From: Alphaproteobacteria bacterium
GTDB lineage: Bacteria > Pseudomonadota > Alphaproteobacteria > UBA828
DNA length: 64,000 bases
Direction: 5' to 3'
Assembly (NCBI GenBank): GCA_965220745.1
Contig: CBDCQT010000011.1
Coordinates: 334,985-398,984, forward strand
Each line of letters begins with the position of its first letter. Positions within the stretch are counted from its first letter, which is position 1. This document shows positions 1 through 64,000 of this stretch, in pieces. The translations under genes were made by a program, and so were the position numbers. The notes under the pieces were generated by a model. That model had not been told where the DNA came from and did no database searches. It saw only the letters and a program-made list of their open reading frames with translations.

Positions 1-586
1 GGGCAATGAGATGAGCCGACACTGCCTGGCGCAGGGTCTCGATCAACTGCCCGAAGCTCTCGGGATCGCGATAGGCCCATCCCTTGACCGTGGCAAAGTC
101 CCGGCTCCGCCCGCCACCAACCATGTAGGTCGCGAGCGTCCACGGCGCCCCGGCAAAACCCAGCACCGTCGCCCCAGCCGGCGCCGCAGCCACGACCCGC
201 TCCATCACCTCGTAGACAGGCGCAAGATGCCGCCTTTGGCGTTCCACATCGAATTCGGGCAGGGACCCACCCTCCGGAATCGCTTTGAGCCTGGGTCCCT
301 CACCCTCCTTGAACCAGAGCTTGACGCCGAGCGCCTCGGCAACCACCAGGATGTCCGAGAACAGGATAATCCCGTCGAGGGGGAAACGACGCACGGGCTG
401 AAGAGTCGCCTCCGCCGCCAAAACCGGGTCGTAGCAGAGATCGAGGAAGGACCCCGCCTTCGTCCGCAACGCTCGGTACTCGGGGAGGTAGCGCCCCGCC
501 TGGCGCATCAGCCAGAGCGGCGGCGGATGCTGTGCCTTCCCTCGAAGCGCCGCGAGAAGCGGCTTGATATCTGCGTCCACGGTCAC
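1..586 (-). CDS. hemE: uroporphyrinogen decarboxylase, N-terminal part (3-prime end runs off window start)
   Basis: Hand translation of the minus strand gives VTVDADIKPLLAALRGKAQHPPPLWLMRQAGRYLPEYRALRTKAGSFLDLCYDP...ILFSDILVV. LWLMRQAGRYLPEYR is the HemE N-terminal signature. GTG start at 586 with an in-frame TAG upstream at 619-617. Absent from the ORF track because there is no stop in the window. Confidence 0.9.
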   Translation of the reverse strand, partial: MTVDADIKPLLAALRGKAQHPPPLWLMRQAGRYLPEYRALRTKAGSFLDLCYDPVLAAEATLQPVRRFPLDGIILFSDILVVAEALGVKLWFKEGEGPRLKAIPEGGSLPEFDVERQRRHLAPVYEVMERVVAAAPAGATVLGFAGAPWTLATYMVGGGRSRDFATVKGWAYRDPESFGQLIETLRQAVSAHLIA

Positions 587-999
587 GAGTCGGTTCTTGT
601 CCCCGGCTTCGTCAGACTATCTTCATTAAATGAGTCTTAGTAAGGGTGGATGATGATGTTGGTGCGGATGAGGGGATTGTGGCGTTCATCCCATGGGTCG
701 GGTGAATGATCACATGGGTCGTGCCACAGACGGACTCAACGTGAAGAAGCGATGAATGACCAACGCGGCGGCGTGTTTCAACGGTTGTGGGGAAACTAGG
801 ATAGTGTGGAAGGGCACCTGGCAGCACCGGTCATGAGAGTGTTATCCCCGTTTTGACGGTTTTGTGACAGGGATGGTCGGATAAGCTGAGGATAGATTGG
901 GGGTTGTCTGGCTGGGTGCCGTTGCCCACGGATTCCCCACATGAAGGCGCTGAGAAGTCGTGCCGGTGCGGGCGCAGCGCGGAGGGTCGTAGCGGGTTC
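587..999. other. candidate chromosomal replication origin (oriC) / divergent promoter region
   Basis: 413-bp non-coding, AT-richer gap between divergent hemE and the PDRP-maf-aroE-coaE-dnaQ block. Contains several 6-7/9 DnaA-box-like 9-mers with an orientation switch and three GANTC sites. The hemE-adjacent position is known for alphaproteobacterial origins. Confidence 0.5.
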
Positions 1000-1815
1000 A
1001 TGCGAAGGTTTCATCTGCATCTGGTCTCGGACGCTACCGGCGAGACCTGCATCACCATAGCGCGCGCGGCGGCAGCGCAATTCCAGGGCGTGGATGCGGT
1101 TGAGCACCTGTGGTCGCTGGTGCGCACCGAGAGTCAGCTGCGGCAAGTTCTCGCCCACGTCGAGGCGGAGCCCGGCGTGGTGATGTTCACCCTCGTCGAC
1201 CCGCAGCTTCAAGCCCTTCTGCACGAGGAGTGCCGGCGTATCGAAGTTCCGTGCATCCCACTGCTCGACACGGCGATCACGGCGTTGAGCGGCTTCCTCG
1301 GCATCGAGAGCCGTAATCAGCCGGGCAGCCAACACGTCATGGACGAAGCCTATCTCAAGCGCATCGAGGCGATGAACTACGCGCTCGCCCACGACGACGG
1401 GCACTCGCCGACATCGCTGCGGGAGGCTGATATCGTGCTTGTCGGCGTATCGCGGACCTCGAAGACCCCCACCTGCTTCTACCTCGCCAATCGCGGTCTC
1501 AAGGCGGCCAACGTGCCGGTGGTGCCGGGTAGTCCGTTGCCGCCGGAGCTTGCAGCACCGCAGGGTGCGCTGGTGGTTGGCCTCACCTGTCACCCAGAGC
1601 AGCTGATCGATATCCGGCGAAGCCGCATGCGCATGATCGGCGATATCGGCGAGACCGCTTACGTAGACCCCCTTCAGGTCGAAGAGGAGGTGCGGCAGGC
1701 GCGGCGCCTGTACGCAGAGGCGGGATGGCCGGTGATCGACGTGACCCACCGCTCGATCGAAGAGACAGCCGCCGCGATTCTTCAGCTATACGACCGCCGC
1801 GCCCTCTCCCCCTGA
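1000..1815 (+). CDS. pyruvate, phosphate dikinase regulatory protein (DUF299 kinase/phosphorylase)
   Basis: MRRFHLHLVSDATGET N-terminus and P-loop VLVGVSRTSKTPT in the 904..1815 ORF. ATG at 1000 chosen because family members begin at this motif. Confidence 0.85.
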   Translation: MRRFHLHLVSDATGETCITIARAAAAQFQGVDAVEHLWSLVRTESQLRQVLAHVEAEPGVVMFTLVDPQLQALLHEECRRIEVPCIPLLDTAITALSGFLGIESRNQPGSQHVMDEAYLKRIEAMNYALAHDDGHSPTSLREADIVLVGVSRTSKTPTCFYLANRGLKAANVPVVPGSPLPPELAAPQGALVVGLTCHPEQLIDIRRSRMRMIGDIGETAYVDPLQVEEEVRQARRLYAEAGWPVIDVTHRSIEETAAAILQLYDRRALSP

Positions 1816-1887
1816 GCGGTTGGCGCGGCGCGGGAAGCGTATATTCTGCGGCGCAGTAAGAGCGAGCCGGGACAGGAAAGCGGACCC

Positions 1888-2529
1888 ATGGCAATGGCTG
1901 AGGCGGACCCAGCCTTGCACGGAGAGGCCGGCGAACGGAATGTGGTGCTCGCCTCTCAGGCGGCGGTGCGAGCGGCAATGCTGCGGGCTGCGGGCCTCAC
2001 ATTCACCGTGCAGCCGGCGCGGGTGGACGAAGGCGCGGTCAAGGAGGCCATGCGAGCCGAAGACCCCGAGGGCCACGGGACCGCACGGGCGCTCGCCGCC
2101 CTCAAGGCTCGGCGAGTGAGCGCCGGCGCTCCGGGCGCCTTCGTCATCGGCGCGGATCAGCTCCTGGTCTGCGGCGACGAGTGGTTCGACAAGCCGGTGG
2201 ATGTGGCCGATGCCAGGGGGCAGCTTCAGCGGTTGCGCGGCCGGCGCCACACGCTGGTGACCGCGGTCTCCGTGGTCCGCGACGGGGCCGAGATCTGGGG
2301 CGACCTGGCGTGCCCGGCGTTGACGATGCGCCCTTTCTCCGACGCCTTTCTGGAGCGCTATCTGGAGCGCGCGGGCGACGGAATCCTTGCTTGCGTCGGG
2401 GGCTACGAGGCCGAGGGTCTGGGCGCGCAGTTGCTCGCGGAGATCGAGGGGGACTGGTTCGCGGTGCTGGGCCTGCCGCTGCTGCCACTGTTGGCGTTCC
2501 TCCGCGAGCACGGGCTGGTGGAGACATGA
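1888..2529 (+). CDS. maf: Maf-like nucleoside triphosphate pyrophosphatase
   Basis: VVLASQAAVRAAML...VIGADQLLV...GGYEAEGLGAQLL pattern typical of Maf/YhdE. Conserved position upstream of aroE. Confidence 0.85.
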   Translation: MAMAEADPALHGEAGERNVVLASQAAVRAAMLRAAGLTFTVQPARVDEGAVKEAMRAEDPEGHGTARALAALKARRVSAGAPGAFVIGADQLLVCGDEWFDKPVDVADARGQLQRLRGRRHTLVTAVSVVRDGAEIWGDLACPALTMRPFSDAFLERYLERAGDGILACVGGYEAEGLGAQLLAEIEGDWFAVLGLPLLPLLAFLREHGLVET

Positions 2530-3365
2530 TTCTCTCCGGCGCGGCGCGGCTGGCCGGGGTCATGGGCTGGCCGGTGGCGCATTCGCGCTCGCCGCGTATC
2601 CACGGCTACTGGCTCGAGGAGAAGGAGATCGACGGCGCTTACCTGCCACTCGCGGTCCGGCCCGAGAGGCTCGACGCCGCGCTCGATGCGCTTGCTGCTC
2701 TGGGTTTTCGCGGGTGCAACCTGACCGCCCCGCACAAGGAGGCCGCGCTCAAGCGCATGGATACGCTGTCGGAGACCGCGCGCCGGATCGGCGCGGTTAA
2801 CACCGTGACGGTCGGGGACGATGGGGCGCTGCACGGCGACAACACCGACGGCTATGGCTTTATCAGCCACCTGCGCCAGGAAGCGCCGGGCTGGGAGGCT
2901 GGGGCGCCGGTGGCGGTGCTGGGCGCCGGCGGCGCTGCGCGGGCGGTGTTGGATGCTCTCTCTGCCGCGGGCGTTTCCGAAATCCGCCTGCTCAACCGTA
3001 CGCGCGCGCGCGCGGCGGCGCTCGCGGAGGAGGCGGGCGAGACGGTGCGTCCCCTGCCGTGGGACCAGCGGACCCACGCGTTGGCGGACTGCGGCTTGCT
3101 GGTCAACACCGCGCAGCTTGGTCAGGCGGGCAAGCCTGCGCTCGATCTCGCTCTCGACCGGCTGCCGGCCGATGCGGTGGTCTACGACTTGGTCTATGCG
3201 CCGTTGGAGACGGACCTGCTCGAGGCGGCGCGTGCGCGCGGGCATGTGGCGGTGGATGGACTCGGCATGTTGATCCACCAAGCCCGGCCCGGCTTCGCCG
3301 CCTGGTTCGGGGCCGAGGTCGAGGCGACGGCGGCACTCCGCAGCTTTGCCGCCGAAGGGCTGTGA
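2526..3365 (+). CDS. aroE: shikimate dehydrogenase
   Basis: Internal ATG at 2526 of the 2181..3365 ORF gives MILSGAARLAGVMGWPVAHSRSPRIHGYW, NLTAPHKE, NTDGYGF and VLGAGGAARAV motifs. ATGA overlap with the maf stop. Confidence 0.85.
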   Translation: MILSGAARLAGVMGWPVAHSRSPRIHGYWLEEKEIDGAYLPLAVRPERLDAALDALAALGFRGCNLTAPHKEAALKRMDTLSETARRIGAVNTVTVGDDGALHGDNTDGYGFISHLRQEAPGWEAGAPVAVLGAGGAARAVLDALSAAGVSEIRLLNRTRARAAALAEEAGETVRPLPWDQRTHALADCGLLVNTAQLGQAGKPALDLALDRLPADAVVYDLVYAPLETDLLEAARARGHVAVDGLGMLIHQARPGFAAWFGAEVEATAALRSFAAEGL

Positions 3366-3377
3366 CGGGGGTCGGCC

Positions 3378-4046
3378 GTGGTCATCCTCGGCCTCACCGG
3401 CTCCATTGGCATGGGCAAGACCACCGTTGCGAACGCCCTGCGCGCCTCCGGCGCCACCGTCTTCGACGCCGATGCGGCGGTCCACCGTCTGCTGGCGCCG
3501 GGCGGGGCCGCCGTGGCGCCGGTGCTCGCGCGCTTTCCCGATGCCGGGATGGGCGAGGGTGCCGCGCGTGCGGTCGACCGGGGAGCGCTCGGCGCGACGG
3601 TCTTCGCGGACCCCAAAGCCCTGGCGGAACTCGAGGCGATGCTGCACCCCCTGGTCCGTGCGGGCGAGCGGCGCTTTCTCTCGGCCAGCCAGCGCCGCGG
3701 CTGTGGCCTCGCGGTGCTCGACGTGCCGCTGCTGTTCGAGACCGGCGGCGAAGCCCGTTGCGACGCAACACTGGTGGTCTCGGCGCCGGCTTTCGTACAG
3801 CGCGCGCGGGTGCTGGGTCGGGCCCGGATGACCGAGGAGCGGCTGGCCGCTATCCTCGCTCGTCAGATGCCGGACTGGGAGAAGCGCCGGCGCGCGGATT
3901 TCGTGATCCGCACGGGGCTCGACAGACGGGTCTCGCGGTTCGCCGCGCGGCGCATCGCGGCCCGCCTCTCCACCGAGCGTGGCACCCGCTGGCCGCGCTG
4001 CTGGGCCGGCGCGCTGGTGCGGGCTGGAGGACGTGACCATGCGTGA
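3378..4046 (+). CDS. coaE: dephospho-CoA kinase
   Basis: VILGLTGSIGMGKTT P-loop N-terminus, FDADAAVHRLL and DVPLLFETG motifs. GTG start. Confidence 0.85.
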   Translation: MVILGLTGSIGMGKTTVANALRASGATVFDADAAVHRLLAPGGAAVAPVLARFPDAGMGEGAARAVDRGALGATVFADPKALAELEAMLHPLVRAGERRFLSASQRRGCGLAVLDVPLLFETGGEARCDATLVVSAPAFVQRARVLGRARMTEERLAAILARQMPDWEKRRRADFVIRTGLDRRVSRFAARRIAARLSTERGTRWPRCWAGALVRAGGRDHA

Positions 4047-4716
4047 GGTCGTGCTCGACACCGAGACCACCGGCATCGATCCGGCGGCAGGCCACAGGAT
4101 CGTCGAGGTCGGTGCGATCGAGCTAGTCAACCACATCCCCTCCGGCCGGCGCTTCCAGCGTTATCTCGACCCCGAGCGCGACATGCCGGAGGACGCCGAA
4201 CGCGTGCACGGGCTCACCCGCGCCTTCCTCGCCAAGCACCGGCGCTTCGCCGACGAAGTTGAGCCGCTGCTCGCCTTCATCGGCGATGCCAAGCTCGTCA
4301 TGCACAACGCGCCCTTCGATCTCGGCTTCCTCAATGCCGAGCTGGAGCGCATCCGCAGGGCCCCGATCCCGGCGGAGCGGACGGTGGATACGCTCTCCAT
4401 CGCGCGGCGCAAATATCCTGGCGCGCCGGCAAGCCTCGATGCGCTTTGCAAGCGCTTCGGGATCGATCGCTCCATGCGGGAGAAGCACGGCGCGCTGCTG
4501 GATGCCGAGCTGCTCACCGAGGTCTATCTGGAGCTCACTGGCGGCCGTCAGCCTGGGCTCGAGCTGCAGCGGGCGGCGCCGGTGCGGGACGCAGCGCCCG
4601 CGCCCCGTGCCGACCGTGCGCCGCGTGCGCCGCGGCCGCACGAACCCACTGCGGAAGAGGCGGCGGCCCACGCTGCCTTCGTCGCCACGCTCAAAGACCC
4701 GATCTGGAACGATTGA
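4039..4716 (+). CDS. dnaQ: DNA polymerase III epsilon subunit (3-5 exonuclease)
   Basis: MREVVLDTETTGIDP (Exo I), HNAPFDLGFL (Exo II), HGALLDAELL (Exo III). ATG at 4039 overlaps the coaE end by 8 nt. Confidence 0.9.
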   Translation: MREVVLDTETTGIDPAAGHRIVEVGAIELVNHIPSGRRFQRYLDPERDMPEDAERVHGLTRAFLAKHRRFADEVEPLLAFIGDAKLVMHNAPFDLGFLNAELERIRRAPIPAERTVDTLSIARRKYPGAPASLDALCKRFGIDRSMREKHGALLDAELLTEVYLELTGGRQPGLELQRAAPVRDAAPAPRADRAPRAPRPHEPTAEEAAAHAAFVATLKDPIWND

Positions 4717-4809
4717 GGGGAGGGAGGCGGGCCGGGCGTGGCGCCGCCTCGACACCCTACCGGCGATGCGGCAGGATCGCGCGGCTGTTGCGAAGAGGGA
4801 GAGGCCGCC

Positions 4810-5544
4810 ATGACCTACACAGTGCTTGCCAGCAATCCGGACACCGGCGAGATCGGAATCGCGTCCACGACAATCACGATCAACTTCAGCCGGACCTTCC
4901 CGGTGCACCGGCACCTCGTGCCCGACCTGACGGAGCGGGGAATCATCGTTGCCCCGATGGCGACCATCCATCCGCAGAACGGCCACCGGCTCTGCGATCT
5001 GCGGGATGCCGGAGTCGGCTGGGACGATATGGAAGCCGAGCTGGAGAAGCACGACGAACACTGGACCTGGCGGCAGATCGGCGCGGTGACGGCCAGCGGC
5101 GAGACCTGGGTCCGCACCGGGTCTGACGCCTGGAACCACGCGAGCCATGTCGTGGCCGAGGGCTCGATCGCCATGGGCAACTACATGGATGGCCCCGGCC
5201 CGGTGCAGGCGATGGCCAAGGCGCTCGAGGACAACCGGGGCGAAGCCATGGACGAGCGGCTGCTGCGCGCCATAGAGGCTGGCAAGGCCGCCGGCGGGCA
5301 GGGTCAGCCGGATCTCGGCCCGGTGCCGGAATCCTGGGCGATGATCCAGGTGTTCAATGGCAAGCAGCCGTGGCCGGCGGTCGATGTGCGGGTGGACTTC
5401 GACGTAGACCCGGTGCCGAAGCTGCGGCGCCTGGTCACGCAGCTCAAGAACATGGACAAGGTGCTGCACACGATGTCGTTCGACCCGTCGCGGACGTTCG
5501 ACGTCTACGGCGTGGTCTTCGACATGTACAACGCCCAAGTGTAG
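4810..5544 (+). CDS. DUF1028-family (Ntn-hydrolase-like) protein
   Basis: MTYTVLA start with Thr at position 2, as in DUF1028 proteins. ATG at 4810 inside the 4738..5544 ORF. Coding-like composition. Confidence 0.65.
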   Translation: MTYTVLASNPDTGEIGIASTTITINFSRTFPVHRHLVPDLTERGIIVAPMATIHPQNGHRLCDLRDAGVGWDDMEAELEKHDEHWTWRQIGAVTASGETWVRTGSDAWNHASHVVAEGSIAMGNYMDGPGPVQAMAKALEDNRGEAMDERLLRAIEAGKAAGGQGQPDLGPVPESWAMIQVFNGKQPWPAVDVRVDFDVDPVPKLRRLVTQLKNMDKVLHTMSFDPSRTFDVYGVVFDMYNAQV

Positions 5545-5551
5545 CTCGGTT

Positions 5552-5566
5552 CCCCGGCTTCCGGGG
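5552..5566. terminator. short GC hairpin between convergent genes
   Basis: CCCCGG-ctt-CCGGGG perfect 6-bp stem in the 36-nt gap between the stops at 5544 and 5581. No U-tract. Confidence 0.35.
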
Positions 5567-5580
5567 CGCAGGCGAGCCTG

Positions 5581-6450
5581 TCAACCGATCCGGGCCATCA
5601 CCCCGCCGTCGACCGGGAGTGCGACGCCGGTGATGAAGCGGCCGGCGTCAGAGGCGAGGAAGAGCGAGGCCTGGGCCACGTCCCAGGCGCTGCCCATGCC
5701 GCCCCTGAGCGGGCTCCAGGTGTCGCGGTCGGCGGCGATCTCCTCGCGCGGCTTGCCGTAGCGGCGGGCCTGCGTGTCCACCGCCATGGGCGTGTCCATG
5801 TAGCCCGGCAGGATGGCGTTCACGCGCACACCGTCGGGCGCGCAGTCGAGCGCAAGCTGGCGGGAGAAGGCGATCATCCCTGCCTTGCTGGTCTTGTAGG
5901 TGACCGACTTGTAGTCGACCACGGCTGCAATCGACGAGATGTTGGTGATCACGCCGCTGCCCTGGCCGCGCATGACCGGGACCACGTGCTTGCAGGCCAT
6001 CACCGTGCCGCGCAGGTTGATCGCCATCACCCGGTCGAAGCTCGCCTCGTCGAGGTCCGCGAGCGGCGAATCCCCGCCGGTGTAAGCGACGCCCACGTTG
6101 TTCTGCAGCACGTCGATGCGCCCGTGCCGCTCGACGACCGAGCGGACGACAGCGAGCAGCGCCTGCTCATCGGTCACGTCGGCGACCATCGCCTCGGCGG
6201 CACCGCCTTCCGCCTGGATCATGGTGGCAGTTTCCTCGGCGGACTTCCGGTCGCGGTCGAGTGCGACCACGTGCGCGCCGGCGCGGGCGAAGAGCACGCA
6301 GGCGGCCCGGCCGTTGCCGATCACCGGCCCCGGCGTCTGGCCGGCGCCGGCCACGATCGCGACCCGGCCATCGAGGCTCAGTGAGGGGCTTTGCCAGGGC
6401 GCCGCGATGGCGGCGGAAGCCTCTTCGGTCATGGCGATGTCCTGGTGCAT
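5581..6450 (-). CDS. SDR family oxidoreductase
   Basis: VAIVAGAGQTPGPVIGNGRA Rossmann motif, NNVG, and the S...YKTSK catalytic pattern. Start could be 6432 (MTEEAS). Confidence 0.85.
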   Translation of the reverse strand: MHQDIAMTEEASAAIAAPWQSPSLSLDGRVAIVAGAGQTPGPVIGNGRAACVLFARAGAHVVALDRDRKSAEETATMIQAEGGAAEAMVADVTDEQALLAVVRSVVERHGRIDVLQNNVGVAYTGGDSPLADLDEASFDRVMAINLRGTVMACKHVVPVMRGQGSGVITNISSIAAVVDYKSVTYKTSKAGMIAFSRQLALDCAPDGVRVNAILPGYMDTPMAVDTQARRYGKPREEIAADRDTWSPLRGGMGSAWDVAQASLFLASDAGRFITGVALPVDGGVMARIG

Positions 6451-6642
6451 GGTGGGCGGGTGCCCGAAGGCTCCGCAGGCGCGCGCGGCTTGTCAAGGCG
6501 GGTGGTTGCAAAGATGGGGTTCTGGACGAAGTTGTGTCAGCGTAGAGTCAGTGCCAAGAAAGCTAGATTTTGGGGACATACGCCTATGAGCCACAGCATG
6601 TCGTAGACACGCGATAAACTCCTGTTCCTGACAGCGGACTGT

Positions 6643-7233
6643 TTGCCGCGAACGAATGCTTGCCCGGCACGCAAATTGACTTATATATCAATAACTGATC
6701 AAATCCAGGCGCTGGTGAGAGACGGTCGCCTGCATCACATCGAGCCGGTTGATCCTAGCTTAGAGGTGAAGCGGGTCATGGTGGTGGCGAACGACGTTCA
6801 AGCATTGCTCGATGAACCATGGCCCAGTGACTGGCTGGAGCGGCGCGCAGGTAGCCTACGGGCCGACTTAGAGATGTTCGTTAGGGGGCAGGTCCTGAGC
6901 GTTTCAATGACACCCTATGGGCACAAGAAGGCGTATATGGGATTGTTGGACCCTCCGACGAGGGGAGTCTGGGAGATCAGGAGCCGCGATCCGAATCCAA
7001 GCTTGCGGGTCTTCGGGCATTTTGCAGATGTAAATCTGTTTGTAGCATTAGTTTGGCACCCTCGATCCGTCGAAGTCGATGGAAGATCACCTTTGGGCAG
7101 CGCGCGTGATCTGAGCTGGGAGTTCGCAAAATTGGAATGTGAAAAAGCTTGGCAAGGTCTGTTTCCAAATCACCGGCCGCGAATCAGGGAGAAAGTCAGT
7201 GACTTCATCTCAGAAGATGCAATTCTGGTCTGA
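6643..7233 (+). CDS. hypothetical protein with weak RelE/HigB/Gp49-like core (low-GC island gene 1)
   Basis: The segment GVWEIRSRDPNPSLRVFGHFADVNLFVALVWH resembles the conserved strands of RelE/Gp49 toxins. TTG start at 6643; alternative ATG at 6778 preceded by GAGGTG. Confidence 0.5.
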   Translation: MPRTNACPARKLTYISITDQIQALVRDGRLHHIEPVDPSLEVKRVMVVANDVQALLDEPWPSDWLERRAGSLRADLEMFVRGQVLSVSMTPYGHKKAYMGLLDPPTRGVWEIRSRDPNPSLRVFGHFADVNLFVALVWHPRSVEVDGRSPLGSARDLSWEFAKLECEKAWQGLFPNHRPRIREKVSDFISEDAILV

Positions 7234-7642
7234 AATCGAGGATCTGGAAGCTCGTATACCGAAGGGTAAACTGGAGTATTTGCGCGAGCGGTTCCGCAAC
7301 GATTTGTACGACTTTATTCTCAGAAAGTATTTGGAGCAGAGGAAAGGGCGGAACCTTAATCAAGCTGAACTGGCGCGAAGGCTGTCCTATGATCCCGCCC
7401 GGCTCAATCGGCTGTTAGGCGCTCCCGGCAATTGGACACTAGCGACGGTGAGCGATTTGCTCGTGGGAATTGCTGGTGAGTCCTTGGACCTTCAATCGAC
7501 CGCGGTTCGGGGAAATACTGTGCGGAATCAAAATGTGCACGACCTGCTACAGTCGGGGGCGGGTTTGACTATAGAGAGGCATGATGCCGGATCGACAGGG
7601 ACAGGCAGCGTACGCACCATTAGAACGGTGCATGTTCAATGA
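7217..7642 (+). CDS. XRE-family helix-turn-helix protein (low-GC island gene 2)
   Basis: LNQAELARRLSYDPARLNRLLGAPGNWTLATVSDLL is an XRE-type HTH. ATG at 7217 overlaps the gene 1 end by 17 nt. Confidence 0.6.
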   Translation: MQFWSEIEDLEARIPKGKLEYLRERFRNDLYDFILRKYLEQRKGRNLNQAELARRLSYDPARLNRLLGAPGNWTLATVSDLLVGIAGESLDLQSTAVRGNTVRNQNVHDLLQSGAGLTIERHDAGSTGTGSVRTIRTVHVQ

Positions 7643-8061
7643 CTGAAAACGCTGTGCCGAAGGTGGAAATCCTCTCTGCCATCGTGTGCGACGATGTGCG
7701 GGAAGAGCATAACGGTAAGGAAATTCTAATTGGAGTGTATAGCGGTACAATAGCCGTTCAAGAAATTCCAAGTCCACCTTTACCATTAAGATGTTGGGTT
7801 AATCTCAGGATTCAAAGCTCGAGTAAAGTAAGGCTATACTTTAGAGCACGGGATCATGACAACAATGAGATTTTTCAGGCACAATTGAAGACAGAGACGG
7901 ACGACGAGATAGGAATGGGAAGTGTTCCTTTGGGGCCTATCATGTATACGCTTAAAGAGCCAGAGGGAAGCCTAAGGATCGACTATAAGGAGGGAGACGG
8001 CGATTGGTCCAACATTATTACAAAGAACGCAAGGTACCAAAGCAAGCAAACGTTGGGATAG
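7639..8061 (+). CDS. hypothetical protein (low-GC island gene 3)
   Basis: 140-aa ORF whose ATG shares ATGA with the stop of gene 2. No motif I can assign with confidence. Confidence 0.5.
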   Translation: MTENAVPKVEILSAIVCDDVREEHNGKEILIGVYSGTIAVQEIPSPPLPLRCWVNLRIQSSSKVRLYFRARDHDNNEIFQAQLKTETDDEIGMGSVPLGPIMYTLKEPEGSLRIDYKEGDGDWSNIITKNARYQSKQTLG

Positions 8062-8133
8062 TATTCGTTGCCGACTGGGTCATCGACATCGCGTTCAGAA
8101 CCCAATCCGACATCCCACGAGGAGCACACAGAG

Positions 8134-8970
8134 ATGAAAATCGGCGCCGTCATCTTCGCCACCGACTATTGCATCGCGCTGACCGAGCTCGCGCCTGCGC
8201 TTGAGGAGCGGGGGTTCGACTCGCTCTTCGTGCCCGAGCACACCCACATCCCCGCCAGCCGACGCTCGCCCTGGCGGGGCGGGGGAGAGCTGCCGCGGGA
8301 ATACTCCCACACGCTCGACCCCTTCGTGGGGCTGGCGGCAGCCGCGGCAGTCACCAGCACGCTCCGGCTCGGCACCGGCATCTGCCTGGTCACCGAGCGC
8401 GACCCCATCGTCACCGCGAAGGCGGTGGCGAGCCTCGATCTGGTCTCGGGCGGGCGCTTCGACTTCGGCATCGGCGCGGGCTGGAACGCCGAGGAGATGG
8501 AGCACCACGGCACCCGCTTCGAGACCCGTTTTCGGGTCATGGAGGACCGGGTCAAGGCGATGCAGGCACTCTGGGCTGCGGACGAGGCGAGCTACGAGGG
8601 CGAGTTCACGTCCTTCGAGCCGAGCTGGTCCTGGCCCAAGCCGGTGCAGAAGCCACATCCGCCGATCCTGCTCGGCGGAGAGTCCGTGCACACCATGCGC
8701 CGGATCATGGATTTCTGCTCGGGCTGGTTCCCGCGCGGCCCGCTTCTGCCCGATCCGGCCGAGGGCATGGGCAGGCTCCGCGCTGCCGCCGAAGAGGCCG
8801 GGCGCGATCCCGCGACTGTCTCCGCCACGGTCTTCGGTGCCAAGCCCGAAGCCGGCTATCTGGATGCTTGTCGGGAGGCCGGGATGGACCGTGCGCTACT
8901 GATCCTGCCGCCCGAAGGGCGCGACGGGGTGATGCCGGTCATCGACCGCTACGCGGCGCTCATCGGATAA
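8134..8970 (+). CDS. LLM-class (luciferase-like) flavin/F420-dependent oxidoreductase
   Basis: MKIGAVIFATDY...FDSLFVPEHTHIP...GTGICLVTERDP...GRFDFGIGAGWN pattern. ATG at 8134 preceded by GGAG. Confidence 0.85.
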   Translation: MKIGAVIFATDYCIALTELAPALEERGFDSLFVPEHTHIPASRRSPWRGGGELPREYSHTLDPFVGLAAAAAVTSTLRLGTGICLVTERDPIVTAKAVASLDLVSGGRFDFGIGAGWNAEEMEHHGTRFETRFRVMEDRVKAMQALWAADEASYEGEFTSFEPSWSWPKPVQKPHPPILLGGESVHTMRRIMDFCSGWFPRGPLLPDPAEGMGRLRAAAEEAGRDPATVSATVFGAKPEAGYLDACREAGMDRALLILPPEGRDGVMPVIDRYAALIG

Positions 8971-10444
8971 GCAGGCGCCGCCCGAGGTGGGCCGGAGTCA
9001 ACGAGCGAAAAGCCTCTCTCGCAGCCTCGGCGCCGAGCGCGCCCCAAAGCGCGCCACCGAGCACGGCCCCTCCAAGCGCGCCCCATGGCTTCCGTTCCGC
9101 AAGCGGCTGCACAGCCCCGCGCCTGCCCTTGACACGGACCTTGAAGGATTCGGCCGGCGCGGGCACGGGGAACTGCGTGGTCTTCAGGTTGTAGGCGGCC
9201 CGGTCGAGGTCGAGGTCAACCTCGTGCAGGATGGTCGCCATGGTGACGGCGATCTGCACCTCGGCGAAGCCGTTGCCGAGGCAGCGATGGGGGCCGAGGC
9301 CGAAGGGCGCGTAGACGTAGGGCTGCTTGTGCTCCGCACGCTCCGGCGTGTAGCGGTCGATGTCGAAGCGCTCGGGTTCGGGGAAGTATTCCGGCAAGTA
9401 GTGGGGAACGGCGGTGGCGATGATCAACCGCTCGCCGGCGGGAATGCGATGGCCTGCGAACTCGAACGAGTTGGCGGCGGTGCGGATGAGCATCGGGGTC
9501 ACTGGATACATCCGCATGGTTTCCATGGCCGCGCGGTGCGTCGCGTCCATCTCGCGTAGCGCCTGCTCGGCCGGCATGTCGCCGTTGAGGAGGGCGTCGG
9601 CCTCCTCCCGCACCTTCGCCAGCACGTCCGGGTTGCGCAGCAGCGCATACAGCATGAAGGCGGTGGTGCCTGCCACCGTGTCCAGCGCCGCGACGAAGGG
9701 GCCCATCGCCGCGATCTTCAGGTCCGCCTCGGGAAAGAACTTCGGGTCGGCGTCGTGCAAGTCCAGCAGGTCGTCGATCAGGTCCGGCTCCGCACCGTGC
9801 CGCTCCCGCATGGCGCCGGTGTGGCACTCGATCACCTCGTGGTAGAGCTTGTCCACGCGTGCCGAGGCGCGGCGGAAGCGCGGCGACCAGCGCATATAGG
9901 TGCCGGGGACCAGGGTGGCCGAGAGCAGCCCGTGAACGTAGCGGACCAGGTCGTCGTTGTAGGGGCGGGGCGAAACGCCGGCCACCAGGGTGCCCACCTG
10001 GTCGGTGACGATCCGCTGCAGCGCCGGCACCGCGGGCATGGACCGCGAGAGCGGCCACGTCGCGATCTCCCGGCGAGCGATGTCGACCAGGCCGTCGATG
10101 TGCTCCACGGCGTACTCGCGGGAATAGCCCCGCCGTAACGTCCGGCGAAATGCCGCGTGCTCGGGCCCGTCGGAGCTCAGCGTCGACCGCGCTGCGCCGA
10201 ACCAGGCGTTGAAGCCGCTCCAGAACTCGAACGAGCGAACGTGCTTCGTGCCCTCGCGCGCGAGGAAGCGGTTGGCCTCCATCCCGGCCAGCACGGTGAA
10301 GCGACGGTTGAGCAGCCGCATACCGTAGACCGGCCCGAGTTCCAGGTAGCTGTCGGTCATGAAGGCGCGTATGTCGCGCGCCATGTCGAAGACGCTGCCA
10401 ACAACCGGCAGGCCGCGCGCGAACGGTATCGTCGAGGACGCCAT
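8960..10444 (-). CDS. cytochrome P450 with C-terminal hydrophobic Gly-rich tail
   Basis: Heme-binding loop FGLGPHRCLGNGFA and an ETMR (ExxR) motif. ATG at 10444 (MASSTIPFARGLPVVG). Confidence 0.9.
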   Translation of the reverse strand: MASSTIPFARGLPVVGSVFDMARDIRAFMTDSYLELGPVYGMRLLNRRFTVLAGMEANRFLAREGTKHVRSFEFWSGFNAWFGAARSTLSSDGPEHAAFRRTLRRGYSREYAVEHIDGLVDIARREIATWPLSRSMPAVPALQRIVTDQVGTLVAGVSPRPYNDDLVRYVHGLLSATLVPGTYMRWSPRFRRASARVDKLYHEVIECHTGAMRERHGAEPDLIDDLLDLHDADPKFFPEADLKIAAMGPFVAALDTVAGTTAFMLYALLRNPDVLAKVREEADALLNGDMPAEQALREMDATHRAAMETMRMYPVTPMLIRTAANSFEFAGHRIPAGERLIIATAVPHYLPEYFPEPERFDIDRYTPERAEHKQPYVYAPFGLGPHRCLGNGFAEVQIAVTMATILHEVDLDLDRAAYNLKTTQFPVPAPAESFKVRVKGRRGAVQPLAERKPWGALGGAVLGGALWGALGAEAAREAFRSLTPAHLGRRLLIR

Positions 10445-10715
10445 CTCCCAGCCCTCTGCGGTCGTGCCCCTGCCCCTTGTCCCGCGGGGCGGGCGGGCTA
10501 CAGGGTGCCGCCGCCTGCTCCTATCATGGGGTGGGTGACGACCGAATACCAGCACTTCCGCTATGTCGGAAGGCGCGCTCCGGTGTGCCGCCGGCGGGCG
10601 AACCGAGTGGCGCGAGAACTCGGGCTATTCTGGCTTGTCGCTGCCTCTGTCCAGACTGTTCGGGGGTGCTCCGCCCGTGCTATAGGCGCGCGCCGACTTC
10701 AGGGAGAGAAATACG

Positions 10716-11054
10716 ATGGACGTGACGGTCGAGCGGCAGGAGAGCGTGTTGGTCGCCCGCGTGAACGGGCGGATCGATCCCAAAGGCGCCGGGTCGCTGG
10801 AGACGACGATCACGGCGGCGCTCCAGAATGGCGACCATGCCATCATCCTGGACTTCGAGCAGCTCACCTATATTGGCAACGTCGGCGTTCGGGCGCTGCG
10901 GATCACCGCCAGGGTCCTGCGCGACCGAGACGTCCGCATGGCCGTCTGCGCACCGCAGGGTGTCGTCGCCGCGGTCTTCTCAGGCGGCGGCGTGGACAGG
11001 CTCATCGCGGTCTACCAGACCAGGGCCGCGGCGCTCGAGGCCCTCGACGACTGA
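10716..11054 (+). CDS. STAS-domain protein (anti-sigma-factor antagonist-like)
   Basis: 112 aa, SpoIIAA-like layout: VLVARVNGRID...IILDFEQLTYIGNVGVRAL...AVCAPQGVV. Confidence 0.8.
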   Translation: MDVTVERQESVLVARVNGRIDPKGAGSLETTITAALQNGDHAIILDFEQLTYIGNVGVRALRITARVLRDRDVRMAVCAPQGVVAAVFSGGGVDRLIAVYQTRAAALEALDD

Positions 11055-11279
11055 CAAGGGGCTGCGTTCTTCGCGGCCGTCCGCCACAGCGACGGGGAGG
11101 ATGGCCGCCGAATTGCAGACCCTCTGGTATGCCACTCGCGCATATGTGACTGCCCGCGGGGTTGGCACGCGCTATGATCGTTCGTATCGTTCCGCCCCGT
11201 CCGGTTGCAGGGACCGGGCGAGGACATGAGATTTCCCACGGGGGCCCAGAGCGGTGCCCGCCCTCCCAGGGGGTAGAGA

Positions 11280-11492
11280 GTGGACGCGGCACGTATCGTC
11301 ATCGAGGTCCTGCAGTACTACGGCTATGTCGGGCTCGCCGTCACGGCCGCGTTTCTGCTCTATGGCATCGAGCGGGTGGATGAGGGCGCGCGGCGCTCCT
11401 ACGCCTTCCGGCCGCTCCTGATCCCCGGCTGCATCGTGCTCTGGCCGCTGGTGATTTGCCGCTGGGTCGCGGCGGAACGGCAGCGCGGCTGA
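11280..11492 (+). CDS. small membrane protein (2 predicted TM helices)
   Basis: 70-aa ORF with hydrophobic segments YYGYVGLAVTAAFLLYGI and LLIPGCIVLWPLVIC. First gene of a tightly packed same-strand cluster. Confidence 0.45.
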   Translation: MDAARIVIEVLQYYGYVGLAVTAAFLLYGIERVDEGARRSYAFRPLLIPGCIVLWPLVICRWVAAERQRG

Positions 11493-11505
11493 GCGGGCTC
11501 TCGCC

Positions 11506-11685
11506 ATGCAGCGCCGCCACCGCACCACCCACGCCTACATGTGGAAGGTGCTTGCCATCTTTTTGCCCGCGATGCTGATCGCGGCGCTCGCCATTCGCCA
11601 GCACGGGCCGATGGAGAAATCCGCCGTCCAGATCGAAAAGCCCGCGGCCGAAACCGAAGCGCCCGCCGCCACGGCGGACGAGTAA
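11506..11685 (+). CDS. small membrane protein (59 aa, below ORF-track cutoff)
   Basis: Hand translation: MQRRHRTTHAYMWKVLAIFLPAMLIAALAIRQHGPMEKSAVQIEKPAAETEAPAATADE. One TM helix. Fills the gap between neighbours. Confidence 0.35.
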   Translation: MQRRHRTTHAYMWKVLAIFLPAMLIAALAIRQHGPMEKSAVQIEKPAAETEAPAATADE

Positions 11686-11700
11686 GGGGGCGGCTGAGCG

Positions 11701-12783
11701 ATGAGCGTGCGTTACGCGCCGGTCGGCTGGAACCGCAACAAGATCATCTACGACGTCGTGGTGCTCGCCGCCGCCGTCGCCTACATCCTGCTCTACATCA
11801 AGATCGCGCCGGGCTTCCAGGACGTCACCAAGCCGACCAGCGGGGCGATCCTGCGGGCGCAGGCCTTCGGTACCTGTGCCTTCCTGATGCTCACCTTCAT
11901 CCTCTGCATCGGGCCGCTCACACGCCTGGATGCGCGCTTCCTGCCGCTGCTCTACAACCGTCGCCACTTCGGCGTGATCACGTGCGCCATCGCGTTTACG
12001 CACGCCACCCACGTGGTCAGCATCTATTACTCGTTCAGCCCGCTGAACAAGTACGTCGCGGTGCTGGCGAGCAACACGAGCTACGACCGCTTCCTCGGCT
12101 TCCCGTTCGAGACCTTCGGCATCTTCGCGCTCTTCCTGTTGTTGGTGCTCGCGGCCACGAGCCACGACTTCTGGCTCAAGTTCCTGACACCGCCGATCTG
12201 GAAGGCGATCCACATCTCGGTCTACGTCGCCTATGCGGCGATCGTCTGCCATGTGGCGCTCGGCTCCCTGCAGTCGAAGCAGAGCCCGCTGCTCGCGGTC
12301 ATCGTGGGCTTGAGCGTGGTGGCGGTCACCGGCCTCCACCTTGTCGCCGGGCGTATCGAGCGGCAGAAGGACCGGAATACCGCCGAGGATGCGGCCGGGA
12401 GTACCGACGAGGCGCCCTGGGTCGTCGCCGGCGACGTGGAGTCGGTGCCCGACGGCCGCGGCATCGTCGTGCCGCTGGAGGACGGCGAACGCGTTGCGGT
12501 GTTCCGTTATGGTGACAAGCTCTCTGCGCTCGCGAATGTCTGCGCCCATCAGAACGGCCCGCTCGGCGAAGGGCGCATCATGGACGGTTGCGTGACCTGC
12601 CCGTGGCACGGTTTCCACTACCGGCCCGAGGACGGCTGCGCGCCGCCGCCCTTCACCGAGAAGGTCGCGACCTATCGGCTCAAGCTCGATGGCCGGCGGA
12701 TCCTGCTCGATCCCCGACCAAACGAGCCCGGCACCTATGTCGAGCCCGTGCGCGTCGCTCCCCCGAGCGTGACGGAGGCGTAA
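11701..12783 (+). CDS. ferric-reductase-like (MsrQ/YedZ-type, di-heme b) transmembrane domain fused to a C-terminal Rieske [2Fe-2S] domain
   Basis: Six hydrophobic helices with conserved His (RRHFGV..H..H; SHDFW..WKAIH..Y), then Rieske ligands CAHQNGPL ... CPWHGFHY. Confidence 0.8.
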   Translation: MSVRYAPVGWNRNKIIYDVVVLAAAVAYILLYIKIAPGFQDVTKPTSGAILRAQAFGTCAFLMLTFILCIGPLTRLDARFLPLLYNRRHFGVITCAIAFTHATHVVSIYYSFSPLNKYVAVLASNTSYDRFLGFPFETFGIFALFLLLVLAATSHDFWLKFLTPPIWKAIHISVYVAYAAIVCHVALGSLQSKQSPLLAVIVGLSVVAVTGLHLVAGRIERQKDRNTAEDAAGSTDEAPWVVAGDVESVPDGRGIVVPLEDGERVAVFRYGDKLSALANVCAHQNGPLGEGRIMDGCVTCPWHGFHYRPEDGCAPPPFTEKVATYRLKLDGRRILLDPRPNEPGTYVEPVRVAPPSVTEA

Positions 12784-12784
12784 G

Positions 12785-13573
12785 ATGGCAGGCAGGGCGC
12801 GTGATCCCGGTTTCTTCGTCGGCTACCTGAACAGCGTGCCGCGCCCGCTCGCGATCTTCCTGGTGGTCGGTGCTGCCGCGCTCGTCGGCGGCATGGCTGG
12901 GCTGGCCTTCGCGCTCGGCACCAACGTGAACGACCCCGGCGACGGCACGTTCGCCCGCAAGCTCGGCAAGCAGGAGATGACCGGGGTCCTGCTGGAGAAG
13001 CCCTATCCGATCCTGCGCGTCCGCCCGGACGCGAAAAATCCCGAAGCGCGCACGGTGATGCTCACCGTGCCCGGCAAGCGCAGTGTCAAGCGGCGCGGCC
13101 GCAAGCTCTTCGATCAGCTCGTCGACGTGAAGGGCTTCATGTTCCAGCGCGGCGACATCGACATGCTGCAGGTCCAGGGCAAGGGCGCGTTGAAGGCGGT
13201 GGAGGTCGCCGAAGGCGAGCCGCCACCCGAATTCACCCCGGCGCCCGCCGAATCCCTCGGCCGCTGGCGCCTCATCGGCGAGATCTGCGACAGCAAGTGC
13301 CATCTGGGCGCCATGCGGCCGGGCGACGGGCTCGCGCACAAGGCCTGCGCCAACCTTTGCATCTCCTCCGGCGCACCGCCGATCTTCGTCACGGCGGAGG
13401 AAGGCGCGGTCGAGGGCGAGACCTTCCTGCTGATGGCCGATCAGGACGGCGGGCCGCTCCCCGACCATTTCGGCGACTACGTGGCGATCCTCATTCAGCT
13501 CGAAGGCGAGGTCGAACGGCTCGACGATCTGCTGGTTTTCAAGGTCGATATCGACGCGGCCAAGGTGTTCTGA
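12785..13573 (+). CDS. membrane-anchored hypothetical protein with four-Cys motif
   Basis: N-terminal TM helix LAIFLVVGAAALVGGMAGLAFAL, later CDSKCHLGAMRPGDGLAHKACANLC. Start is 2 nt after the previous stop. Confidence 0.6.
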   Translation: MAGRARDPGFFVGYLNSVPRPLAIFLVVGAAALVGGMAGLAFALGTNVNDPGDGTFARKLGKQEMTGVLLEKPYPILRVRPDAKNPEARTVMLTVPGKRSVKRRGRKLFDQLVDVKGFMFQRGDIDMLQVQGKGALKAVEVAEGEPPPEFTPAPAESLGRWRLIGEICDSKCHLGAMRPGDGLAHKACANLCISSGAPPIFVTAEEGAVEGETFLLMADQDGGPLPDHFGDYVAILIQLEGEVERLDDLLVFKVDIDAAKVF

Positions 13574-13576
13574 GCG

Positions 13577-13828
13577 ATGAAGCGTGTCGCCTGGATCATA
13601 GCCGGCGCGATCGTGACCGCCGGCCTCGGCTACGCCTCCTACTGGGTCTATCTGGAGGTGCAGCAGCAGGTTCGCGGCACGCTCATTTCAGGCTTCGGCA
13701 TCTTCGTCGGCGTCATGGGTGCCTTCGCCATGCTCGGCGTGGCCCACATCGTCTTCACCTACGCCGAGCGCCTGCTGTGCAAGCGCAAGACGCCCCCGGC
13801 CGAAGACAAGACTCCAGAGGGCGCGTGA
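13577..13828 (+). CDS. small membrane protein (2 TM helices)
   Basis: 83 aa, VAWIIAGAIVTAGLGYASYWVY and ISGFGIFVGVMGAFAMLGVAHIVF. Start is 4 nt after the previous stop. Confidence 0.5.
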   Translation: MKRVAWIIAGAIVTAGLGYASYWVYLEVQQQVRGTLISGFGIFVGVMGAFAMLGVAHIVFTYAERLLCKRKTPPAEDKTPEGA

Positions 13829-13881
13829 CGATCGAATAGACGCGGCACGCGAGCCGTTCAGTGGCGGGAGGCAGGGTCCCC

Positions 13882-15492
13882 ATGAACAAGATCGCGATCA
13901 AGACGCTCGACGAGTTGGAAGACCGACAGCCGGCCTATGCGCTGGTCGGAGACATCGATCTTTGCTTGGTTCGCTACGACGACAATGTCTCGGTCTTCTA
14001 CGGCCGCTGCCTGCACCGGGGCGCGCTCATGGCCGACGGCTACGTCGACGGTGAGAACCTGATCTGCGGCGTCCACTATTGGGACTACCGCCTCGATACC
14101 GGCGTCAGCGAATACAACAACGAAGAAATCCTGCCCAAGTTCGCCTCGTGGATCGAAGACGGCCAGGTCCTGGTCGATGCGGACGAGATCGGCGCCTGGG
14201 AGGAGGACCACCCGCAGCCCTTCAAGCGGGACGAGTACCTCGGCCTCTACGCCGACACCCACCCCGCAGCCGAGGAGCCCCACGTCGGGCTGATCCAGGG
14301 CTACGCCAGGGACGGCCTCAGCAAGACCGGCCATCACGGCGTCGTGGTGGCCATGGGCGTGCCGCGCCAGGACCTGCCGAGCTGGGACGACATTCAATTC
14401 ATCACGGCGCAACTCCACCGCATGCCGCACCTGGATGACGAGCCGGTCGGCACCGAGGTGGTGATCGGGCCCAACGCCCAAAAACCGCTCACCCTCGAGA
14501 TTCCGCTCCTCGTCTCGGACATGAGTTTCGGGGCGCTGTCGGAGCCAGCCAAGGTCTCACTCGCGCGCGGCGCCGAGCTTTCCGGCACCGGCATCTGCTC
14601 GGGCGAGGGCGGCATGCTGCCGGAGGAGCAGCAGGCCTGTAGCCGTTACTTCTACGAGTATGCCTCGGGCCGCTTCGGTTTTTCGTGGGACAAGCTTGAG
14701 AACGTGCAGGCCTTCCACTTCAAGGGCGGCCAGGGCGCCAAGACCGGCACCGGCGGTCACCTGCCGGGAAACAAGGTGAGGGGCAAGATCGCCGAGGTGC
14801 GGGGGCTGCCGGAAGGCTCGCCGGCGGTCTCGCCGCCGCGCTTCCCCGACTGGACCGACTGGCGCCAGGTGAGGGATTTCGCCGACGAGGTGCGGAGTCA
14901 CACCGGCGGCATCCCGATCGGCTACAAGCTCTCGGCCCAGCACATCGAAAAGGACATCGACGCCGCGCTTGAGGTGGGGGTCGATTACATCATCCTGGAC
15001 GGCCGGGGCGGCGGCACGGGCGCTGCGCCGCTCATCTTCCGCGACAACATCTCGGTGCCGACCATCCCGGCGCTCGCACGGGCGCGCCGCCATCTCGACG
15101 CATCGGAGCGCGAGGACGTGACGCTGGTGATCACGGGCGGCCTGCGCAAGCCCGCCGATTTCGCCAAGGCGCTGGCGCTGGGCGCGGATGCGGTCGCGGT
15201 CTCCAACGCCGCGATCCAGGCGATCGGCTGCCTCGGCATGCGCGCCTGCCACACCAACAACTGCCCGGTCGGTATCGCGACCCAGAAGCCGAGTCTGACC
15301 GCGCGGATCGAGGTCGAGAAGTCGGCGCGGCGCCTTGCCAACTTCTTCGAGGCGAGCGTCGAGCTGATGAAGATCATGGCGCGTGCCTGTGGGCATTCGC
15401 ACCTGAACCAGCTCGCGCTCGACGATCTCGAGACCTGGAAAGAGGATATGGCGCGGCTGTCGGGCGTCGCCTACGGCGGCGTCGGCGGCTGA
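13882..15492 (+). CDS. Rieske [2Fe-2S] domain fused to a glutamate-synthase-like FMN/[3Fe-4S] domain
   Basis: N-terminal CLHRGALM ... CGVHYWDY Rieske ligands. GltB-type core FKGGQGAKTGTGGHLPG, ILDGRGGGTGAAP and the cluster motif CLGMRACHTNNCPVGIATQ. ATG at 13882 after GGAGG. Confidence 0.85.
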   Translation: MNKIAIKTLDELEDRQPAYALVGDIDLCLVRYDDNVSVFYGRCLHRGALMADGYVDGENLICGVHYWDYRLDTGVSEYNNEEILPKFASWIEDGQVLVDADEIGAWEEDHPQPFKRDEYLGLYADTHPAAEEPHVGLIQGYARDGLSKTGHHGVVVAMGVPRQDLPSWDDIQFITAQLHRMPHLDDEPVGTEVVIGPNAQKPLTLEIPLLVSDMSFGALSEPAKVSLARGAELSGTGICSGEGGMLPEEQQACSRYFYEYASGRFGFSWDKLENVQAFHFKGGQGAKTGTGGHLPGNKVRGKIAEVRGLPEGSPAVSPPRFPDWTDWRQVRDFADEVRSHTGGIPIGYKLSAQHIEKDIDAALEVGVDYIILDGRGGGTGAAPLIFRDNISVPTIPALARARRHLDASEREDVTLVITGGLRKPADFAKALALGADAVAVSNAAIQAIGCLGMRACHTNNCPVGIATQKPSLTARIEVEKSARRLANFFEASVELMKIMARACGHSHLNQLALDDLETWKEDMARLSGVAYGGVGG

Positions 15493-15645
15493 GAGCGCGT
15501 CCGTCTTTGACGAACGCGCGACAGGCCGCGACCGCGGCCCGCCGCTTAAGCGGCGCCCTCACGGAGGCGCCGGCCGTAGGCCGGCTGCCGTGAGCGATAA
15601 AGTGCGAGGGCGTTTCCGTGCGAAACGGGAACGCTTTAGCGAGCG
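15493..15645 (+). repeat. stacked-hairpin intergenic repeat, copy A
   Basis: Shares long identical blocks (GCGACAGGCCGCGACYGCGGCCCGCCGC, GGAGGCGCCGGCC, GGCCGGCTGCCGTGAGCGA) with 19794-19961 and, inverted, 62346-62487. Fills the convergent gap exactly. Confidence 0.85.
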
Positions 15646-16704
15646 CTAGAGGCTTTTCGCAAACTCTTTGTTTGCAGCCGGTATCTCGGGAACGGTCCCC
15701 AGGTAGGCGTGGCGGGACATGTCCGGCGAGTGCTTGCTCGCCGGCGGCTGGCGGCCGAGCGCTTCCGCCATGCTGCGGATGTGGTGGGGGGCCGCGCCGC
15801 AGCAGACCCCGAGGTAGCCGACGCCGAGCGCCTGCGCCTCTCTGGTGAACTCCGCGATCTCGTAGCGGTTGCAGGCGAGGTTATCGAGCCCGGTGGGGAA
15901 GGCGCGTCCCTCGGGCAGGCAGGCGCAGCCAGGATCGCTGAGGGAGAGGAAGGTCGGCTCGTCCTCGGTGGTGCGATAGGCCACCGGCAGCGCGGAGACG
16001 TGGCAGCTCACCGCTTCGTGGATCGGGCCCAGCAACGGCAGCATGGTCGCGGGGCCGCGCACGCAGTTGAGGCCGACCACGTCGGCGCCCGCGTCCTCCA
16101 GGCGCTTGCAGGCTTCGGCCGGGGTCAGTCCCTCGCGGGTGTGCGGGTCGCGGAAGATGGCGAGGTTGATCACCGCCGGCAGCCCGGTCTCCTTGATCGC
16201 TTCGAGCGCGAGCAGGGCCTCGCCCACGTGGCTGATGGTCTCGGCGACGAAGAAGTCCACGCCCTCATCGACGGCCCAGCCCACCTGCTCATCGAACATG
16301 GCGCGCACAGTCCGCGCGGACTCGGGATCGCCTTCGACGAAGATGTTGGAATTGCTGACGTTGCCGGCGACCAGGGCATTGCCTTCCTCCGCGACCGCCC
16401 GCGCAAGGCGGACCGCGGTGCGGTTCATTGGCTCAAGCTGGTCCTCCTTGCCGATCAGCCTGAGCTTCTCGCGATGGGCGTAATAGGTGAAGGCCAGCAT
16501 GACGTCCGAGCCCGCGTGCAGGAATTCGCGATGCAGCTGGATTACGGCGTCAGGATGTTCCAGCACTGCTTCGGGCACGTAGGCGCCGGCGGTGAGATAG
16601 CCGCGGCGCTCGATCTCGAACAGATAGCCCTCGGCGCAAATGACGGGTCCTGCCGCCAGCCATTCGAGCAGACCCGATCCGATAGGCGGAGCAGCGCGGG
16701 TCAT
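15646..16704 (-). CDS. betaine-homocysteine S-methyltransferase family protein (paralog 1)
   Basis: 352 aa from ATG at 16704 (MTRAAPPIG). Pfam S-methyl_trans-like features, with Zn ligands in VGLNCVRG and GVCCGAAPHHI. Confidence 0.85.
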   Translation of the reverse strand: MTRAAPPIGSGLLEWLAAGPVICAEGYLFEIERRGYLTAGAYVPEAVLEHPDAVIQLHREFLHAGSDVMLAFTYYAHREKLRLIGKEDQLEPMNRTAVRLARAVAEEGNALVAGNVSNSNIFVEGDPESARTVRAMFDEQVGWAVDEGVDFFVAETISHVGEALLALEAIKETGLPAVINLAIFRDPHTREGLTPAEACKRLEDAGADVVGLNCVRGPATMLPLLGPIHEAVSCHVSALPVAYRTTEDEPTFLSLSDPGCACLPEGRAFPTGLDNLACNRYEIAEFTREAQALGVGYLGVCCGAAPHHIRSMAEALGRQPPASKHSPDMSRHAYLGTVPEIPAANKEFAKSL

Positions 16705-16763
16705 TGAGGTGATCTCCTTGTTCGCGAAGGCCGCGGCCGGGGGCCGCGCGCGGGTGACAAGTG

Positions 16764-17822
16764 CTACAGGTTCTTCGCAAAATCCTTGTACACAGACGGG
16801 ACCTTGTCCGAGGTGCCGTAGAAGGCGTGCGTGGACATGTCGGGCGAATACTTGCTCCCCGGCGGGCGGCGGCCGAGCGCCTCCGCCATGCTGCGGATGT
16901 GGTGGGGGGACGTGCCGCAGCAAACGCCGAGATAGTTGACGCCGAGCGCCTGCGCCTTCTTGGTGAACTCCTCGATCTCGTAGCGGTTGACGGTGAAAGG
17001 ATCGAGCGCGGTGGGAAAAGGCTTCTCCCGCGGCAGGCAGGCGCAATCGGGATCCTCCAGGGACTGGAAGGTGGGCTGGTCGGCGGTGGTGCGGTAGGCC
17101 ACCGGCAGCGCCGCCACGTGACAACTGACGGCCTCGCAAATGGGGCCGAGCAGCGGCAGCATGGAGGCCGGACCGCGCGCGCAGTTGAGCCCGACCACGT
17201 CGGCGCCCGCGTCTTCCAGGCGCTTTGCCGCTTCGGCCAAGCTCAATCCGTCCCGTGTGTGCGGGTCGCGGTGGACCGCGAGGTTGATTACCGCCGTCTG
17301 GTCGGCCGCCTTGATCGCTTCGAGCGCGAGCAGGGCCTCGCCGACGAAGGAGATGGTCTCGGCGACGATATAGTCCACACCCTCGTCGACGGCCCATTCC
17401 ACCTGCTCGTCGAACATCGCGCGCACCTCGCGTGCGGACTCGGCGTCGCCCTCAACATAGATGTTGGAGTTGGACACATTGCCGGCGACCAGCGCGTCGC
17501 TCCCGGCCGCGGCCTCGCGCGCGAGGCGCAGCGCGGTGCGGTTCAGCTCCTCGAGCGCGTCCTCCTTACCGATCACACGGAGCTTCTCGCGGTGGGCGTA
17601 GTAGGTGAAGGCGAGCATGACGTCGGAGCCCGCGTACAGGAAGTCGCGGTGCAATTGGGCTACGACCTCCGGGTGATCCAGCACCGCTTCCGGCACGTAG
17701 GCCCCGGCGGAGAGATAGCCGCGGCGCTCGATTTCGAACAGATAGCCTTCGGCGCAGATGACGGGCCCTGCCGCCAGCCGCTCAAGTAGGTCCGCTCCGC
17801 TCGATACTGCGGCGTCAGTCAT
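16764..17822 (-). CDS. betaine-homocysteine S-methyltransferase family protein (paralog 2)
   Basis: 352 aa, ungapped alignment to paralog 1 with about 80 differences. VGLNCARG and GVCCGTSPHHI. Confidence 0.85.
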   Translation of the reverse strand: MTDAAVSSGADLLERLAAGPVICAEGYLFEIERRGYLSAGAYVPEAVLDHPEVVAQLHRDFLYAGSDVMLAFTYYAHREKLRVIGKEDALEELNRTALRLAREAAAGSDALVAGNVSNSNIYVEGDAESAREVRAMFDEQVEWAVDEGVDYIVAETISFVGEALLALEAIKAADQTAVINLAVHRDPHTRDGLSLAEAAKRLEDAGADVVGLNCARGPASMLPLLGPICEAVSCHVAALPVAYRTTADQPTFQSLEDPDCACLPREKPFPTALDPFTVNRYEIEEFTKKAQALGVNYLGVCCGTSPHHIRSMAEALGRRPPGSKYSPDMSTHAFYGTSDKVPSVYKDFAKNL

Positions 17823-17843
17823 GGATAGCGCTCCTCATTGGTA

Positions 17844-18827
17844 CTAACCGGCAGGGCCGGGGTGCAGCGGTGAGTCCTTCACCCGCCAGAGAAAGCGCCG
17901 CACGATATCGCCGTAGCCAGTGAACAGGAAGGCGCCATTGTCGGCGAGCACGCGCTCCCGCTCCGCCCTGTACACATGGGGCAGGTCGTACCAGGCGATG
18001 CCGGGCCGCTCGTGATGGAGCGCATGGAAATTGTTGCCGAGGAAGAGCAGCCTCATCAGCGGGCCGGCCTCCACGATGGCCGTGCGCTGGGCTTGGTCCG
18101 GCGCGGGCCGATGCTCGGTGTAGGAGCGCAGCAGGATCAACGCGGTGCCCGGATAGACGTAGAGAATCACGTAGGCCCAAAGCGGTATGCCGCAAACGAC
18201 CAGCACCCAGGTCAGCACCAGCGCGGTCAGCACCGCGTGCGCGGCCCAGATCTGAACGCATCCCGGCTCGCCCCGGACGAACCGCGCGCCTTCCTCCCGC
18301 CAGAAAGCCAGAATCGTCATCGCCGGGCCGAGCAACAGCCGGCCCGCCAAAGTGTTGTGGACCCGGAGCAGAAGCCGCCCGCCCGGCCCGAGGCGCTGCC
18401 AGCGCGCTGGCTCCAGGTAGAAGCTCTCGGTATCCGCCAGCGGGTCGGTGAGGTGCGGCGTGGCGTGATGCGAGAGGTGGCGGCTGCGGTAGAGGGGAAA
18501 GGGCAGCCAGAGCGCGAGCGGCGCCACGGCGAGTGCGGTGTTGACCCAAGGCCGGCGTGTGGGATGGCCGTGGATGATCTCGTGCTGCAGACCGCCGTGC
18601 CAGCCGACCAGCCAGCCGCCCAGTGGCAGGACCAGCCACCAGGGCAGCACATGGTGGTACCAGGTGAGCGCCAGCCAGCCGCCGTAAACCGCCGCCGCCA
18701 CGAGCCAGGTCGGCCCCTCGATGCGGCGCCAGAGGACAGGGAGGTCCGCTTGAGCGAGGGGATTGTCGAGGTTTCGTACCACGGTGACCCGGCTGTGGCG
18801 GCGACTTCGGTCCACTCTGTGACCCAT
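17844..18827 (-). CDS. fatty acid desaturase family membrane protein
   Basis: Three His boxes: HEIIHGH, HLSHHATPH, HALHHERP. ATG at 18827 or TTG at 18842. Confidence 0.8.
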   Translation of the reverse strand: MGHRVDRSRRHSRVTVVRNLDNPLAQADLPVLWRRIEGPTWLVAAAVYGGWLALTWYHHVLPWWLVLPLGGWLVGWHGGLQHEIIHGHPTRRPWVNTALAVAPLALWLPFPLYRSRHLSHHATPHLTDPLADTESFYLEPARWQRLGPGGRLLLRVHNTLAGRLLLGPAMTILAFWREEGARFVRGEPGCVQIWAAHAVLTALVLTWVLVVCGIPLWAYVILYVYPGTALILLRSYTEHRPAPDQAQRTAIVEAGPLMRLLFLGNNFHALHHERPGIAWYDLPHVYRAERERVLADNGAFLFTGYGDIVRRFLWRVKDSPLHPGPAG

Positions 18828-18944
18828 CTTGCGGTGAAACAACGTGGGAATTCGCTCGCTTCGTCATACCGTGCGTCAATTCTCGGAGGTTTGTGATATT
18901 TTGCGCCTATTGATGATTTTTTACTGAACTTGGGGAATTAGCGC

Positions 18945-19793
18945 ATGGATAGGCGTGACACGGCGCAACGGTTCCGCGGGCGGCTGCTCGAGGCCATGGA
19001 GAAGGGGCAGGTCAACCGATCTACGCTCGCCGCGCGGATCGGCATCGACCGCTCGACTCTCTCGCAGCTTCTATCGGCCGAGGCCGACCGCCTGCCGCGC
19101 GCCGACACCGCCGCAGCGATCGCGTCCGCCCTCAACGTGAGCCTCGACTGGCTGCTCGGGCTCAGTCAGCACACCAAGCTCGTCGCCGATATTCTGCAGG
19201 AATCGGTCGAGGTGAAGCCGAGTGCGGACGAGCCGGCGGATGAAAGTCTCGCCGCCTGGTACGCCGAAGCCGCCGGCTACAAGATCCGACACGTGCCGAC
19301 CAGGCTCCCGGACCTGCTGAAGACCGAGGCGGTGCTGGACTACGAGTACCGCGATTTTGCCGCGAGGTCGGCCGACCGGGCGATCGCCATATCCCACGGC
19401 CGCCTCGCCTACGTGCGGCTACCGGAGACGGACATCGAGATCTGCATGTCGCGTCAGTCCATGGAATCCTTCACCCGTGCCGAGGGAATTTGGCGCGACC
19501 TTTCGTTATCGGCCAGGCACGAGCAGCTCGATCACATGATCGGATTGATCGACGAGCTCTACCCCACGCTGCGTGTGTTCTTCTTCGACGGCCTGACCCA
19601 CTTCTCCGTGCCCTACACGGTGTTCGGGCCGCAGCGGACGGTGGTCTACGTCGGCCAGATGTTCTTCGCCTTCAACACGATCGAGCATATCCGCGTGCTC
19701 ACGCGCCACTTCGACGCCCTGGTGCGGGCCTCGACCGTGCCGGCCCACGTGGCCGGCGATTTCCTGCGCGAGCTGCGGCGGGAGCTTAGTTAG
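18945..19793 (+). CDS. XRE-family transcriptional regulator with a large C-terminal domain
   Basis: HTH segment VNRSTLAARIGIDRSTLSQLLS. Divergent from the desaturase-BHMT operon. Confidence 0.75.
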   Translation: MDRRDTAQRFRGRLLEAMEKGQVNRSTLAARIGIDRSTLSQLLSAEADRLPRADTAAAIASALNVSLDWLLGLSQHTKLVADILQESVEVKPSADEPADESLAAWYAEAAGYKIRHVPTRLPDLLKTEAVLDYEYRDFAARSADRAIAISHGRLAYVRLPETDIEICMSRQSMESFTRAEGIWRDLSLSARHEQLDHMIGLIDELYPTLRVFFFDGLTHFSVPYTVFGPQRTVVYVGQMFFAFNTIEHIRVLTRHFDALVRASTVPAHVAGDFLRELRRELS

Positions 19794-19961
19794 AGCGAGT
19801 CCGTCTTAGACGGACTCGCGACAGGCCGCGACTGCGGCCCGCCGCCCCTGCGGCGCCATCGCGCGCCCGCGCGCGTGGACGCGCGACGCGGAGGCGCCGG
19901 CCGTCGCGCCCATAGGCGCGCGGACTCGCGCGACGGCCGGCTGCCGTGAGCGACAAAGCGC
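19794..19961 (+). repeat. stacked-hairpin intergenic repeat, copy B (expanded variant)
   Basis: Same conserved blocks as copy A, but with an extra nested GC hairpin inserted and without the terminal GCGTTTCCGTG module. Fills the convergent gap exactly. Confidence 0.8.
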
Positions 19962-21278
19962 CTAACGCTCGCGGCGCCAGCGGATTTCGTCGAGGGCGAG
20001 GCGGGCGCGGACGCCCAGGTAAGTGATGGGTGCGGGCGGCAGCGGGTCCGGCTTTCCCTGCGCCTCCAGATCGGCGATGAGCGCATTGTCCTGGCTGGTG
20101 GCCATGTCCGCCGCAAGCACGCCCGAGATGGTGCCCTTGGTGACGCCGACCCCGTTCTGGCACACCGCCGCGAAGGTGTGGGGCCCCACCTTGCCGAAGC
20201 CCGGCGCGTGGTTGCGCGAGAGGCAGACGTAGCCGCGCCAGGTGTGTTCGATCTTGACCTCCGGCAGCATGGGGAAGCGTGCCTCGAAGGCCTGCTGGTG
20301 GTCGCGGCGAATCGTCACTGTCTCGGCGTCCGACCGCCTCAGCCTCGGCGCGTAATAGAATCGCTGGCGGATCAGGATGCGCCGCTCGGTGGTGTAGCGC
20401 ATGGTGACGCTGATGTGGGAGTTGGCCGGGGTGAGTCCCCAGTCATCCACGCCGCCGAGCGCCTGGTGTTCGGCCTCGGTCAGCGGCCGGGTCAGGCTGC
20501 CGTGGGCGGCGAAGGTCAGCAGCTTGCCTTTGAAGGCGTCGAACTGCGGCGCATAGCCGTTGACCGCGAGCACCATGGCCTGGGCGTCGACCATGCCGCC
20601 GGGGGTGGTCGCGCGAATGCCGTTCCGTTCCTCGATCTCCATCACCGGCGTGTGCTCGTGCAGCGTCACGTTTCCCGGCAGCGTGTCGGCGAGGCCCTTG
20701 GTGAGCCCCGCCGGGTTCATGAGCCGCCCGCCCGGCGTGTAGAGGGCCGACGTGTGATAAGAGGTGCCGAGCTCCCGCTTGAGGTCGGCGGCCTCGACCC
20801 AGCGATAGGGCTCGCCCAGCGAATCAAGCACGCGCGCGAAGGGCTCCAGGATTTTCTCGCGCCCGAGGTCGGTGCGGGCGGCGTGATACTTGCCGCGATG
20901 GGTGTAGGCGCACTCGATCCCGTTCTGGTTGACGCAGGTGTCTAGATAGTCGATCGCCGCGCGGCTGAGGCGGATGTAGCCGTGTGCGCCGGAAAGCTCC
21001 TCGAACTCGCCGCCGACGTTGTGCGGCAGGTCGATGGCGAAGCCTGAGTTGCGCCCGGAGGCGCCTTCGCCCACCTCGTGCGCGTCCAGCAGGACGACAT
21101 GGTCGTCGGGCCGGTTCTCGGCGAGCCGGCGCGCTGCGGCCAGGCCGGCGAAGCCCGCGCCCACCACCAGCCAGTCGGCCCGCACGTCGCCCTTGAGCGC
21201 GGGCGTGGGCTCTCGCGGGGGCAGGATGCGGCTCCAGCCGTTGGTGGCGTCTTCCTTGGGTAGAATCTTGACCGCCAT
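19962..21278 (-). CDS. FAD-dependent oxidoreductase (DAO family)
   Basis: Dinucleotide-binding motif DWLVVGAGFAGLAAARRLAE near the N-terminus. 438 aa. Confidence 0.85.
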   Translation of the reverse strand: MAVKILPKEDATNGWSRILPPREPTPALKGDVRADWLVVGAGFAGLAAARRLAENRPDDHVVLLDAHEVGEGASGRNSGFAIDLPHNVGGEFEELSGAHGYIRLSRAAIDYLDTCVNQNGIECAYTHRGKYHAARTDLGREKILEPFARVLDSLGEPYRWVEAADLKRELGTSYHTSALYTPGGRLMNPAGLTKGLADTLPGNVTLHEHTPVMEIEERNGIRATTPGGMVDAQAMVLAVNGYAPQFDAFKGKLLTFAAHGSLTRPLTEAEHQALGGVDDWGLTPANSHISVTMRYTTERRILIRQRFYYAPRLRRSDAETVTIRRDHQQAFEARFPMLPEVKIEHTWRGYVCLSRNHAPGFGKVGPHTFAAVCQNGVGVTKGTISGVLAADMATSQDNALIADLEAQGKPDPLPPAPITYLGVRARLALDEIRWRRER

Positions 21279-21337
21279 GAGCTGGCCTCCGCGCGCGTGA
21301 TCGTGCCCGCCCGCTTATCCCACTACGCGGGCAATTT

Positions 21338-22177
21338 CTAGTTCGCGTTGGGGATGAAGAGCCGCTCGCCGTCAATGGCGAAGCCGTCGATCGCCGCCTG
21401 GCCGCCGGGCGAGAGCAGCCATTCGGCGAAGACTCGCGCGAGCGCCGCCTTCACGTGCGGATGCCGCTCCGGGCTCACCAGGGTGACTCCGTACTGGTTG
21501 TGGAGCCCGGCATCGCCCTCGACCATGACCCGGAGGTCGAGCCTGCCGCGCATGGAAAGCCAGGTGCCGCGATCGGCGAGCGTGTAGGCCTCCATCATCG
21601 TCGCCGTGTTGAGCGTCGCCCCCATGCCTTGGCCTGCTTCGCGGTACCAGGTGCCCGACGCAACCGTGGGGTCCACGCCCGCCGCCGCCCAGAGCGCGCG
21701 CTCGCGCCGGTGGGTGCCGCTGTCGTCACCGCGCGAGACGAAGGGCGCCTTCGCCGCCGCGATGCCGGCAAGCGCTGCCGCCGCGTCGCCCATACCGGCG
21801 ATTCCGGCCGGGTCGGCGGCGGGGCCCACGAGCACGAAGTCGTTGTACATCAGGTCGAAGCGTTCGCTGCCGTAGCCCTCGGCAACGAACGCCTCCTCCG
21901 ACGGCGTGTCGTGCACCAGCAACAGGTCCGCATCGCCGTTCCGCGCGAGCCGAAGCGCCTGGCCGGTGCCGACCGCGACGACACGCACTTCGATCCCGGT
22001 CTCGGCCTCGAACAGCGACAGCAGATGGTCGAAGAGCCCGGCGTTCTGCGTCGACGTGGTCGAGGCGACGGTGATGAAGTCGCCGGCCCGTGCTCCCGGC
22101 ATCGCGAGCAGGAGCGCGCCGGCCAATGCCGCGAGCAGCCGGAAGACGCGGCCTCGGGAGCGGCCGGGCAGTCGCAT
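21338..22177 (-). CDS. tupA: tungstate ABC transporter substrate-binding protein (TupA-like)
   Basis: Signal peptide MRLPGRSRGRVFRLLAALAGALLLAMPGARA. TupA-type anion-binding motifs VASTTSTQNAGL and FVSRGDDSGTH. Confidence 0.75.
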   Translation of the reverse strand: MRLPGRSRGRVFRLLAALAGALLLAMPGARAGDFITVASTTSTQNAGLFDHLLSLFEAETGIEVRVVAVGTGQALRLARNGDADLLLVHDTPSEEAFVAEGYGSERFDLMYNDFVLVGPAADPAGIAGMGDAAAALAGIAAAKAPFVSRGDDSGTHRRERALWAAAGVDPTVASGTWYREAGQGMGATLNTATMMEAYTLADRGTWLSMRGRLDLRVMVEGDAGLHNQYGVTLVSPERHPHVKAALARVFAEWLLSPGGQAAIDGFAIDGERLFIPNAN

Positions 22178-22194
22178 GGGCCGGGTTCTCTGGG

Positions 22195-22950
22195 TCAGGT
22201 TCTGGGCGGGGTGAGCTCGCGGCGCTCCCACCACAGCAGCTCGCCGCGCAGGAAGGCGCTGGCGAGCTCGTTCTCAGGCCCCGCGAAGAATGTGTCGGCT
22301 GCGGCATGCTCCAGCAGGCGGCCGCGGTGCAGGAACATCACCTCGTCCGCAAGCCGGCGCGCCTGGCCGAGATCGTGCGTGGTCATGATGATCTTGGTGC
22401 CCTCCTCGGCCATCGCCTCGATCACGCCCTCTATCACGTGGGTTGCCGCCGGGTCGAGATTGGCAGTCGGCTCGTCGAGGAAGAGCACCTGCGGGTGCAG
22501 CGCCCAGGAGCGCGCGAGCGCGAGGCGCTGCTGCTCACCGAAGGAGAGCACGCGCGCCGGCACCCGTGCAAAGGCGCCGAGCCCGGTGCGCTCCAGCGCG
22601 TCCGCGATGAGTTGCCGGCGCTCGGGCCGGGGGATGCGTCGCAGGCTGAGCGCGAAGTCGATGTTGGCGGCGACCGAGCGGCGCAGCATTACCGGCCGCT
22701 GCATCACCATCGCCTGGAAGCGCAGCGGATCTCGGCCGGCGGCGCCGTGCCACAACACCTCGCCCTCGCTCGGCGCGATCAGCCCGTGGCAGAGCCGGAG
22801 CAGGAGGCTCTTTCCGGCACCGTTGGGCCCCATGATAATCGTCTTCGGCCCCTCCGCGACGCGCATCGAGACGGACTTCAGCAGCCGCTGCCGGTCGCGC
22901 TCGAAGCTCACGCCGCGAAGCTCCAGCGGCAGGATGGAGGGCGCCGTCAT
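22195..22950 (-). CDS. tupC: ABC transporter ATP-binding protein (TupC-like)
   Basis: Walker A GPNGAGKS, signature FGEQQR, Walker B LFLDEPT. Overlaps the permease stop by 4 nt. Confidence 0.8.
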   Translation of the reverse strand: MTAPSILPLELRGVSFERDRQRLLKSVSMRVAEGPKTIIMGPNGAGKSLLLRLCHGLIAPSEGEVLWHGAAGRDPLRFQAMVMQRPVMLRRSVAANIDFALSLRRIPRPERRQLIADALERTGLGAFARVPARVLSFGEQQRLALARSWALHPQVLFLDEPTANLDPAATHVIEGVIEAMAEEGTKIIMTTHDLGQARRLADEVMFLHRGRLLEHAAADTFFAGPENELASAFLRGELLWWERRELTPPRT

Positions 22951-23654
22951 CGCGGTCGTCCTTGCGCCAGCGTGCCGCGCAGGAGCGCGGCGGCGGCGCT
23001 CACCGCAATCGAGAGCGCCACCAGGACGATGCCCAAGCCCAGCGCGAGCGCGAGGTCGCCCTTGGAGACCTCAAGCGCGATCGCCGTGGTCATGACGCGG
23101 GTCACGTGATCGATGTTGCCACCCACGATCATCACCGCACCGACCTCGGCGATGGCGCGGCCGAAGCCCGCGAGCACGGCGGTGAGCAGGCTCACGCGCC
23201 CATCCCAGAGCAGCGCCATCAGCGCTCGCCGCGGCGTCGCACCCAGCGAGCGGAGCTGCTCCTCGTACTCGACCCACAGGTCCTCGATCACCTGGCGGGC
23301 GAGCGCCGCGACGATCGGGGTCACCAGCAGCACCTGGGCAATGACCATCGCGGTCGGCGTGAAGAGAAGCCCGAGCACGCCGAGCGGGCCTGCGCGCGAA
23401 AGCACGAGGTAAACCACGAGGCCCACCACCACCGGCGGCAAGCCCATGAGCGCGTTGAGGATGACGACGATCGCCCCACGGCCGGGGAAGCGGAAGAGCG
23501 CCACCGCCGCGCCCAAGGGCAGGCCGACCGCGCTCGCCACCGCCACGGCACCGACGCTGACCTGGAGCGAGAGCAGCACAATCTCGCCCAGGTCGCTGTC
23601 GAGGTGATAGACGAGGGAGAAGGCCGCCGCGAAGGCCTCGGCGATGTCGGTCAC
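22947..23654 (-). CDS. tupB: ABC transporter permease (TupB-like)
   Basis: 235-aa polytopic membrane protein with an EAA-like loop (RSLGATPRRALMALLWDGR). First gene of the tup-like operon. Confidence 0.8.
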   Translation of the reverse strand: MTDIAEAFAAAFSLVYHLDSDLGEIVLLSLQVSVGAVAVASAVGLPLGAAVALFRFPGRGAIVVILNALMGLPPVVVGLVVYLVLSRAGPLGVLGLLFTPTAMVIAQVLLVTPIVAALARQVIEDLWVEYEEQLRSLGATPRRALMALLWDGRVSLLTAVLAGFGRAIAEVGAVMIVGGNIDHVTRVMTTAIALEVSKGDLALALGLGIVLVALSIAVSAAAALLRGTLAQGRPR

Positions 23655-23803
23655 GCTGGCGCCCTACCGCCCGCTGAGGTGAGTGCCGGCCGCCGCCCGG
23701 CGCCGGTGCCGGCCATGGTCCCAACAGCGCGTGCGGAACGCAACCGCCCGTTGACTTACCGCACTGAGGACGCGCAAGCCGCGAATAGGGCGAGCGAGCC
23801 GGG

Positions 23804-24883
23804 CTATGCGACCTTGGGCAGCACTTCGTTCTTGAGCAACGCCATGGACTGGTGCCAGTCCTCGTAGGGCTCCCAGTCGTGGCCCATGGCGAGCAGGGTT
23901 CCGAAGGGGCCGATCTCGCCCCTGAGGTCGTTCAGCTTCTGCGCCACCTCGTCGACACTGCCCACGATGAAGACATTGTCCACCAGGTACTCGATGGTCA
24001 CGTCGCTGTCCGCCATGTCCTGATCGTTCTTCAGCAACTTGAGCATGCCGACTTTGGGCAGGAGCCGGAAGAAGTAGTCGCGGAAATCGCGGGCGAGGAC
24101 CCCTTCGCACGCGAGCTTGCGGGCCTTGGCGCTGGTTTCCGCCACCACGACCTCGCGGGCGACGCGCCACTCGCTGGCGTCGGGGGCGCGGCCCGCCTCC
24201 TGCGCGCCGTCCTCGATCGCGTCCCAGTGGGTCTTGAGCAGCACCGGGGGCACGAGGTTGATGGACATGGGCATCCAGCCCTTCACCGCGGCCATCTTGA
24301 GCGTGGATGAGCGCGGGGAGACGCCGGCGACGCCAATCGGCGGATGCGGCTTCTGGTAGGGGCGAACATGCGCACGCAGCCCGTAATCGGTAACGGTCTC
24401 GGGGATGAGGAAGCGAAAGCCGTCGCTCTCGTAGACGCCGGGCTCAGGATCGGTCCAGAGCTTCAGGATCGTGTCGAGCGCGGCACGCGTGTAGCTCTGG
24501 TTGTTGATGGCGGGGTTTTCGCCCCAATAGCCGAAGACCTGCATGTCGCCGGGGAAGCTGCCGGTGCCGACGCCCCAGTTGAAGCGGCCCTCCGCCATGT
24601 GGTCGAGCTGCGCGATGCGGTGGGCGAGCACGAAGGGATCGTGGTTCGGGATGCAGCTGACGCCTGTGCCCAGCCTGATCTGCTTCGTCAGCGGGATCGC
24701 CTGCGCGATGAGCAGGTCCGGCGCCGGGATGTTCTCCCACTCCGACGTGAAGTGCTCCCCGATCCAGACCTCGGCATAACCCAGCTCGTCGAGCTTGACG
24801 ATCTGGTCCAGGTCCGCCTTGAGCGTCTCGGTGAAGTTCGCGCCTGGCGGGTGCAGCGGCATGGTAAAGAGACCGAGTTGCAT
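23804..24883 (-). CDS. LLM-class flavin-dependent monooxygenase
   Basis: MQLGLFTMPLHPPG...GYAEVWIGEHFTSEWE...GRFNWGVGTGSFPGD. ATG at 24883 with a GGAGAAAG RBS. Confidence 0.85.
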   Translation of the reverse strand: MQLGLFTMPLHPPGANFTETLKADLDQIVKLDELGYAEVWIGEHFTSEWENIPAPDLLIAQAIPLTKQIRLGTGVSCIPNHDPFVLAHRIAQLDHMAEGRFNWGVGTGSFPGDMQVFGYWGENPAINNQSYTRAALDTILKLWTDPEPGVYESDGFRFLIPETVTDYGLRAHVRPYQKPHPPIGVAGVSPRSSTLKMAAVKGWMPMSINLVPPVLLKTHWDAIEDGAQEAGRAPDASEWRVAREVVVAETSAKARKLACEGVLARDFRDYFFRLLPKVGMLKLLKNDQDMADSDVTIEYLVDNVFIVGSVDEVAQKLNDLRGEIGPFGTLLAMGHDWEPYEDWHQSMALLKNEVLPKVA

Positions 24884-24961
24884 CGAACTTTCTCCGGCAG
24901 TGGGATCAACGGTCGTAGCCAGCATAGCGAGACGCTTTGCCGGTCGCCAATCCGCGCGCTG

Positions 24962-25915
24962 TCAGCTCGGCGGCGGGGCGCCGGCCTTGGCGGCGATGGT
25001 CTCCCGCGCCACCCTGGCCTCGCGGTAGGCGAGGTAGAGCGTGCTCACGAAGATGACGATGCCGCCGATCCAGACGTAAAGCACCGGCACCTCGTTGAAG
25101 AGCAGATAGCCGTAGAGCGACGCCCAGATCAGGCGGAGGAAATCGACCGGAAGCACGACCGTGGCATCGGCCTCGCGGAAGGCCTGGGCGAGGCAGAGAT
25201 GGGCGAGCGTCCCAAAACTCCCCATCAGCGCGAACCAGCCGAGGTCTTCGAGCGAGGGCCATTGCCAGACGAAGGCCGCCGCGATCGACGAGAGCGGCGT
25301 GAGGAAGACCGCCATGTAGGCGGTCATCGTCAGGCTCGATTCAGTGCGGGACAGCAGCTTGATGATGATCATCGCGCCGGCCCAGACGGCAGACGAGCCC
25401 AGCACCAGCAGCGAGCCGGGGTCGAGCGCCACCATCCCCGGACGAACAATGATCAGCGCCCCGGCGAAGCCCGCGATGAGTGCGACGATGCGACGGACGC
25501 GCACCACCTCGCCCAGCAGCAGTACCGCGCCCACGGTGACGAAGAGCGGCGCGGTGAAGCTCAGTGCGGCGACGGTGCCGAGCGGCGTGATCGGGACTGC
25601 ATAGAAGAACATCATCATAGCCGAGACGTGGATCGCGCCGCGTGCGGCATGGAGCGGCAGCTTGCTCGTGCGCAACGCGCCGAAGCCGTGGCGCAGCAGG
25701 AACGGTGAAATGAACAGCAGGCCGAAGAGATTGCGGAAGAACGCGATTTCGAAGGCATGCTGCTCGCTCGATGCGATGCGGATCACCGCGTGCATCGACG
25801 CGAAGCCGATGGTAGCTCCCAGCAGCAGCAACATGCCGCGCGCCGGCGGCGGCAGGGTGTAGTAGGCGGCGAGCAGCTGCGCGAGCGGCCCGGCTCGCGG
25901 AGGCTCAGCCCGCAT
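24962..25915 (-). CDS. DMT (EamA-like) family transporter
   Basis: 317 aa, about 10 hydrophobic helices in two EamA-like halves. Confidence 0.8.
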   Translation of the reverse strand: MRAEPPRAGPLAQLLAAYYTLPPPARGMLLLLGATIGFASMHAVIRIASSEQHAFEIAFFRNLFGLLFISPFLLRHGFGALRTSKLPLHAARGAIHVSAMMMFFYAVPITPLGTVAALSFTAPLFVTVGAVLLLGEVVRVRRIVALIAGFAGALIIVRPGMVALDPGSLLVLGSSAVWAGAMIIIKLLSRTESSLTMTAYMAVFLTPLSSIAAAFVWQWPSLEDLGWFALMGSFGTLAHLCLAQAFREADATVVLPVDFLRLIWASLYGYLLFNEVPVLYVWIGGIVIFVSTLYLAYREARVARETIAAKAGAPPPS

Positions 25916-26349
25916 GGCTCGCCACGATCATGGTCTGCGTCGCGTGGGACGCGCGCGGGGCGCATAATGCACGACCCGGCCGACCGGCCGGAAAGCCGAC
26001 GCCACTCCCGACCCACCTGACTCTCCGGACCATGGTGCGGGGCACAGGACGCCGCGTTCGCGCCAGGATCGGCCCATGTTGTGCACGAACGAAGGCGTCG
26101 CGGCTGGCGGGATGAGTGGGCGTTGCTCGCCCTGGGAATCCCCACCTGTCCCGCCTAATCCCGGCGCGTCCCAATTCGAAATTATGATTCTTGTCTCACA
26201 TCTCGCGCGCCGCCCTTCGGGTCGCGCCCAGGCGCCCGCCCGCGTCGTCGCGGGCCTCAACCGTATTCCCCGATACGCTTTTCGGCCCGCTCCTTGCGGA
26301 TCGAACGCCTGGACGCGACGCAGGCCGTGACCCTGGTGAGAAGTGCGGG

Positions 26350-26745
26350 TTAAGGACGCGGCTTCTCCTCGGTCGGGCCGCCCGCCTCTTTCCACGCGCC
26401 GAAGCCGCCGGCGATGTGAGCGACTGGGCTGAGCCCCATGTTCTGCGCCGCCTGCGTGGCCAGCGCCGAGCGCATGCCGCCGGCGCAGAAGAAGACGAAC
26501 TTCTTGCCGCTCGCGAAGAAGGGCTTGTGATAGGGGCTCTCGGGATCGATCCAGAACTCGATCATGCCCCGCGGCACATGGCGCGCGCCGGGGACGGCCC
26601 CCTCGCGCCACAGCTCCCGAATGTCACGGATGTCGACGAGTTCGACGCCCTCGTCGTCCACCAGCGCGATGGCGTCGGCGGCCGAGAGCGTCTCGATTTC
26701 GGCCTCGGCCTCGGCCACCAGCTCCTTGATGCCCTTCGTGATCAT
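26350..26745 (-). CDS. rhodanese-like domain protein
   Basis: ATG at 26745 (MITKGIKELV). Active-site loop FFCAGGMRS. VDIRDIRE motif. Confidence 0.8.
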   Translation of the reverse strand: MITKGIKELVAEAEAEIETLSAADAIALVDDEGVELVDIRDIRELWREGAVPGARHVPRGMIEFWIDPESPYHKPFFASGKKFVFFCAGGMRSALATQAAQNMGLSPVAHIAGGFGAWKEAGGPTEEKPRP

Positions 26746-26829
26746 GGCTCCTCCCTGCGGTGCCCTGGAGCGCCGCGATGATGGCCGATGCCGGCTGCCG
26801 GCACCAGCGCTGCGCACCCTCGGTTTGCG

Positions 26830-27792
26830 TTACGCCGCGTCTCCTGGCCTCGACGGGGTCTCCAGTGCCGTGAGAAGTGCGAGTAGCCGCGTATCGCGCT
26901 CGGCCGCGAGCGCCGGGATCGATTGGCCGTCCAGCATGTCGTCCACTGCGCGGCTCATGGTCTCGATCGCGGTCTCATCGAGGCGCGGCGTGCCGGAATC
27001 CGCCCACCAGCGTTCCAGCCCCGGCCCGAAGTGGTTGAGAGCCCCGCGCGTGCCGCCCTCGCCGCCGGCCAGGTGCATGGTGAGAAACGGCCCCATGAAG
27101 GCCCAGCGGAGCCCTGGGCCGTGGGAAACCGCCGCGTCGATATCGGCGGCGCTGGCTGCGCCCGAAAGCAGCAGATGAAAGGCCTCGCGCAGGAGCGCCG
27201 CCTGCAGCCGGTTGGCGATGTGGCCCGGCACCTCGCGCTCGACCCGGATCGCGCGCTTGCCGTGGGCGTTGTAGAAGGCGAGCGCCCAGTCGACCGTAGC
27301 CGGGTCGGTCTCGCGCCCGCCCACCACCTCGACCAGGGGGACGAGATGGGGCGGGTTGAAGGGGTGGCCGACGACGAAGCGCGGGCCGCTGCGCAGCCCC
27401 TCCTGAAGCTCGCTGATCAACAGGCCCGACGTGCTCGATGCGAGCACCGCGTCCGGCGTGAGCGCCCCGTCGATGCGCCGGTAGAGTTCGCGCTTGAGGG
27501 CCGTGTCTTCCGGCGCGTTCTCCTGCACGAAGACCGCGCCGTCCACGGCGTCCTCGGGGTCTGCGACCACACGAACTCGGCCGGGATCGGCGCCGGGCTC
27601 AAGGCCGAGCCGCTCCATCGCGGGCCAGGCTGCCTCGATGAAGGCGCGGAGGCGCTCAGCGGTGCCGGGCGCCGGATCCCAGGCCGTGACCGAGAAGCCG
27701 CGCGCCAGAAAATACGTTGCCCAGCTCGCACCGATGGTGCCGGTGCCGAGCAGCGCAATCGTGTTGACCGCCGTAGGTGCGGGCCGTGCCAT
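26830..27792 (-). CDS. 3-hydroxyacyl-CoA dehydrogenase family protein, L-carnitine dehydrogenase-like
   Basis: IALLGTGTIGASWATYFLARG NAD-binding fold, GHPFNPPHLVPLVEVV, PGHIANRL. About 320 aa, as in carnitine dehydrogenases. Confidence 0.75.
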   Translation of the reverse strand: MARPAPTAVNTIALLGTGTIGASWATYFLARGFSVTAWDPAPGTAERLRAFIEAAWPAMERLGLEPGADPGRVRVVADPEDAVDGAVFVQENAPEDTALKRELYRRIDGALTPDAVLASSTSGLLISELQEGLRSGPRFVVGHPFNPPHLVPLVEVVGGRETDPATVDWALAFYNAHGKRAIRVEREVPGHIANRLQAALLREAFHLLLSGAASAADIDAAVSHGPGLRWAFMGPFLTMHLAGGEGGTRGALNHFGPGLERWWADSGTPRLDETAIETMSRAVDDMLDGQSIPALAAERDTRLLALLTALETPSRPGDAA

Positions 27793-27937
27793 GGGAGCCT
27801 CCTTCGCCTGCCGGCGGGACGTTCACGGAGTGGTTCAGTCGAATTAAGGGCTGGGCGCTTCCGCCCGGCGCTATATATACCGATCGAGCCCGGCAATCGA
27901 GGAAACGGGGCGCGGCAGTGCGCTGCCGAGGGAGGAC

Positions 27938-28360
27938 GTGATGGCGGACAAGGTGGTGAAGACGGATGCGGAATGGCGCGCGGCGCTGACCGAGGAACAG
28001 TACTACGTCACCCGAATGGGAGGCACCGAGCGGCCTTTCACGGGTGCCTACTGCGACGAGAAGACGCCGGGCGAGTATGCCTGCGTCTGCTGCGGCGCCG
28101 CCCTCTTCAGCTCCGGCGACAAGTTCGATTCAGGCACCGGCTGGCCGAGCTTCACGAGGCCGGTCGATCCGGGGAACGTCGGCTCGGTGGAGGACATGAG
28201 CTACGGGATGCGCCGGACCGAGGTGGTGTGCAGCCGGTGCGGCGCCCATCTCGGCCACGTCTTCCCCGACGGGCCGGCGCCCACGGGCTTGCGCTACTGC
28301 ATGAACTCCGCCGCGCTCGTGCTTACACCCAAGGACGACGGCGGGGCGGGAGGGACTTAG
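27938..28360 (+). CDS. msrB: peptide-methionine (R)-S-oxide reductase
   Basis: CVCCG...GWPSF...[12 protein letters not shown]...RYCMNS, the MsrB Zn and catalytic motifs. Confidence 0.9.
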
Positions 28361-28372
28361 CCAAGCCGGGAC

Positions 28373-29299
28373 TCAGGCGTCTCTCGACGACGCGGTCTCC
28401 CGCACGATTCCCCGGAAGCGCCCGAACGGCGACAGGTCGTCGGAGGAGCGCCGCGACACCATTCCGGTGCGGTGACGATACGTGCCGAACGTCACCGGCA
28501 GGGGCTTGAGTGGATGTCCGGGCAAACGCTCCAGGAAGGTCAGCGACAGCCAGGAGAGGTAGGGGCCTGCTGCCATCAGGAACAGTCCGGCGGAACCGGC
28601 GCGTGTGACGGTCTTCACCCGCTGGCCGGTTCTCTCATAGAGCTGGTCGAGGACTCCGGCCAGCGAAGGCCGACCGTTGGCGGCGTCCGCCCGCATGGGT
28701 GCATCGAAGTCGATCCACGGGTATTGGACAAGCGCGTCATCGCTCACCGTTCCGGAATGGAGCGGATGGTCCTTGTGGGCGACGATGCCCCACGTCATGT
28801 CGATGAAGCGTTCGCTCTTGAGGAACTGCGGCAAGGGTTCGTTGCTGTTGATGCCGCCGCAGTGAATGTCGCTATCGCCGTTGGCCAGGAGGCGAACACC
28901 CTCGGTCATCGGAAGGGTCTTCAGCTTGAGTTCCACGCCGGGGCAGGTCTCGTGGAACTTGGCGATCGCATCGGGAAGCACGGCCCGCATCCACATGGGG
29001 CCAGCCGTGACGCGCAAGCTGCCAGTGCGGCCCGCGAGGGTCGCGGTGATCTTCTCTTCGGCAGCTTCGATTTCGTAGAGGATATGGCGTGCCAGATCCG
29101 CGACGACGGCGCCGAGCGGCGTGAGCCGAACGCCCGTGGACATGCGGTCGAACAGCCGGCCTCCGAACTGGCGCTCGAGCCGTGCGACCACGCGCGAGAG
29201 GGCGGGTTGCGTGATGCCGAGCTTGTCGGCGGCGGAGAGGATGGCGCCTGTCTCGGCAACGGCAAGGAACTTGATCAGATCGTTGCGCTTCTCAAACAT
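28373..29299 (-). CDS. LysR family transcriptional regulator
   Basis: ATG at 29299. HTH region FLAVAETGAILSAADKLGITQPALSRVVARLE. Confidence 0.85.
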   Translation of the reverse strand: MFEKRNDLIKFLAVAETGAILSAADKLGITQPALSRVVARLERQFGGRLFDRMSTGVRLTPLGAVVADLARHILYEIEAAEEKITATLAGRTGSLRVTAGPMWMRAVLPDAIAKFHETCPGVELKLKTLPMTEGVRLLANGDSDIHCGGINSNEPLPQFLKSERFIDMTWGIVAHKDHPLHSGTVSDDALVQYPWIDFDAPMRADAANGRPSLAGVLDQLYERTGQRVKTVTRAGSAGLFLMAAGPYLSWLSLTFLERLPGHPLKPLPVTFGTYRHRTGMVSRRSSDDLSPFGRFRGIVRETASSRDA

Positions 29300-29385
29300 C
29301 TGTGGTCCGCGTCCTTCGCGAATTATCTGCACATAACTCACCTATGCATGTGGCAGCGATGGCAAAATGCGTCCAGAAAGGAATT

Positions 29386-29763
29386 CTAACACTCTCGATA
29401 AGAAGCTCTTATGAATTTGCCTGAAGTTGCGGACATCTGGTTTGGGTGTATTCGCATAATAATGATCGAGTCCTTGAATTTCTGCATCGATAATGTCAGT
29501 CGAACAAATGGCATGACGACTTGGTAGGTTGGCAAATCTGATTTGCGTGTCATTGCATAATCCATTGCAATTACGTTATTTTTGACAACGACGTTCGGAA
29601 GTGGGGAGGAGGAATTCGACAGCTTCCGTGGCCTCCCGGGATCGACCTCGTAGAAATGTTTATGGCCTTGAGCGTCAGAGATAGCTCGAGAAATATTCAT
29701 GATAACGGGCACATGGTGAGCGACTTCCGAAATCAAAACGTTGCTACTATGCACATCAGGCAT
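29386..29763 (-). CDS. orphan hypothetical ORF in an AT-rich patch
   Basis: 125-aa ORF. Sampled line 29521-29580 is 22/60 G+C. No recognisable motif, so it may not be a real gene. Confidence 0.3.
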   Translation of the reverse strand: MPDVHSSNVLISEVAHHVPVIMNISRAISDAQGHKHFYEVDPGRPRKLSNSSSPLPNVVVKNNVIAMDYAMTRKSDLPTYQVVMPFVRLTLSMQKFKDSIIIMRIHPNQMSATSGKFIRASYREC

Positions 29764-29931
29764 GTGCTTTTCTTAAGGGTGCATCCCACACATATCAACG
29801 GGGTGGTGCGCTTCTCGCCGGGCCCGCGCAAGTATCATCTTGCATTGCACGTCGCCGACTTGGTGAAGATCCGGCGGCGGAGTCTCGCGAGGGTAACCGG
29901 CAAAGAGCGGCGCGCCGCACCGCGGTGCGTT

Positions 29932-30861
29932 CTACTCCTCGTCCTGGGACGACGCACTTTGCTCCAAGAGCGAGAGACAGAGCCGTGCGATGGGTCTGAC
30001 GCGACCCTGGTCCGTGAGCGCGGCGCAAAAGTGATTGTCGCGTTCGATATAACCATCGCCGAGTGCGACCAGGGCGCCGGTTTCGAGATGCTGATCGACG
30101 AAGTTTTTCCAGCCGAGCGCGATGCCCTGCCCTTCGACGGCCGCCTCAAGCGAATAGACGTAATTGTCAAAGCTCACGAACCGAGGCGAGGGCTCGGGGC
30201 GCCCAGCGGCTTGAAACCAGTCCTCCCACGACGCCCAGTTCTCACTAGCGCTGCCAGGTTCGAGAAACGAGAGACCACTCCAGCCGCTCACGGGGCCATT
30301 CAGCGTATCCGAATGGGTTGCAGCGTATTCGGGGGCACAGACCGGCCTCACCGCTTCCGCAAAAAGCACCACTGCGCTGTCCCCTCGAATGGTGGCCTCC
30401 CAGTCCAAAACCACGTCGGGCACCGAATCGAGTGGCAGGTTCTGCGAGTAACGATGAAAAATTACGGTTTGTATTTGAGTGCGCTCGCCGAGTGCTTCGC
30501 GAAGCGCATTGTGTCGCGGTCTCAGCACGTAGTGCGACACCGGGTTAGAGCACGCGATCACCACTCGTTCGCCCGATGAGGCCTCGGCGATCTCGGAGGT
30601 GGCCTTGTCGATCATACCGAGCGCAGGGGCGACGCCTGTATGGAAGCGCCGTCCGGCTTCGGTCAGCTTCACTCCGGTTCGGGATCGTTCGAACAGCTTG
30701 GCACCATTCTTCTCTTCGAGGTTTGCGATATGGCGACTAATTGCAGGTTGCGATGTGCCCAGCTCCTTGGCCGCTCCGGCGAAACTTCCGGTCCGTGCGG
30801 CGCATTCGAAGGCGATGAGGGCCGCCGTCGGTGGAATTCGATAGGGGCTGGACTTAGCCAT
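29932..30861 (-). CDS. LysR family transcriptional regulator (GcvA-like)
   Basis: ATG at 30861. HTH region FECAARTGSFAGAAKELGTSQPAISRHIANLE. Confidence 0.85.
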   Translation of the reverse strand: MAKSSPYRIPPTAALIAFECAARTGSFAGAAKELGTSQPAISRHIANLEEKNGAKLFERSRTGVKLTEAGRRFHTGVAPALGMIDKATSEIAEASSGERVVIACSNPVSHYVLRPRHNALREALGERTQIQTVIFHRYSQNLPLDSVPDVVLDWEATIRGDSAVVLFAEAVRPVCAPEYAATHSDTLNGPVSGWSGLSFLEPGSASENWASWEDWFQAAGRPEPSPRFVSFDNYVYSLEAAVEGQGIALGWKNFVDQHLETGALVALGDGYIERDNHFCAALTDQGRVRPIARLCLSLLEQSASSQDEE

Positions 30862-31019
30862 AACGTAATTGATACAAGCATAATCCAAGAATCGCAACGC
30901 ACTTTGGGAAGGCTATGCTTGGGGAGATCAAATATATAACTAAAAATTATATACATACTCGAAGAAGAGAGCCTGTTAAAGATGCTGAAATACATAGTAA
31001 TATAACTTAAGTGAATGCA

Positions 31020-31286
31020 TCCTGCGCAGACTTCTGCACCGAGGCGATCGACATCCCTGTCCTGCCGATGCTCGCCAAGCGGCTCTTCTTCAAGTTCCAC
31101 AGCCTGTGCGACACGATGCGCCTGCCGGAGAAGCGCGCCGCCTGCTTCGCCTTCGTGCACGACGAGGTGGCCTCCGGCGCGTCGAGGCCGATCATCGACC
31201 GGACCTTCCCGCTCGAGCAGATCGCGGACGCGCCTCGCTACATGGAAACCAACACGCGGGGCGGCAAGATCGTGGTTACGACCTGA
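31020..31286 (+). pseudogene. 3-prime remnant of a zinc-type alcohol dehydrogenase / quinone oxidoreductase (MDR) gene
   Basis: Only the C-terminal ~85 residues are present: ...VASGASRPIIDRTFPLEQIADAPRYMETNTRGGKIVVTT, the typical MDR/Qor C-terminus. Coding similarity stops where the AT-rich DNA begins (about 31010). Confidence 0.6.
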
Positions 31287-31335
31287 CCTGCGCCGAGACC
31301 CTTTCTCTCACAGCGGTCGCGGCGATAAGTCTGGG

Positions 31336-31827
31336 CTAAGTCTCGAACGCCAGATCGGCGGGAGAAATCAGCACGCCGAACTGGACGCACCAGATGACGA
31401 CGCTCGGATACTCCTTCAGGTCGACACCCTTGGGGATGGGATATTTCTGGCTGCCCTCGAACGCGCGCAATTTGCCGAGGTCGATGTACATCGTCGATTT
31501 GACGTCGGAGGATTCACGGATTTCTTCGCGTGGAACGAGATAGACGTGAAACGCGGGTCCCGGCCCAACTTTGAAGTCCTCCTCAAGGAATACCAGCTCT
31601 TCATAGACCGTAACCCGCCCCTCACCGTAGTGGATCGGGTCCGAGGGATTTGCGTGAATAAACGTGCCTTGAGCGACAACCTCGGTCTGCTCTTCGGCCG
31701 TGAGAGTCTCCATCGCAGGCGGCGGCGGAAACACGTAGGGAAATATGAAGAAGCCAACGGCCACGCCGAAGGCCGTACCCAAGACGCCCCCAATGAAGAA
31801 GGCGATAATCCATTTCCGCATCGTCAC
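31336..31827 (-). CDS. DM13 domain-containing protein with N-terminal TM anchor
   Basis: GTFIHANPSDPIHYGEGRVTVY...FLEEDFKVGPGPAFHVYL...GSQKYPIPKGVDLKEYPSVVIWCVQFGVLISPA matches the DM13 pattern. Confidence 0.7.
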   Translation of the reverse strand: MTMRKWIIAFFIGGVLGTAFGVAVGFFIFPYVFPPPPAMETLTAEEQTEVVAQGTFIHANPSDPIHYGEGRVTVYEELVFLEEDFKVGPGPAFHVYLVPREEIRESSDVKSTMYIDLGKLRAFEGSQKYPIPKGVDLKEYPSVVIWCVQFGVLISPADLAFET

Positions 31828-32288
31828 CTCCTGCGGTGATCGTTGCTACGGGTTCGCCCAGTTCGGCTCGGGCATTCAGCTAGATAGGCGCGCATGGTAG
31901 GTCGTGATTGCCGAAGCATACAGGCAAGAGATCGTGCACGAATTGGTAACCGAAGATCACTCGTATAGAGAGTGGTTCTGTGCCTCTGCGCTTTCAAGGG
32001 GCGGTGTCCCGTAGGCACCCTAGTTTCTGGTTGGGTATCGGTCGCCGCCGAGGCTTCTTCGACTGGCACCCGTCACCGCCTTTCGCCTCGCGCCTCAATC
32101 GTCGCCCCGCCAATGCTGTTATGGGCATGATGGCGATGCAGCGTCGCAAGCGCGGTGTTATTATCATCTTTACCAGCTGCACCCATCCCAAGGTCCTTGT
32201 ACGACCTGCTGCGGACCGCAGCGACGAGAGCGGCGGCGACTGACCGGGCTAACCGGTTTGCTGCGCTGCGCCAGAGGGAGGACGATCA

Positions 32289-33494
32289 ATGGACAAGACC
32301 AACTCGAAATCGAATTCTGTGCCACACCAGAAGCGCCGCGTATCGCGGCGGAGCGTGCTCAAGGGCGCCGCGGCATTGACGGCCGCGGGGTTCACCTGGA
32401 AGAGCATCGGTCCTTTCGTGCGTGACGCGGAGGCGGCAACGCTGGAGCTGCGCTGGCTCGGCTGGGAGCACTACAACGTCAAGAGCCTGACCGCCGAGTT
32501 CGAGAACCGGCACGACGTCAAGGTCAGCGCCGGGTTTTTCGACGGCAATTCCGAAGCCTGGAACAAGCTGCGCGCCGGCGGCACCCAGGATTTCGACCTG
32601 GTGATGGCCGACGGATTCTGGCCGCGCCTCTATGCCAAGCAGGGTCTGGTACAGGCGGTCGACTATTCGAAGCTGGACCTGAGCAACGTCTTCGACGACT
32701 TCGTGCCGCCAAAGTTCACGTTGCTGCGTGCGGAGGACAGCGAGGACATGATCGCCGCGCCCAACTGCTGGGGCGGGTATGGCTTCACGGTCAACACCGA
32801 CAAGGTTGCGGCCGAGGATCAGGAATCGGTGAACCTTCTGTTCAACGAGAAGTACGAGGGGCATCTCTCGACCAGCGCGCGCTTCGAGGAGAACATCGCG
32901 CTGGCCGGCATCCTCGCCGCGCACAACATGGGCACGCAGGACAGCCCGCGGCCTGATGGCAAGAGCTTCAATCCTTACGTGCTGTCGGATGAGGAACTCG
33001 AAGAGTGCAAGCGCCTCCTGATCAAGCAGAAGGGGTTGCTGGTCAATCGCTGGAACGACGAGGACACGCTGGAGCGGCTGCTGCGCGCCCAGGTGGTGTG
33101 GGCGTCGCCCGAGTGGTCCGGCATCTACCGGCGCATTCACTTCGACAAGCTCGACGGCAAGTCCGATCTCAACATGCGCCACGTCCTCAAGCCCACGGAA
33201 GGCGGGCTCGGCTGGGTGGACCAGTGGTCCATTACCTCGGGCGTGACAGACAGCGAGAAGCTGGAGATCGCGCACAAGTGGATCGACTTCCGGCTCGAGC
33301 GCGAGGCCATGAAGACGGTGGCGGTCGAAATCGGCTGGGCGCCCACCGTGGACGTTCGCGACATGCTGCCGGAGCGCTACGTGGATACCCTGTTCCTGAA
33401 CGAGACCGAGTCAATCCACGGCCTCTATCAGTTTGACGCGCCCTCCTCGCCCGAGAAGTGGGAGCGCATCTGGTCGGCGGTGGAAGCGGCCTAA
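32289..33494 (+). CDS. ABC transporter substrate-binding protein (PotD/PotF-like family) with Tat-type signal
   Basis: Twin-arginine signal SRRSVLKGAAALTAAGF. 401 aa. First gene of a four-gene ABC operon. Confidence 0.85.
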   Translation: MDKTNSKSNSVPHQKRRVSRRSVLKGAAALTAAGFTWKSIGPFVRDAEAATLELRWLGWEHYNVKSLTAEFENRHDVKVSAGFFDGNSEAWNKLRAGGTQDFDLVMADGFWPRLYAKQGLVQAVDYSKLDLSNVFDDFVPPKFTLLRAEDSEDMIAAPNCWGGYGFTVNTDKVAAEDQESVNLLFNEKYEGHLSTSARFEENIALAGILAAHNMGTQDSPRPDGKSFNPYVLSDEELEECKRLLIKQKGLLVNRWNDEDTLERLLRAQVVWASPEWSGIYRRIHFDKLDGKSDLNMRHVLKPTEGGLGWVDQWSITSGVTDSEKLEIAHKWIDFRLEREAMKTVAVEIGWAPTVDVRDMLPERYVDTLFLNETESIHGLYQFDAPSSPEKWERIWSAVEAA

Positions 33495-33637
33495 CCGCAA
33501 ACTCACGACTACACGGTACAGAGGGATCGGACCCAACGGTCCGGTCCCTCTCTTGCTATGGTGGCACGTCTTGCCAGATCGCGGCGTAAGGGCGCGCGGC
33601 GCATGGCAGCGCTGATGATAGCAGGAGTCTGGGCGGG

Positions 33638-34732
33638 ATGAGCGACCAGGCGATCTTGCGCATCGAGGCGGTCGAGAAGCGCTTCGGTGCAGTTCGCGCG
33701 GTCGACGGCGTAAGCCTCGAGGTCGGCCGCCGCGAGTTCTTTGCGCTGCTGGGGCCCAGCGGTTCGGGCAAGACCACGCTGCTGCGCATCGTTTCCGGCC
33801 TGGAGGCGCCCGATCGCGGCCGGGTGGAGATCGGCGGCACCGACGTGACCAGGCTGCCGCCCTATCTGCGCCGCATCGGCATGGTGTTCCAGGACTTCCT
33901 TCTGTTCCCGCACCGCACGGTGGCGGAGAACATCACCTTCCCGCTCAAGATGCAGGGCCGGAGTGTGGCCGAGCGGCAGGAACAGCTCGACTGGATCCTC
34001 GGGTTCGTCCGCATGGAAGGGCTCGGGGACCGCTTCCCCCATCAACTCTCAGGCGGCCAGAAGCAACGCGTCGCGCTCGCGCGGGGGCTGGTCTCGCGGC
34101 CCGAGCTTCTGCTGCTCGACGAGCCGTTGGCCAACCTCGACCGCGAGCTGCGCAAGGAGATGGAAATCGAGGTGCGTCGCTACCAGGAGGAGCTCGGCAT
34201 CCCCTTCGTCTACGTGACGCACAACCAGGAAGAGGCGCTCACAATGAGCGACCGCATGGCTGTGATGCACCAGGGCGTGCTGGAGCAGATCGGACCCAAG
34301 CTGGACGTCTACAACGCGCCGGCCACGCGGTTCGTCGCCTCCTTCGTCGGCGCGCCGAACAAGCTCTCCGGGCGCGTGATCGAGGGCGAGGGCGAACGCC
34401 TCCGCATCGACTGGGACGGCATCACGCTGATCGGACGTTCCGTCGGCGACGCCCGGCCGGGCGATGCGGTGGAGATTTATCTCAAGAGTGAACGGATCGC
34501 GCTCAGCGCTTCGGCAGATGGCATCCATCACGAGAACCGGATCGAAGGGACGGTGCGCGACATCATCTTCAAGGGCCAGTTCGCCGACTACATCGTGCGC
34601 GCCGGTAACGAGGCGGAGCTGGTCGTGAGCGGGCCGCCCAGCATCGCCGGCGTCGACCGTGGCTCCCCCGTGAGCCTGGGCTGGGCGGTCGAGGCGGCCG
34701 ACGTGTTCTTGGCCGGGGACGGCGCGCCATGA
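33638..34732 (+). CDS. ABC transporter ATP-binding protein (PotA-like)
   Basis: Walker A GPSGSGKTT, LSGGQKQRVALAR, LLLDEPL, and a C-terminal TOBE-like extension. Confidence 0.9.
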   Translation: MSDQAILRIEAVEKRFGAVRAVDGVSLEVGRREFFALLGPSGSGKTTLLRIVSGLEAPDRGRVEIGGTDVTRLPPYLRRIGMVFQDFLLFPHRTVAENITFPLKMQGRSVAERQEQLDWILGFVRMEGLGDRFPHQLSGGQKQRVALARGLVSRPELLLLDEPLANLDRELRKEMEIEVRRYQEELGIPFVYVTHNQEEALTMSDRMAVMHQGVLEQIGPKLDVYNAPATRFVASFVGAPNKLSGRVIEGEGERLRIDWDGITLIGRSVGDARPGDAVEIYLKSERIALSASADGIHHENRIEGTVRDIIFKGQFADYIVRAGNEAELVVSGPPSIAGVDRGSPVSLGWAVEAADVFLAGDGAP

Positions 34733-34760
34733 CGCCCAAGGTGTCGGAGGACGGCGCGCC

Positions 34761-35642
34761 GTGAAGGGGCGTCGAGCGCTCCTGCTCGATCCACGCGTCC
34801 GCTTTGCGACGCTGGTAGGGCCCGGCGCGCTCTTCATCGTCCTCTTCCTGCTGATACCGCTGCTCTCGATCGTCGTTTTCAGTTTTTGGCGGACTGAAAG
34901 CTATGAGCTGATTTCCGACTGGAACGTAAACAACTACGAGGCGGTCCTGGGCGAATGGATCTACCTCAAGTTCCTGCTGAAATCGCTCGCCATGGCTGCC
35001 GCGGTCTCCGCTATCTGCCTCGTTTATGCCTGGCCCTGTGCGTACCTGATTGCCAAGCACGGCGGCCGCTACAAGCTGGTCCTCGTGCTCCTCACAGCAG
35101 CCCCGTTCCTGACGGGAATCCTGCTACGAATTACCGCGATGCAGCAGATCTTGGGGCCAATCGGGCTGGTCAACATGGCGCTGATGGAGTTGGGTGCGCA
35201 GCCGATCCAGGTGCTGATGTACACCAACATCGCCAGCGCAGTGGGTCTGATTTATCTCTGGATCCCCTTCATGCTGCTGGCGATCTACCTCTCCCTCTTC
35301 AACTTCAACTTCGAGCTGCTGGAAGTGGCGAAGGTGAACGGCGCAAGACCGTGGCGGGCGTTCTTCGAGGTGACGTGGCCGCTCAACTGGATGGGAACTG
35401 CGATCGGGATCGTGCTGGTCTTCATTCCCACCTTCGCCGCGTCCGTGACGCCGCGCTTCCTGGGCGGGCCCGACGGCTCAATGTTCGTCAACCGCCTCGA
35501 ACATCAATTCGGATCTGCCGGCACGTGGGCGCTCGGCTCGGCCATGGGGGTGGTGATGTGCGTGGCCTCGCTCGCCGTCATCTTCGTGTTGTGGCGCACG
35601 GTCCGGCTGCGCCGGGCGGGATTCACGGGCGCGGGGGCCTGA
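34761..35642 (+). CDS. ABC transporter permease
   Basis: 293-aa polytopic protein. EAA loop LEVAKVNGARPWRAFFEVTWP. GTG start after GGAGGA. Confidence 0.85.
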   Translation: MKGRRALLLDPRVRFATLVGPGALFIVLFLLIPLLSIVVFSFWRTESYELISDWNVNNYEAVLGEWIYLKFLLKSLAMAAAVSAICLVYAWPCAYLIAKHGGRYKLVLVLLTAAPFLTGILLRITAMQQILGPIGLVNMALMELGAQPIQVLMYTNIASAVGLIYLWIPFMLLAIYLSLFNFNFELLEVAKVNGARPWRAFFEVTWPLNWMGTAIGIVLVFIPTFAASVTPRFLGGPDGSMFVNRLEHQFGSAGTWALGSAMGVVMCVASLAVIFVLWRTVRLRRAGFTGAGA

Positions 35643-35643
35643 C

Positions 35644-36462
35644 ATGGCCGCGGTGAATCCAGGCGCGCGCTTCGTGATCGGCGGCCAGACCGCGATGCTG
35701 CTGGCGCTCTACCTGTTCCTCTACTTCCCCATCTTCTACATCGGCTATCTCTCGATCATGGAGAACAACGTGTGGCCCTTCCCGCCGGTCTTCACCGGGG
35801 AGTGGTACGACCGTCTCATGATCATGAGCGACTTTCACGTGGGCCTCTTGAACAGCGTGCTCATCGGTGTCGGCACGGCCTCGCTTTCCACGCTGTTCGC
35901 CACAGCCGCCGCGATCGGAATCCTGCGCTATCCGATCCGGCGCCGAGGGGTGATCGTCGTCCTGTTTCTCGCGCCGCTCTTCGTCGCCCAGATCCTGATC
36001 GGGATCTCGACCTTGATGTTCAACCGCAACGTGCTCGGGATTCCCGGCAACATCGAATCAGCGATCGTGGCCAACACGGCCTACAGCGTGTCGTTCGCGT
36101 TTCTCGTGATCCTGGCGCAGCTGGTGCGCTACGACTGGCGCTTCGACGAAGTCGCGCAGGTGTTCGGCGCGCGGCCGTTTCGTACCTTTCGGGAAGTCAC
36201 GTTCCCCAACATCTGGCCGGCCGTGCTCGGCGCCTTCATCATCAGCTTCATTCTCGGCTTCAACAACTTCGAGATCACCTTCTACAACGTGGCCGCCATC
36301 CCGACGCTCCCCACCATCGCCTGGGGAACGCTGCGCCACGGAATCGAGCCGGAGCTTTACGCGCTGGCGACCATCGTCAATGCGCTGGTGTTCCTTCTCC
36401 TTTTCATCATCTATCTGCTGATCCGCGTCGGCGCGCTCCGTCTCGGCGTGCCCGACGACTGA
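35644..36462 (+). CDS. ABC transporter permease
   Basis: 272-aa polytopic protein. EAA loop DEVAQVFGARPFRTFREVTFP. Start is 2 nt after the previous stop. Confidence 0.85.
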   Translation: MAAVNPGARFVIGGQTAMLLALYLFLYFPIFYIGYLSIMENNVWPFPPVFTGEWYDRLMIMSDFHVGLLNSVLIGVGTASLSTLFATAAAIGILRYPIRRRGVIVVLFLAPLFVAQILIGISTLMFNRNVLGIPGNIESAIVANTAYSVSFAFLVILAQLVRYDWRFDEVAQVFGARPFRTFREVTFPNIWPAVLGAFIISFILGFNNFEITFYNVAAIPTLPTIAWGTLRHGIEPELYALATIVNALVFLLLFIIYLLIRVGALRLGVPDD

Positions 36463-36476
36463 GACTCGTGGCCGGC

Positions 36477-37595
36477 TTACGCCGGCAAGCGATAGTCGCG
36501 GATGACGTCCGGATCGGGCTCGGCGCCGAGGCCGGGGCCGGTGGGGATGCGGAAGTGGCCATTCTCGTCCGGTGAGACAAACCCCGGATAGAGCGTCGCC
36601 TCAAGCCGCGTATAGAAGCGCTCGGCCCAGCCCCCGCCGGGGCGCCCGGTGAGCGGCATCGCCCCGAAAAGCTGCAGGGTCGCGAGCCAGCCGGGACCGA
36701 AGTAGGGCGAGTGCGGCATCACCGTCACGCTGTAACCCTCAGCCAGCGCAAGCACCTTGAGGAACTCGGTCACGCCGCCCACTTTGGTCACGCTCGGCTG
36801 CACGTAGCGCACCGCGCCGGCATCCAGCATCCGGCGAAACTCGAACGCCGTGCAGGCATTCTCGCCGCAGGCCAGGTCGATGCCCGACTCCTGCTGCAGC
36901 CGCGCCAGCGCCCCAAAATCCTCTGGTGGGAAGATGGGCTCCTCCAGCCAGTAGAGGTCGTAGGGCTTGAGCCGTTCCGCCATCGCGCTCGCCTCGGCCG
37001 GCGTCCACGGGCAGTTCGTGTCCGTGCAGAGCGGTATGTCGGCACCCATCGCCTCGCGCGCCGCCCCGATCTCAGGCTCGCCCGTCTCGTGCAGCTTGAT
37101 GGCGGGGTAGCCCTCGTCCAGCGCGTTGCGCACAGTCGCAGCGACCAGTTCCCGATCCCGGTACTTGAGCAGGCTCGCGTAGCCGGGGACGAGCGGCGGT
37201 GTGGCCGGCCCGCCGAGGAGCTGTGCCAGCGGCAGCCCCGCCCTCTTTCCCGCAAGGTCCCAGAGCGCGATGTCGATGGCGGAGATGCCGAACATGGTGA
37301 CGCCGTAGCGGCCGAAGAGATGCAGCGCCTGCTGCAGATCGCGGTTGAGCGAGGCGATGCCCGTGGCGTCGCGCCCGATCAGGATTGGCGCCACCGTCGA
37401 GTCGACAATCGCCTTGAGTGCCGGCAGGCAGTTGTAGCTGAAGCATTCGCCCCAGCCTGAAGCACCGTCCTCGGTCTCGACCCGCACCAGGAGGATGCTG
37501 AGCCCTTGCCAGGCCTGCCCGCCCCAGGCCGGCGGTGGGCCGCCGTGATCGTGGGGGATGGCGAGGGGGATGGTTTCGATGCGGGTGATCTTCAT
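36477..37595 (-). CDS. enolase superfamily enzyme (mandelate racemase / muconate lactonizing family)
   Basis: MKITRIETIPL...VRVETEDGASGWGE N-terminal capping domain. Metal-ligand region DTNCPW...WLEEP. Confidence 0.85.
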   Translation of the reverse strand: MKITRIETIPLAIPHDHGGPPPAWGGQAWQGLSILLVRVETEDGASGWGECFSYNCLPALKAIVDSTVAPILIGRDATGIASLNRDLQQALHLFGRYGVTMFGISAIDIALWDLAGKRAGLPLAQLLGGPATPPLVPGYASLLKYRDRELVAATVRNALDEGYPAIKLHETGEPEIGAAREAMGADIPLCTDTNCPWTPAEASAMAERLKPYDLYWLEEPIFPPEDFGALARLQQESGIDLACGENACTAFEFRRMLDAGAVRYVQPSVTKVGGVTEFLKVLALAEGYSVTVMPHSPYFGPGWLATLQLFGAMPLTGRPGGGWAERFYTRLEATLYPGFVSPDENGHFRIPTGPGLGAEPDPDVIRDYRLPA

Positions 37596-37628
37596 GGGTG
37601 TATCCCGAGTGCGCGCTGTCGCGGTTGG

Positions 37629-38354
37629 TCAGGGGAGATCGCCGATCAAGTCGCGGATGTGGCCGGGCGGCGGTGGCGGCAGCGCGATGCCGAAGCGGCG
37701 CTTCAACGCGTCGGCGATGAGCTCGAAGCAGGCGCCGTAGCGCACGACCTCGAAGGTCTCCAGGTCGAGCAGGGTCGATGAGGCCCGATACAGGTGATAG
37801 AGGCGAAGCCCGTGGTCGATGACGATATCGGCGATTGCGATCAACTCGGGCTCGATATCCTCGACCCGGAACTTCGTGCCGGACAGCGAGAGGTTCGCCG
37901 ACGAGCCGAACAGCGGGTGCTGCGCCTCGCGGCTGAGCCGCGTGATCGCTGCGTGGAACGGTCCTGCGTTGAGCAGCATCAGCACGGTGCCGGTGCTGGT
38001 GGAGGCGGCGAGCGCGTCGGGCTCCATCTTGCGCAGGATGGGATGGTCCATGCGTGCCGGTGCAATCGCGCCGAGGGGCAGGTCGAGATCCTCGATCAAG
38101 GTGCCGGCGACGTCCCAGCCCTTCTGATCGAGCACGTGAAGCTCACGGTGCAGGGCCATGTCGCCGAGCATCGCGTTCAGCTTCGACGGCGCGCGTTGCT
38201 TGGTCTCGAAGATCGTCTTCAGCGCCGCGGCCGACCCGCCGATGACGGAATAGCCGACACTCATGGGCAGAATGGCGATTCCGCCCCGTTCGAGTATGGC
38301 GAAGGCCCGCTCGGCGTCGCGCTGAACGTCCGATCTCCCCGCCACGGCCGGCAT
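37629..38354 (-). CDS. Sua5/YciO/YrdC-domain protein
   Basis: GGIAILPMSVGYSVIG...LFGSSANLSLSGT pattern of the YrdC fold. 241 aa, single domain. Confidence 0.7.
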   Translation of the reverse strand: MPAVAGRSDVQRDAERAFAILERGGIAILPMSVGYSVIGGSAAALKTIFETKQRAPSKLNAMLGDMALHRELHVLDQKGWDVAGTLIEDLDLPLGAIAPARMDHPILRKMEPDALAASTSTGTVLMLLNAGPFHAAITRLSREAQHPLFGSSANLSLSGTKFRVEDIEPELIAIADIVIDHGLRLYHLYRASSTLLDLETFEVVRYGACFELIADALKRRFGIALPPPPPGHIRDLIGDLP

Positions 38355-38375
38355 CGGCTCGCGCGGCGCGCGCGT

Positions 38376-38783
38376 TCAGATCCCGTGCGTGCCCATCTCG
38401 ATCAGCTCGACCTTGTAGCCGTCCGGGTCCTCCACGAACGCGATCACCGTGGTCCCGCCTTTCACCGGCCCCGCCTCGCGCGTGATGTTGCCGCCCGCTT
38501 CCCGGATCCGCTCGCAGGTTTCGGCGACATTGTCCACGCCGAGCGCGATGTGCCCGTACGCGGAGCCGAGATCGTAGTCCGAGACGCCGTGGTTGTAGGT
38601 CAGCTCCAGCTCGGCCTCGCCGTTCTTGTTGCCGCCGTTGAAGGCGACGAATGCAAGCGAATACCCCTGATCGGGGCGCTCGGTGGTGCGCAGCAGGTCC
38701 ATGCCGACGACCTTGGTGTAGAAGTCGATGGAGCGCTGCATGTCGCCCACGCGGAGCATGGTGTGAAGAAGCTGCATGGTCAT
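38376..38783 (-). CDS. gloA: lactoylglutathione lyase (glyoxalase I)
   Basis: [24 protein letters not shown]...ELTYNHG...YGHIALGV...GYKVELIE, the canonical GloA pattern. Confidence 0.85.
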
Positions 38784-38876
38784 TCTCCCTGGATGGCGGC
38801 GCGGCAGAGTATGCGATCGGGCGTGCGGACCGCCAGCCCGTTTCGTCCCGATGTGCTTGCCCGCTGTCGCGTTCCC

Positions 38877-39695
38877 TCAGTTTGCGTGCAGGACGGCGTT
38901 CAAGAACTGTTGCGTGCGTTCCCGCTCGGGGTTCTCGAACAACTTGGTCGGCGTTCCCTGCTCTTCGATGGCCCCGTCGAAGAAGAAGCAGACGCGGTCC
39001 GAGATCTCCTTGGCGAAGCCCATCTGGTGGGTGACCATCAGCATGGTGAGGTTGTGAGTGTCCACCAGGTGTTTGATCACGTTGGTTACCTCGCTGATGA
39101 CCTCGGGGTCCAGCGCCGATGTCACCTCGTCGAAGAGCATGACCTTGGGTCGCATAGCGAGCGCCCGGGCGATGGCGACCCGCTGCTGCTGTCCGCCGGA
39201 GAGGCGCGAGGGGTGCTGATCGCGCTTCTCGATCATCCCGACCATGTCGAGCAGCTCGAGCGAGCGCTCCTCCGCCTCCTTTCGAGACAAACCCAAGACC
39301 TGCACAGGCCCCTCCATGCAGTTGCCGAGCGCCGTCATGTGCGGGAACAGGTTGAAGTGCTGGAAGCACATGCCGATCTTGCTGCGCATGCGGCGGAGGT
39401 GCGCCGAATTTGCCGACACGAGCCGCCCGTTACGTTCCATGTGCGTCAGCGGCTCCCCCTCGACGTAGATGACTCCGTCGTCGATGGTCTCGAGAGTCAT
39501 CAACATGCGCAGAACGGTCGTCTTGCCGGAGCCCGAGGGGCCGATGATCGTGACCATTTCGCCGGCGGAGACGTCGAGGTCGAGCTGGTTCAGGACGACG
39601 AGCGAGCCGTATCTCTTGGTCACGTTCTGAAACCTGACCATCGGGATACCGTCGCCTTCCAGGCTCAGCGGGTAGCTCTCCATGCTCACGCTCAT
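38877..39695 (-). CDS. polar amino acid / ectoine-type ABC transporter ATP-binding protein
   Basis: ATG at 39695 (ATGA overlap with the permease stop). GPSGSGKTT, LSGGQQQRVAIARAL, MLFDEVTSALDPE. Confidence 0.9.
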   Translation of the reverse strand: MSVSMESYPLSLEGDGIPMVRFQNVTKRYGSLVVLNQLDLDVSAGEMVTIIGPSGSGKTTVLRMLMTLETIDDGVIYVEGEPLTHMERNGRLVSANSAHLRRMRSKIGMCFQHFNLFPHMTALGNCMEGPVQVLGLSRKEAEERSLELLDMVGMIEKRDQHPSRLSGGQQQRVAIARALAMRPKVMLFDEVTSALDPEVISEVTNVIKHLVDTHNLTMLMVTHQMGFAKEISDRVCFFFDGAIEEQGTPTKLFENPERERTQQFLNAVLHAN

Positions 39696-40360
39696 TTCGT
39701 CATTCCCAGCGTCCGCCGCACCCATCTCTCGAACACGTTGATCGCGAAGGCGGACGGCAACGAGACGACGAGGAAGATCGCACCGACCATGGTGTAAGGC
39801 TCCAGGTACCTGTAGCTCTCGGCACCCACGGCCGTGGCCGTGTGCATCAACTCGGCCACGCCGATCACCGACAGCATCGGCGTGTCCTTGAAGATGCCGA
39901 CCAGGTAATTGCCCATCCCGGCCACCGCCGGCGGCAGCGCCTGCGGGATGACGATGCGGCGATAGGTGGTGACGATCGGCAGGTTGATCGCCTTCGCGGC
40001 TTCCCACTGGCCTTTGGGCACGCTCTCGATGCCACCGCGGTAGACCTCGGATAGATAGGCGCCGTAGTGCACCCCGATGGCGATCAGGCCCGCTGTCCAG
40101 GGCGAGAGCGTCAGCCCGAACTGCGGGCCGACGTAGTAGACGAAGAAGATTTGCAGGAGCAGCGGCGTCGAGCGTATGAGCTCGACGAATTCCCGGACGA
40201 CCAGGGTCACGGGGAGAAGCGGCGTGCGCTGGGCCAGAACGAAGACAAGGCCCAGAACGATCGCGATCGTATAGCCGCCGCCGGCGGCGATCAGGGTCTT
40301 CCCCGTCGCGTCGACGAAGCGCGGCGCGAGCTCCCACACCCAATCCCATCGCCACTCCAC
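39692..40360 (-). CDS. amino acid ABC transporter permease (His/Glu/Gln/Arg/opine family)
   Basis: 222 aa. FRSTPLLLQIFFVYY-type motif (IRSTPLLLQIFFVYYVGP). Confidence 0.85.
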   Translation of the reverse strand: MEWRWDWVWELAPRFVDATGKTLIAAGGGYTIAIVLGLVFVLAQRTPLLPVTLVVREFVELIRSTPLLLQIFFVYYVGPQFGLTLSPWTAGLIAIGVHYGAYLSEVYRGGIESVPKGQWEAAKAINLPIVTTYRRIVIPQALPPAVAGMGNYLVGIFKDTPMLSVIGVAELMHTATAVGAESYRYLEPYTMVGAIFLVVSLPSAFAINVFERWVRRTLGMTK

Positions 40361-40364
40361 GGCG

Positions 40365-41030
40365 CTAGACCTTTCCGACCCGCCGGTTCATCAGACGCTC
40401 CAGCCCCCGCATGCCGGGCGTCACGAAGAAGCGGGCAATCACGTAGTAGATGACGATGGCAGTGCCGAACGCTTCAGCCGAGAGGAAAGTGGTGATGTTG
40501 ATCTGACGCACCTCGAACATCAGGTCGGCAACCGCAATCAGCGCAACCAGAGCCGTGCCCTTGAGGATTTCGATGATGAGGTTACCCCAAGGCGGCAGCA
40601 TGATGATGAAGGCCTGGGGAAGGATGATTCGCCTCATCCGGTTATGGGGCGCCATGTTCAAGGCCAGTGCGGCCTCCCATTGGCCCTTGGGCACGGCGAG
40701 GACGGCGCCCCGCACAAGCTCAGCACCATAGGCGCCCATATTCAGTCCCACCGCGAGGAAACCGGCCGTGAACTTGTCCAGGGTGATGCCGAAGAGCGGC
40801 AGAACGAAGAAAATCCAGAAAAGCTGCACGAGCAGAGACGTGCCGCGAAAGAACTCGATGTAGGCGACCGCGACGGCGCGCACCACGGGGCTCCGCGCGA
40901 GGCGCATCAGCCCGAAGGCGAGCGCGGCGACGACCGCGACGAATGTGGCCAGGAAGAACTGGTAGATCGTGACGATGGTGCCGTCGATCAGCCGGCCGCC
41001 GTACACGTCCAGGAATTCAATGTATGTCAT
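40365..41030 (-). CDS. amino acid ABC transporter permease (His/Glu/Gln/Arg/opine family)
   Basis: 221 aa. FRGTSLLVQLFWIFFVLP motif. Confidence 0.85.
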   Translation of the reverse strand: MTYIEFLDVYGGRLIDGTIVTIYQFFLATFVAVVAALAFGLMRLARSPVVRAVAVAYIEFFRGTSLLVQLFWIFFVLPLFGITLDKFTAGFLAVGLNMGAYGAELVRGAVLAVPKGQWEAALALNMAPHNRMRRIILPQAFIIMLPPWGNLIIEILKGTALVALIAVADLMFEVRQINITTFLSAEAFGTAIVIYYVIARFFVTPGMRGLERLMNRRVGKV

Positions 41031-41117
41031 TGCGACGGGTCTTCGTTGCCCAGCGTCGCGCGGAACGGGAGGGGGACCGGCGCGCTTGGACGCGCGCCGG
41101 TTTCCCCGAGTCGGTGG

Positions 41118-41969
41118 CTAGGAGTCGGTTACCGGGCGATTGACGCAGATCCACTCTGTCGCGACATCGCCGGGAACATTCGACCGCGTGTAGTCATAGG
41201 GCGCGACGTTGGCCAGCATCTCGTCGGAGCCGATATAGCCTTCCATCGCCGCGTTGAATGCTTCGCGGAAGCCGTCGTCATCCTGATGGAAGCCAATGCC
41301 GACCCAGTTGAAGGTCCACTGGGGCAGGGCATTGGTGTCGGTCGCATCGATGTCGTCGGCTTCGCGAGCGATTTTGTCCGCCTCCGCCGATGTCATGGCG
41401 CCGGCGTCCGCTCGGCCAGCGCGAACCGCGGCAAGGGCTTCGGTGATACCAGGCACCTGCATGATCTTGTCCTCGGGGATGCCCTCGCTACGCGCCTCTT
41501 CGATATTGATGTAGCCGGTGACCCCGACCATCATGGCGCCGGCATTCTTGATGTCCTGGTAGGTTTGAATCCCCATGGGATTGCCGGCCGGCACGATGAA
41601 GGCGTTTCCGAACTGCCCGATCGGCTCGGAGAAGTCGATGTTCTCGCAGCGGGCCCTGAGGATGTACATGCCGCCGGTGATGATATCGACGCGCTCGGCG
41701 ACGAGGCTGGGAATGAGCCCGCTCCAGTCCGTCACCACCGGCTCGACATTGGTGTGGCCCATCCTCGCCAGCACATCGGTGGTGATGACGTTGACGAAGC
41801 CGAGCGGCGAGCCGTCCTCGCCCGGGTGCGCCCATGGCGGGGCGTTGGCGAAGCCGAGCCGAATGGGTTCGCCTGCGGCGACCCTGTCTTCAAGTGGACC
41901 GGCTTGAACGGAGCCGGCGGCCAGAGCCAGCGCGACGGCGACGGCGCCTGCGGTAAGTTTCCATTTCAT
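41118..41969 (-). CDS. amino acid / compatible-solute ABC transporter substrate-binding protein
   Basis: Signal peptide MKWKLTAGAVAVALALAAGSVQA. 283 aa, family 3 SBP size. Heads the four-gene ABC operon. Confidence 0.8.
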   Translation of the reverse strand: MKWKLTAGAVAVALALAAGSVQAGPLEDRVAAGEPIRLGFANAPPWAHPGEDGSPLGFVNVITTDVLARMGHTNVEPVVTDWSGLIPSLVAERVDIITGGMYILRARCENIDFSEPIGQFGNAFIVPAGNPMGIQTYQDIKNAGAMMVGVTGYINIEEARSEGIPEDKIMQVPGITEALAAVRAGRADAGAMTSAEADKIAREADDIDATDTNALPQWTFNWVGIGFHQDDDGFREAFNAAMEGYIGSDEMLANVAPYDYTRSNVPGDVATEWICVNRPVTDS

Positions 41970-42208
41970 TTGAAGTCTCTCCCTCTGTTTTCTTGCCGGC
42001 CCGAGTTATCCAAGTTTGGATGGCCGGACCTGGCGGCTTATGCCCGCTGCGCGTTTGGCGTCTTTTCGGGGGCAATGGGACGTCTTGCGTCTTTCCTCCG
42101 TCTTGATGGCGAATTCAGAACTTCAAGGGCCGCGTGCGCGGTGTGGCACTGTCAGAAGTTGCGTGTCCTTTAGGCACGGCGAATTCGGGCCTGATCGCGA
42201 TCCCGCGC

Positions 42209-43324
42209 TCATCGCAGGCTCTTCAGCACGAGCTCCTGGAAGCTTCGCACCGAGTCCTCCCACACCGGGGAAAGCACGCCGCCGTCGTCGGCGACGACGG
42301 ATGCGCGGCCTTGCTGGAGCCGCTCGCAGATCACCTGGTCCTCCACGTGCACGTCGCGCCAAAGCGTCGCGAGCTGCTCCGCCTCCTCGGCCGATGGCGG
42401 CTCTGACTTGAGGCTGTAGACGGCGCGGCGCTGGAGGGTGCGGTCCGGCGCCAACGGTACGTCCAGGTGCACGCCAACCTGGTCCGGGTGGTAAATCCCC
42501 AACGAGAAGTTGGGGAAGATCGTGAGGTAGCGGGAATCCGCCGAAAGCGTATCGTCCCGCTTCGCCTCGCTGGAGACATCCACGGCGCAGCCCAGGCAGC
42601 CCGGCTCGTTCAGGGTGTAGTGGTCGGTTAGCGGCTGCTCGGTGGTCGTCGCGTGCACGAAGGGCACGTGATAGGGCTCGATGAAGTTCTCCATCAGGAG
42701 CTTCCAGTTCGCGGCGATCTCGCCCAGATCGACCGTGACCACGTGCTGCATCCGGCCGAGGTCAAGCCCGTCGATCTGGCTCTGGAGCGGGGCGACGACG
42801 TCATCGAGCGGCGGTGCTGCGCCGTTCAGGTTGACGAAGATCCAGTCGTGCCAGGTCGCCACCCGCACCGGCACCAGCCCGTGCTGCGCGCGGTCGAAGC
42901 CGGCCGGCACCGCGCGCGGGTCGTGCCCGCCGAAGTAGGGAGCGACGTGTAGCGCGCCGTCGAGCTTGTAGGTCCAAGAGTGATAGGGGCATTGGATGGT
43001 GGGTCCCACGTTGCCGGGCCCCTCGACGAGCTTGAGGCAGCGATGGCGGCAGACGTTGTGGAACGCCCGCACCTCCCCATCCGCGTCGCGCACCAGCAGC
43101 ACCGGCTTGCCCGCCACGGTGACCGGCACCACATCGCCCGGCTGCGCCAGCTCGTGCGCCAGGCCGGTGAACACCCACGATTCAGTGAAAATCCGCTCGT
43201 TCTCGAGCGCGAAGACTGCCTCGCTCGTATAGGCCGCTGCCGGCAAGCCGCGCGCTACAGCCCCTGGAGCCTCGAACGCAGCAAGCGCCTCCTCTCCCAG
43301 GATCGATTGCAGCGACAGGCTCAT
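42209..43324 (-). CDS. Rieske non-heme iron oxygenase, alpha-subunit-like
   Basis: Rieske ligands CRHRCLKL ... CPYHSWTY, then the mononuclear-iron region NFIEPYHVPFVH. No reductase or beta subunit adjacent. Confidence 0.85.
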   Translation of the reverse strand: MSLSLQSILGEEALAAFEAPGAVARGLPAAAYTSEAVFALENERIFTESWVFTGLAHELAQPGDVVPVTVAGKPVLLVRDADGEVRAFHNVCRHRCLKLVEGPGNVGPTIQCPYHSWTYKLDGALHVAPYFGGHDPRAVPAGFDRAQHGLVPVRVATWHDWIFVNLNGAAPPLDDVVAPLQSQIDGLDLGRMQHVVTVDLGEIAANWKLLMENFIEPYHVPFVHATTTEQPLTDHYTLNEPGCLGCAVDVSSEAKRDDTLSADSRYLTIFPNFSLGIYHPDQVGVHLDVPLAPDRTLQRRAVYSLKSEPPSAEEAEQLATLWRDVHVEDQVICERLQQGRASVVADDGGVLSPVWEDSVRSFQELVLKSLR

Positions 43325-43348
43325 GGCGATCTCCGTCAGAGCGCCGGG

Positions 43349-43873
43349 CTAGGGCACGTTGCGCTTGAGCAGGAACTGGTTCTTGAACATGCCGAGCCGA
43401 GTCATGACCTCGACGTGCGCGATGTCGGGCTGACCGTGAATATGATCGTTCAGGAAGTTCGCGAGCTCGGTTTCCTCGTCGCACACGACCTCGACCAGCA
43501 GGTCGAACCGGCCGCTGACCCACATGACGTAGACGACGGCTTCGTGAGGATCGAGCCGCTCGGCGACTGCGGTGGGAGCCACGCCCGGCGCGGTCTTGAT
43601 GCCGAGCATCGCGTCGGACTCGTAGTCGACGGCCACCGGGTCGACCACCGCCACGATGCGGAGCATGCCGGCGTCCCGCATCCTGGTGACGCGGTTGCGG
43701 ACCGTCCCACCCGACACGCCGAGCTTCTGCCCGATCTCGTCGTAAGTGGCCCGCCCGTCGTCCTGGAGCAGGCGAATGATCTGTTGGTTGAGATCGTCGT
43801 GAGGAGACGAGAGCGGCGAGACATTGCCGCCGTCATTCGCTGCCTGAAACGCCTGCTGCGTAGGTCGGGACAT
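43349..43873 (-). CDS. Lrp/AsnC family transcriptional regulator
   Basis: LNQQIIRLLQDDGRATYDEIGQKLGVSGGTVRNRVTRM HTH plus an RAM-type C-terminal domain. Confidence 0.85.
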   Translation of the reverse strand: MSRPTQQAFQAANDGGNVSPLSSPHDDLNQQIIRLLQDDGRATYDEIGQKLGVSGGTVRNRVTRMRDAGMLRIVAVVDPVAVDYESDAMLGIKTAPGVAPTAVAERLDPHEAVVYVMWVSGRFDLLVEVVCDEETELANFLNDHIHGQPDIAHVEVMTRLGMFKNQFLLKRNVP

Positions 43874-44057
43874 GCGCTCTGCTCCTGGCGCCGCTGGCTG
43901 GGGAGCGCGGCGGACGTTGCCATATCCTCAACGTAGCGTTTATAATGTGATGAATCCTCAGTAATGGTCAACAATAATTCATTAAATTTAAAGGATAGGG
44001 ACCAGTGCGTCGGATTCGTCATCGCCATCGATCGCCACGCAGGGAGGTAAACACCCG

Positions 44058-45476
44058 ATGACTGCGATACCAGGAAGCCTGGCCGAGGCGCTGCCTGACG
44101 TCGAACGCGTCCGTGAGGAGCATGCGAGGCTCTTCGAGGCGGGGGTCCGCTACGTCTTCTCCTGCTGGATCGACATGCACGGCCTGCCCAAGACGAAGCC
44201 GGTGCCGATCAGCGACTTCGAGAACCTGTGCATGGGCAAGGGGCCGCAGTTCGCCGTGCACTCGATCTCCTTCGTGCCCGAGCTCGGCGCGGCAGACTCC
44301 GACCAGATCCCGGTGCCGGACCTCGACTCCTTGGTCATCTGCCCGTGGGATCGCACCTGCGCCTGGATGTTCGCCGACCTCTGGTGGGAGGACGCGCCCT
44401 ACAACCTCTGCCCTCGTCTGGCGCTCAAGCGCGTCATCGACGACACCGCAGCGAAGGGATTTATGGGTTTCGCAGGCATCGAGCCCGAGTTCATCGTGAT
44501 GCGCTGGCGCGACGGCCAGCCGGTCAAGGCCTTCGACAACGACCCGCTCCCCGGCGAAGGCGTGCGGCCGAGACGCCAGGCGTTCGGCTACGACATCGAG
44601 TACACGATCGATTCCATGGGCTTCCTCGGCGCGGTCATCGACATCCTCGAGGACCTCGGCTGGGGGCTGAAGGATGTGGTCTGCGAGGGCGCCTACTCGC
44701 AGTTCGAGCTCGATTTCGGCTACACGGACCTCGTGGGCATGGCCGACCGGCTGGTGTTCCTGCGCGTGCTGCTGAAGGAGGTCGCCAAGCAACAGGGGCT
44801 CTTCGCCACCTACATGCCCAAGCCGACCACCGGCGACTGGCGCTCGGGCGCGCACATCAACTACTCGATGCAGCGGGTCGACAATCCGGGGGTGAACATC
44901 TTCGGCGATCACGACTCAGGTTGGTCGGATGCCGCGTACCACGCGATCGGCGGGCTGCTGCGCCATGGCGGCGCGCTCACCGCCCTCACTGCCACGACCG
45001 TCAACTCCTACAACGGGCTGGTGGCCCGCGTCGGCGGCTTCGAGGGCGGCACCGTGACCTGGGCGCCGACCCATATGACCTACGGCAACAACAATCGCTC
45101 CGCCATGCTGCGCATGCCGCAGAACCGGTACTGCATCGAGAACCGTGCGTCCGACCTGTGCATGAACCCGTACCTCGCCCTCGGCATGACCACTGCGGCG
45201 GCCGTCAAGGGCGTGATGGAAAAGATCGACCCCGGCCCGCCGCTCAACAAGGACCTCTACGACCTCACCCACGAAGAAATTGTTGCAAGCGGTGGGCAGC
45301 GCCTGCCGCGGCATCTGCTGGAAGCAACGGAGATCTTGCGCGACGACCCGCTGGCGGCCGAGGTGCTCGGCTCTCAGATGATGACCTCTTGGTTGCGTTA
45401 CAAGGTCGATGAGTGGGAGCGCTACCATCAGACGGTGACGGACTGGGAAGTGCAGGAGTATCTCCGGCTCTACTGA
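44058..45476 (+). CDS. glutamine synthetase family protein (gamma-glutamyl-amine ligase-like)
   Basis: 472 aa. GIEPEFIV, EGAYSQFELDF, YMPKPTTGDWRSGAHINYS, NNRSAMLRMP, the GS catalytic-domain motifs. Confidence 0.85.
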   Translation: MTAIPGSLAEALPDVERVREEHARLFEAGVRYVFSCWIDMHGLPKTKPVPISDFENLCMGKGPQFAVHSISFVPELGAADSDQIPVPDLDSLVICPWDRTCAWMFADLWWEDAPYNLCPRLALKRVIDDTAAKGFMGFAGIEPEFIVMRWRDGQPVKAFDNDPLPGEGVRPRRQAFGYDIEYTIDSMGFLGAVIDILEDLGWGLKDVVCEGAYSQFELDFGYTDLVGMADRLVFLRVLLKEVAKQQGLFATYMPKPTTGDWRSGAHINYSMQRVDNPGVNIFGDHDSGWSDAAYHAIGGLLRHGGALTALTATTVNSYNGLVARVGGFEGGTVTWAPTHMTYGNNNRSAMLRMPQNRYCIENRASDLCMNPYLALGMTTAAAVKGVMEKIDPGPPLNKDLYDLTHEEIVASGGQRLPRHLLEATEILRDDPLAAEVLGSQMMTSWLRYKVDEWERYHQTVTDWEVQEYLRLY

Positions 45477-45488
45477 GGGCCATTCGTC

Positions 45489-46505
45489 GTGGCAGCGAAC
45501 CACGAGATATTCGAGCTCGGCGACGTAACCCTGCAATCCGGCGTCACGCTGCCGGGAGCCAAGCTCGCCTACAAGACATACGGCTCGCTGAACGCCCGTG
45601 GCGACAACGCGATCGTCATGCCCACATTTTACACGGGCACGCACGTCCGCAACGAGGGCTACGTCAGGGCGGTGCCGGCGCTCGATCCGGAGCGCTACTT
45701 CATCGTGTCGATCAACATGTTCGGCAACGGTCTCTCGTCCTCGCCGAGCAGCACACCGCCACCCTTCGACGGCCCACGCTTCCCCACAGTCACCCTCCAC
45801 GACAACGTCGCCTGCCAGCACCGGCTGCTCACCGAGGCGCTGGGTGTCACGCACATCGCCCTCGTGCTCGGGTGGTCCATGGCCGGCTGCCAGTCCTATC
45901 AGTGGGGTGCACAGTATCCCGATATGGTCGATGCCATCCTGCCCTTCTGCGCCTCGGCGCGGACCTCTCCGCACAACCAGGTGTTCCTCGAAGGGGTGAA
46001 GGCGGCGCTCCTGGCCGATAGCGCGTTCGCGGGCGGCGACTACGCCGCGCCGCCCGAGACGGGCCTCAGGGCGTTCGCACGGGTCTACGCGGGATGGGCG
46101 TACTCCCAGACCTTCTATCGCGAGCGGCTGCACCGCGAACTCGGTTTCGAGACCTGGGAAGACCTGCTTCTCGACTGGGAGCGCGATCATCTCGAATGGG
46201 ATGCCAACGACCTTCTGGCCAAGCTCCGCACCTGGCAGCTGGGCGACATCAGCGCCAACGCACGCTATGAGGGCGACTTCGAACAGGCCCTCGGTGCCAT
46301 CCAGGCACGGGCGATCCTGGTTCCCTGCACGACCGATCTCTACTTCCCGCCCGAGGACAACGCCATCGAGGCCCGGCACATGCCCAACGCCGATCTTCGC
46401 CCCTTCGAATCGGCCTGGGGCCATTGCGCGGCATCGCCGAGCCGCGAAGGCAGCGACTTCATGCGATTCCTCAACCAGTGCGTCAGGGAGTTGCTCGCCG
46501 ACTGA
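45489..46505 (+). CDS. alpha/beta hydrolase, homoserine O-acetyltransferase (MetX)-like
   Basis: FELGDVTLQSGVTLPGAKLAYKTYGSLN N-terminus typical of the MetX family. Nucleophile elbow GWSMAG. GTG start. Confidence 0.75.
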   Translation: MAANHEIFELGDVTLQSGVTLPGAKLAYKTYGSLNARGDNAIVMPTFYTGTHVRNEGYVRAVPALDPERYFIVSINMFGNGLSSSPSSTPPPFDGPRFPTVTLHDNVACQHRLLTEALGVTHIALVLGWSMAGCQSYQWGAQYPDMVDAILPFCASARTSPHNQVFLEGVKAALLADSAFAGGDYAAPPETGLRAFARVYAGWAYSQTFYRERLHRELGFETWEDLLLDWERDHLEWDANDLLAKLRTWQLGDISANARYEGDFEQALGAIQARAILVPCTTDLYFPPEDNAIEARHMPNADLRPFESAWGHCAASPSREGSDFMRFLNQCVRELLAD

Positions 46506-46660
46506 GCCCGTCCGCGTCGGCGACCGGATCGCGCGAGGCTTTCGTGGCCGCGTTTCCTTGCGGCACGTAGCGCGCTCTTGTAACTACCGCTCTCGCCAAC
46601 CGGGAGAGCCGCAATGACCCCACCCCACACCGACAAGGGCGAGAACGCTCGCGGACACGC

Positions 46661-48682
46661 ATGAGCGACGTGGTCCGGGTGGGGGTGGAGGTCGGCGGCA
46701 CCTTCACCGATCTCGTCGCCTTTGAGAAAGACGGCGTGCGCATCACCAAGGTGCCGAGCACGCCGGCCGCGCCGCACCGCGGCGCCATCGCCGCACTCGA
46801 TGAGTCGGGCCTCGCGCTGACCGCCGCCGGCGATCTCGTGCACGGCTCGACCGTCGCCACCAACGCGGTGCTGGAGCGCAAGGGCGCCAGGGTCGCGTTT
46901 TTCGCCACCGAAGGCTTCCGCGACCTGCTCACGCTGCAACGGCAGAGCCGGCGCTCCATCTACGACATCCACTACCGCAAGCCCGAGCCGGTGGTGCCGC
47001 GCCGCGATACCTTCGAGATTCCCGAGCGCATCGGGCCGGGCGGCGAGGTGGTCACCGCCCTCGACGAAGAGACGGCACGGCATCGTATTTCGCAGGCGTT
47101 GCAGGGCGACGGCTATGAGTCCGTCGCGATCTGCTTCCTGAACAGCTACGCCAACCCGTCGCATGAACGGCGGGTGGCGGCGATGGTGGCCGAGCGCTTT
47201 CCCGAGGTCGGGATCACCTGTTCCAGCGACGTGACCCGCGAGTTCCGCGAGTACGAGCGTGCTTCGACCACCACGCTCGCGGCCTACGTGCAGCCGGTCA
47301 TCGACCGCTACTTGAGCGCGTTCGAGCACGCGCTGGACGATCGGGGGTTCGCGGGCCGCTTCAGCCTCATGCAGTCCAACGGCGGCAGGCTGCCGGCGCG
47401 TGGCATGGCCGGCAACGCGATCACCTCGCTCTATTCGGGGCCGGCGGCGGGCGTGATGGGCGCGATCCGCCAGGCCGGGCGCTCGGGCTACCGCGACCTC
47501 ATCACCTTCGACATGGGGGGCACCAGCACCGACGTGTGCCTGGTGCGGGGCGGGACGCCGGTGCTCACCAGCGACGCCGAGATCGACGGTCTCCCCATCC
47601 GCATTCCGGTACTCGACATCGTAACTGTCGGCGCAGGCGGCGGCTCGATCGTCTGGCGCGACGACGGCAGCATGTTGCGGGTGGGCCCCCGCTCGGCCGG
47701 CGCCGAGCCCGGCCCCGCCTGCTACCGGCGCGGCGGCGCGGACCCCACGATCACCGACGCACACCTCGTGCGCGGCACCGTGCTCGCCGACACCTTCCTC
47801 GGCGGGCGCATGGATATTGATCCCGAGCTTTCGCAAGGCGCCTTCGCGGCGTTGGCCGGGCAGTTCGGCCGCAGCGTGGAGCAGATCGCCGACGACGCGG
47901 TTCGGGTGGCCGAGCACAACATCGTCCGCGCCATCCAGCTGGTCTCCACCGAGCGGGGCCGCGATCCGCGCGACTACGTTCTGGTTCCCTTCGGCGGCGC
48001 GGGGCCGCTGCACGCGGCGCGGGTTGCCGAGGTGCTGGGTATTGCCACCATCGTCATTCCGCCTGCGGCTGGCGTGCTTTCCGCCTTCGGCCTCGTCGCC
48101 TCGGACTTCGTGCGCTACGAGAGCCGCACGGTGCGCTTCGCCCTCGACGAGGCGGGCGCTGCGGAGCGCGTGCGCGAGCAGTTCACCGCCATGCGGGCGG
48201 ACGCGGAGGCGGCCTTCGCGGCGCTCGGCCTCACCAGCGGACTCCGCTACACCCATACGCTGGAGATGCGCTACGTCGGGCAGGCCTTCGAGGTGCCGAT
48301 CCCGCTCGGCGAAGAGGAGATCGCGCGCCTCGACGCCGCGCTGCTGCGTGAGCGGTTCAACGAGGCCCACCACCGCATCTTCGAGTTCGACGATTCGCGC
48401 ACCAACCGGCCTGAAATTGTTTCCTTCCGGCTCGGCATCGCGTCGCCGCCGCCCGCCGTCCCCCCGCTCCTGGGCGCGGACGACGCCCCGCACGCAGCCA
48501 CCGTCGCGCTCTTTGACGACGGCGTGCACATTGAGGCCCGCCGGCTCAACCGCAGCGCCCTCGGCCGCGCGGGAGAGTGCGAGGGGCCGCTGCTCATCAC
48601 GGACGACACGTCCACCGCCTACGTGCCGCCGGGATGGCGCGCTGGGGTGGACACGCACCATAATGTCATCCTGACGCGCTGA
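46661..48682 (+). CDS. hydantoinase/oxoprolinase family protein, A (HyuA-type) subunit
   Basis: VGVEVGGTFTDLV N-terminus, FDMGGTSTDV, VTVGAGGGSI, the ASKHA-fold ATPase motifs of HyuA. Confidence 0.9.
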   Translation: MSDVVRVGVEVGGTFTDLVAFEKDGVRITKVPSTPAAPHRGAIAALDESGLALTAAGDLVHGSTVATNAVLERKGARVAFFATEGFRDLLTLQRQSRRSIYDIHYRKPEPVVPRRDTFEIPERIGPGGEVVTALDEETARHRISQALQGDGYESVAICFLNSYANPSHERRVAAMVAERFPEVGITCSSDVTREFREYERASTTTLAAYVQPVIDRYLSAFEHALDDRGFAGRFSLMQSNGGRLPARGMAGNAITSLYSGPAAGVMGAIRQAGRSGYRDLITFDMGGTSTDVCLVRGGTPVLTSDAEIDGLPIRIPVLDIVTVGAGGGSIVWRDDGSMLRVGPRSAGAEPGPACYRRGGADPTITDAHLVRGTVLADTFLGGRMDIDPELSQGAFAALAGQFGRSVEQIADDAVRVAEHNIVRAIQLVSTERGRDPRDYVLVPFGGAGPLHAARVAEVLGIATIVIPPAAGVLSAFGLVASDFVRYESRTVRFALDEAGAAERVREQFTAMRADAEAAFAALGLTSGLRYTHTLEMRYVGQAFEVPIPLGEEEIARLDAALLRERFNEAHHRIFEFDDSRTNRPEIVSFRLGIASPPPAVPPLLGADDAPHAATVALFDDGVHIEARRLNRSALGRAGECEGPLLITDDTSTAYVPPGWRAGVDTHHNVILTR

Positions 48683-48721
48683 GCTCAGGACGACGCGCGA
48701 AGAGCCACGAGGGGCGGGCCC

Positions 48722-50353
48722 ATGGCGCTCGATCAGGTCGACCAGGCGATCATCTCCCAGGCCTTGATCGCCGCCGCGAAGGAAATGGGGATCAAGCTCG
48801 TGCGTTCGGCCTATTCGCCGATCGTGCGCGAGGCCAACGACTGCTCCGCCGCGCTGCTCGATGCCGAGGGCAGCGTGGTGAGCCAAGCGGAGCTCATCCC
48901 GATGCAGCTTGGCCCCATCGGCACCACCTTCCGCCCCTGCGCCGAGCTCTATCCGCCCGAGACGCTGGAGCCCGGCGACTTTTACATCAACAACGACCCC
49001 TATAACGGCGGGCAGCATGTCCCCGATATCTTCATCTTCACGCCCATCTTTTTTGGTGATCGGCTGGTGGGCTTCAGCGCGACCGTCGCCCATCATCTCG
49101 ACCTCGGCGGCGGCGCGCCGGGCCTCAACATGGCGGCCGGCGACGTCCACCAGGAGGGCCTGATCTTTCCGCCGAGCCGCTACAACGTGAACCGCGACTG
49201 GAACGGTGGCCCCTTCGAGCGGCTGGTGCGGGCGAACGTGCGCGTGCCGGAGAAGACCATCGGGGACTGCAACGCGCAGTTCGCCGCCAATGGGGTCGGC
49301 GCGCGGCGCGTGATCGAGCTCTGCGAGAAGTTCGGTGCGGACATGGTCACCGAGGCGATGCAAGGGCTGCTCGACTACGCCGAGCAGCGCATGCGCGCGG
49401 CCATCGCCGCCGCGCCCGACGGCGTCTACGTGGGCGAGGACCAGCTCGACAGCGACGGGGAGAACGACGAGCCGCTCCCGGTGCGCGCGCGGGTGGAGAT
49501 CGCCGGCGATACCGTCTCGGTCGACTACGCGGGCACCTGCGACCAGGTGCGGACCAACGTGAACTGCCCCTTTGCATCGACCATTGCGGCGGGGCTCTCG
49601 TGCGTGAAGTCGGTGCTCACGAGCCCCGACATCCCATTCAACGAGGGCGCGAAGCGGCCCATCGATATTACCGCGCCCTATGGCTCGCTGCTCAACCCGC
49701 GGCCCCCGGCCCCGGTGCGCGCGCGCATGCTCTCGGCCTATCGCGCCTACAACGCGGTGATGAAGGCGCTCGCCGACGCGGTGCCCGAGCAGGTGATGGC
49801 GGCCGGCTTCGACACCACGCACGCGACCTGCATGTCGCACTTGGGCGAGGAGGGGTACGGCATCTATCTCGAAATCTTCGGCGGCGGTTACGGCGCGAGC
49901 GCCGTGGGCGACGGCTGCGACGCGGTGGACAGCCCGCTTTCCAACTGCTCGAACATCCCCATCGAGGCCATCGACATGGAGCACCCGTTCTTCCGGGTGT
50001 CGGAGTACGCGCTGGTGGCGGGCTCGGGCGGTGGCGGCGAGCACCGGGGCGGGCTCGGGGTCCGGCGCGTCTACGAGGTGCTGGCCGACGACGTCGAGTA
50101 CCAGTCCTACTCCGATCGCTTCACGATCCCGCCCGAGGGGCTTTTCGACGGCGATGACGGTGGCGCAGCGTCGGTCAGCGTGTTGCGCGGCAACGAGAAG
50201 TTCGTGCTCGGCTCGAAGACGAGTTTCCGGCTGATGAAGGGCGACCGCGTGGTGATGAGCACCGGCGGCGGCGCGGGCTACGGAGAGCCGGGCCGGCGCT
50301 CGGCCGAGCGGATGGCGCAGGATCGCGAGGGCGGCGCGCTCGCGGCGTCTTAG
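48722..50353 (+). CDS. hydantoinase B/oxoprolinase family protein (HyuB-type subunit)
   Basis: SAYSPIVREANDCSAALLD, INNDPYNGGQHVPD, GGGYG patterns of HyuB. Confidence 0.9.
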   Translation: MALDQVDQAIISQALIAAAKEMGIKLVRSAYSPIVREANDCSAALLDAEGSVVSQAELIPMQLGPIGTTFRPCAELYPPETLEPGDFYINNDPYNGGQHVPDIFIFTPIFFGDRLVGFSATVAHHLDLGGGAPGLNMAAGDVHQEGLIFPPSRYNVNRDWNGGPFERLVRANVRVPEKTIGDCNAQFAANGVGARRVIELCEKFGADMVTEAMQGLLDYAEQRMRAAIAAAPDGVYVGEDQLDSDGENDEPLPVRARVEIAGDTVSVDYAGTCDQVRTNVNCPFASTIAAGLSCVKSVLTSPDIPFNEGAKRPIDITAPYGSLLNPRPPAPVRARMLSAYRAYNAVMKALADAVPEQVMAAGFDTTHATCMSHLGEEGYGIYLEIFGGGYGASAVGDGCDAVDSPLSNCSNIPIEAIDMEHPFFRVSEYALVAGSGGGGEHRGGLGVRRVYEVLADDVEYQSYSDRFTIPPEGLFDGDDGGAASVSVLRGNEKFVLGSKTSFRLMKGDRVVMSTGGGAGYGEPGRRSAERMAQDREGGALAAS

Positions 50354-50407
50354 AAAAGAAATCTCTGAGGCGAAGTTTCGCGAATATCCCATAACTTAAT
50401 TTTAGGC

Positions 50408-50487
50408 GGCCCATTCCGGCCTACTCCGGCCCAAAGTGGCCCAAGGTGGCCCAAGGTGGTCCGCCCAGGCGGTTCAAGGTGGCTCAA
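50408..50487. repeat. eight-unit 10-bp-phased tandem repeat
   Basis: GGCCCATTCC GGCCTACTCC GGCCCAAAGT GGCCCAAGGT GGCCCAAGGT GGTCCGCCCA GGCGGTTCAA GGTGGCTCAA. Lies in the non-coding convergent gap. Confidence 0.8.
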
Positions 50488-50657
50488 GTCCCGCACGCAG
50501 CACGTGGGGTCGCGCTCGCCCGTGCTGCTTGTCCCAACCTGTTGGTTCTTGCGCTGCATGGGGCGATGTTGGCGCAACCGCCGCGCGCCGTGCACCGCAC
50601 CATGGTCCGGTGAGTTGACGCGTGTCCCTCGTCACCAACAGTCGCGAGAAGCGCGGA

Positions 50658-51653
50658 TTAGAGGGGATGCCGGCTCGCCTCGACGAAGGGGGCGATGTCC
50701 GTCTCCGGGCGGGCGCCGTAGTGCCCCACGATCTCGCCGGCCGTCAGCGCCGCGAGCCGACCGCAACGAGCGAGATCGAAACCACGCGCCAATCCCAGGA
50801 GGAAGCCCGCGGCATAGAGGTCGCCGGCGCCGGTGGTATCCACGACATGGGCGACCGGCGCGGCCTCGATGGTGTGAACCGCGCCTTCCCCCGCAACCAC
50901 CGAGCCCTTGGCGCTGCGCGTGAGCACGGCGATGGCGCAATCCGCGCGGGCGGCGGCGAGAGCCGTGTCGAAGTCGGCGACCTGGTAGAGCGCCATCGCC
51001 TCGTCCTCGTTGGCGAACAGGACATCGACGTGGTTCGCCACCAGATCGCGCAACTCCGCCCGGTGGCGCTCGACGCAGAAGGAGTCCGAGAGCGAGAGGC
51101 AGACCCGCCCGCCTGCGGCATGGGCGATCCCGAGCGCCTTGCGGAAGGCGTCCTTGGCCGCCGGCGGGTCCCAGAGGTAGCCCTCCATGTAGAGCAGCCG
51201 CGCGCGCGCGATGAAGTCCGGGTCGATATCGCCAGGCCCGAGCTCGACGCAGGCGCCCAGATACGTGTTCATCGTGCGCTGGGCATCCGGGGTGACGAAG
51301 ATCAGGCACTGCGCGGTCGCGGCACCGTCCACCGCCGCCGGGGTGGGGAAGGAGACGCCCGCGGCCTCGATATCGCGGCGGAACACGGCGCCAGCCTCGT
51401 CGTCCCGCACCTTGCCGACGTAGCCGGCGGCGCCGCCGAGCCGCGCCACGCCCACCATGGTGTTGGCGGCGGAGCCGCCGCAGACCTCGACCGCCCTGCC
51501 CATGCGCGGGCGGAGCGACCTGGCACGCTCGGCGTCGATCAGGGTCATTGAGCCCTTGTGGAGGCTCTCTTCGGCGAGCAGCGCGTCATCGGCCTCGGCG
51601 ACGGCATCGACGATGGCGTTGCCGATCCCGACGACATCCAGCTGAGACCCCAT
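50658..51653 (-). CDS. PfkB-family carbohydrate/nucleoside kinase (adenosine kinase-like)
   Basis: DVVGIGNAIVD N-terminus, GGSAANT, and the C-terminal DTTGAGDLYAAGFL motif. Confidence 0.8.
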   Translation of the reverse strand: MGSQLDVVGIGNAIVDAVAEADDALLAEESLHKGSMTLIDAERARSLRPRMGRAVEVCGGSAANTMVGVARLGGAAGYVGKVRDDEAGAVFRRDIEAAGVSFPTPAAVDGAATAQCLIFVTPDAQRTMNTYLGACVELGPGDIDPDFIARARLLYMEGYLWDPPAAKDAFRKALGIAHAAGGRVCLSLSDSFCVERHRAELRDLVANHVDVLFANEDEAMALYQVADFDTALAAARADCAIAVLTRSAKGSVVAGEGAVHTIEAAPVAHVVDTTGAGDLYAAGFLLGLARGFDLARCGRLAALTAGEIVGHYGARPETDIAPFVEASRHPL

Positions 51654-51786
51654 TCAACTCTCCTTCACGCGACCATGCCGCCGGTGCGGCGGCGGGACTA
51701 TAGGGCCGCGGTCACCGGCGGCAAAGCCAGGTGCGGAAGTCATCAGGCTGGCATGGCGCGGCAGCATCCGCGATAGTCGGCCGACC

Positions 51787-52461
51787 ATGACGGCGAGCGG
51801 CGAGGCAGAAAGAATCGAAGCCGGCGCAGACTGTGCCGGGCTTCCCACGCTGCGCGCCGGCCCCGAGGCGATGGCCGCCGCCCTCGACCAAGTGGCGCGC
51901 GAGGACGCAGCCGTGGTGCCGCTGCTCACGCCGGCGGAGTGCCAGGAGTTCATCGACGCGGGCGCGGACCTCGCCTTCCGCTCTGCCAAGCCGGTCATCG
52001 GCGAAGGCGAGCGCGCGGTCTATCAGGACTTCGATATCTGCCTCTCGATCCCGCGACCGCACCGGCTCTGGCAGCTGACCCAGGCGGTCGAGCGCCTCAT
52101 TGCCGCCGCGCTCGGCACCATGGCCGAACCGCCGTTGGAGACGCTGCCGCTCAACGACCTGGTCTTGCAGCGCTACCCGCCCGGCGCGCGTGGCATCACG
52201 CCGCACCGCGACCACGTGCGCTACGTCGGACTGGTGGTGATCGTCCAGATGAGCGGGGACGGTCGCTTCGGCCTCTGCGCCGACCGCAGCGGCGCCGACG
52301 CCCGCGTGCTCGACGCCGGTCCGGGAGACGGCATTCTGATGCGCGCGCCCGACTTCGGCAGAGCAAAGGACCGGCCGTTCCACTTCCTCGACGGGATCAC
52401 GGTCGAGCGCTACAGCCTCGGCATGCGCAGCGACAAGACGGCGGAACCGGCGGCCGATTGA
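51787..52461 (+). CDS. hypothetical protein, possible 2OG-Fe(II) oxygenase-like fold
   Basis: 224 aa. LQRYPPGARGITPHRDH contains an HxD-type dyad, with a later His in RPFHFL. Weak assignment. Confidence 0.45.
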   Translation: MTASGEAERIEAGADCAGLPTLRAGPEAMAAALDQVAREDAAVVPLLTPAECQEFIDAGADLAFRSAKPVIGEGERAVYQDFDICLSIPRPHRLWQLTQAVERLIAAALGTMAEPPLETLPLNDLVLQRYPPGARGITPHRDHVRYVGLVVIVQMSGDGRFGLCADRSGADARVLDAGPGDGILMRAPDFGRAKDRPFHFLDGITVERYSLGMRSDKTAEPAAD

Positions 52462-52531
52462 GTACCACCCGCCCGGCGAGGCGGCAGGCAGGCCCGTGCT
52501 ATAGTGAACGACTCGTCCCGCACCGTGGTCC

Positions 52532-54829
52532 ATGAGCGAACCGTTCGATCCTGAGCCCGGCCTGCCCGCCGCGCCCGACACGCCGCCGGCTCGTCCGCCG
52601 GCGCCTGCGTCGACCTTTCTCGACGACCTGAACCCGGAGCAACGGCAAGCGGCGGAGGCGCTCGACGGTCCGCTGCTGGTGTTGGCCGGCGCCGGCACCG
52701 GCAAGACCCGCGTGCTCACCACGCGGCTCGCCCACATTCTCGCCACCGGCCGCGCCCGGCCGGGGCAGGTGCTGGCGGTCACCTTCACCAACAAGGCGGC
52801 GCGGGAGATGATCAGCCGGGTGGAGCGGCTGATGGGCCGTTCCGCCGCCGGCCTCTGGCTCGGCACCTTCCACGCCATCGCGGCGCGCATCCTGCGCCGC
52901 CATGCCGAGCTCGCTGGGCTCAAGCCGGACTTCACGATCCTCGACACCGACGACCAGATCCGCCTGCTCCGGCAGCTCATCCAGGCGGCGGACATCGACG
53001 AGAAGCGCTGGCCGGCGCGGACCCTCTCGATCATCATCCAGCGCTGGAAGGACCGGGGACTCACGGTCGACAAGGTAGCGGGCGCGGACGGCGCCGACTA
53101 CGCCAACGGGCGCGCGCCGGACCTCTACAAGGCCTATCAGGAGCGGCTCAAGACCGTGAACGCGGTCGATTTCGGCGACCTTCTGCTGCACAACCTGACC
53201 CTCTTCACGGGCCACAAGGACGTACTGGAGGACTACCAGCAGCGCTTTCGCTACCTGCTTGTTGACGAGTATCAGGACACCAACGTCGCCCAGTATCTGT
53301 GGCTGCGGCTGCTGGCGCAGGCGCATCACAGCATCTGCTGCGTCGGCGACGACGATCAGTCGATCTACGGCTGGCGCGGCGCCGAGGTCGGCAACATCCT
53401 TCGCTTCGAGCAGGATTTCCCCGGCGCGCAGGTAGTCCGGCTGGAGCGCAACTACCGCTCCACCGGGCACATCCTCGCCGCCGCCTCGGGCCTCATCGCT
53501 CACAACGCCGGCCGGCTCGGCAAGACGCTCTGGACCGAGGGCGAGGACGGCGAGAAGGTCCGCATCACCGAGACCTGGGACGGCGACGAGGAGGCGCGCG
53601 CCGTCGGCGACGCCATCGAGGCGCGGCAGCGCGAAGGCGAGAGCCTGGACAGTATCGCCATCCTGGTCCGCGCCGGCTTCCAGACCCGCGCTTTCGAGGA
53701 ACGCTTCCTCGCCATCGGCCTGCCCTACCGCGTGATCGGGGGCTTCCGCTTCTACGAGCGTCAGGAGATTCGGGACGCCGTGGCCTACGTCCGGGTCGTG
53801 GTGCGCCCCGACGACGATCTCGCCTTCGAGCGGATCGTGAACCTGCCGAAGCGCGGCCTCGGCGAGGCCTCGCTACGCCCGATTCACGAGCTCGCGCGCA
53901 CGAGCGACCTCTCGCTCTGTCGGGCGGCGGAACGGCTGATCGAGACCGACGAGCTGAAGCCCCGCGCCCGCTCGAGCCTCGCCGAGCTGATCGGCCAGCT
54001 TCGCGGCTGGCGCAGCGCGCTGGCCGAGACGCCCCATGCCGAGGTCGTGGGCAGGATGCTCGACGAATCCGGCTACACCGAGATGTGGCAGAAGGACCGC
54101 TCGCCCGCCGCCCCCGGCCGGCTCGAAAACCTGAAGGAGCTGGTGGATGCGCTCTCCGAGTTCGAGGACCTCGGCGCCTTCCTCGATCACGTGAGCCTGG
54201 TTATGGACCGGGAGGGCGAGGCCAGCGAGGAGATGGTCAACATCATGACCCTGCACGGCGCCAAGGGACTGGAGTTCGACACGGTGTTCCTGCCGGGGTG
54301 GGAGGAAGGGCTATTCCCGCACCAGCTTGCGCTCGACGAATCTGGTCATGCCGGGCTTGAGGAGGAGCGGCGCCTGGCCTACGTGGGGCTTACCCGCGCC
54401 CGCCTGCGCGCGCACGTGCTCTTCGCGGCGAACCGTCACCGGCACGGGCAGTGGGTGAGCGCCATCCCCTCGCGCTTCGTCGACGAGCTCGCGCCGGACC
54501 ATGTGGCCCTCTCCGACGACAGTCCCGTGCAGCCCGCGCCCGGCGGGCTCTATCGCGGCCACGGCGGAGGCGTCGGCGCGCGACACCTCATGTCCGAGCA
54601 CGCGAGCTACCGCGGGCGGGGGACGCCGCCCACCATCGACGCAACGCCCCTGCCCGTCGGCGACGGCGCGGGGCCCGCAGGCTACGCGACCGGCGACCGC
54701 GTCTTTCACCAAAAATTCGGCTACGGGCGGATTCAAACGGTGGATGGCGACAAGCTGGAGATCGCATTCGACAAGGCCGGCACCAAGAAGATCATCGACC
54801 GCTTCGTTCAACCCGCCGACAGCGTCTGA
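52532..54829 (+). CDS. uvrD: ATP-dependent DNA helicase, UvrD/Rep/PcrA family
   Basis: LNPEQRQAAEALDGPLLVLAGAGTGKT (motif I), LLVDEYQDTN (II), YRS (IV), TLHGAKGLEF (V), YVGLTRAR (VI). Confidence 0.9.
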   Translation: MSEPFDPEPGLPAAPDTPPARPPAPASTFLDDLNPEQRQAAEALDGPLLVLAGAGTGKTRVLTTRLAHILATGRARPGQVLAVTFTNKAAREMISRVERLMGRSAAGLWLGTFHAIAARILRRHAELAGLKPDFTILDTDDQIRLLRQLIQAADIDEKRWPARTLSIIIQRWKDRGLTVDKVAGADGADYANGRAPDLYKAYQERLKTVNAVDFGDLLLHNLTLFTGHKDVLEDYQQRFRYLLVDEYQDTNVAQYLWLRLLAQAHHSICCVGDDDQSIYGWRGAEVGNILRFEQDFPGAQVVRLERNYRSTGHILAAASGLIAHNAGRLGKTLWTEGEDGEKVRITETWDGDEEARAVGDAIEARQREGESLDSIAILVRAGFQTRAFEERFLAIGLPYRVIGGFRFYERQEIRDAVAYVRVVVRPDDDLAFERIVNLPKRGLGEASLRPIHELARTSDLSLCRAAERLIETDELKPRARSSLAELIGQLRGWRSALAETPHAEVVGRMLDESGYTEMWQKDRSPAAPGRLENLKELVDALSEFEDLGAFLDHVSLVMDREGEASEEMVNIMTLHGAKGLEFDTVFLPGWEEGLFPHQLALDESGHAGLEEERRLAYVGLTRARLRAHVLFAANRHRHGQWVSAIPSRFVDELAPDHVALSDDSPVQPAPGGLYRGHGGGVGARHLMSEHASYRGRGTPPTIDATPLPVGDGAGPAGYATGDRVFHQKFGYGRIQTVDGDKLEIAFDKAGTKKIIDRFVQPADSV

Positions 54830-54836
54830 GCGTCTG

Positions 54837-56300
54837 TCAGCCACGCAGGCGTTTGATGGTGCTAGTGGTGCTGTACCCGGCTTCGTTGGCGACGATCATA
54901 ACGATGCCGCCGTAGCCTTGCACGAAGTCGGCGCCCACCACCTCCGCCACCGTGTAGTCGGAGCCCTTGACGAGGCAATCCGGTCGCAGCGCCTCGATCA
55001 GCCGCTCCGGCGCGTCCTCGGCGAAGACCACGACCAGATCGACGGTTTCCAGCGCGGCCAGCACCTGCGCCCGCGCCGCCTCCCCCTGCACCGGGCGGTC
55101 CGCCCCCTTGAGCCGGCGCACAGAGGCATCGCTGTTGAGGCCGACGATCAACCGGTCCGCCGTCTGCCGCGCCTGGCGCAGCAGCGAGACATGGCCGGGG
55201 TGGAGCAGGTCGAAGCAGCCATTGGTGAAGCCGATGCGCTGCCCCTGCGCCCGCCAGCCGGCGGCTGCGTCCAGCGCCGCCGTCAGCGGCACGATCTTGG
55301 CTTGGGAGGCCGAGAGGTCGCCGGTGCGCACCGCGTGCAACAAATCGGCCGTGCTGACCGCGGCAGTCCCCGCCTTGCCGACCGCAACTCCCGCGGCAAC
55401 GTTGGCAAGCTGGGCAGCGGCAATCAGGTCCATGCCCTGGCCGAGGGCTGCGGCGAGCGTCGCCACCACCGTGTCGCCGGCGCCGGAGACATCGAACACC
55501 TCGCGCGCCTCTGCCTTGAGTTGGGCGATGCAGCCGCCCGCCGAGACCAGCGTCACGCCGTCGCGGCCGCGTGTGACCAGGATCGCGCCCACGTCATGGC
55601 GGGCGATGAGCCGCCGGCAGGCGTCGACGACGGCATCGTCGGTCTCCAGACGCGCGCCGGCAGCGACCCCGAGTTCGGTGCGGTTGGGCGTCAGCACCGT
55701 TGCACCGGCGTAGCGCCCGAAGTCGGGTCCTCTGGGATCGACCACGACCGGCCGGCTGGCGCGACGGGCGGCCTCGATCAGGTGTGGCACCAGATCGGCG
55801 GTGAGCACGCCCTTGGCGTAGTCGGAGAGCACGACCACGTCGCAGCCCGAAATAGCCTCCCGCGCGAAGCCGAGCAGGCGCTCTGCCGAGCCGGGCGCGA
55901 TCGGCTCGGTGGTCTCCCAATCGGCGCGCAAAAGCTGCTGGCCCTCGGCAACGAAGCGGGTCTTTTCGGTGGAAAGCCGTCCCCGCTCCACCAGCAGGCA
56001 AGGCTCGACCCGCTCCTCGCGCCCCACCAAGCCGGTAATCCTGCGCCCCACTGCGTCGTCTCCGATCACCGAGAGCAGAGTGGCCCGCGCGCCGAGCGAG
56101 ACGACATTTCGTACCACGTTGCCGACGCCGCCCGGCATGTCGGCGTCGTGGTCGGTGCGCAGGATCGGCACCGGCGCCTCCGGCGAGGTGCGCTCGACCC
56201 GCCCGTAGACGAAGCGATCCAGCATTAGATCGCCGACACAGGCGACCCGGCTTTGACCAAGCAAATTGATGGAGGCGGTAATGGAAGACGGGTCGACCAT
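54837..56300 (-). CDS. hldE: bifunctional D-beta-D-heptose 7-phosphate kinase / D-beta-D-heptose 1-phosphate adenylyltransferase
   Basis: VGDLMLDRFVYGRVERTSPEAPVPIL kinase N-terminus. C-terminal cytidylyltransferase GFTNGCFDLLHPGH. ATG at 56300. Confidence 0.9.
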   Translation of the reverse strand: MVDPSSITASINLLGQSRVACVGDLMLDRFVYGRVERTSPEAPVPILRTDHDADMPGGVGNVVRNVVSLGARATLLSVIGDDAVGRRITGLVGREERVEPCLLVERGRLSTEKTRFVAEGQQLLRADWETTEPIAPGSAERLLGFAREAISGCDVVVLSDYAKGVLTADLVPHLIEAARRASRPVVVDPRGPDFGRYAGATVLTPNRTELGVAAGARLETDDAVVDACRRLIARHDVGAILVTRGRDGVTLVSAGGCIAQLKAEAREVFDVSGAGDTVVATLAAALGQGMDLIAAAQLANVAAGVAVGKAGTAAVSTADLLHAVRTGDLSASQAKIVPLTAALDAAAGWRAQGQRIGFTNGCFDLLHPGHVSLLRQARQTADRLIVGLNSDASVRRLKGADRPVQGEAARAQVLAALETVDLVVVFAEDAPERLIEALRPDCLVKGSDYTVAEVVGADFVQGYGGIVMIVANEAGYSTTSTIKRLRG

Positions 56301-56487
56301 GACCCCAACATCAAGGCGTTCCAACAAAACTGGTCGCACGGTATACGAATAAAGATATCAATAACAGAATTTCGTGTTGCTGAATCTTCCTGCCACGTCC
56401 TGTCGCTGCAACCTCAGCCACACGCGCTTGCCCGGCCCGCGAGCGCGCGCCAATATCGGCAGCACCGCCACCGACCGGAATCCGCCC

Positions 56488-58401
56488 ATGACCAGCCGCT
56501 ACGACGATATCTATGCACGCTCGCTCGCAGAGCCCGAGGCCTTCTGGGCCGAGGCGGCCGAGGGCATCGACTGGGAGAAGCGGTGGGACCGCGTGCTGGA
56601 CGATTCCCGACCGCCCTTCCTCCGCTGGTTTGTCGGCGCCGAGGTCAACACCTGCCACAATGCCCTGGATCGCCACGTGGCCGCCGGCCGCGGCGCCCAG
56701 ACGGCACTGATCTACGACAGCCCCGTCACCAGCACCGTGCGGAGCTTCACCTATGCCGAGCTGCAGGCTCTCGCCGCGCGCTTCGCCGGCGCGCTCGCGG
56801 CGCGGGGCGTGGGCCGGGGCGACCGCGTGGTGCTCTACATGCCGATGGTCCCGGAGGCGGCCGTCGCCATGCTGGGCTGCGCCCGCATCGGCGCGGTCCA
56901 TTCCGTGGTATTCGGCGGCTTCGCGGCGAACGAACTCGCGACCAGGATCGACGACGCCAAGCCCAAGGTCATCGTCTGCGGCTCATGCGGCATCGAGGTG
57001 GACCGCGTCATCGCTTACAAGCCCCTGCTCGACGCCGCGATCGACCTCGCGAGCCACAAGCCCGAGTGCTGCATCGTCCTGCAACGGCCCGAGCTGGAGG
57101 CGCCGCTCACGGCCGGCCGCGACGAGACCTGGGCCGACGCGATGGCCGGGGCGGAGCCGGCGGACTGCGTGCCCGTCGCCGCCACCGACCCGCTCTATAT
57201 CCTCTACACCTCCGGCACCACCGGCGATCCCAAGGGCATCGTGCGCGACAACGGCGGGCACCTGGTCGCGCTGCACTGGACCATGAGCGGCGTCTACGAC
57301 CGGAAGCCCGGCCAGGTGTGGTGGGCGGCGTCGGATATCGGCTGGGTGGTCGGCCACTCCTATATCGTCTACGCGCCGCTGATCTTTGGTTGCCCGTCGA
57401 TCCTCTACGAGGGCAAGCCGGTCGGCACGCCTGATGCCGGAGCCTATTGGCGGGTGATCTCGCAGCACGGTGTGAGCGCCATGTTCACGGCGCCGACGGC
57501 CTTCCGCGCGATCAAGCGGGACGATCCCGATGCGGCCCGCCTCGCCGACTACGACATCTCCTGCTTCGATACGCTCTACCTCGCCGGCGAGCGGACCGAC
57601 CCCGACACCTTGGCCTGGGCCGAGAACCATCTGGAACGCCCGGTATACGACCACTGGTGGCAGACCGAGTCCGGCTGGCCCATGGGCGCCAACTGCACGG
57701 GCCTCGGCGCGCTGCCGGTGAAGCCGGGCTCGCCCACCAAGCCGGTGCCGGGCTATCGCATCGAGGTGGTGGATGAGGCCGGCGAGCAGGTGCCGGCGGG
57801 CGGGATCGGCTCGATCGTGGTCAAGCTGCCGTTGCCGCCCGGCTTCACGCCGACGCTCTGGAACAACGACAAGCGCTTCGAGGAAGCCTACTTCACGCGC
57901 TTCCCCGGCTATTACCTGACTGGCGACGCCGGCGTTCTCGACGAGGACGGCTATCTCTGGATCATGAGCCGCACCGACGACATCATCAACGTCGCGGGCC
58001 ACAGGCTCTCGACCGGGGCGATGGAGGAGGTGCTGGCGGCACATCAGGACGTGGCGGAATGCGCCGTGGTCGGCGTCGCCGACGCGCTGAAGGGGCAGCT
58101 GCCATTGGGTTTCGTCGTGCTCAAGGCGGGCGTCAACCGGCCGTCGGGCGAGATCGTGGTGGAACTCGTGCGCATGGTGCGCGAGACCATCGGCCCGGTC
58201 GCCGCCTTCAAGCAGGCGGTGGTGGTCGAGCGGCTGCCCAAGACCCGCTCAGGCAAGATTCTGCGGGGCACCATGGCGAAGATCGCCGACGGCGAAGAGT
58301 ACAAGACCCCGGCGACCATCGACGACCCGGCGATCCTGGGCGAGATCGCCGACGCGGTTCGCCCGATCGGCTACGGCGGTGGCGCGCCGGCGAACGGCTA
58401 A
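56488..58401 (+). CDS. prpE: propionate--CoA ligase (acyl-CoA synthetase, Acs/PrpE family)
   Basis: ATG at 56488. YDDIYARSLAEPEAFWAEAA, YTSGTTGDPKG AMP-binding motif, and C-terminal PKTRSGKILR. Confidence 0.75.
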   Translation: MTSRYDDIYARSLAEPEAFWAEAAEGIDWEKRWDRVLDDSRPPFLRWFVGAEVNTCHNALDRHVAAGRGAQTALIYDSPVTSTVRSFTYAELQALAARFAGALAARGVGRGDRVVLYMPMVPEAAVAMLGCARIGAVHSVVFGGFAANELATRIDDAKPKVIVCGSCGIEVDRVIAYKPLLDAAIDLASHKPECCIVLQRPELEAPLTAGRDETWADAMAGAEPADCVPVAATDPLYILYTSGTTGDPKGIVRDNGGHLVALHWTMSGVYDRKPGQVWWAASDIGWVVGHSYIVYAPLIFGCPSILYEGKPVGTPDAGAYWRVISQHGVSAMFTAPTAFRAIKRDDPDAARLADYDISCFDTLYLAGERTDPDTLAWAENHLERPVYDHWWQTESGWPMGANCTGLGALPVKPGSPTKPVPGYRIEVVDEAGEQVPAGGIGSIVVKLPLPPGFTPTLWNNDKRFEEAYFTRFPGYYLTGDAGVLDEDGYLWIMSRTDDIINVAGHRLSTGAMEEVLAAHQDVAECAVVGVADALKGQLPLGFVVLKAGVNRPSGEIVVELVRMVRETIGPVAAFKQAVVVERLPKTRSGKILRGTMAKIADGEEYKTPATIDDPAILGEIADAVRPIGYGGGAPANG

Positions 58402-58402
58402 C

Positions 58403-58960
58403 TCAGTCAGCCGCCGGCAAGAGAAATGTGAGCACGGTTCTGCCGTAGCGGCGCTGGTCCTGCACCGTGAGCGTCGCCGGCGGCTCGAAGGGATCGTCCA
58501 CCCCGTGCTCGACCACGACGGTCGCCTCATCGTCCAGCCAGCGGCGCGCTGCCAGCGCTGCCAGTGCTGGTTCCGCGAGGCCGGAGCAGTAAGGCGGGTC
58601 CAGTAGGGCGAGATCGCAGACCGTGACCGCCGGTGGCAACCGGGTGGCGTCGCAGGCGATAACGGTGGCTCGGTCAGCGCAGCCCAGGGCCTCGATGTTG
58701 GCGCGGAGCACCCCGCGCACGTCGGCTTCGCTCTCTACGGCGGTGAGGGACGCGGCGCCGCGGGAGAGCGCCTCCAGGCCGAGAGCACCAGTGCCTGCGA
58801 ACAGATCGACGACATGGGCACCCTCGAGCGGCCTCGGCATCCCGCCGTGGAGCAGGATGTCGAAGAGGGACTCGCGCACTCTCTCCCCGGTCGGGCGCAC
58901 GCGCACGCCGGCCGGCGCCCGCAGCCGGCGGCCGCGCAGGCTACCGCCGACGATCCGCAC
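58403..58960 (-). CDS. rsmD: 16S rRNA (guanine966-N2)-methyltransferase
   Basis: VRIVGGSLRGRRL start (GTG at 58960), DLFAGTGALGLEALSRGA SAM motif, DPPY. The longer ORF to 59035 would overlap the upstream gene by 95 nt. Confidence 0.8.
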   Translation of the reverse strand: MRIVGGSLRGRRLRAPAGVRVRPTGERVRESLFDILLHGGMPRPLEGAHVVDLFAGTGALGLEALSRGAASLTAVESEADVRGVLRANIEALGCADRATVIACDATRLPPAVTVCDLALLDPPYCSGLAEPALAALAARRWLDDEATVVVEHGVDDPFEPPATLTVQDQRRYGRTVLTFLLPAAD

Positions 58961-59735
58961 GCGCTGGCCCTCGCTTGCCGCCGAGCTGGTCGCGGAGCAC
59001 GCGCGGCGGCACTTCGGCGATCTCTCCACGCGCAAGCCCGCCGAGCTGGAAGGGCCCGTAAGCCGTGCGGATGAGGCGGCTCACGGGCAGGCCGAGATGC
59101 GCGAGCACGATGCGGATCTCCCGATTGCGGCCCTCGGCGAGCGCGACGGTGAGCCAGGCATTTTGGCGGTTTTGGCGATCGAGGCGCGCCTCGATGGGCC
59201 CGTAGCGGACGCTGTCCACCGTTATGCCATGCTCGAGGGCGGCGAGCGCGCTCTCCTCGGGTGTGCCACGCACCCGTACCCGATAGCGCCGCCGCCAGCC
59301 CCGCGACGGATGCTCCAGCTCGCGGGCGAGCGCGCCGTCGTTGGTCAGCAGTAGCAGCCCCTCGGAGTTGAAGTCCAGCCTTCCGACGGAGACGACGTAG
59401 CCGAGCAGCGCGGTCACCTTCTCGAACACGGTCGGGCGGCCCTGCGGGTCGCGATGGCTGGTGATGAGGCCCGGCGGCTTGTGGTAGCGCCAGAGCCGGG
59501 CGGGTGCGGGCACCGGCAGGGGCGCGCCATCCACGGTGATGATGCTGGAGTCATCAACGTTGGTAGCCGGATTGCGCACGACCGTGCCGCCGAGGGCCAC
59601 GCGACCGGCGGCGATCAGCCGCTCCGCGTCGCGGCGCGAGCAAACTCCGGCCCTGGCGATGTGCTTGGCGATGCGCTCGCCACGCCGGGCTGCTTCCGAT
59701 CGCGGCCGCTCAGCCGCCATGCCGCCATCCCGCAT
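58941..59735 (-). CDS. pseudouridine synthase, RsuA/RluB family, with S4 domain
   Basis: ERIAKHIARAGVCSRRDAERLI (S4) and catalytic VGRLDFNSEGLLLLTNDG. Start is ambiguous (59735, 59720 or 59774). Confidence 0.8.
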   Translation of the reverse strand: MRDGGMAAERPRSEAARRGERIAKHIARAGVCSRRDAERLIAAGRVALGGTVVRNPATNVDDSSIITVDGAPLPVPAPARLWRYHKPPGLITSHRDPQGRPTVFEKVTALLGYVVSVGRLDFNSEGLLLLTNDGALARELEHPSRGWRRRYRVRVRGTPEESALAALEHGITVDSVRYGPIEARLDRQNRQNAWLTVALAEGRNREIRIVLAHLGLPVSRLIRTAYGPFQLGGLARGEIAEVPPRVLRDQLGGKRGPARADRRR

Positions 59736-59911
59736 CGTGAGAGAGAGCCGCGCCGCACCTCGCTCGCGCGGCAAGACCCAGCGCCAGAGGGCCGATTATC
59801 GTGACATGAGGCGCGAGCGCGATCCAGCAAGCGGGGCATGCCGAATTTTGCGGTCGTGTGTCGCGGCCGTAACGCCCACCATCATCCACGCAGGAATGGC
59901 TGCTTCAAACT

Positions 59912-60022
59912 TGCGCGTAGCATTTTGAGCAGCACAAATAACAGTATACGCAAAAATATCCTGCGCATAAGATTGAAAATTGCGCGTATGTGAGTTATGT
60001 TGCGCTTAAGTCTATACGCGCA
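59912..60022. promoter_or_regulatory. array of TGCGCRTA-like motifs (putative operator array) at the Fic gene 5-prime end
   Basis: Direct copies at 59912 (TGCGCGTA), 59962 (TGCGCATA), 59981 (TGCGCGTA) and 60001 (TGCGCTTA). Inverted copies at 59945-59952 and 60013-60022. The segment is AT-rich (22/60 G+C for 59941-60000). Confidence 0.5.
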
Positions 60023-61453
60023 ATATTGGGTGACAATGTGGCTAGGCGCATCAGAGAAAAGGACCTGCAGGCGATAGAGAAGGTTGTGCGAAGGCATCCA
60101 GAAGGCATGACCGCGCGGGAGATTAGAAGGATTCTGGAGGCTCCACCGGCTCACCGCACCCTACAATATCGCCTCAAGTCTCTCGTCGACAACAATCGCC
60201 TGACGATGGAGGGCTCGGGCCGCTGGGCACGCTACCGCGTTCCTCGGGTCGTTCCAGTTGAGTTGCAGTTTGGTCCAGCCGACGTCTCGGCAAGCCTTGG
60301 CCTGAGCGTCATCGTCGAACCAAAACTCTCTGAGGCTGCCAGTGAAATCCGGGATTATGTGCGACAGCCGGTCGCTGCGCGCGAGCCGGTCGGATATGAC
60401 ACTGAGTTCCTCGGTGCGTACCGGCCTAACTACACCTTCTATCTTTCGCAGGTCGAGCGCGTACGACTCTGGGAGGTCGGCAAACCCGAGGTGGCTGAAG
60501 AGCCCGCCGGCACCCATGCCAAGCGGATACTGAGCAGGCTCTTGATAGATCTCTCTTGGAATTCGAGCCGCCTGGAGGGCAACACGTATTCCCTGCTCGA
60601 CACCGCGCGCCTGATCGAAGCGGGGGAGGAAGCGGAAGGAAGGGACCGGCGCGACGCGCAGATGATCATCAACCATAAGGAGGCTATCGCATTTCTCGTC
60701 GACACGGCGGGGGACATCGGGTTCAACCGCTACACCATCCTCAATCTTCACGCGGTGCTGGCGGATAACCTGCTTCCAGACCCAGATGCAGCGGGCCGTC
60801 TCCGGCGCAGCGTCGTCGGTATCGCTTTCTCGGTCTATCACCCGCTGGAGGTGCCGCAGCTCATCGAGGAGTGCTTCGACCAAATTCTTGCCAAGGCTTC
60901 CTTGATCGACGACCCCTTTGAGCAGGCTTTGTTTGCGATGGTGCAGTTCCCCTATCTGCAGCCGTTCGAGGACGTCAACAAGCGGGTGTCCCGGCTCGCC
61001 GCCAACATCCCGCTAATCAGGGCGAACTTAGCGCCGCTTTCCTTCGAGGACGTGCCGCGCGAGCTCTACACGGAAGCGGTGCTTGGCGTCTACGAGCTGA
61101 ACCGGGTCGAGCTCCTTCGGGACGCATTCGTCTGGGCATACGAGCGGTCCGCACGTCGTTATGGCGCGATTCGGCAGTCGCTCGGCGAACCGGATCCTTT
61201 TCGGATGCGGCATCGGACGGAAATGCGCACGCTAGTCTGCGACGTCGTTCGCGGAGGTATGGATAAAGGGGGGGCGAGCGACCATATCGCCGCGTGGGTG
61301 GAACAGCACGTCGATGAGCGGGAGCAGGAGCGATTTCGCGAAGTCGCTGAGCGAGAGCTGTTGAGCCTTCACAGCGGCAACTTCGCTCGCTATCGCGTCA
61401 CGCCCGGCGAGTTCGCCGCCTGGCATGAGGCTTGGCAACAGCGAAAAGCGTAG
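59990..61453 (+). CDS. Fic/DOC family protein with N-terminal winged-helix domain and a degenerate active-site motif
   Basis: Fic core FAMVQFPYLQPFEDVNKRVSRLAAN (canonical HPFxDGNGRxxR). EGN inhibitory-helix-type motif SSRLEGNTYSL. N-terminal wHTH MTAREIRRILE...LQYRLKSLVDNNRL. The start is uncertain (GTG at 59990 or GTG at 60038). Confidence 0.8.
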   Translation: MSYVALKSIRAILGDNVARRIREKDLQAIEKVVRRHPEGMTAREIRRILEAPPAHRTLQYRLKSLVDNNRLTMEGSGRWARYRVPRVVPVELQFGPADVSASLGLSVIVEPKLSEAASEIRDYVRQPVAAREPVGYDTEFLGAYRPNYTFYLSQVERVRLWEVGKPEVAEEPAGTHAKRILSRLLIDLSWNSSRLEGNTYSLLDTARLIEAGEEAEGRDRRDAQMIINHKEAIAFLVDTAGDIGFNRYTILNLHAVLADNLLPDPDAAGRLRRSVVGIAFSVYHPLEVPQLIEECFDQILAKASLIDDPFEQALFAMVQFPYLQPFEDVNKRVSRLAANIPLIRANLAPLSFEDVPRELYTEAVLGVYELNRVELLRDAFVWAYERSARRYGAIRQSLGEPDPFRMRHRTEMRTLVCDVVRGGMDKGGASDHIAAWVEQHVDEREQERFREVAERELLSLHSGNFARYRVTPGEFAAWHEAWQQRKA

Positions 61454-61676
61454 TCTCATCAAGCTCCCCGTGGTGCCGCGTAGGCCCCCACGCACGACGC
61501 CAGCCCACAAATCGACCGGCGCAAATTGATTGCGCAGGCCGGGGTCTCGCTCTACTGTCACCATCCGGCCCCGAACCAGACGGCATCGCCTGCCTTTGCG
61601 GCCTTGATGGCGAGTGGAGCCCGCGTGCCGTCGCCAGGGAACGGGCCGGACCCGCGAACGATGCGCGGAGGGGAAT

Positions 61677-62345
61677 ATGTTCCGACGCAAGGGCGGAGAT
61701 CAGGAAGAGGACAGTCGGGCTCAAGAGGGCGCCGAGGAGCGCCTCGCTCCCAGCGTCGTCGTGGAATCGTCGCGGCGCAATGTGCCGAACAAGACCGTCG
61801 TCTTTCACCCGGACGTGCCGCGCGGCGCACCCGATCCCGTGCCGGCTGATGCGCCGGGACGTGTGGAGAGTGATCCCAAGCGGCTCACCGTCGGGCGGGA
61901 GACGACCATCAGCGGCGGTACGGTGCTCGATTGCGAGCGCCTGACGGTCGAGGGCACGGTCGAAGCCTCGATGCCGGATGGGCGCCTGCTTGAGATCGTG
62001 AAGGGCGGCACCTTCAAGGGCACCGTGACGGTGGACAATGCCGATATCGCCGGGGCGTTCGAGGGTGAGCTCAAGGTGAAGAAGCGGCTCTTCATCAGGG
62101 CGTCGGGCCGCGTTTCGGGCACGATTCGCTATGGCCAGTTCGAGGTCGAGCGCGGCGGCCGCCTCGACGGCCGCCTCGAATACGACCCGGCGGACCGGGA
62201 GGCGGACCTGCAGCCGGTGGCGATGCCGCCGGCCGCCGACGCCCAAGAGCCGTCGGAGGAGGCTACCGAACCCGACCAGTTGGAGTTGAGTTCGAGCCCG
62301 GTCGAGCTTCCTTCCGTGGCCGCGTCCAAGCTGCGCGCTGACTAA
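61677..62345 (+). CDS. bactofilin-family polymer-forming protein
   Basis: ATG at 61677 after GGAGGGG. Beta-helical repeat pattern TISGGTVLDCERLTVEGTVEASM...FKGTVTVDNADIAGAFEGELKV...ASGRVSGTIRYGQFEVERGGRLDG. Disordered acidic tails. Confidence 0.75.
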   Translation: MFRRKGGDQEEDSRAQEGAEERLAPSVVVESSRRNVPNKTVVFHPDVPRGAPDPVPADAPGRVESDPKRLTVGRETTISGGTVLDCERLTVEGTVEASMPDGRLLEIVKGGTFKGTVTVDNADIAGAFEGELKVKKRLFIRASGRVSGTIRYGQFEVERGGRLDGRLEYDPADREADLQPVAMPPAADAQEPSEEATEPDQLELSSSPVELPSVAASKLRAD

Positions 62346-62487
62346 AGCGCTTCCATTTCACACGGAAACGCTTTAGCAATTTGTCGCTCACGGCAGCCGG
62401 CCTTCGGCCGGTGCCTCCGCGAGGGCGCCGCATTAGCGGCGGGCCGCAGTCGCGGCCTGTCGCGCGTCCGTCCAAGACGGACGCGCT
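62346..62487 (-). repeat. stacked-hairpin intergenic repeat, copy C (inverted orientation)
   Basis: The reverse complement aligns end to end with copy A, including the terminal GCGTTTCCGTG-loop-GGAAGCGC module. Fills the convergent gap exactly. Confidence 0.85.
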
Positions 62488-63120
62488 CTAAGCCGTCTTT
62501 CCCTTATAGCGGCAGAGGTCCCGAACGACGCAGGCCGGGCAATCCGGCGTCCTTGCCTTGCAGACATAGCGGCCGTGCAGGATCAGCCAATGATGCGCGT
62601 GCTGCTTGAAGCGGTCGGGCACGACTTTGTTCAGGCCGTCCTCCACCGCGCGCGGCGTCTTTCCCGGCGCGAGGCCGCTACGGTTCGCGAGCCGGAATAT
62701 GTGGGTATCGACCGCGATGGTGGGCTCGCCGAAGACCGTGTTGAGCACCACGTTCGCCGTCTTGCGGCCGACACCGGGGAGCGCCTCGAGCGCCGCCCGG
62801 TCGCTTGGCACGGCGCCCCCGTGTTCCTCGACCAGCGCCTGGCTTAGCGCGATCACGTTCTTGGCCTTCATGTTGTAGAGGCCGATGGTCTTGATGTGCT
62901 CCTTGAGCCGCGCTTCGCCGAGGGCGACCATCTCCGCCGGCGTTTCGACCTCCTCGAAGAGCGACTTGGTGGCCTTGTTGACGCCCTTGTCGGTCGCCTG
63001 CGCAGACAGCACCACGGCGACCAGCAGCGTGTAGGGGTTTCGGTAGTCAAGCTCGGTGGTCGGCGCCTCGATGCACGCGGCGAGGCGTTCGAAGAATTCG
63101 GTGACCGCTGCCTTTTTCAT
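62488..63120 (-). CDS. nth: endonuclease III
   Basis: LLVAVVLSAQATD, HhH-GPD LPGVGRKTANVVL, and the [4Fe-4S] loop CKARTPDCPACVVRDLC. ATG at 63120. Confidence 0.9.
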   Translation of the reverse strand: MKKAAVTEFFERLAACIEAPTTELDYRNPYTLLVAVVLSAQATDKGVNKATKSLFEEVETPAEMVALGEARLKEHIKTIGLYNMKAKNVIALSQALVEEHGGAVPSDRAALEALPGVGRKTANVVLNTVFGEPTIAVDTHIFRLANRSGLAPGKTPRAVEDGLNKVVPDRFKQHAHHWLILHGRYVCKARTPDCPACVVRDLCRYKGKTA

Positions 63121-63267
63121 GACGCACGGAGAGTAACCCGCCGCGCAGCCGGGGCAAGGGGGAGGGCCGATCGCGGAAATTCGCCGAACGCCCGGCATAC
63201 CTCCTTCCAGCGACAGGCATAATCCCGTACTCTAGAGCGCGACAGGGGCCCCCTTGACAAGCGGTGC

Positions 63268-63282
63268 GAACCAAACTAGAAC
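63268..63282 (+). promoter_or_regulatory. alphaproteobacterial-type SOS box (GAAC-N7-GAAC) in the lexA promoter
   Basis: GAACcaaactaGAAC, 46 nt upstream of the lexA ATG. TTGACA at 63254-63259 lies 17 nt before TAGAAC (63277-63282), so the box overlaps a putative -10. Confidence 0.75.
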
Positions 63283-63327
63283 ATATGCAGACGGTTTCCC
63301 TTTTGTTCGATTTCGCGGAGTTTGCCG

Positions 63328-64000
63328 ATGCTGACCAGGAAACAAAAGGAACTCCTGCTTTTCATCGATTCCTATCTTGATCAACGCGGCATCGCTCCTT
63401 CGTTCGAGGAAATGAAGGAAGCGGTCAATCTCAAGTCCAAGTCCGGTATCCACAGGCTCGTCAAGGCGCTTGAGGAGCGCGGATTCCTGCGACGATTGCC
63501 GCATCGGGCGCGGGCGCTGGAAGTATTGAGGCCGCCACCCTCCCGCGTTGCCGAGGTGCCGGAGCGGCAACCGAGCCGGCGCTTCCGGCCGAGCGTCATC
63601 AAGGGCGATTTCCGTTCCGGACGGGGCACCGAGCGGCCATCAGACGATCGGGCGATCGTTGCGCTGCCGCTCTATGGCCGCATTGCCGCCGGCACGCCGA
63701 TCGAGGCATTGCGCGACGAGACCAACCAGATCGATGTTCCGGGCGGAATGCTGGGGGCAGGCGAGCATTACGCCCTCGAAGTCGACGGCGATTCGATGAT
63801 CGACATCGGAATTCTGGACGGCGACACCGCCGTGATCGAACGCTGCGAGACCGCCGAGAGCGGCGACATTGTCGTGGCTTTGGTGGATGATAGCGAAGTC
63901 ACGCTCAAGCGGCTGCGGCAGAAGGGCGAGTCGGTTGCGCTGGAGCCCGCGAACACGCGCTACGAGACGCGGATTTTCGGCCCCGGCCGGGTCAAGGTGC
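63328..64000 (+). CDS. lexA: LexA repressor (3-prime end runs off window)
   Basis: Hand translation: [56 protein letters not shown]...[15 protein letters not shown]...[15 protein letters not shown]...VTLKRL. Contains the AG cleavage site and the Ser/Lys dyad context. Confidence 0.9.

Follow-up and report, generated by a model that had tools for sequence, protein, structure and literature searches.

The intergenic region between rluB and a bactofilin gene in the window (the whole stretch of 64,000 nt that was analysed) carries a single accessory gene with its own promoter. Its product combines an N-terminal winged helix-turn-helix (wHTH), a Fic domain and an all-helical C-terminal domain (Table 1). 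The open reading frame at 59990-61453 on the forward strand, from which the preliminary description of this DNA proceeded, exists and is intact across the gene, its assigned start lying probably too far upstream. The true start is probably the GTG at 60038, which yields a product of 471 aa, because homologs begin with MARRIRE at this point and the 48 nt preceding it carry operator-like sites; at the equivalent position homologs possess a GTG or ATG codon together with a Shine-Dalgarno sequence. The database gene call, starting at Met40, is too short.

Table 1. Features of the locus (window coordinates; residues in the 471-aa numbering)
Feature	Coordinates	Strand	Remarks
Inserted cassette: promoter/operator region, Fic gene, short tail	59838..61522	+	~1.7 kb; empty-site comparison
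Operator-like site O1, TGCGCGTA, direct	59912..59919	+	Equivalent position conserved in genus paralogs
Operator-like site O2, TATACGCAA, inverted, degenerate	59945..59953	-	Sequence motif
Operator-like site O3, TGCGCATA, just 5' of -35	59962..59969	+	Sequence motif
Sigma-70-like promoter	59973..60001	+	-35 TTGAAA 59973-59978, 17-nt spacer, -10 TATGTT 59996-60001
Operator-like site O4, TGCGCGTA, within promoter spacer	59981..59988	+	Sequence motif
Operator-like site O5, TGCGCTTA, at -10/transcription start	60001..60008	+	Sequence motif
Operator-like site O6, TACGCGCA, inverted	60015..60022	-	Sequence motif
wHTH-Fic(Gln) coding sequence	60038..61453	+	471 aa; stop 61451-61453
N-terminal winged helix-turn-helix	60038..60247	+	Residues 1-70; AF2 model
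Recognition helix, HRTLQYRLKSLVD	within 60038..60247	+	Residues 39-51; AF2 secondary structure
Disordered, fast-evolving linker	60251..60304	+	Residues 72-89; pLDDT <50
Inhibitory-helix motif SSRLEG, class II (S/T)xxxE(G/N)	60563..60580	+	Residues 176-181; aligns to FICD inhibitory helix
Fic signature position, reading QPFEDVNKRVSR	60959..60994	+	Q308...R319; alignment and conservation
All-helical C-terminal domain	61163..61450	+	Residues 376-471; AF2 helices H387-470
Palindrome, GCGCAAATTGATTGCGC	61519..61535		At or just past right junction; same TTGCGC half-site as operator-like sites

Domains and the Fic active site

The winged helix proposed earlier for the N-terminus is borne out by an AlphaFold2 model of the protein (mean pLDDT 91.9), in which residues 7-67 follow a helix-helix-helix-strand-strand order (helices 7-18, 26-32 and 39-51, strands 56-58 and 65-67) with pLDDT above 90. 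Known HTH families give weak matches (HTH_20 at 0.16 and, with a family profile, BlaI at 0.036 and ArsR at 0.19), and longer relatives display no N-termini besides other HTH-like domains, or nothing in their place. The linker that follows aligns poorly and has dN/dS of 0.4-0.8. The C-terminal domain finds no match in Pfam or NCBIfam, and the NCBIfam search with the protein returned no family; conserved blocks EPDPFR and LHEGN.ARYR are nevertheless recognizable in this domain.

The Pfam Fic family (PF02661) matches residues 246-340 (E=4e-11; score 44 bits, cut-off 24), which along with the Fic fold of the model places the protein in the Fic/Fido superfamily. Human FICD/HYPE and C. elegans FIC-1 (PDB 4u04, 6i7g, 5jj6) are the best matches in both sequence and fold, at 5e-12 in the sequence comparison and 8e-17 in the PDB profile search, and with a Foldseek probability of 1.0 and a TM score of 0.57-0.62 on target for the model against FICD. 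Common to these proteins are the N-terminal inhibitory helix with the (S/T)xxxE(G/N) motif, the flap, the DPxE helix and the D, N and R..R positions of the Fic loop, whereas FICD has a catalytic His and GNG, TPR domains instead of the wHTH and a known target, BiP, and identity is only ~20%. The inhibitory motif lies in the same chain, N-terminal to the Fic core, and both sequence and predicted fold assign this protein to the FICD-like Fic proteins of class II.

Both the signature loop QPFEDVNKRVSR and the inhibitory motif SSRLEG are found exactly where the preliminary description had placed them. The loop departs from the canonical HxFx(D/E)GNGRxxR in that the catalytic His is replaced by Gln and GNG by VNK, with F, D, N and both R, including the final Arg, retained; in a HMMER alignment to FICD/Fic-1 the Gln falls at the position of the catalytic His, and VNK at that of GNG. 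The metal-binding Asp and the Asn remain in the pocket, as do the two Arg residues, the flap and the inhibitory Glu, but since the general base is absent it would not be that of a canonical AMP-transferase.

The earlier assignment to the Doc subgroup survives only as a resemblance of the N-K-R triplet, which is indeed found in the signature loop of the Doc toxin of phage P1 (Phd-Doc). Membership is rejected by homology and fold, no Doc chain being recovered at E<=10 in the profile search that recovers FICD. Doc has the His, lacks the final Arg and the inhibitory helix, is ~125 aa long and is neutralised by the Phd antitoxin; here the Doc motif HxFxD(A/G)NKR is altered by the His-to-Gln and A/G-to-Val changes and R319 is invariant, and the gene encodes 471 aa in three domains rather than a small single-domain toxin next to a Phd-type antitoxin. 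The FicT/FicA arrangement does not apply either, as the inhibitory motif is in cis and none of the adjacent ORFs is conserved across 80 loci.

A family without the catalytic histidine

The glutamine is not peculiar to this copy. The close homologs lack HPFxDGNGR, and Q-P-F-x-D-V-N-K-R is fixed in 117 of 121; 784 clusters (at 50% identity) match at E<1e-30, and the Gln/NKR loop recurs in most of the diverged representatives. The inhibitory-helix motif, described beforehand as intact, is also almost invariant among homologs (WNSSRLEG in 75 of 80 genome loci, SSRLEG in 92 of 150 representatives), and Q..NKR..R occurs together with SxxxEG in 111 of the 144 motif-bearing representatives. Internal stops are absent from 78 of the 80 genome loci, and dN/dS of 0.14-0.32 overall and 0.12-0.27 within the Fic domain signifies purifying selection. 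The preliminary description had left the choice between a specialised family and a decaying pseudogene; because the Gln motif is fixed in homologs and purifying selection acts on an intact gene, we accept the former and reject the latter. In ~17% of representative clusters further pocket residues (D, K, first R) have been lost from proteins that are still full length, and catalysis would, on these sequences, be dispensable in some lineages.

This motif has been described before. Clade D2 of Khater & Mohanty 2015 (Sci Rep 5:10804, PMC4454073) has the consensus Qx[F/Y]x[D/E][G/V]NKR, and the passages devoted to it present 45 bacteria-restricted, 'usually single-domain' sequences that are grouped with Doc, have no known function in that paper and are remarked upon as being under selection to keep the variant. 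QPFEDVNKR fits this consensus, a match by motif within what is here a multi-domain architecture. The active-site consensus is the same, Gln for the catalytic His with a Doc-like NKR, whereas the family considered here comprises ~780 clusters at 50% identity, has three domains and is nearest to FICD rather than Doc. 'HTH' has no occurrence in that paper, and its D2 passages are silent on operator arrays and mobility. The motif clade was already delineated in silico in 2015, and our gene is, by its motif, a further member of this uncharacterised kind; full-text searching of the literature brought up no experimental work on Gln-type Fic proteins.

The operator-like array and the mobile cassette

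The promoter hexamers score 9/12, two such sites being observed against 0.3 expected in shuffles, and the TTGA...TAnnnT layout recurs in homologous loci. The motif array noted in the preliminary description resolves into six TGCGC-core sites within 132 bp that overlap this promoter; given the genome density of 0.052 per kb, ~0.007 would be expected in such an interval. O4 and O6 belong to a 14-nt inverted repeat (59976-59989/60014-60027) with 93% complementarity. Nowhere else in the 4.82-Mb genome do at least three TGCGC-core sites cluster, so that the genome-wide scan for a second array, and with it a possible regulon, was negative; 42 isolated strict TTGCGCNTA sites occur elsewhere.

Within the genus, array and promoter show this layout again in six loci, paralogous or orthologous, that occupy two chromosomal sites. 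Among homologs generally, a 7-mer is repeated at least three times upstream of the gene in 67 of 77 cases, compared with 8.6% of 4675 control windows. The operator sequence also varies with the recognition helix: where the residue following RTLQ is Y, F or H, TTGCG is found upstream in all 49 loci, and where it is R, TGGCG or TGTCG is found in 17 of 22. This association spans 3-4 phylogenetically independent changes, which puts significance out of reach, a phylogenetically corrected test having no power with so few contrasts. Between G000 and G006 identity is 94-99% from ~60550 on and 24-67% across the promoter and wHTH; judged from these alignments, operators and wHTH are swapped between genes as one unit. 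The DNA-binding role suggested earlier for the protein is in keeping with such arrays, conserved across phyla and varying with the recognition helix.

Comparison with the closest relatives, which have no cassette at the same rluB-bactofilin intergenic site, delimits the insert. In G001, G008 and G011 homology stops at window positions 59833-59837 and restarts at 61523, with 2-7 nt between; the right edge may lie nearer ~61470, because G018, G002 and G004 have the following sequence in common. The palindrome at this edge, which precedes the downstream bactofilin gene, is present in all four occupied sites and in two of nine empty ones, and its belonging to the cassette is uncertain. The low GC content reported earlier for this segment is confirmed (59.8% in the insert and 40.6% in the promoter, against 66.6% in the window), and GC3 of the gene is 72% versus 82-91% in the flanking genes.

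The suspected mobile origin is likewise supported by precise empty sites, found for two independent insertions, and by the mixing of phyla in the gene tree. The gene occurs in one copy per genome, is missing from most congeners and is inserted at different places; in one congener, G003, just the last 137 codons remain, at the same site. A homolog is present in 34 plasmid records, and cultured Cereibacter, Cupriavidus, Rhizobium and Aromatoleum are among the bacteria whose plasmids carry one. Phage carriage was not found, one remote match to a canonical Fic aside. When 949 adjacent ORFs from the 80 loci were clustered all-against-all, no family appeared in more than 8 loci, and we reject a partner gene or operon. 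The cassette behaves as an accessory element that passes between phyla and occurs on plasmids, without a partner gene and without another multi-site target in the genome.

What could be the function of a histidine-less Fic protein?

With moderate confidence, and reasoning from comparative sequence data, we propose that the locus is a self-contained, horizontally acquired and self-repressed one-gene cassette of ~1.7 kb, one promoter with one gene, in which the His-less pocket serves as a gated ligand module or a slow enzyme. Its three-part product, a winged helix, a class II Fic domain with an intramolecular inhibitory helix and the loop Q-P-F-x-D-V-N-K-R-x-x-R, and a helical C-terminal domain, would bind through the winged helix to the six TGCGC-core sites over and around the promoter elements (-35, spacer and -10) and the start region; binding to sites that overlap the promoter would make the protein a repressor of its own transcription. 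Residue conservation suggests that the Fic pocket most likely binds a nucleotide or other phospho-ligand, and the ligand-bound pocket would be a gated regulatory or sensor module, at most a slow enzyme of non-canonical type, linked to DNA binding. A combination of Fic and DNA-binding domains in one protein is known from CccR of Yersinia pseudotuberculosis, which also represses its own promoter, but has the canonical motif, the order Fic then HTH and the life of a T6SS-secreted effector, with His192 needed for FtsZ AMPylation and toxicity (PMC9755527). Two considerations sit uneasily with our proposal. In the main clade D-V-N-K-R..R and the inhibitory Glu are nearly invariant, more so than a scaffold should require and as would be expected of an active enzyme. 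Furthermore, an effector activity or a target in trans is probably missing from the picture, because a repressor of itself alone gives the host no obvious benefit.

A tentative alternative is that the Gln-Fic protein is an active His-independent enzyme and the gene a one-protein defence module, of the toxin-immunity or abortive-infection type. The chemistry might, for example, resemble that of Doc, with a phosphoryl group coming from an inverted NTP, or be a transfer to a nucleophile that can do without a base; the wHTH would limit expression and the inhibitory Glu would hold the enzyme off until it is released by a trigger, for instance infection by a phage. Across hundreds of clusters no part of the protein is better conserved than D, N, K, R, R and SxxxEG. 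The gene stands alone, has a patchy distribution, is horizontally mobile and is found on plasmids, and some homologs adjoin integrases, an MmeI/PglX-like methylase or SIR2-like genes. Among the PADLOC models, that of PDC-S04, a candidate defence family, matches the protein at 5e-19 and that of SoFic at E=2.7e-11 (residues 180-347), but both within the generic Fic core alone. SoFic has been published as a Fic toxin that acts in defence from a single gene (PMC12249575). The SoFic type (Shewanella SO_4266, PDB 3eqx/3zcn), also retrieved by Foldseek, is likewise a single-gene Fic protein with a winged helix, and its inhibitory Glu is intramolecular; it differs in its C-terminal wHTH, its canonical His/GNG and its demonstrated AMPylation of EF-Tu, and it matches much more weakly than FICD. 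With a core-only match, no His and an N-terminal wHTH, the protein falls outside the SoFic anti-phage system. More generally, the general base is missing family-wide and the ~17% of clusters that lost further catalytic residues persist, while in CccR and other Fic toxins mutation of the His abolishes activity (PMC9755527). Defence neighbourhoods are also not enriched among the 80 loci, and the family is absent from phages.

A bolder form of this idea, which we consider doubtful, would see the Gln-type wHTH-Fic cassettes as a very widespread class of one-protein, self-repressed selfish or defence modules that perform a His-independent reaction new to the Fido superfamily. A trigger would lift the auto-inhibition, and the reaction would be linked to how the phased operator array is occupied. 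The pocket would then join the Gln and a Doc-like Lys with the retained gamma-phosphate Arg and inhibitory Glu.

It is unlikely that the protein is instead a conventional transcription factor with a host regulon, its Fic fold reduced to a pure pseudoenzyme domain for oligomerisation or effector binding. Such a factor would share the wHTH and operator logic with the self-repressed cassette that we favour, and the isolated TTGCGCNTA sites, the TTGCGC palindrome before the bactofilin gene and the three loci (of 80) with an overlapping SIR2-like ORF could be taken as its traces. However, the genome has no second multi-site array, the palindrome is found also in two genomes without the gene, and no conserved host regulon can depend on a gene that is absent from most congeners and inserted at differing places.

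Highly improbable is the notion of a new one-gene mobile element, whose protein spreads or retains its own cassette through a Fic-fold enzyme acting on DNA or recombination factors at TTGCGC arrays. It could draw on the presence of the promoter-to-stop unit at different sites with near-exact empty counterparts, on the lack of a recombinase within that unit, on the TTGCGC half-site at the site-1 junction and on an insert at site 2 that ends 0-3 nt past the stop codon. Yet the two insertion sites share no consistent terminal repeats (the apparent 16-nt terminal inverted repeat of site 1, suggestive of transposon-like ends, is absent at site 2 and was rejected), and neither has a target-site duplication, 11 nt being replaced at site 2, where the junction carries no TTGCGC. 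A single copy per genome also speaks against it, and the distribution in the genus is compatible, too, with vertical descent and losses within two clades, plus homologous recombination. Finally, descent from a canonical Fic toxin into inactivity and decay, as the lost His and the truncated copy in G003 might suggest, is barely credible for a gene with an intact frame under purifying selection, a confidently modelled product and a Gln motif that is the family norm rather than a private lesion.

At the level of the window the outcome is ordinary: an accessory gene between housekeeping genes, and not a broken toxin. Fic enzymes, however, are defined by their catalytic histidine, and in hundreds of diverged clusters from many phyla and plasmids Gln replaces this residue while the remaining pocket and the auto-inhibitory Glu are conserved. 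The question this raises is directly testable, because the cassette is small and self-contained and homologs reside on plasmids of cultured bacteria. The function of the Gln-Fic proteins would mean either new Fido chemistry or a large class of ligand-gated Fic pseudoenzyme repressors.

The Gln/NKR loop and its family

The gene had been described preliminarily as a winged-helix Fic protein with a degenerate, Doc-like motif, and translation places both of its diagnostic motifs exactly where that description had them. Aligned by HMMER with FICD and C. elegans FIC-1, the protein has Gln in the column of the catalytic His and V-N-K in that of G-N-G; its signature loop retains F, D, N, R and the last R. 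A word-seeded search yielded at least 8000 candidates; the best 120 matches are 67–84% identical and 465–470 aa long, and among these closest homologs the suggested check for conservation of the motif finds QPF[DE]DVNKR[VT]SR in 117/121 sequences. When representatives at 50% identity were searched exhaustively with HMMER, 784 clusters matched at E<1e-30; the best 150 share the consensus Q-[PA]-F-x-D-[VG]-N-K-R-x-[SA]-R and keep SSRLEG or a near variant. Gln/NKR is thus fixed family-wide. The Fic genes are uninterrupted at 78 of 80 genome loci, and within the genus they are under purifying selection (pairwise dN/dS 0.14–0.32 overall, 0.12–0.27 in the Fic part).

An AlphaFold2 model from an alignment of 90 sequences (mean pLDDT 91.9) bears out the proposed N-terminal winged helix. 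The top Foldseek matches in the PDB are FICD/HYPE and FIC-1, with bacterial class II Fic and SoFic-type proteins next. Searched with the family profile, FICD matches at 8e-17 and Doc chains are absent at E<=10; BlaI and ArsR winged helices are weak matches of the N-terminus. On the modelled architecture, the Foldseek ranking and the FICD match, we assign the protein to class II Fic; it has a cis inhibitory helix, the flap GRLR...GSVYxP and the DPFE helix. The Doc-like label holds for the N-K-R triplet only, the protein being FICD-type by profile and Foldseek; Doc, moreover, lacks the final Arg that is invariant in the Gln-type family.

About 17% of representative clusters lack further pocket residues, yet are full length (P0128, P0135, P0141, P0173, P0175, P0186, P0199, P0214, P0223, P0250, P0265, P0267, P0271 and others; 37–50% identical). 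Their loops include QPFDDLNKC, QPFAGLNEP, QPFEHLNNN and QPFHHGSLV; the last Arg is always retained, and the inhibitory Glu is also gone in about half. Catalysis, or even nucleotide binding, is dispensable in these lineages.

Features of the Fic cassette and its downstream neighbourhood
Feature	Position	Description
Operator-like array O1–O6	59912–60022	six TGCGC-core sites, four direct, two inverted
-35	59973–59978	TTGAAA
-10	59996–60001	TATGTT
O3		adjoins -35
O4		within -35/-10 spacer
O5		adjoins -10
O6		immediately downstream of -10
Winged helix	helices at residues 7–18, 26–32, 39–51	with two strands (AlphaFold2)
Linker	residues 72–89	disordered (AlphaFold2)
Fic region		own N-terminal helices (AlphaFold2)
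Fic domain	residues 246–340	Pfam, E=4e-11, 44 bits (cut-off 24 bits)
Inhibitory-helix motif	60563–60580	SSRLEG
Signature loop	60959–60994	QPFEDVNKRVSR
C-terminal domain		all-helical (AlphaFold2)
Junction palindrome	61519–61535	GCGCAAATTGATTGCGC, before bactofilin gene
Intergenic region	63200–63320	lower GC (0.54), precedes LexA gene
LexA gene	63322–63999	divergent from endonuclease III, runs past window end

A promoter-overlapping array of operator-like sites

All homologs begin MARRIRE or MVRRIRE at a GTG or ATG matching window position 60038, so the real coding sequence is most likely 60038–61453 (471 aa). The frame and stop of the reading frame first proposed, 59990–61453 (+), stand, its start probably does not, and the 48 nt upstream of 60038 that it counted as coding are putative operator DNA. 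The public gene call (P0002, 448 aa, starting at Met40, window 60107) is probably mis-annotated and too short, since it would cut off the first two winged-helix helices.

The motif array noticed in the promoter is the sole cluster of at least three sites in the 4.82-Mb genome, where TGCGC-core sites occur at 0.052 per kb. Six further loci of the genus, at two chromosomal positions, have the same layout ahead of the Fic gene: an inverted pair lies distally, followed by three direct sites spaced about 20 bp, a single inverted site, Shine-Dalgarno and GTG. The array is thus unique, overlaps the promoter and has a conserved layout. Across many phyla, a 7-mer is repeated at least three times in the 170 nt upstream at 67 of 77 homologous loci, against 8.6% of 4675 control windows; at least four copies occur at 53% of the loci versus 0.7% of controls.

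The repeated word varies by lineage (TTGCGCxTA, TGGCGCGAT, TGTCGCGAT, TAGCGACAT and others) and tracks the recognition-helix residue after RTLQ: all 49 loci with Y, F or H have TTGCG, and 17 of the 22 with R have TGGCG or TGTCG. On a tree built without the winged-helix columns this association amounts to only 3–4 independent changes, two concordant and none opposite, and is therefore suggestive, not proven. We draw independent support for the helix–operator link from a mosaic. Compared with its closest congener (G006, locus L002), the window is 94–99% identical over the 3' two-thirds of the gene, from about 60550, and over the downstream flank to 61990, but only 24–67% identical over 59800–60500 (promoter, operators, winged helix and linker), with dS of 0.03 at the C-terminus versus 1.59 in the winged helix. 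The latter elements must therefore have been exchanged together as a single block, with a crossover in the conserved inhibitory-helix region.

Insertion sites and spread of the cassette

The window's genome holds one copy of the cassette; the gene or a remnant occurs in 8 of 21 genomes of the genus and in no other genus of the family. Its neighbours are housekeeping genes (acyl-CoA synthetase, RsmD-type methyltransferase, RluB/RsuA-type pseudouridine synthase, bactofilin, endonuclease III). In G001, G008 and G011, whose flanks are 88–96% identical to the window, homology ends at 59833–59837 and resumes at 61523 with 2–7 nt between, which implies an insert of about 1685 bp. The rluB–bactofilin site, polymorphic for the insertion, is occupied also in G006, G004 and G003; in G003 (L008/L017) just the last ~137 codons are left, a sign that 5' deletion is removing the cassette in this congener. 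The junction palindrome, with a TTGCGC half-site as in the Fic operators, is intact in 4/4 occupied sites and in only 2/9 empty ones, the rest having a left half that reads CCTAA...; it could be native, a scar or a further binding site.

A second lineage of the gene occupies another site in G001, G007, G008 and G009 (L004–L007), whose empty form lies in the window's own genome (C11:230044-230056, outside the window). This insert runs from about 250 nt ahead of the start codon to 0–3 nt past the stop and takes the place of 11 nt adjoining a native terminator hairpin. Neither site shows a recombinase, consistent terminal repeats or a target duplication. Across 80 loci, no family of neighbouring genes is shared by more than 8. 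A SIR2-like frame overlaps the gene at L043 and two other loci, and 0.8 kb downstream lies a tyrosine-integrase-like frame (L041 and three others) or an MmeI/PglX-like one (L037 and two others); these neighbours suggest an island or defence context in some lineages only.

Phyla are intermixed on well-supported branches of the maximum-likelihood tree: the clade holding both genus lineages also includes Acidobacteriota and Chromatiales, Binatia lies within Paracoccaceae, and Desulfomicrobium groups with Burkholderiales. Homologs occur on 34 plasmid records, all annotated merely 'Fic family protein', and in none of the phage records searched. GC falls from ~0.70 in the flanks to 0.49–0.63 across the gene, as first described, and GC3 is 72% versus 82–91% in four neighbouring genes. 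Empty sites, mixed phyla, plasmid carriage and low GC3 together favour the mobile origin proposed at the outset.

A Fic pocket without its histidine

We propose that the winged helix would bind the TGCGC array and repress its own promoter, while the pocket, lacking the base but keeping metal and phosphate ligands and a Glu-Arg lock, would bind a phospho-ligand and serve in gated regulation or in slow, non-canonical catalysis. Apart from its Doc label, the interpretation put forward in the preliminary description, a Fic-fold regulator or binding module or a non-canonical enzyme of possibly mobile origin, is supported. Chief among the rivals is a one-protein toxin or defence module whose Fic enzyme is active and His-independent. 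Extreme pocket conservation and PADLOC matches to the PDC-S04 and SoFic models speak for it, the degenerate sub-lineages and the missing defence context against it. Less likely are a conventional regulator of a host regulon, a self-mobilising cassette and a decaying relic. A pseudogene carrying further disabling changes among canonical close homologs is rejected, because those homologs lack the canonical motif, the Gln motif is common and conserved, the genes are intact and dN/dS is low.

Passages of Khater & Mohanty (2015; PMC4454073) on a clade 'D2' of 45 sequences give the consensus Qx[F|Y]x[D|E][G|V]NKR, remark on the His-to-Gln change and leave its function open. CccR of Yersinia (PMC9755527) is a Fic–HTH autorepressor, like the one proposed here, but it keeps the catalytic residue His192 and has its domains in the opposite order; SoFic, a one-gene Fic defence toxin, has the canonical motif, unlike the Gln-type window protein. 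The literature searched gave no experimental study of a Gln-type Fic. The motif clade was described in silico, and the window gene adds one more member to this known, uncharacterised kind. For the window itself this is an ordinary insertion of an accessory gene; the family offers a good and directly testable example of a Fic fold that lacks its histidine.
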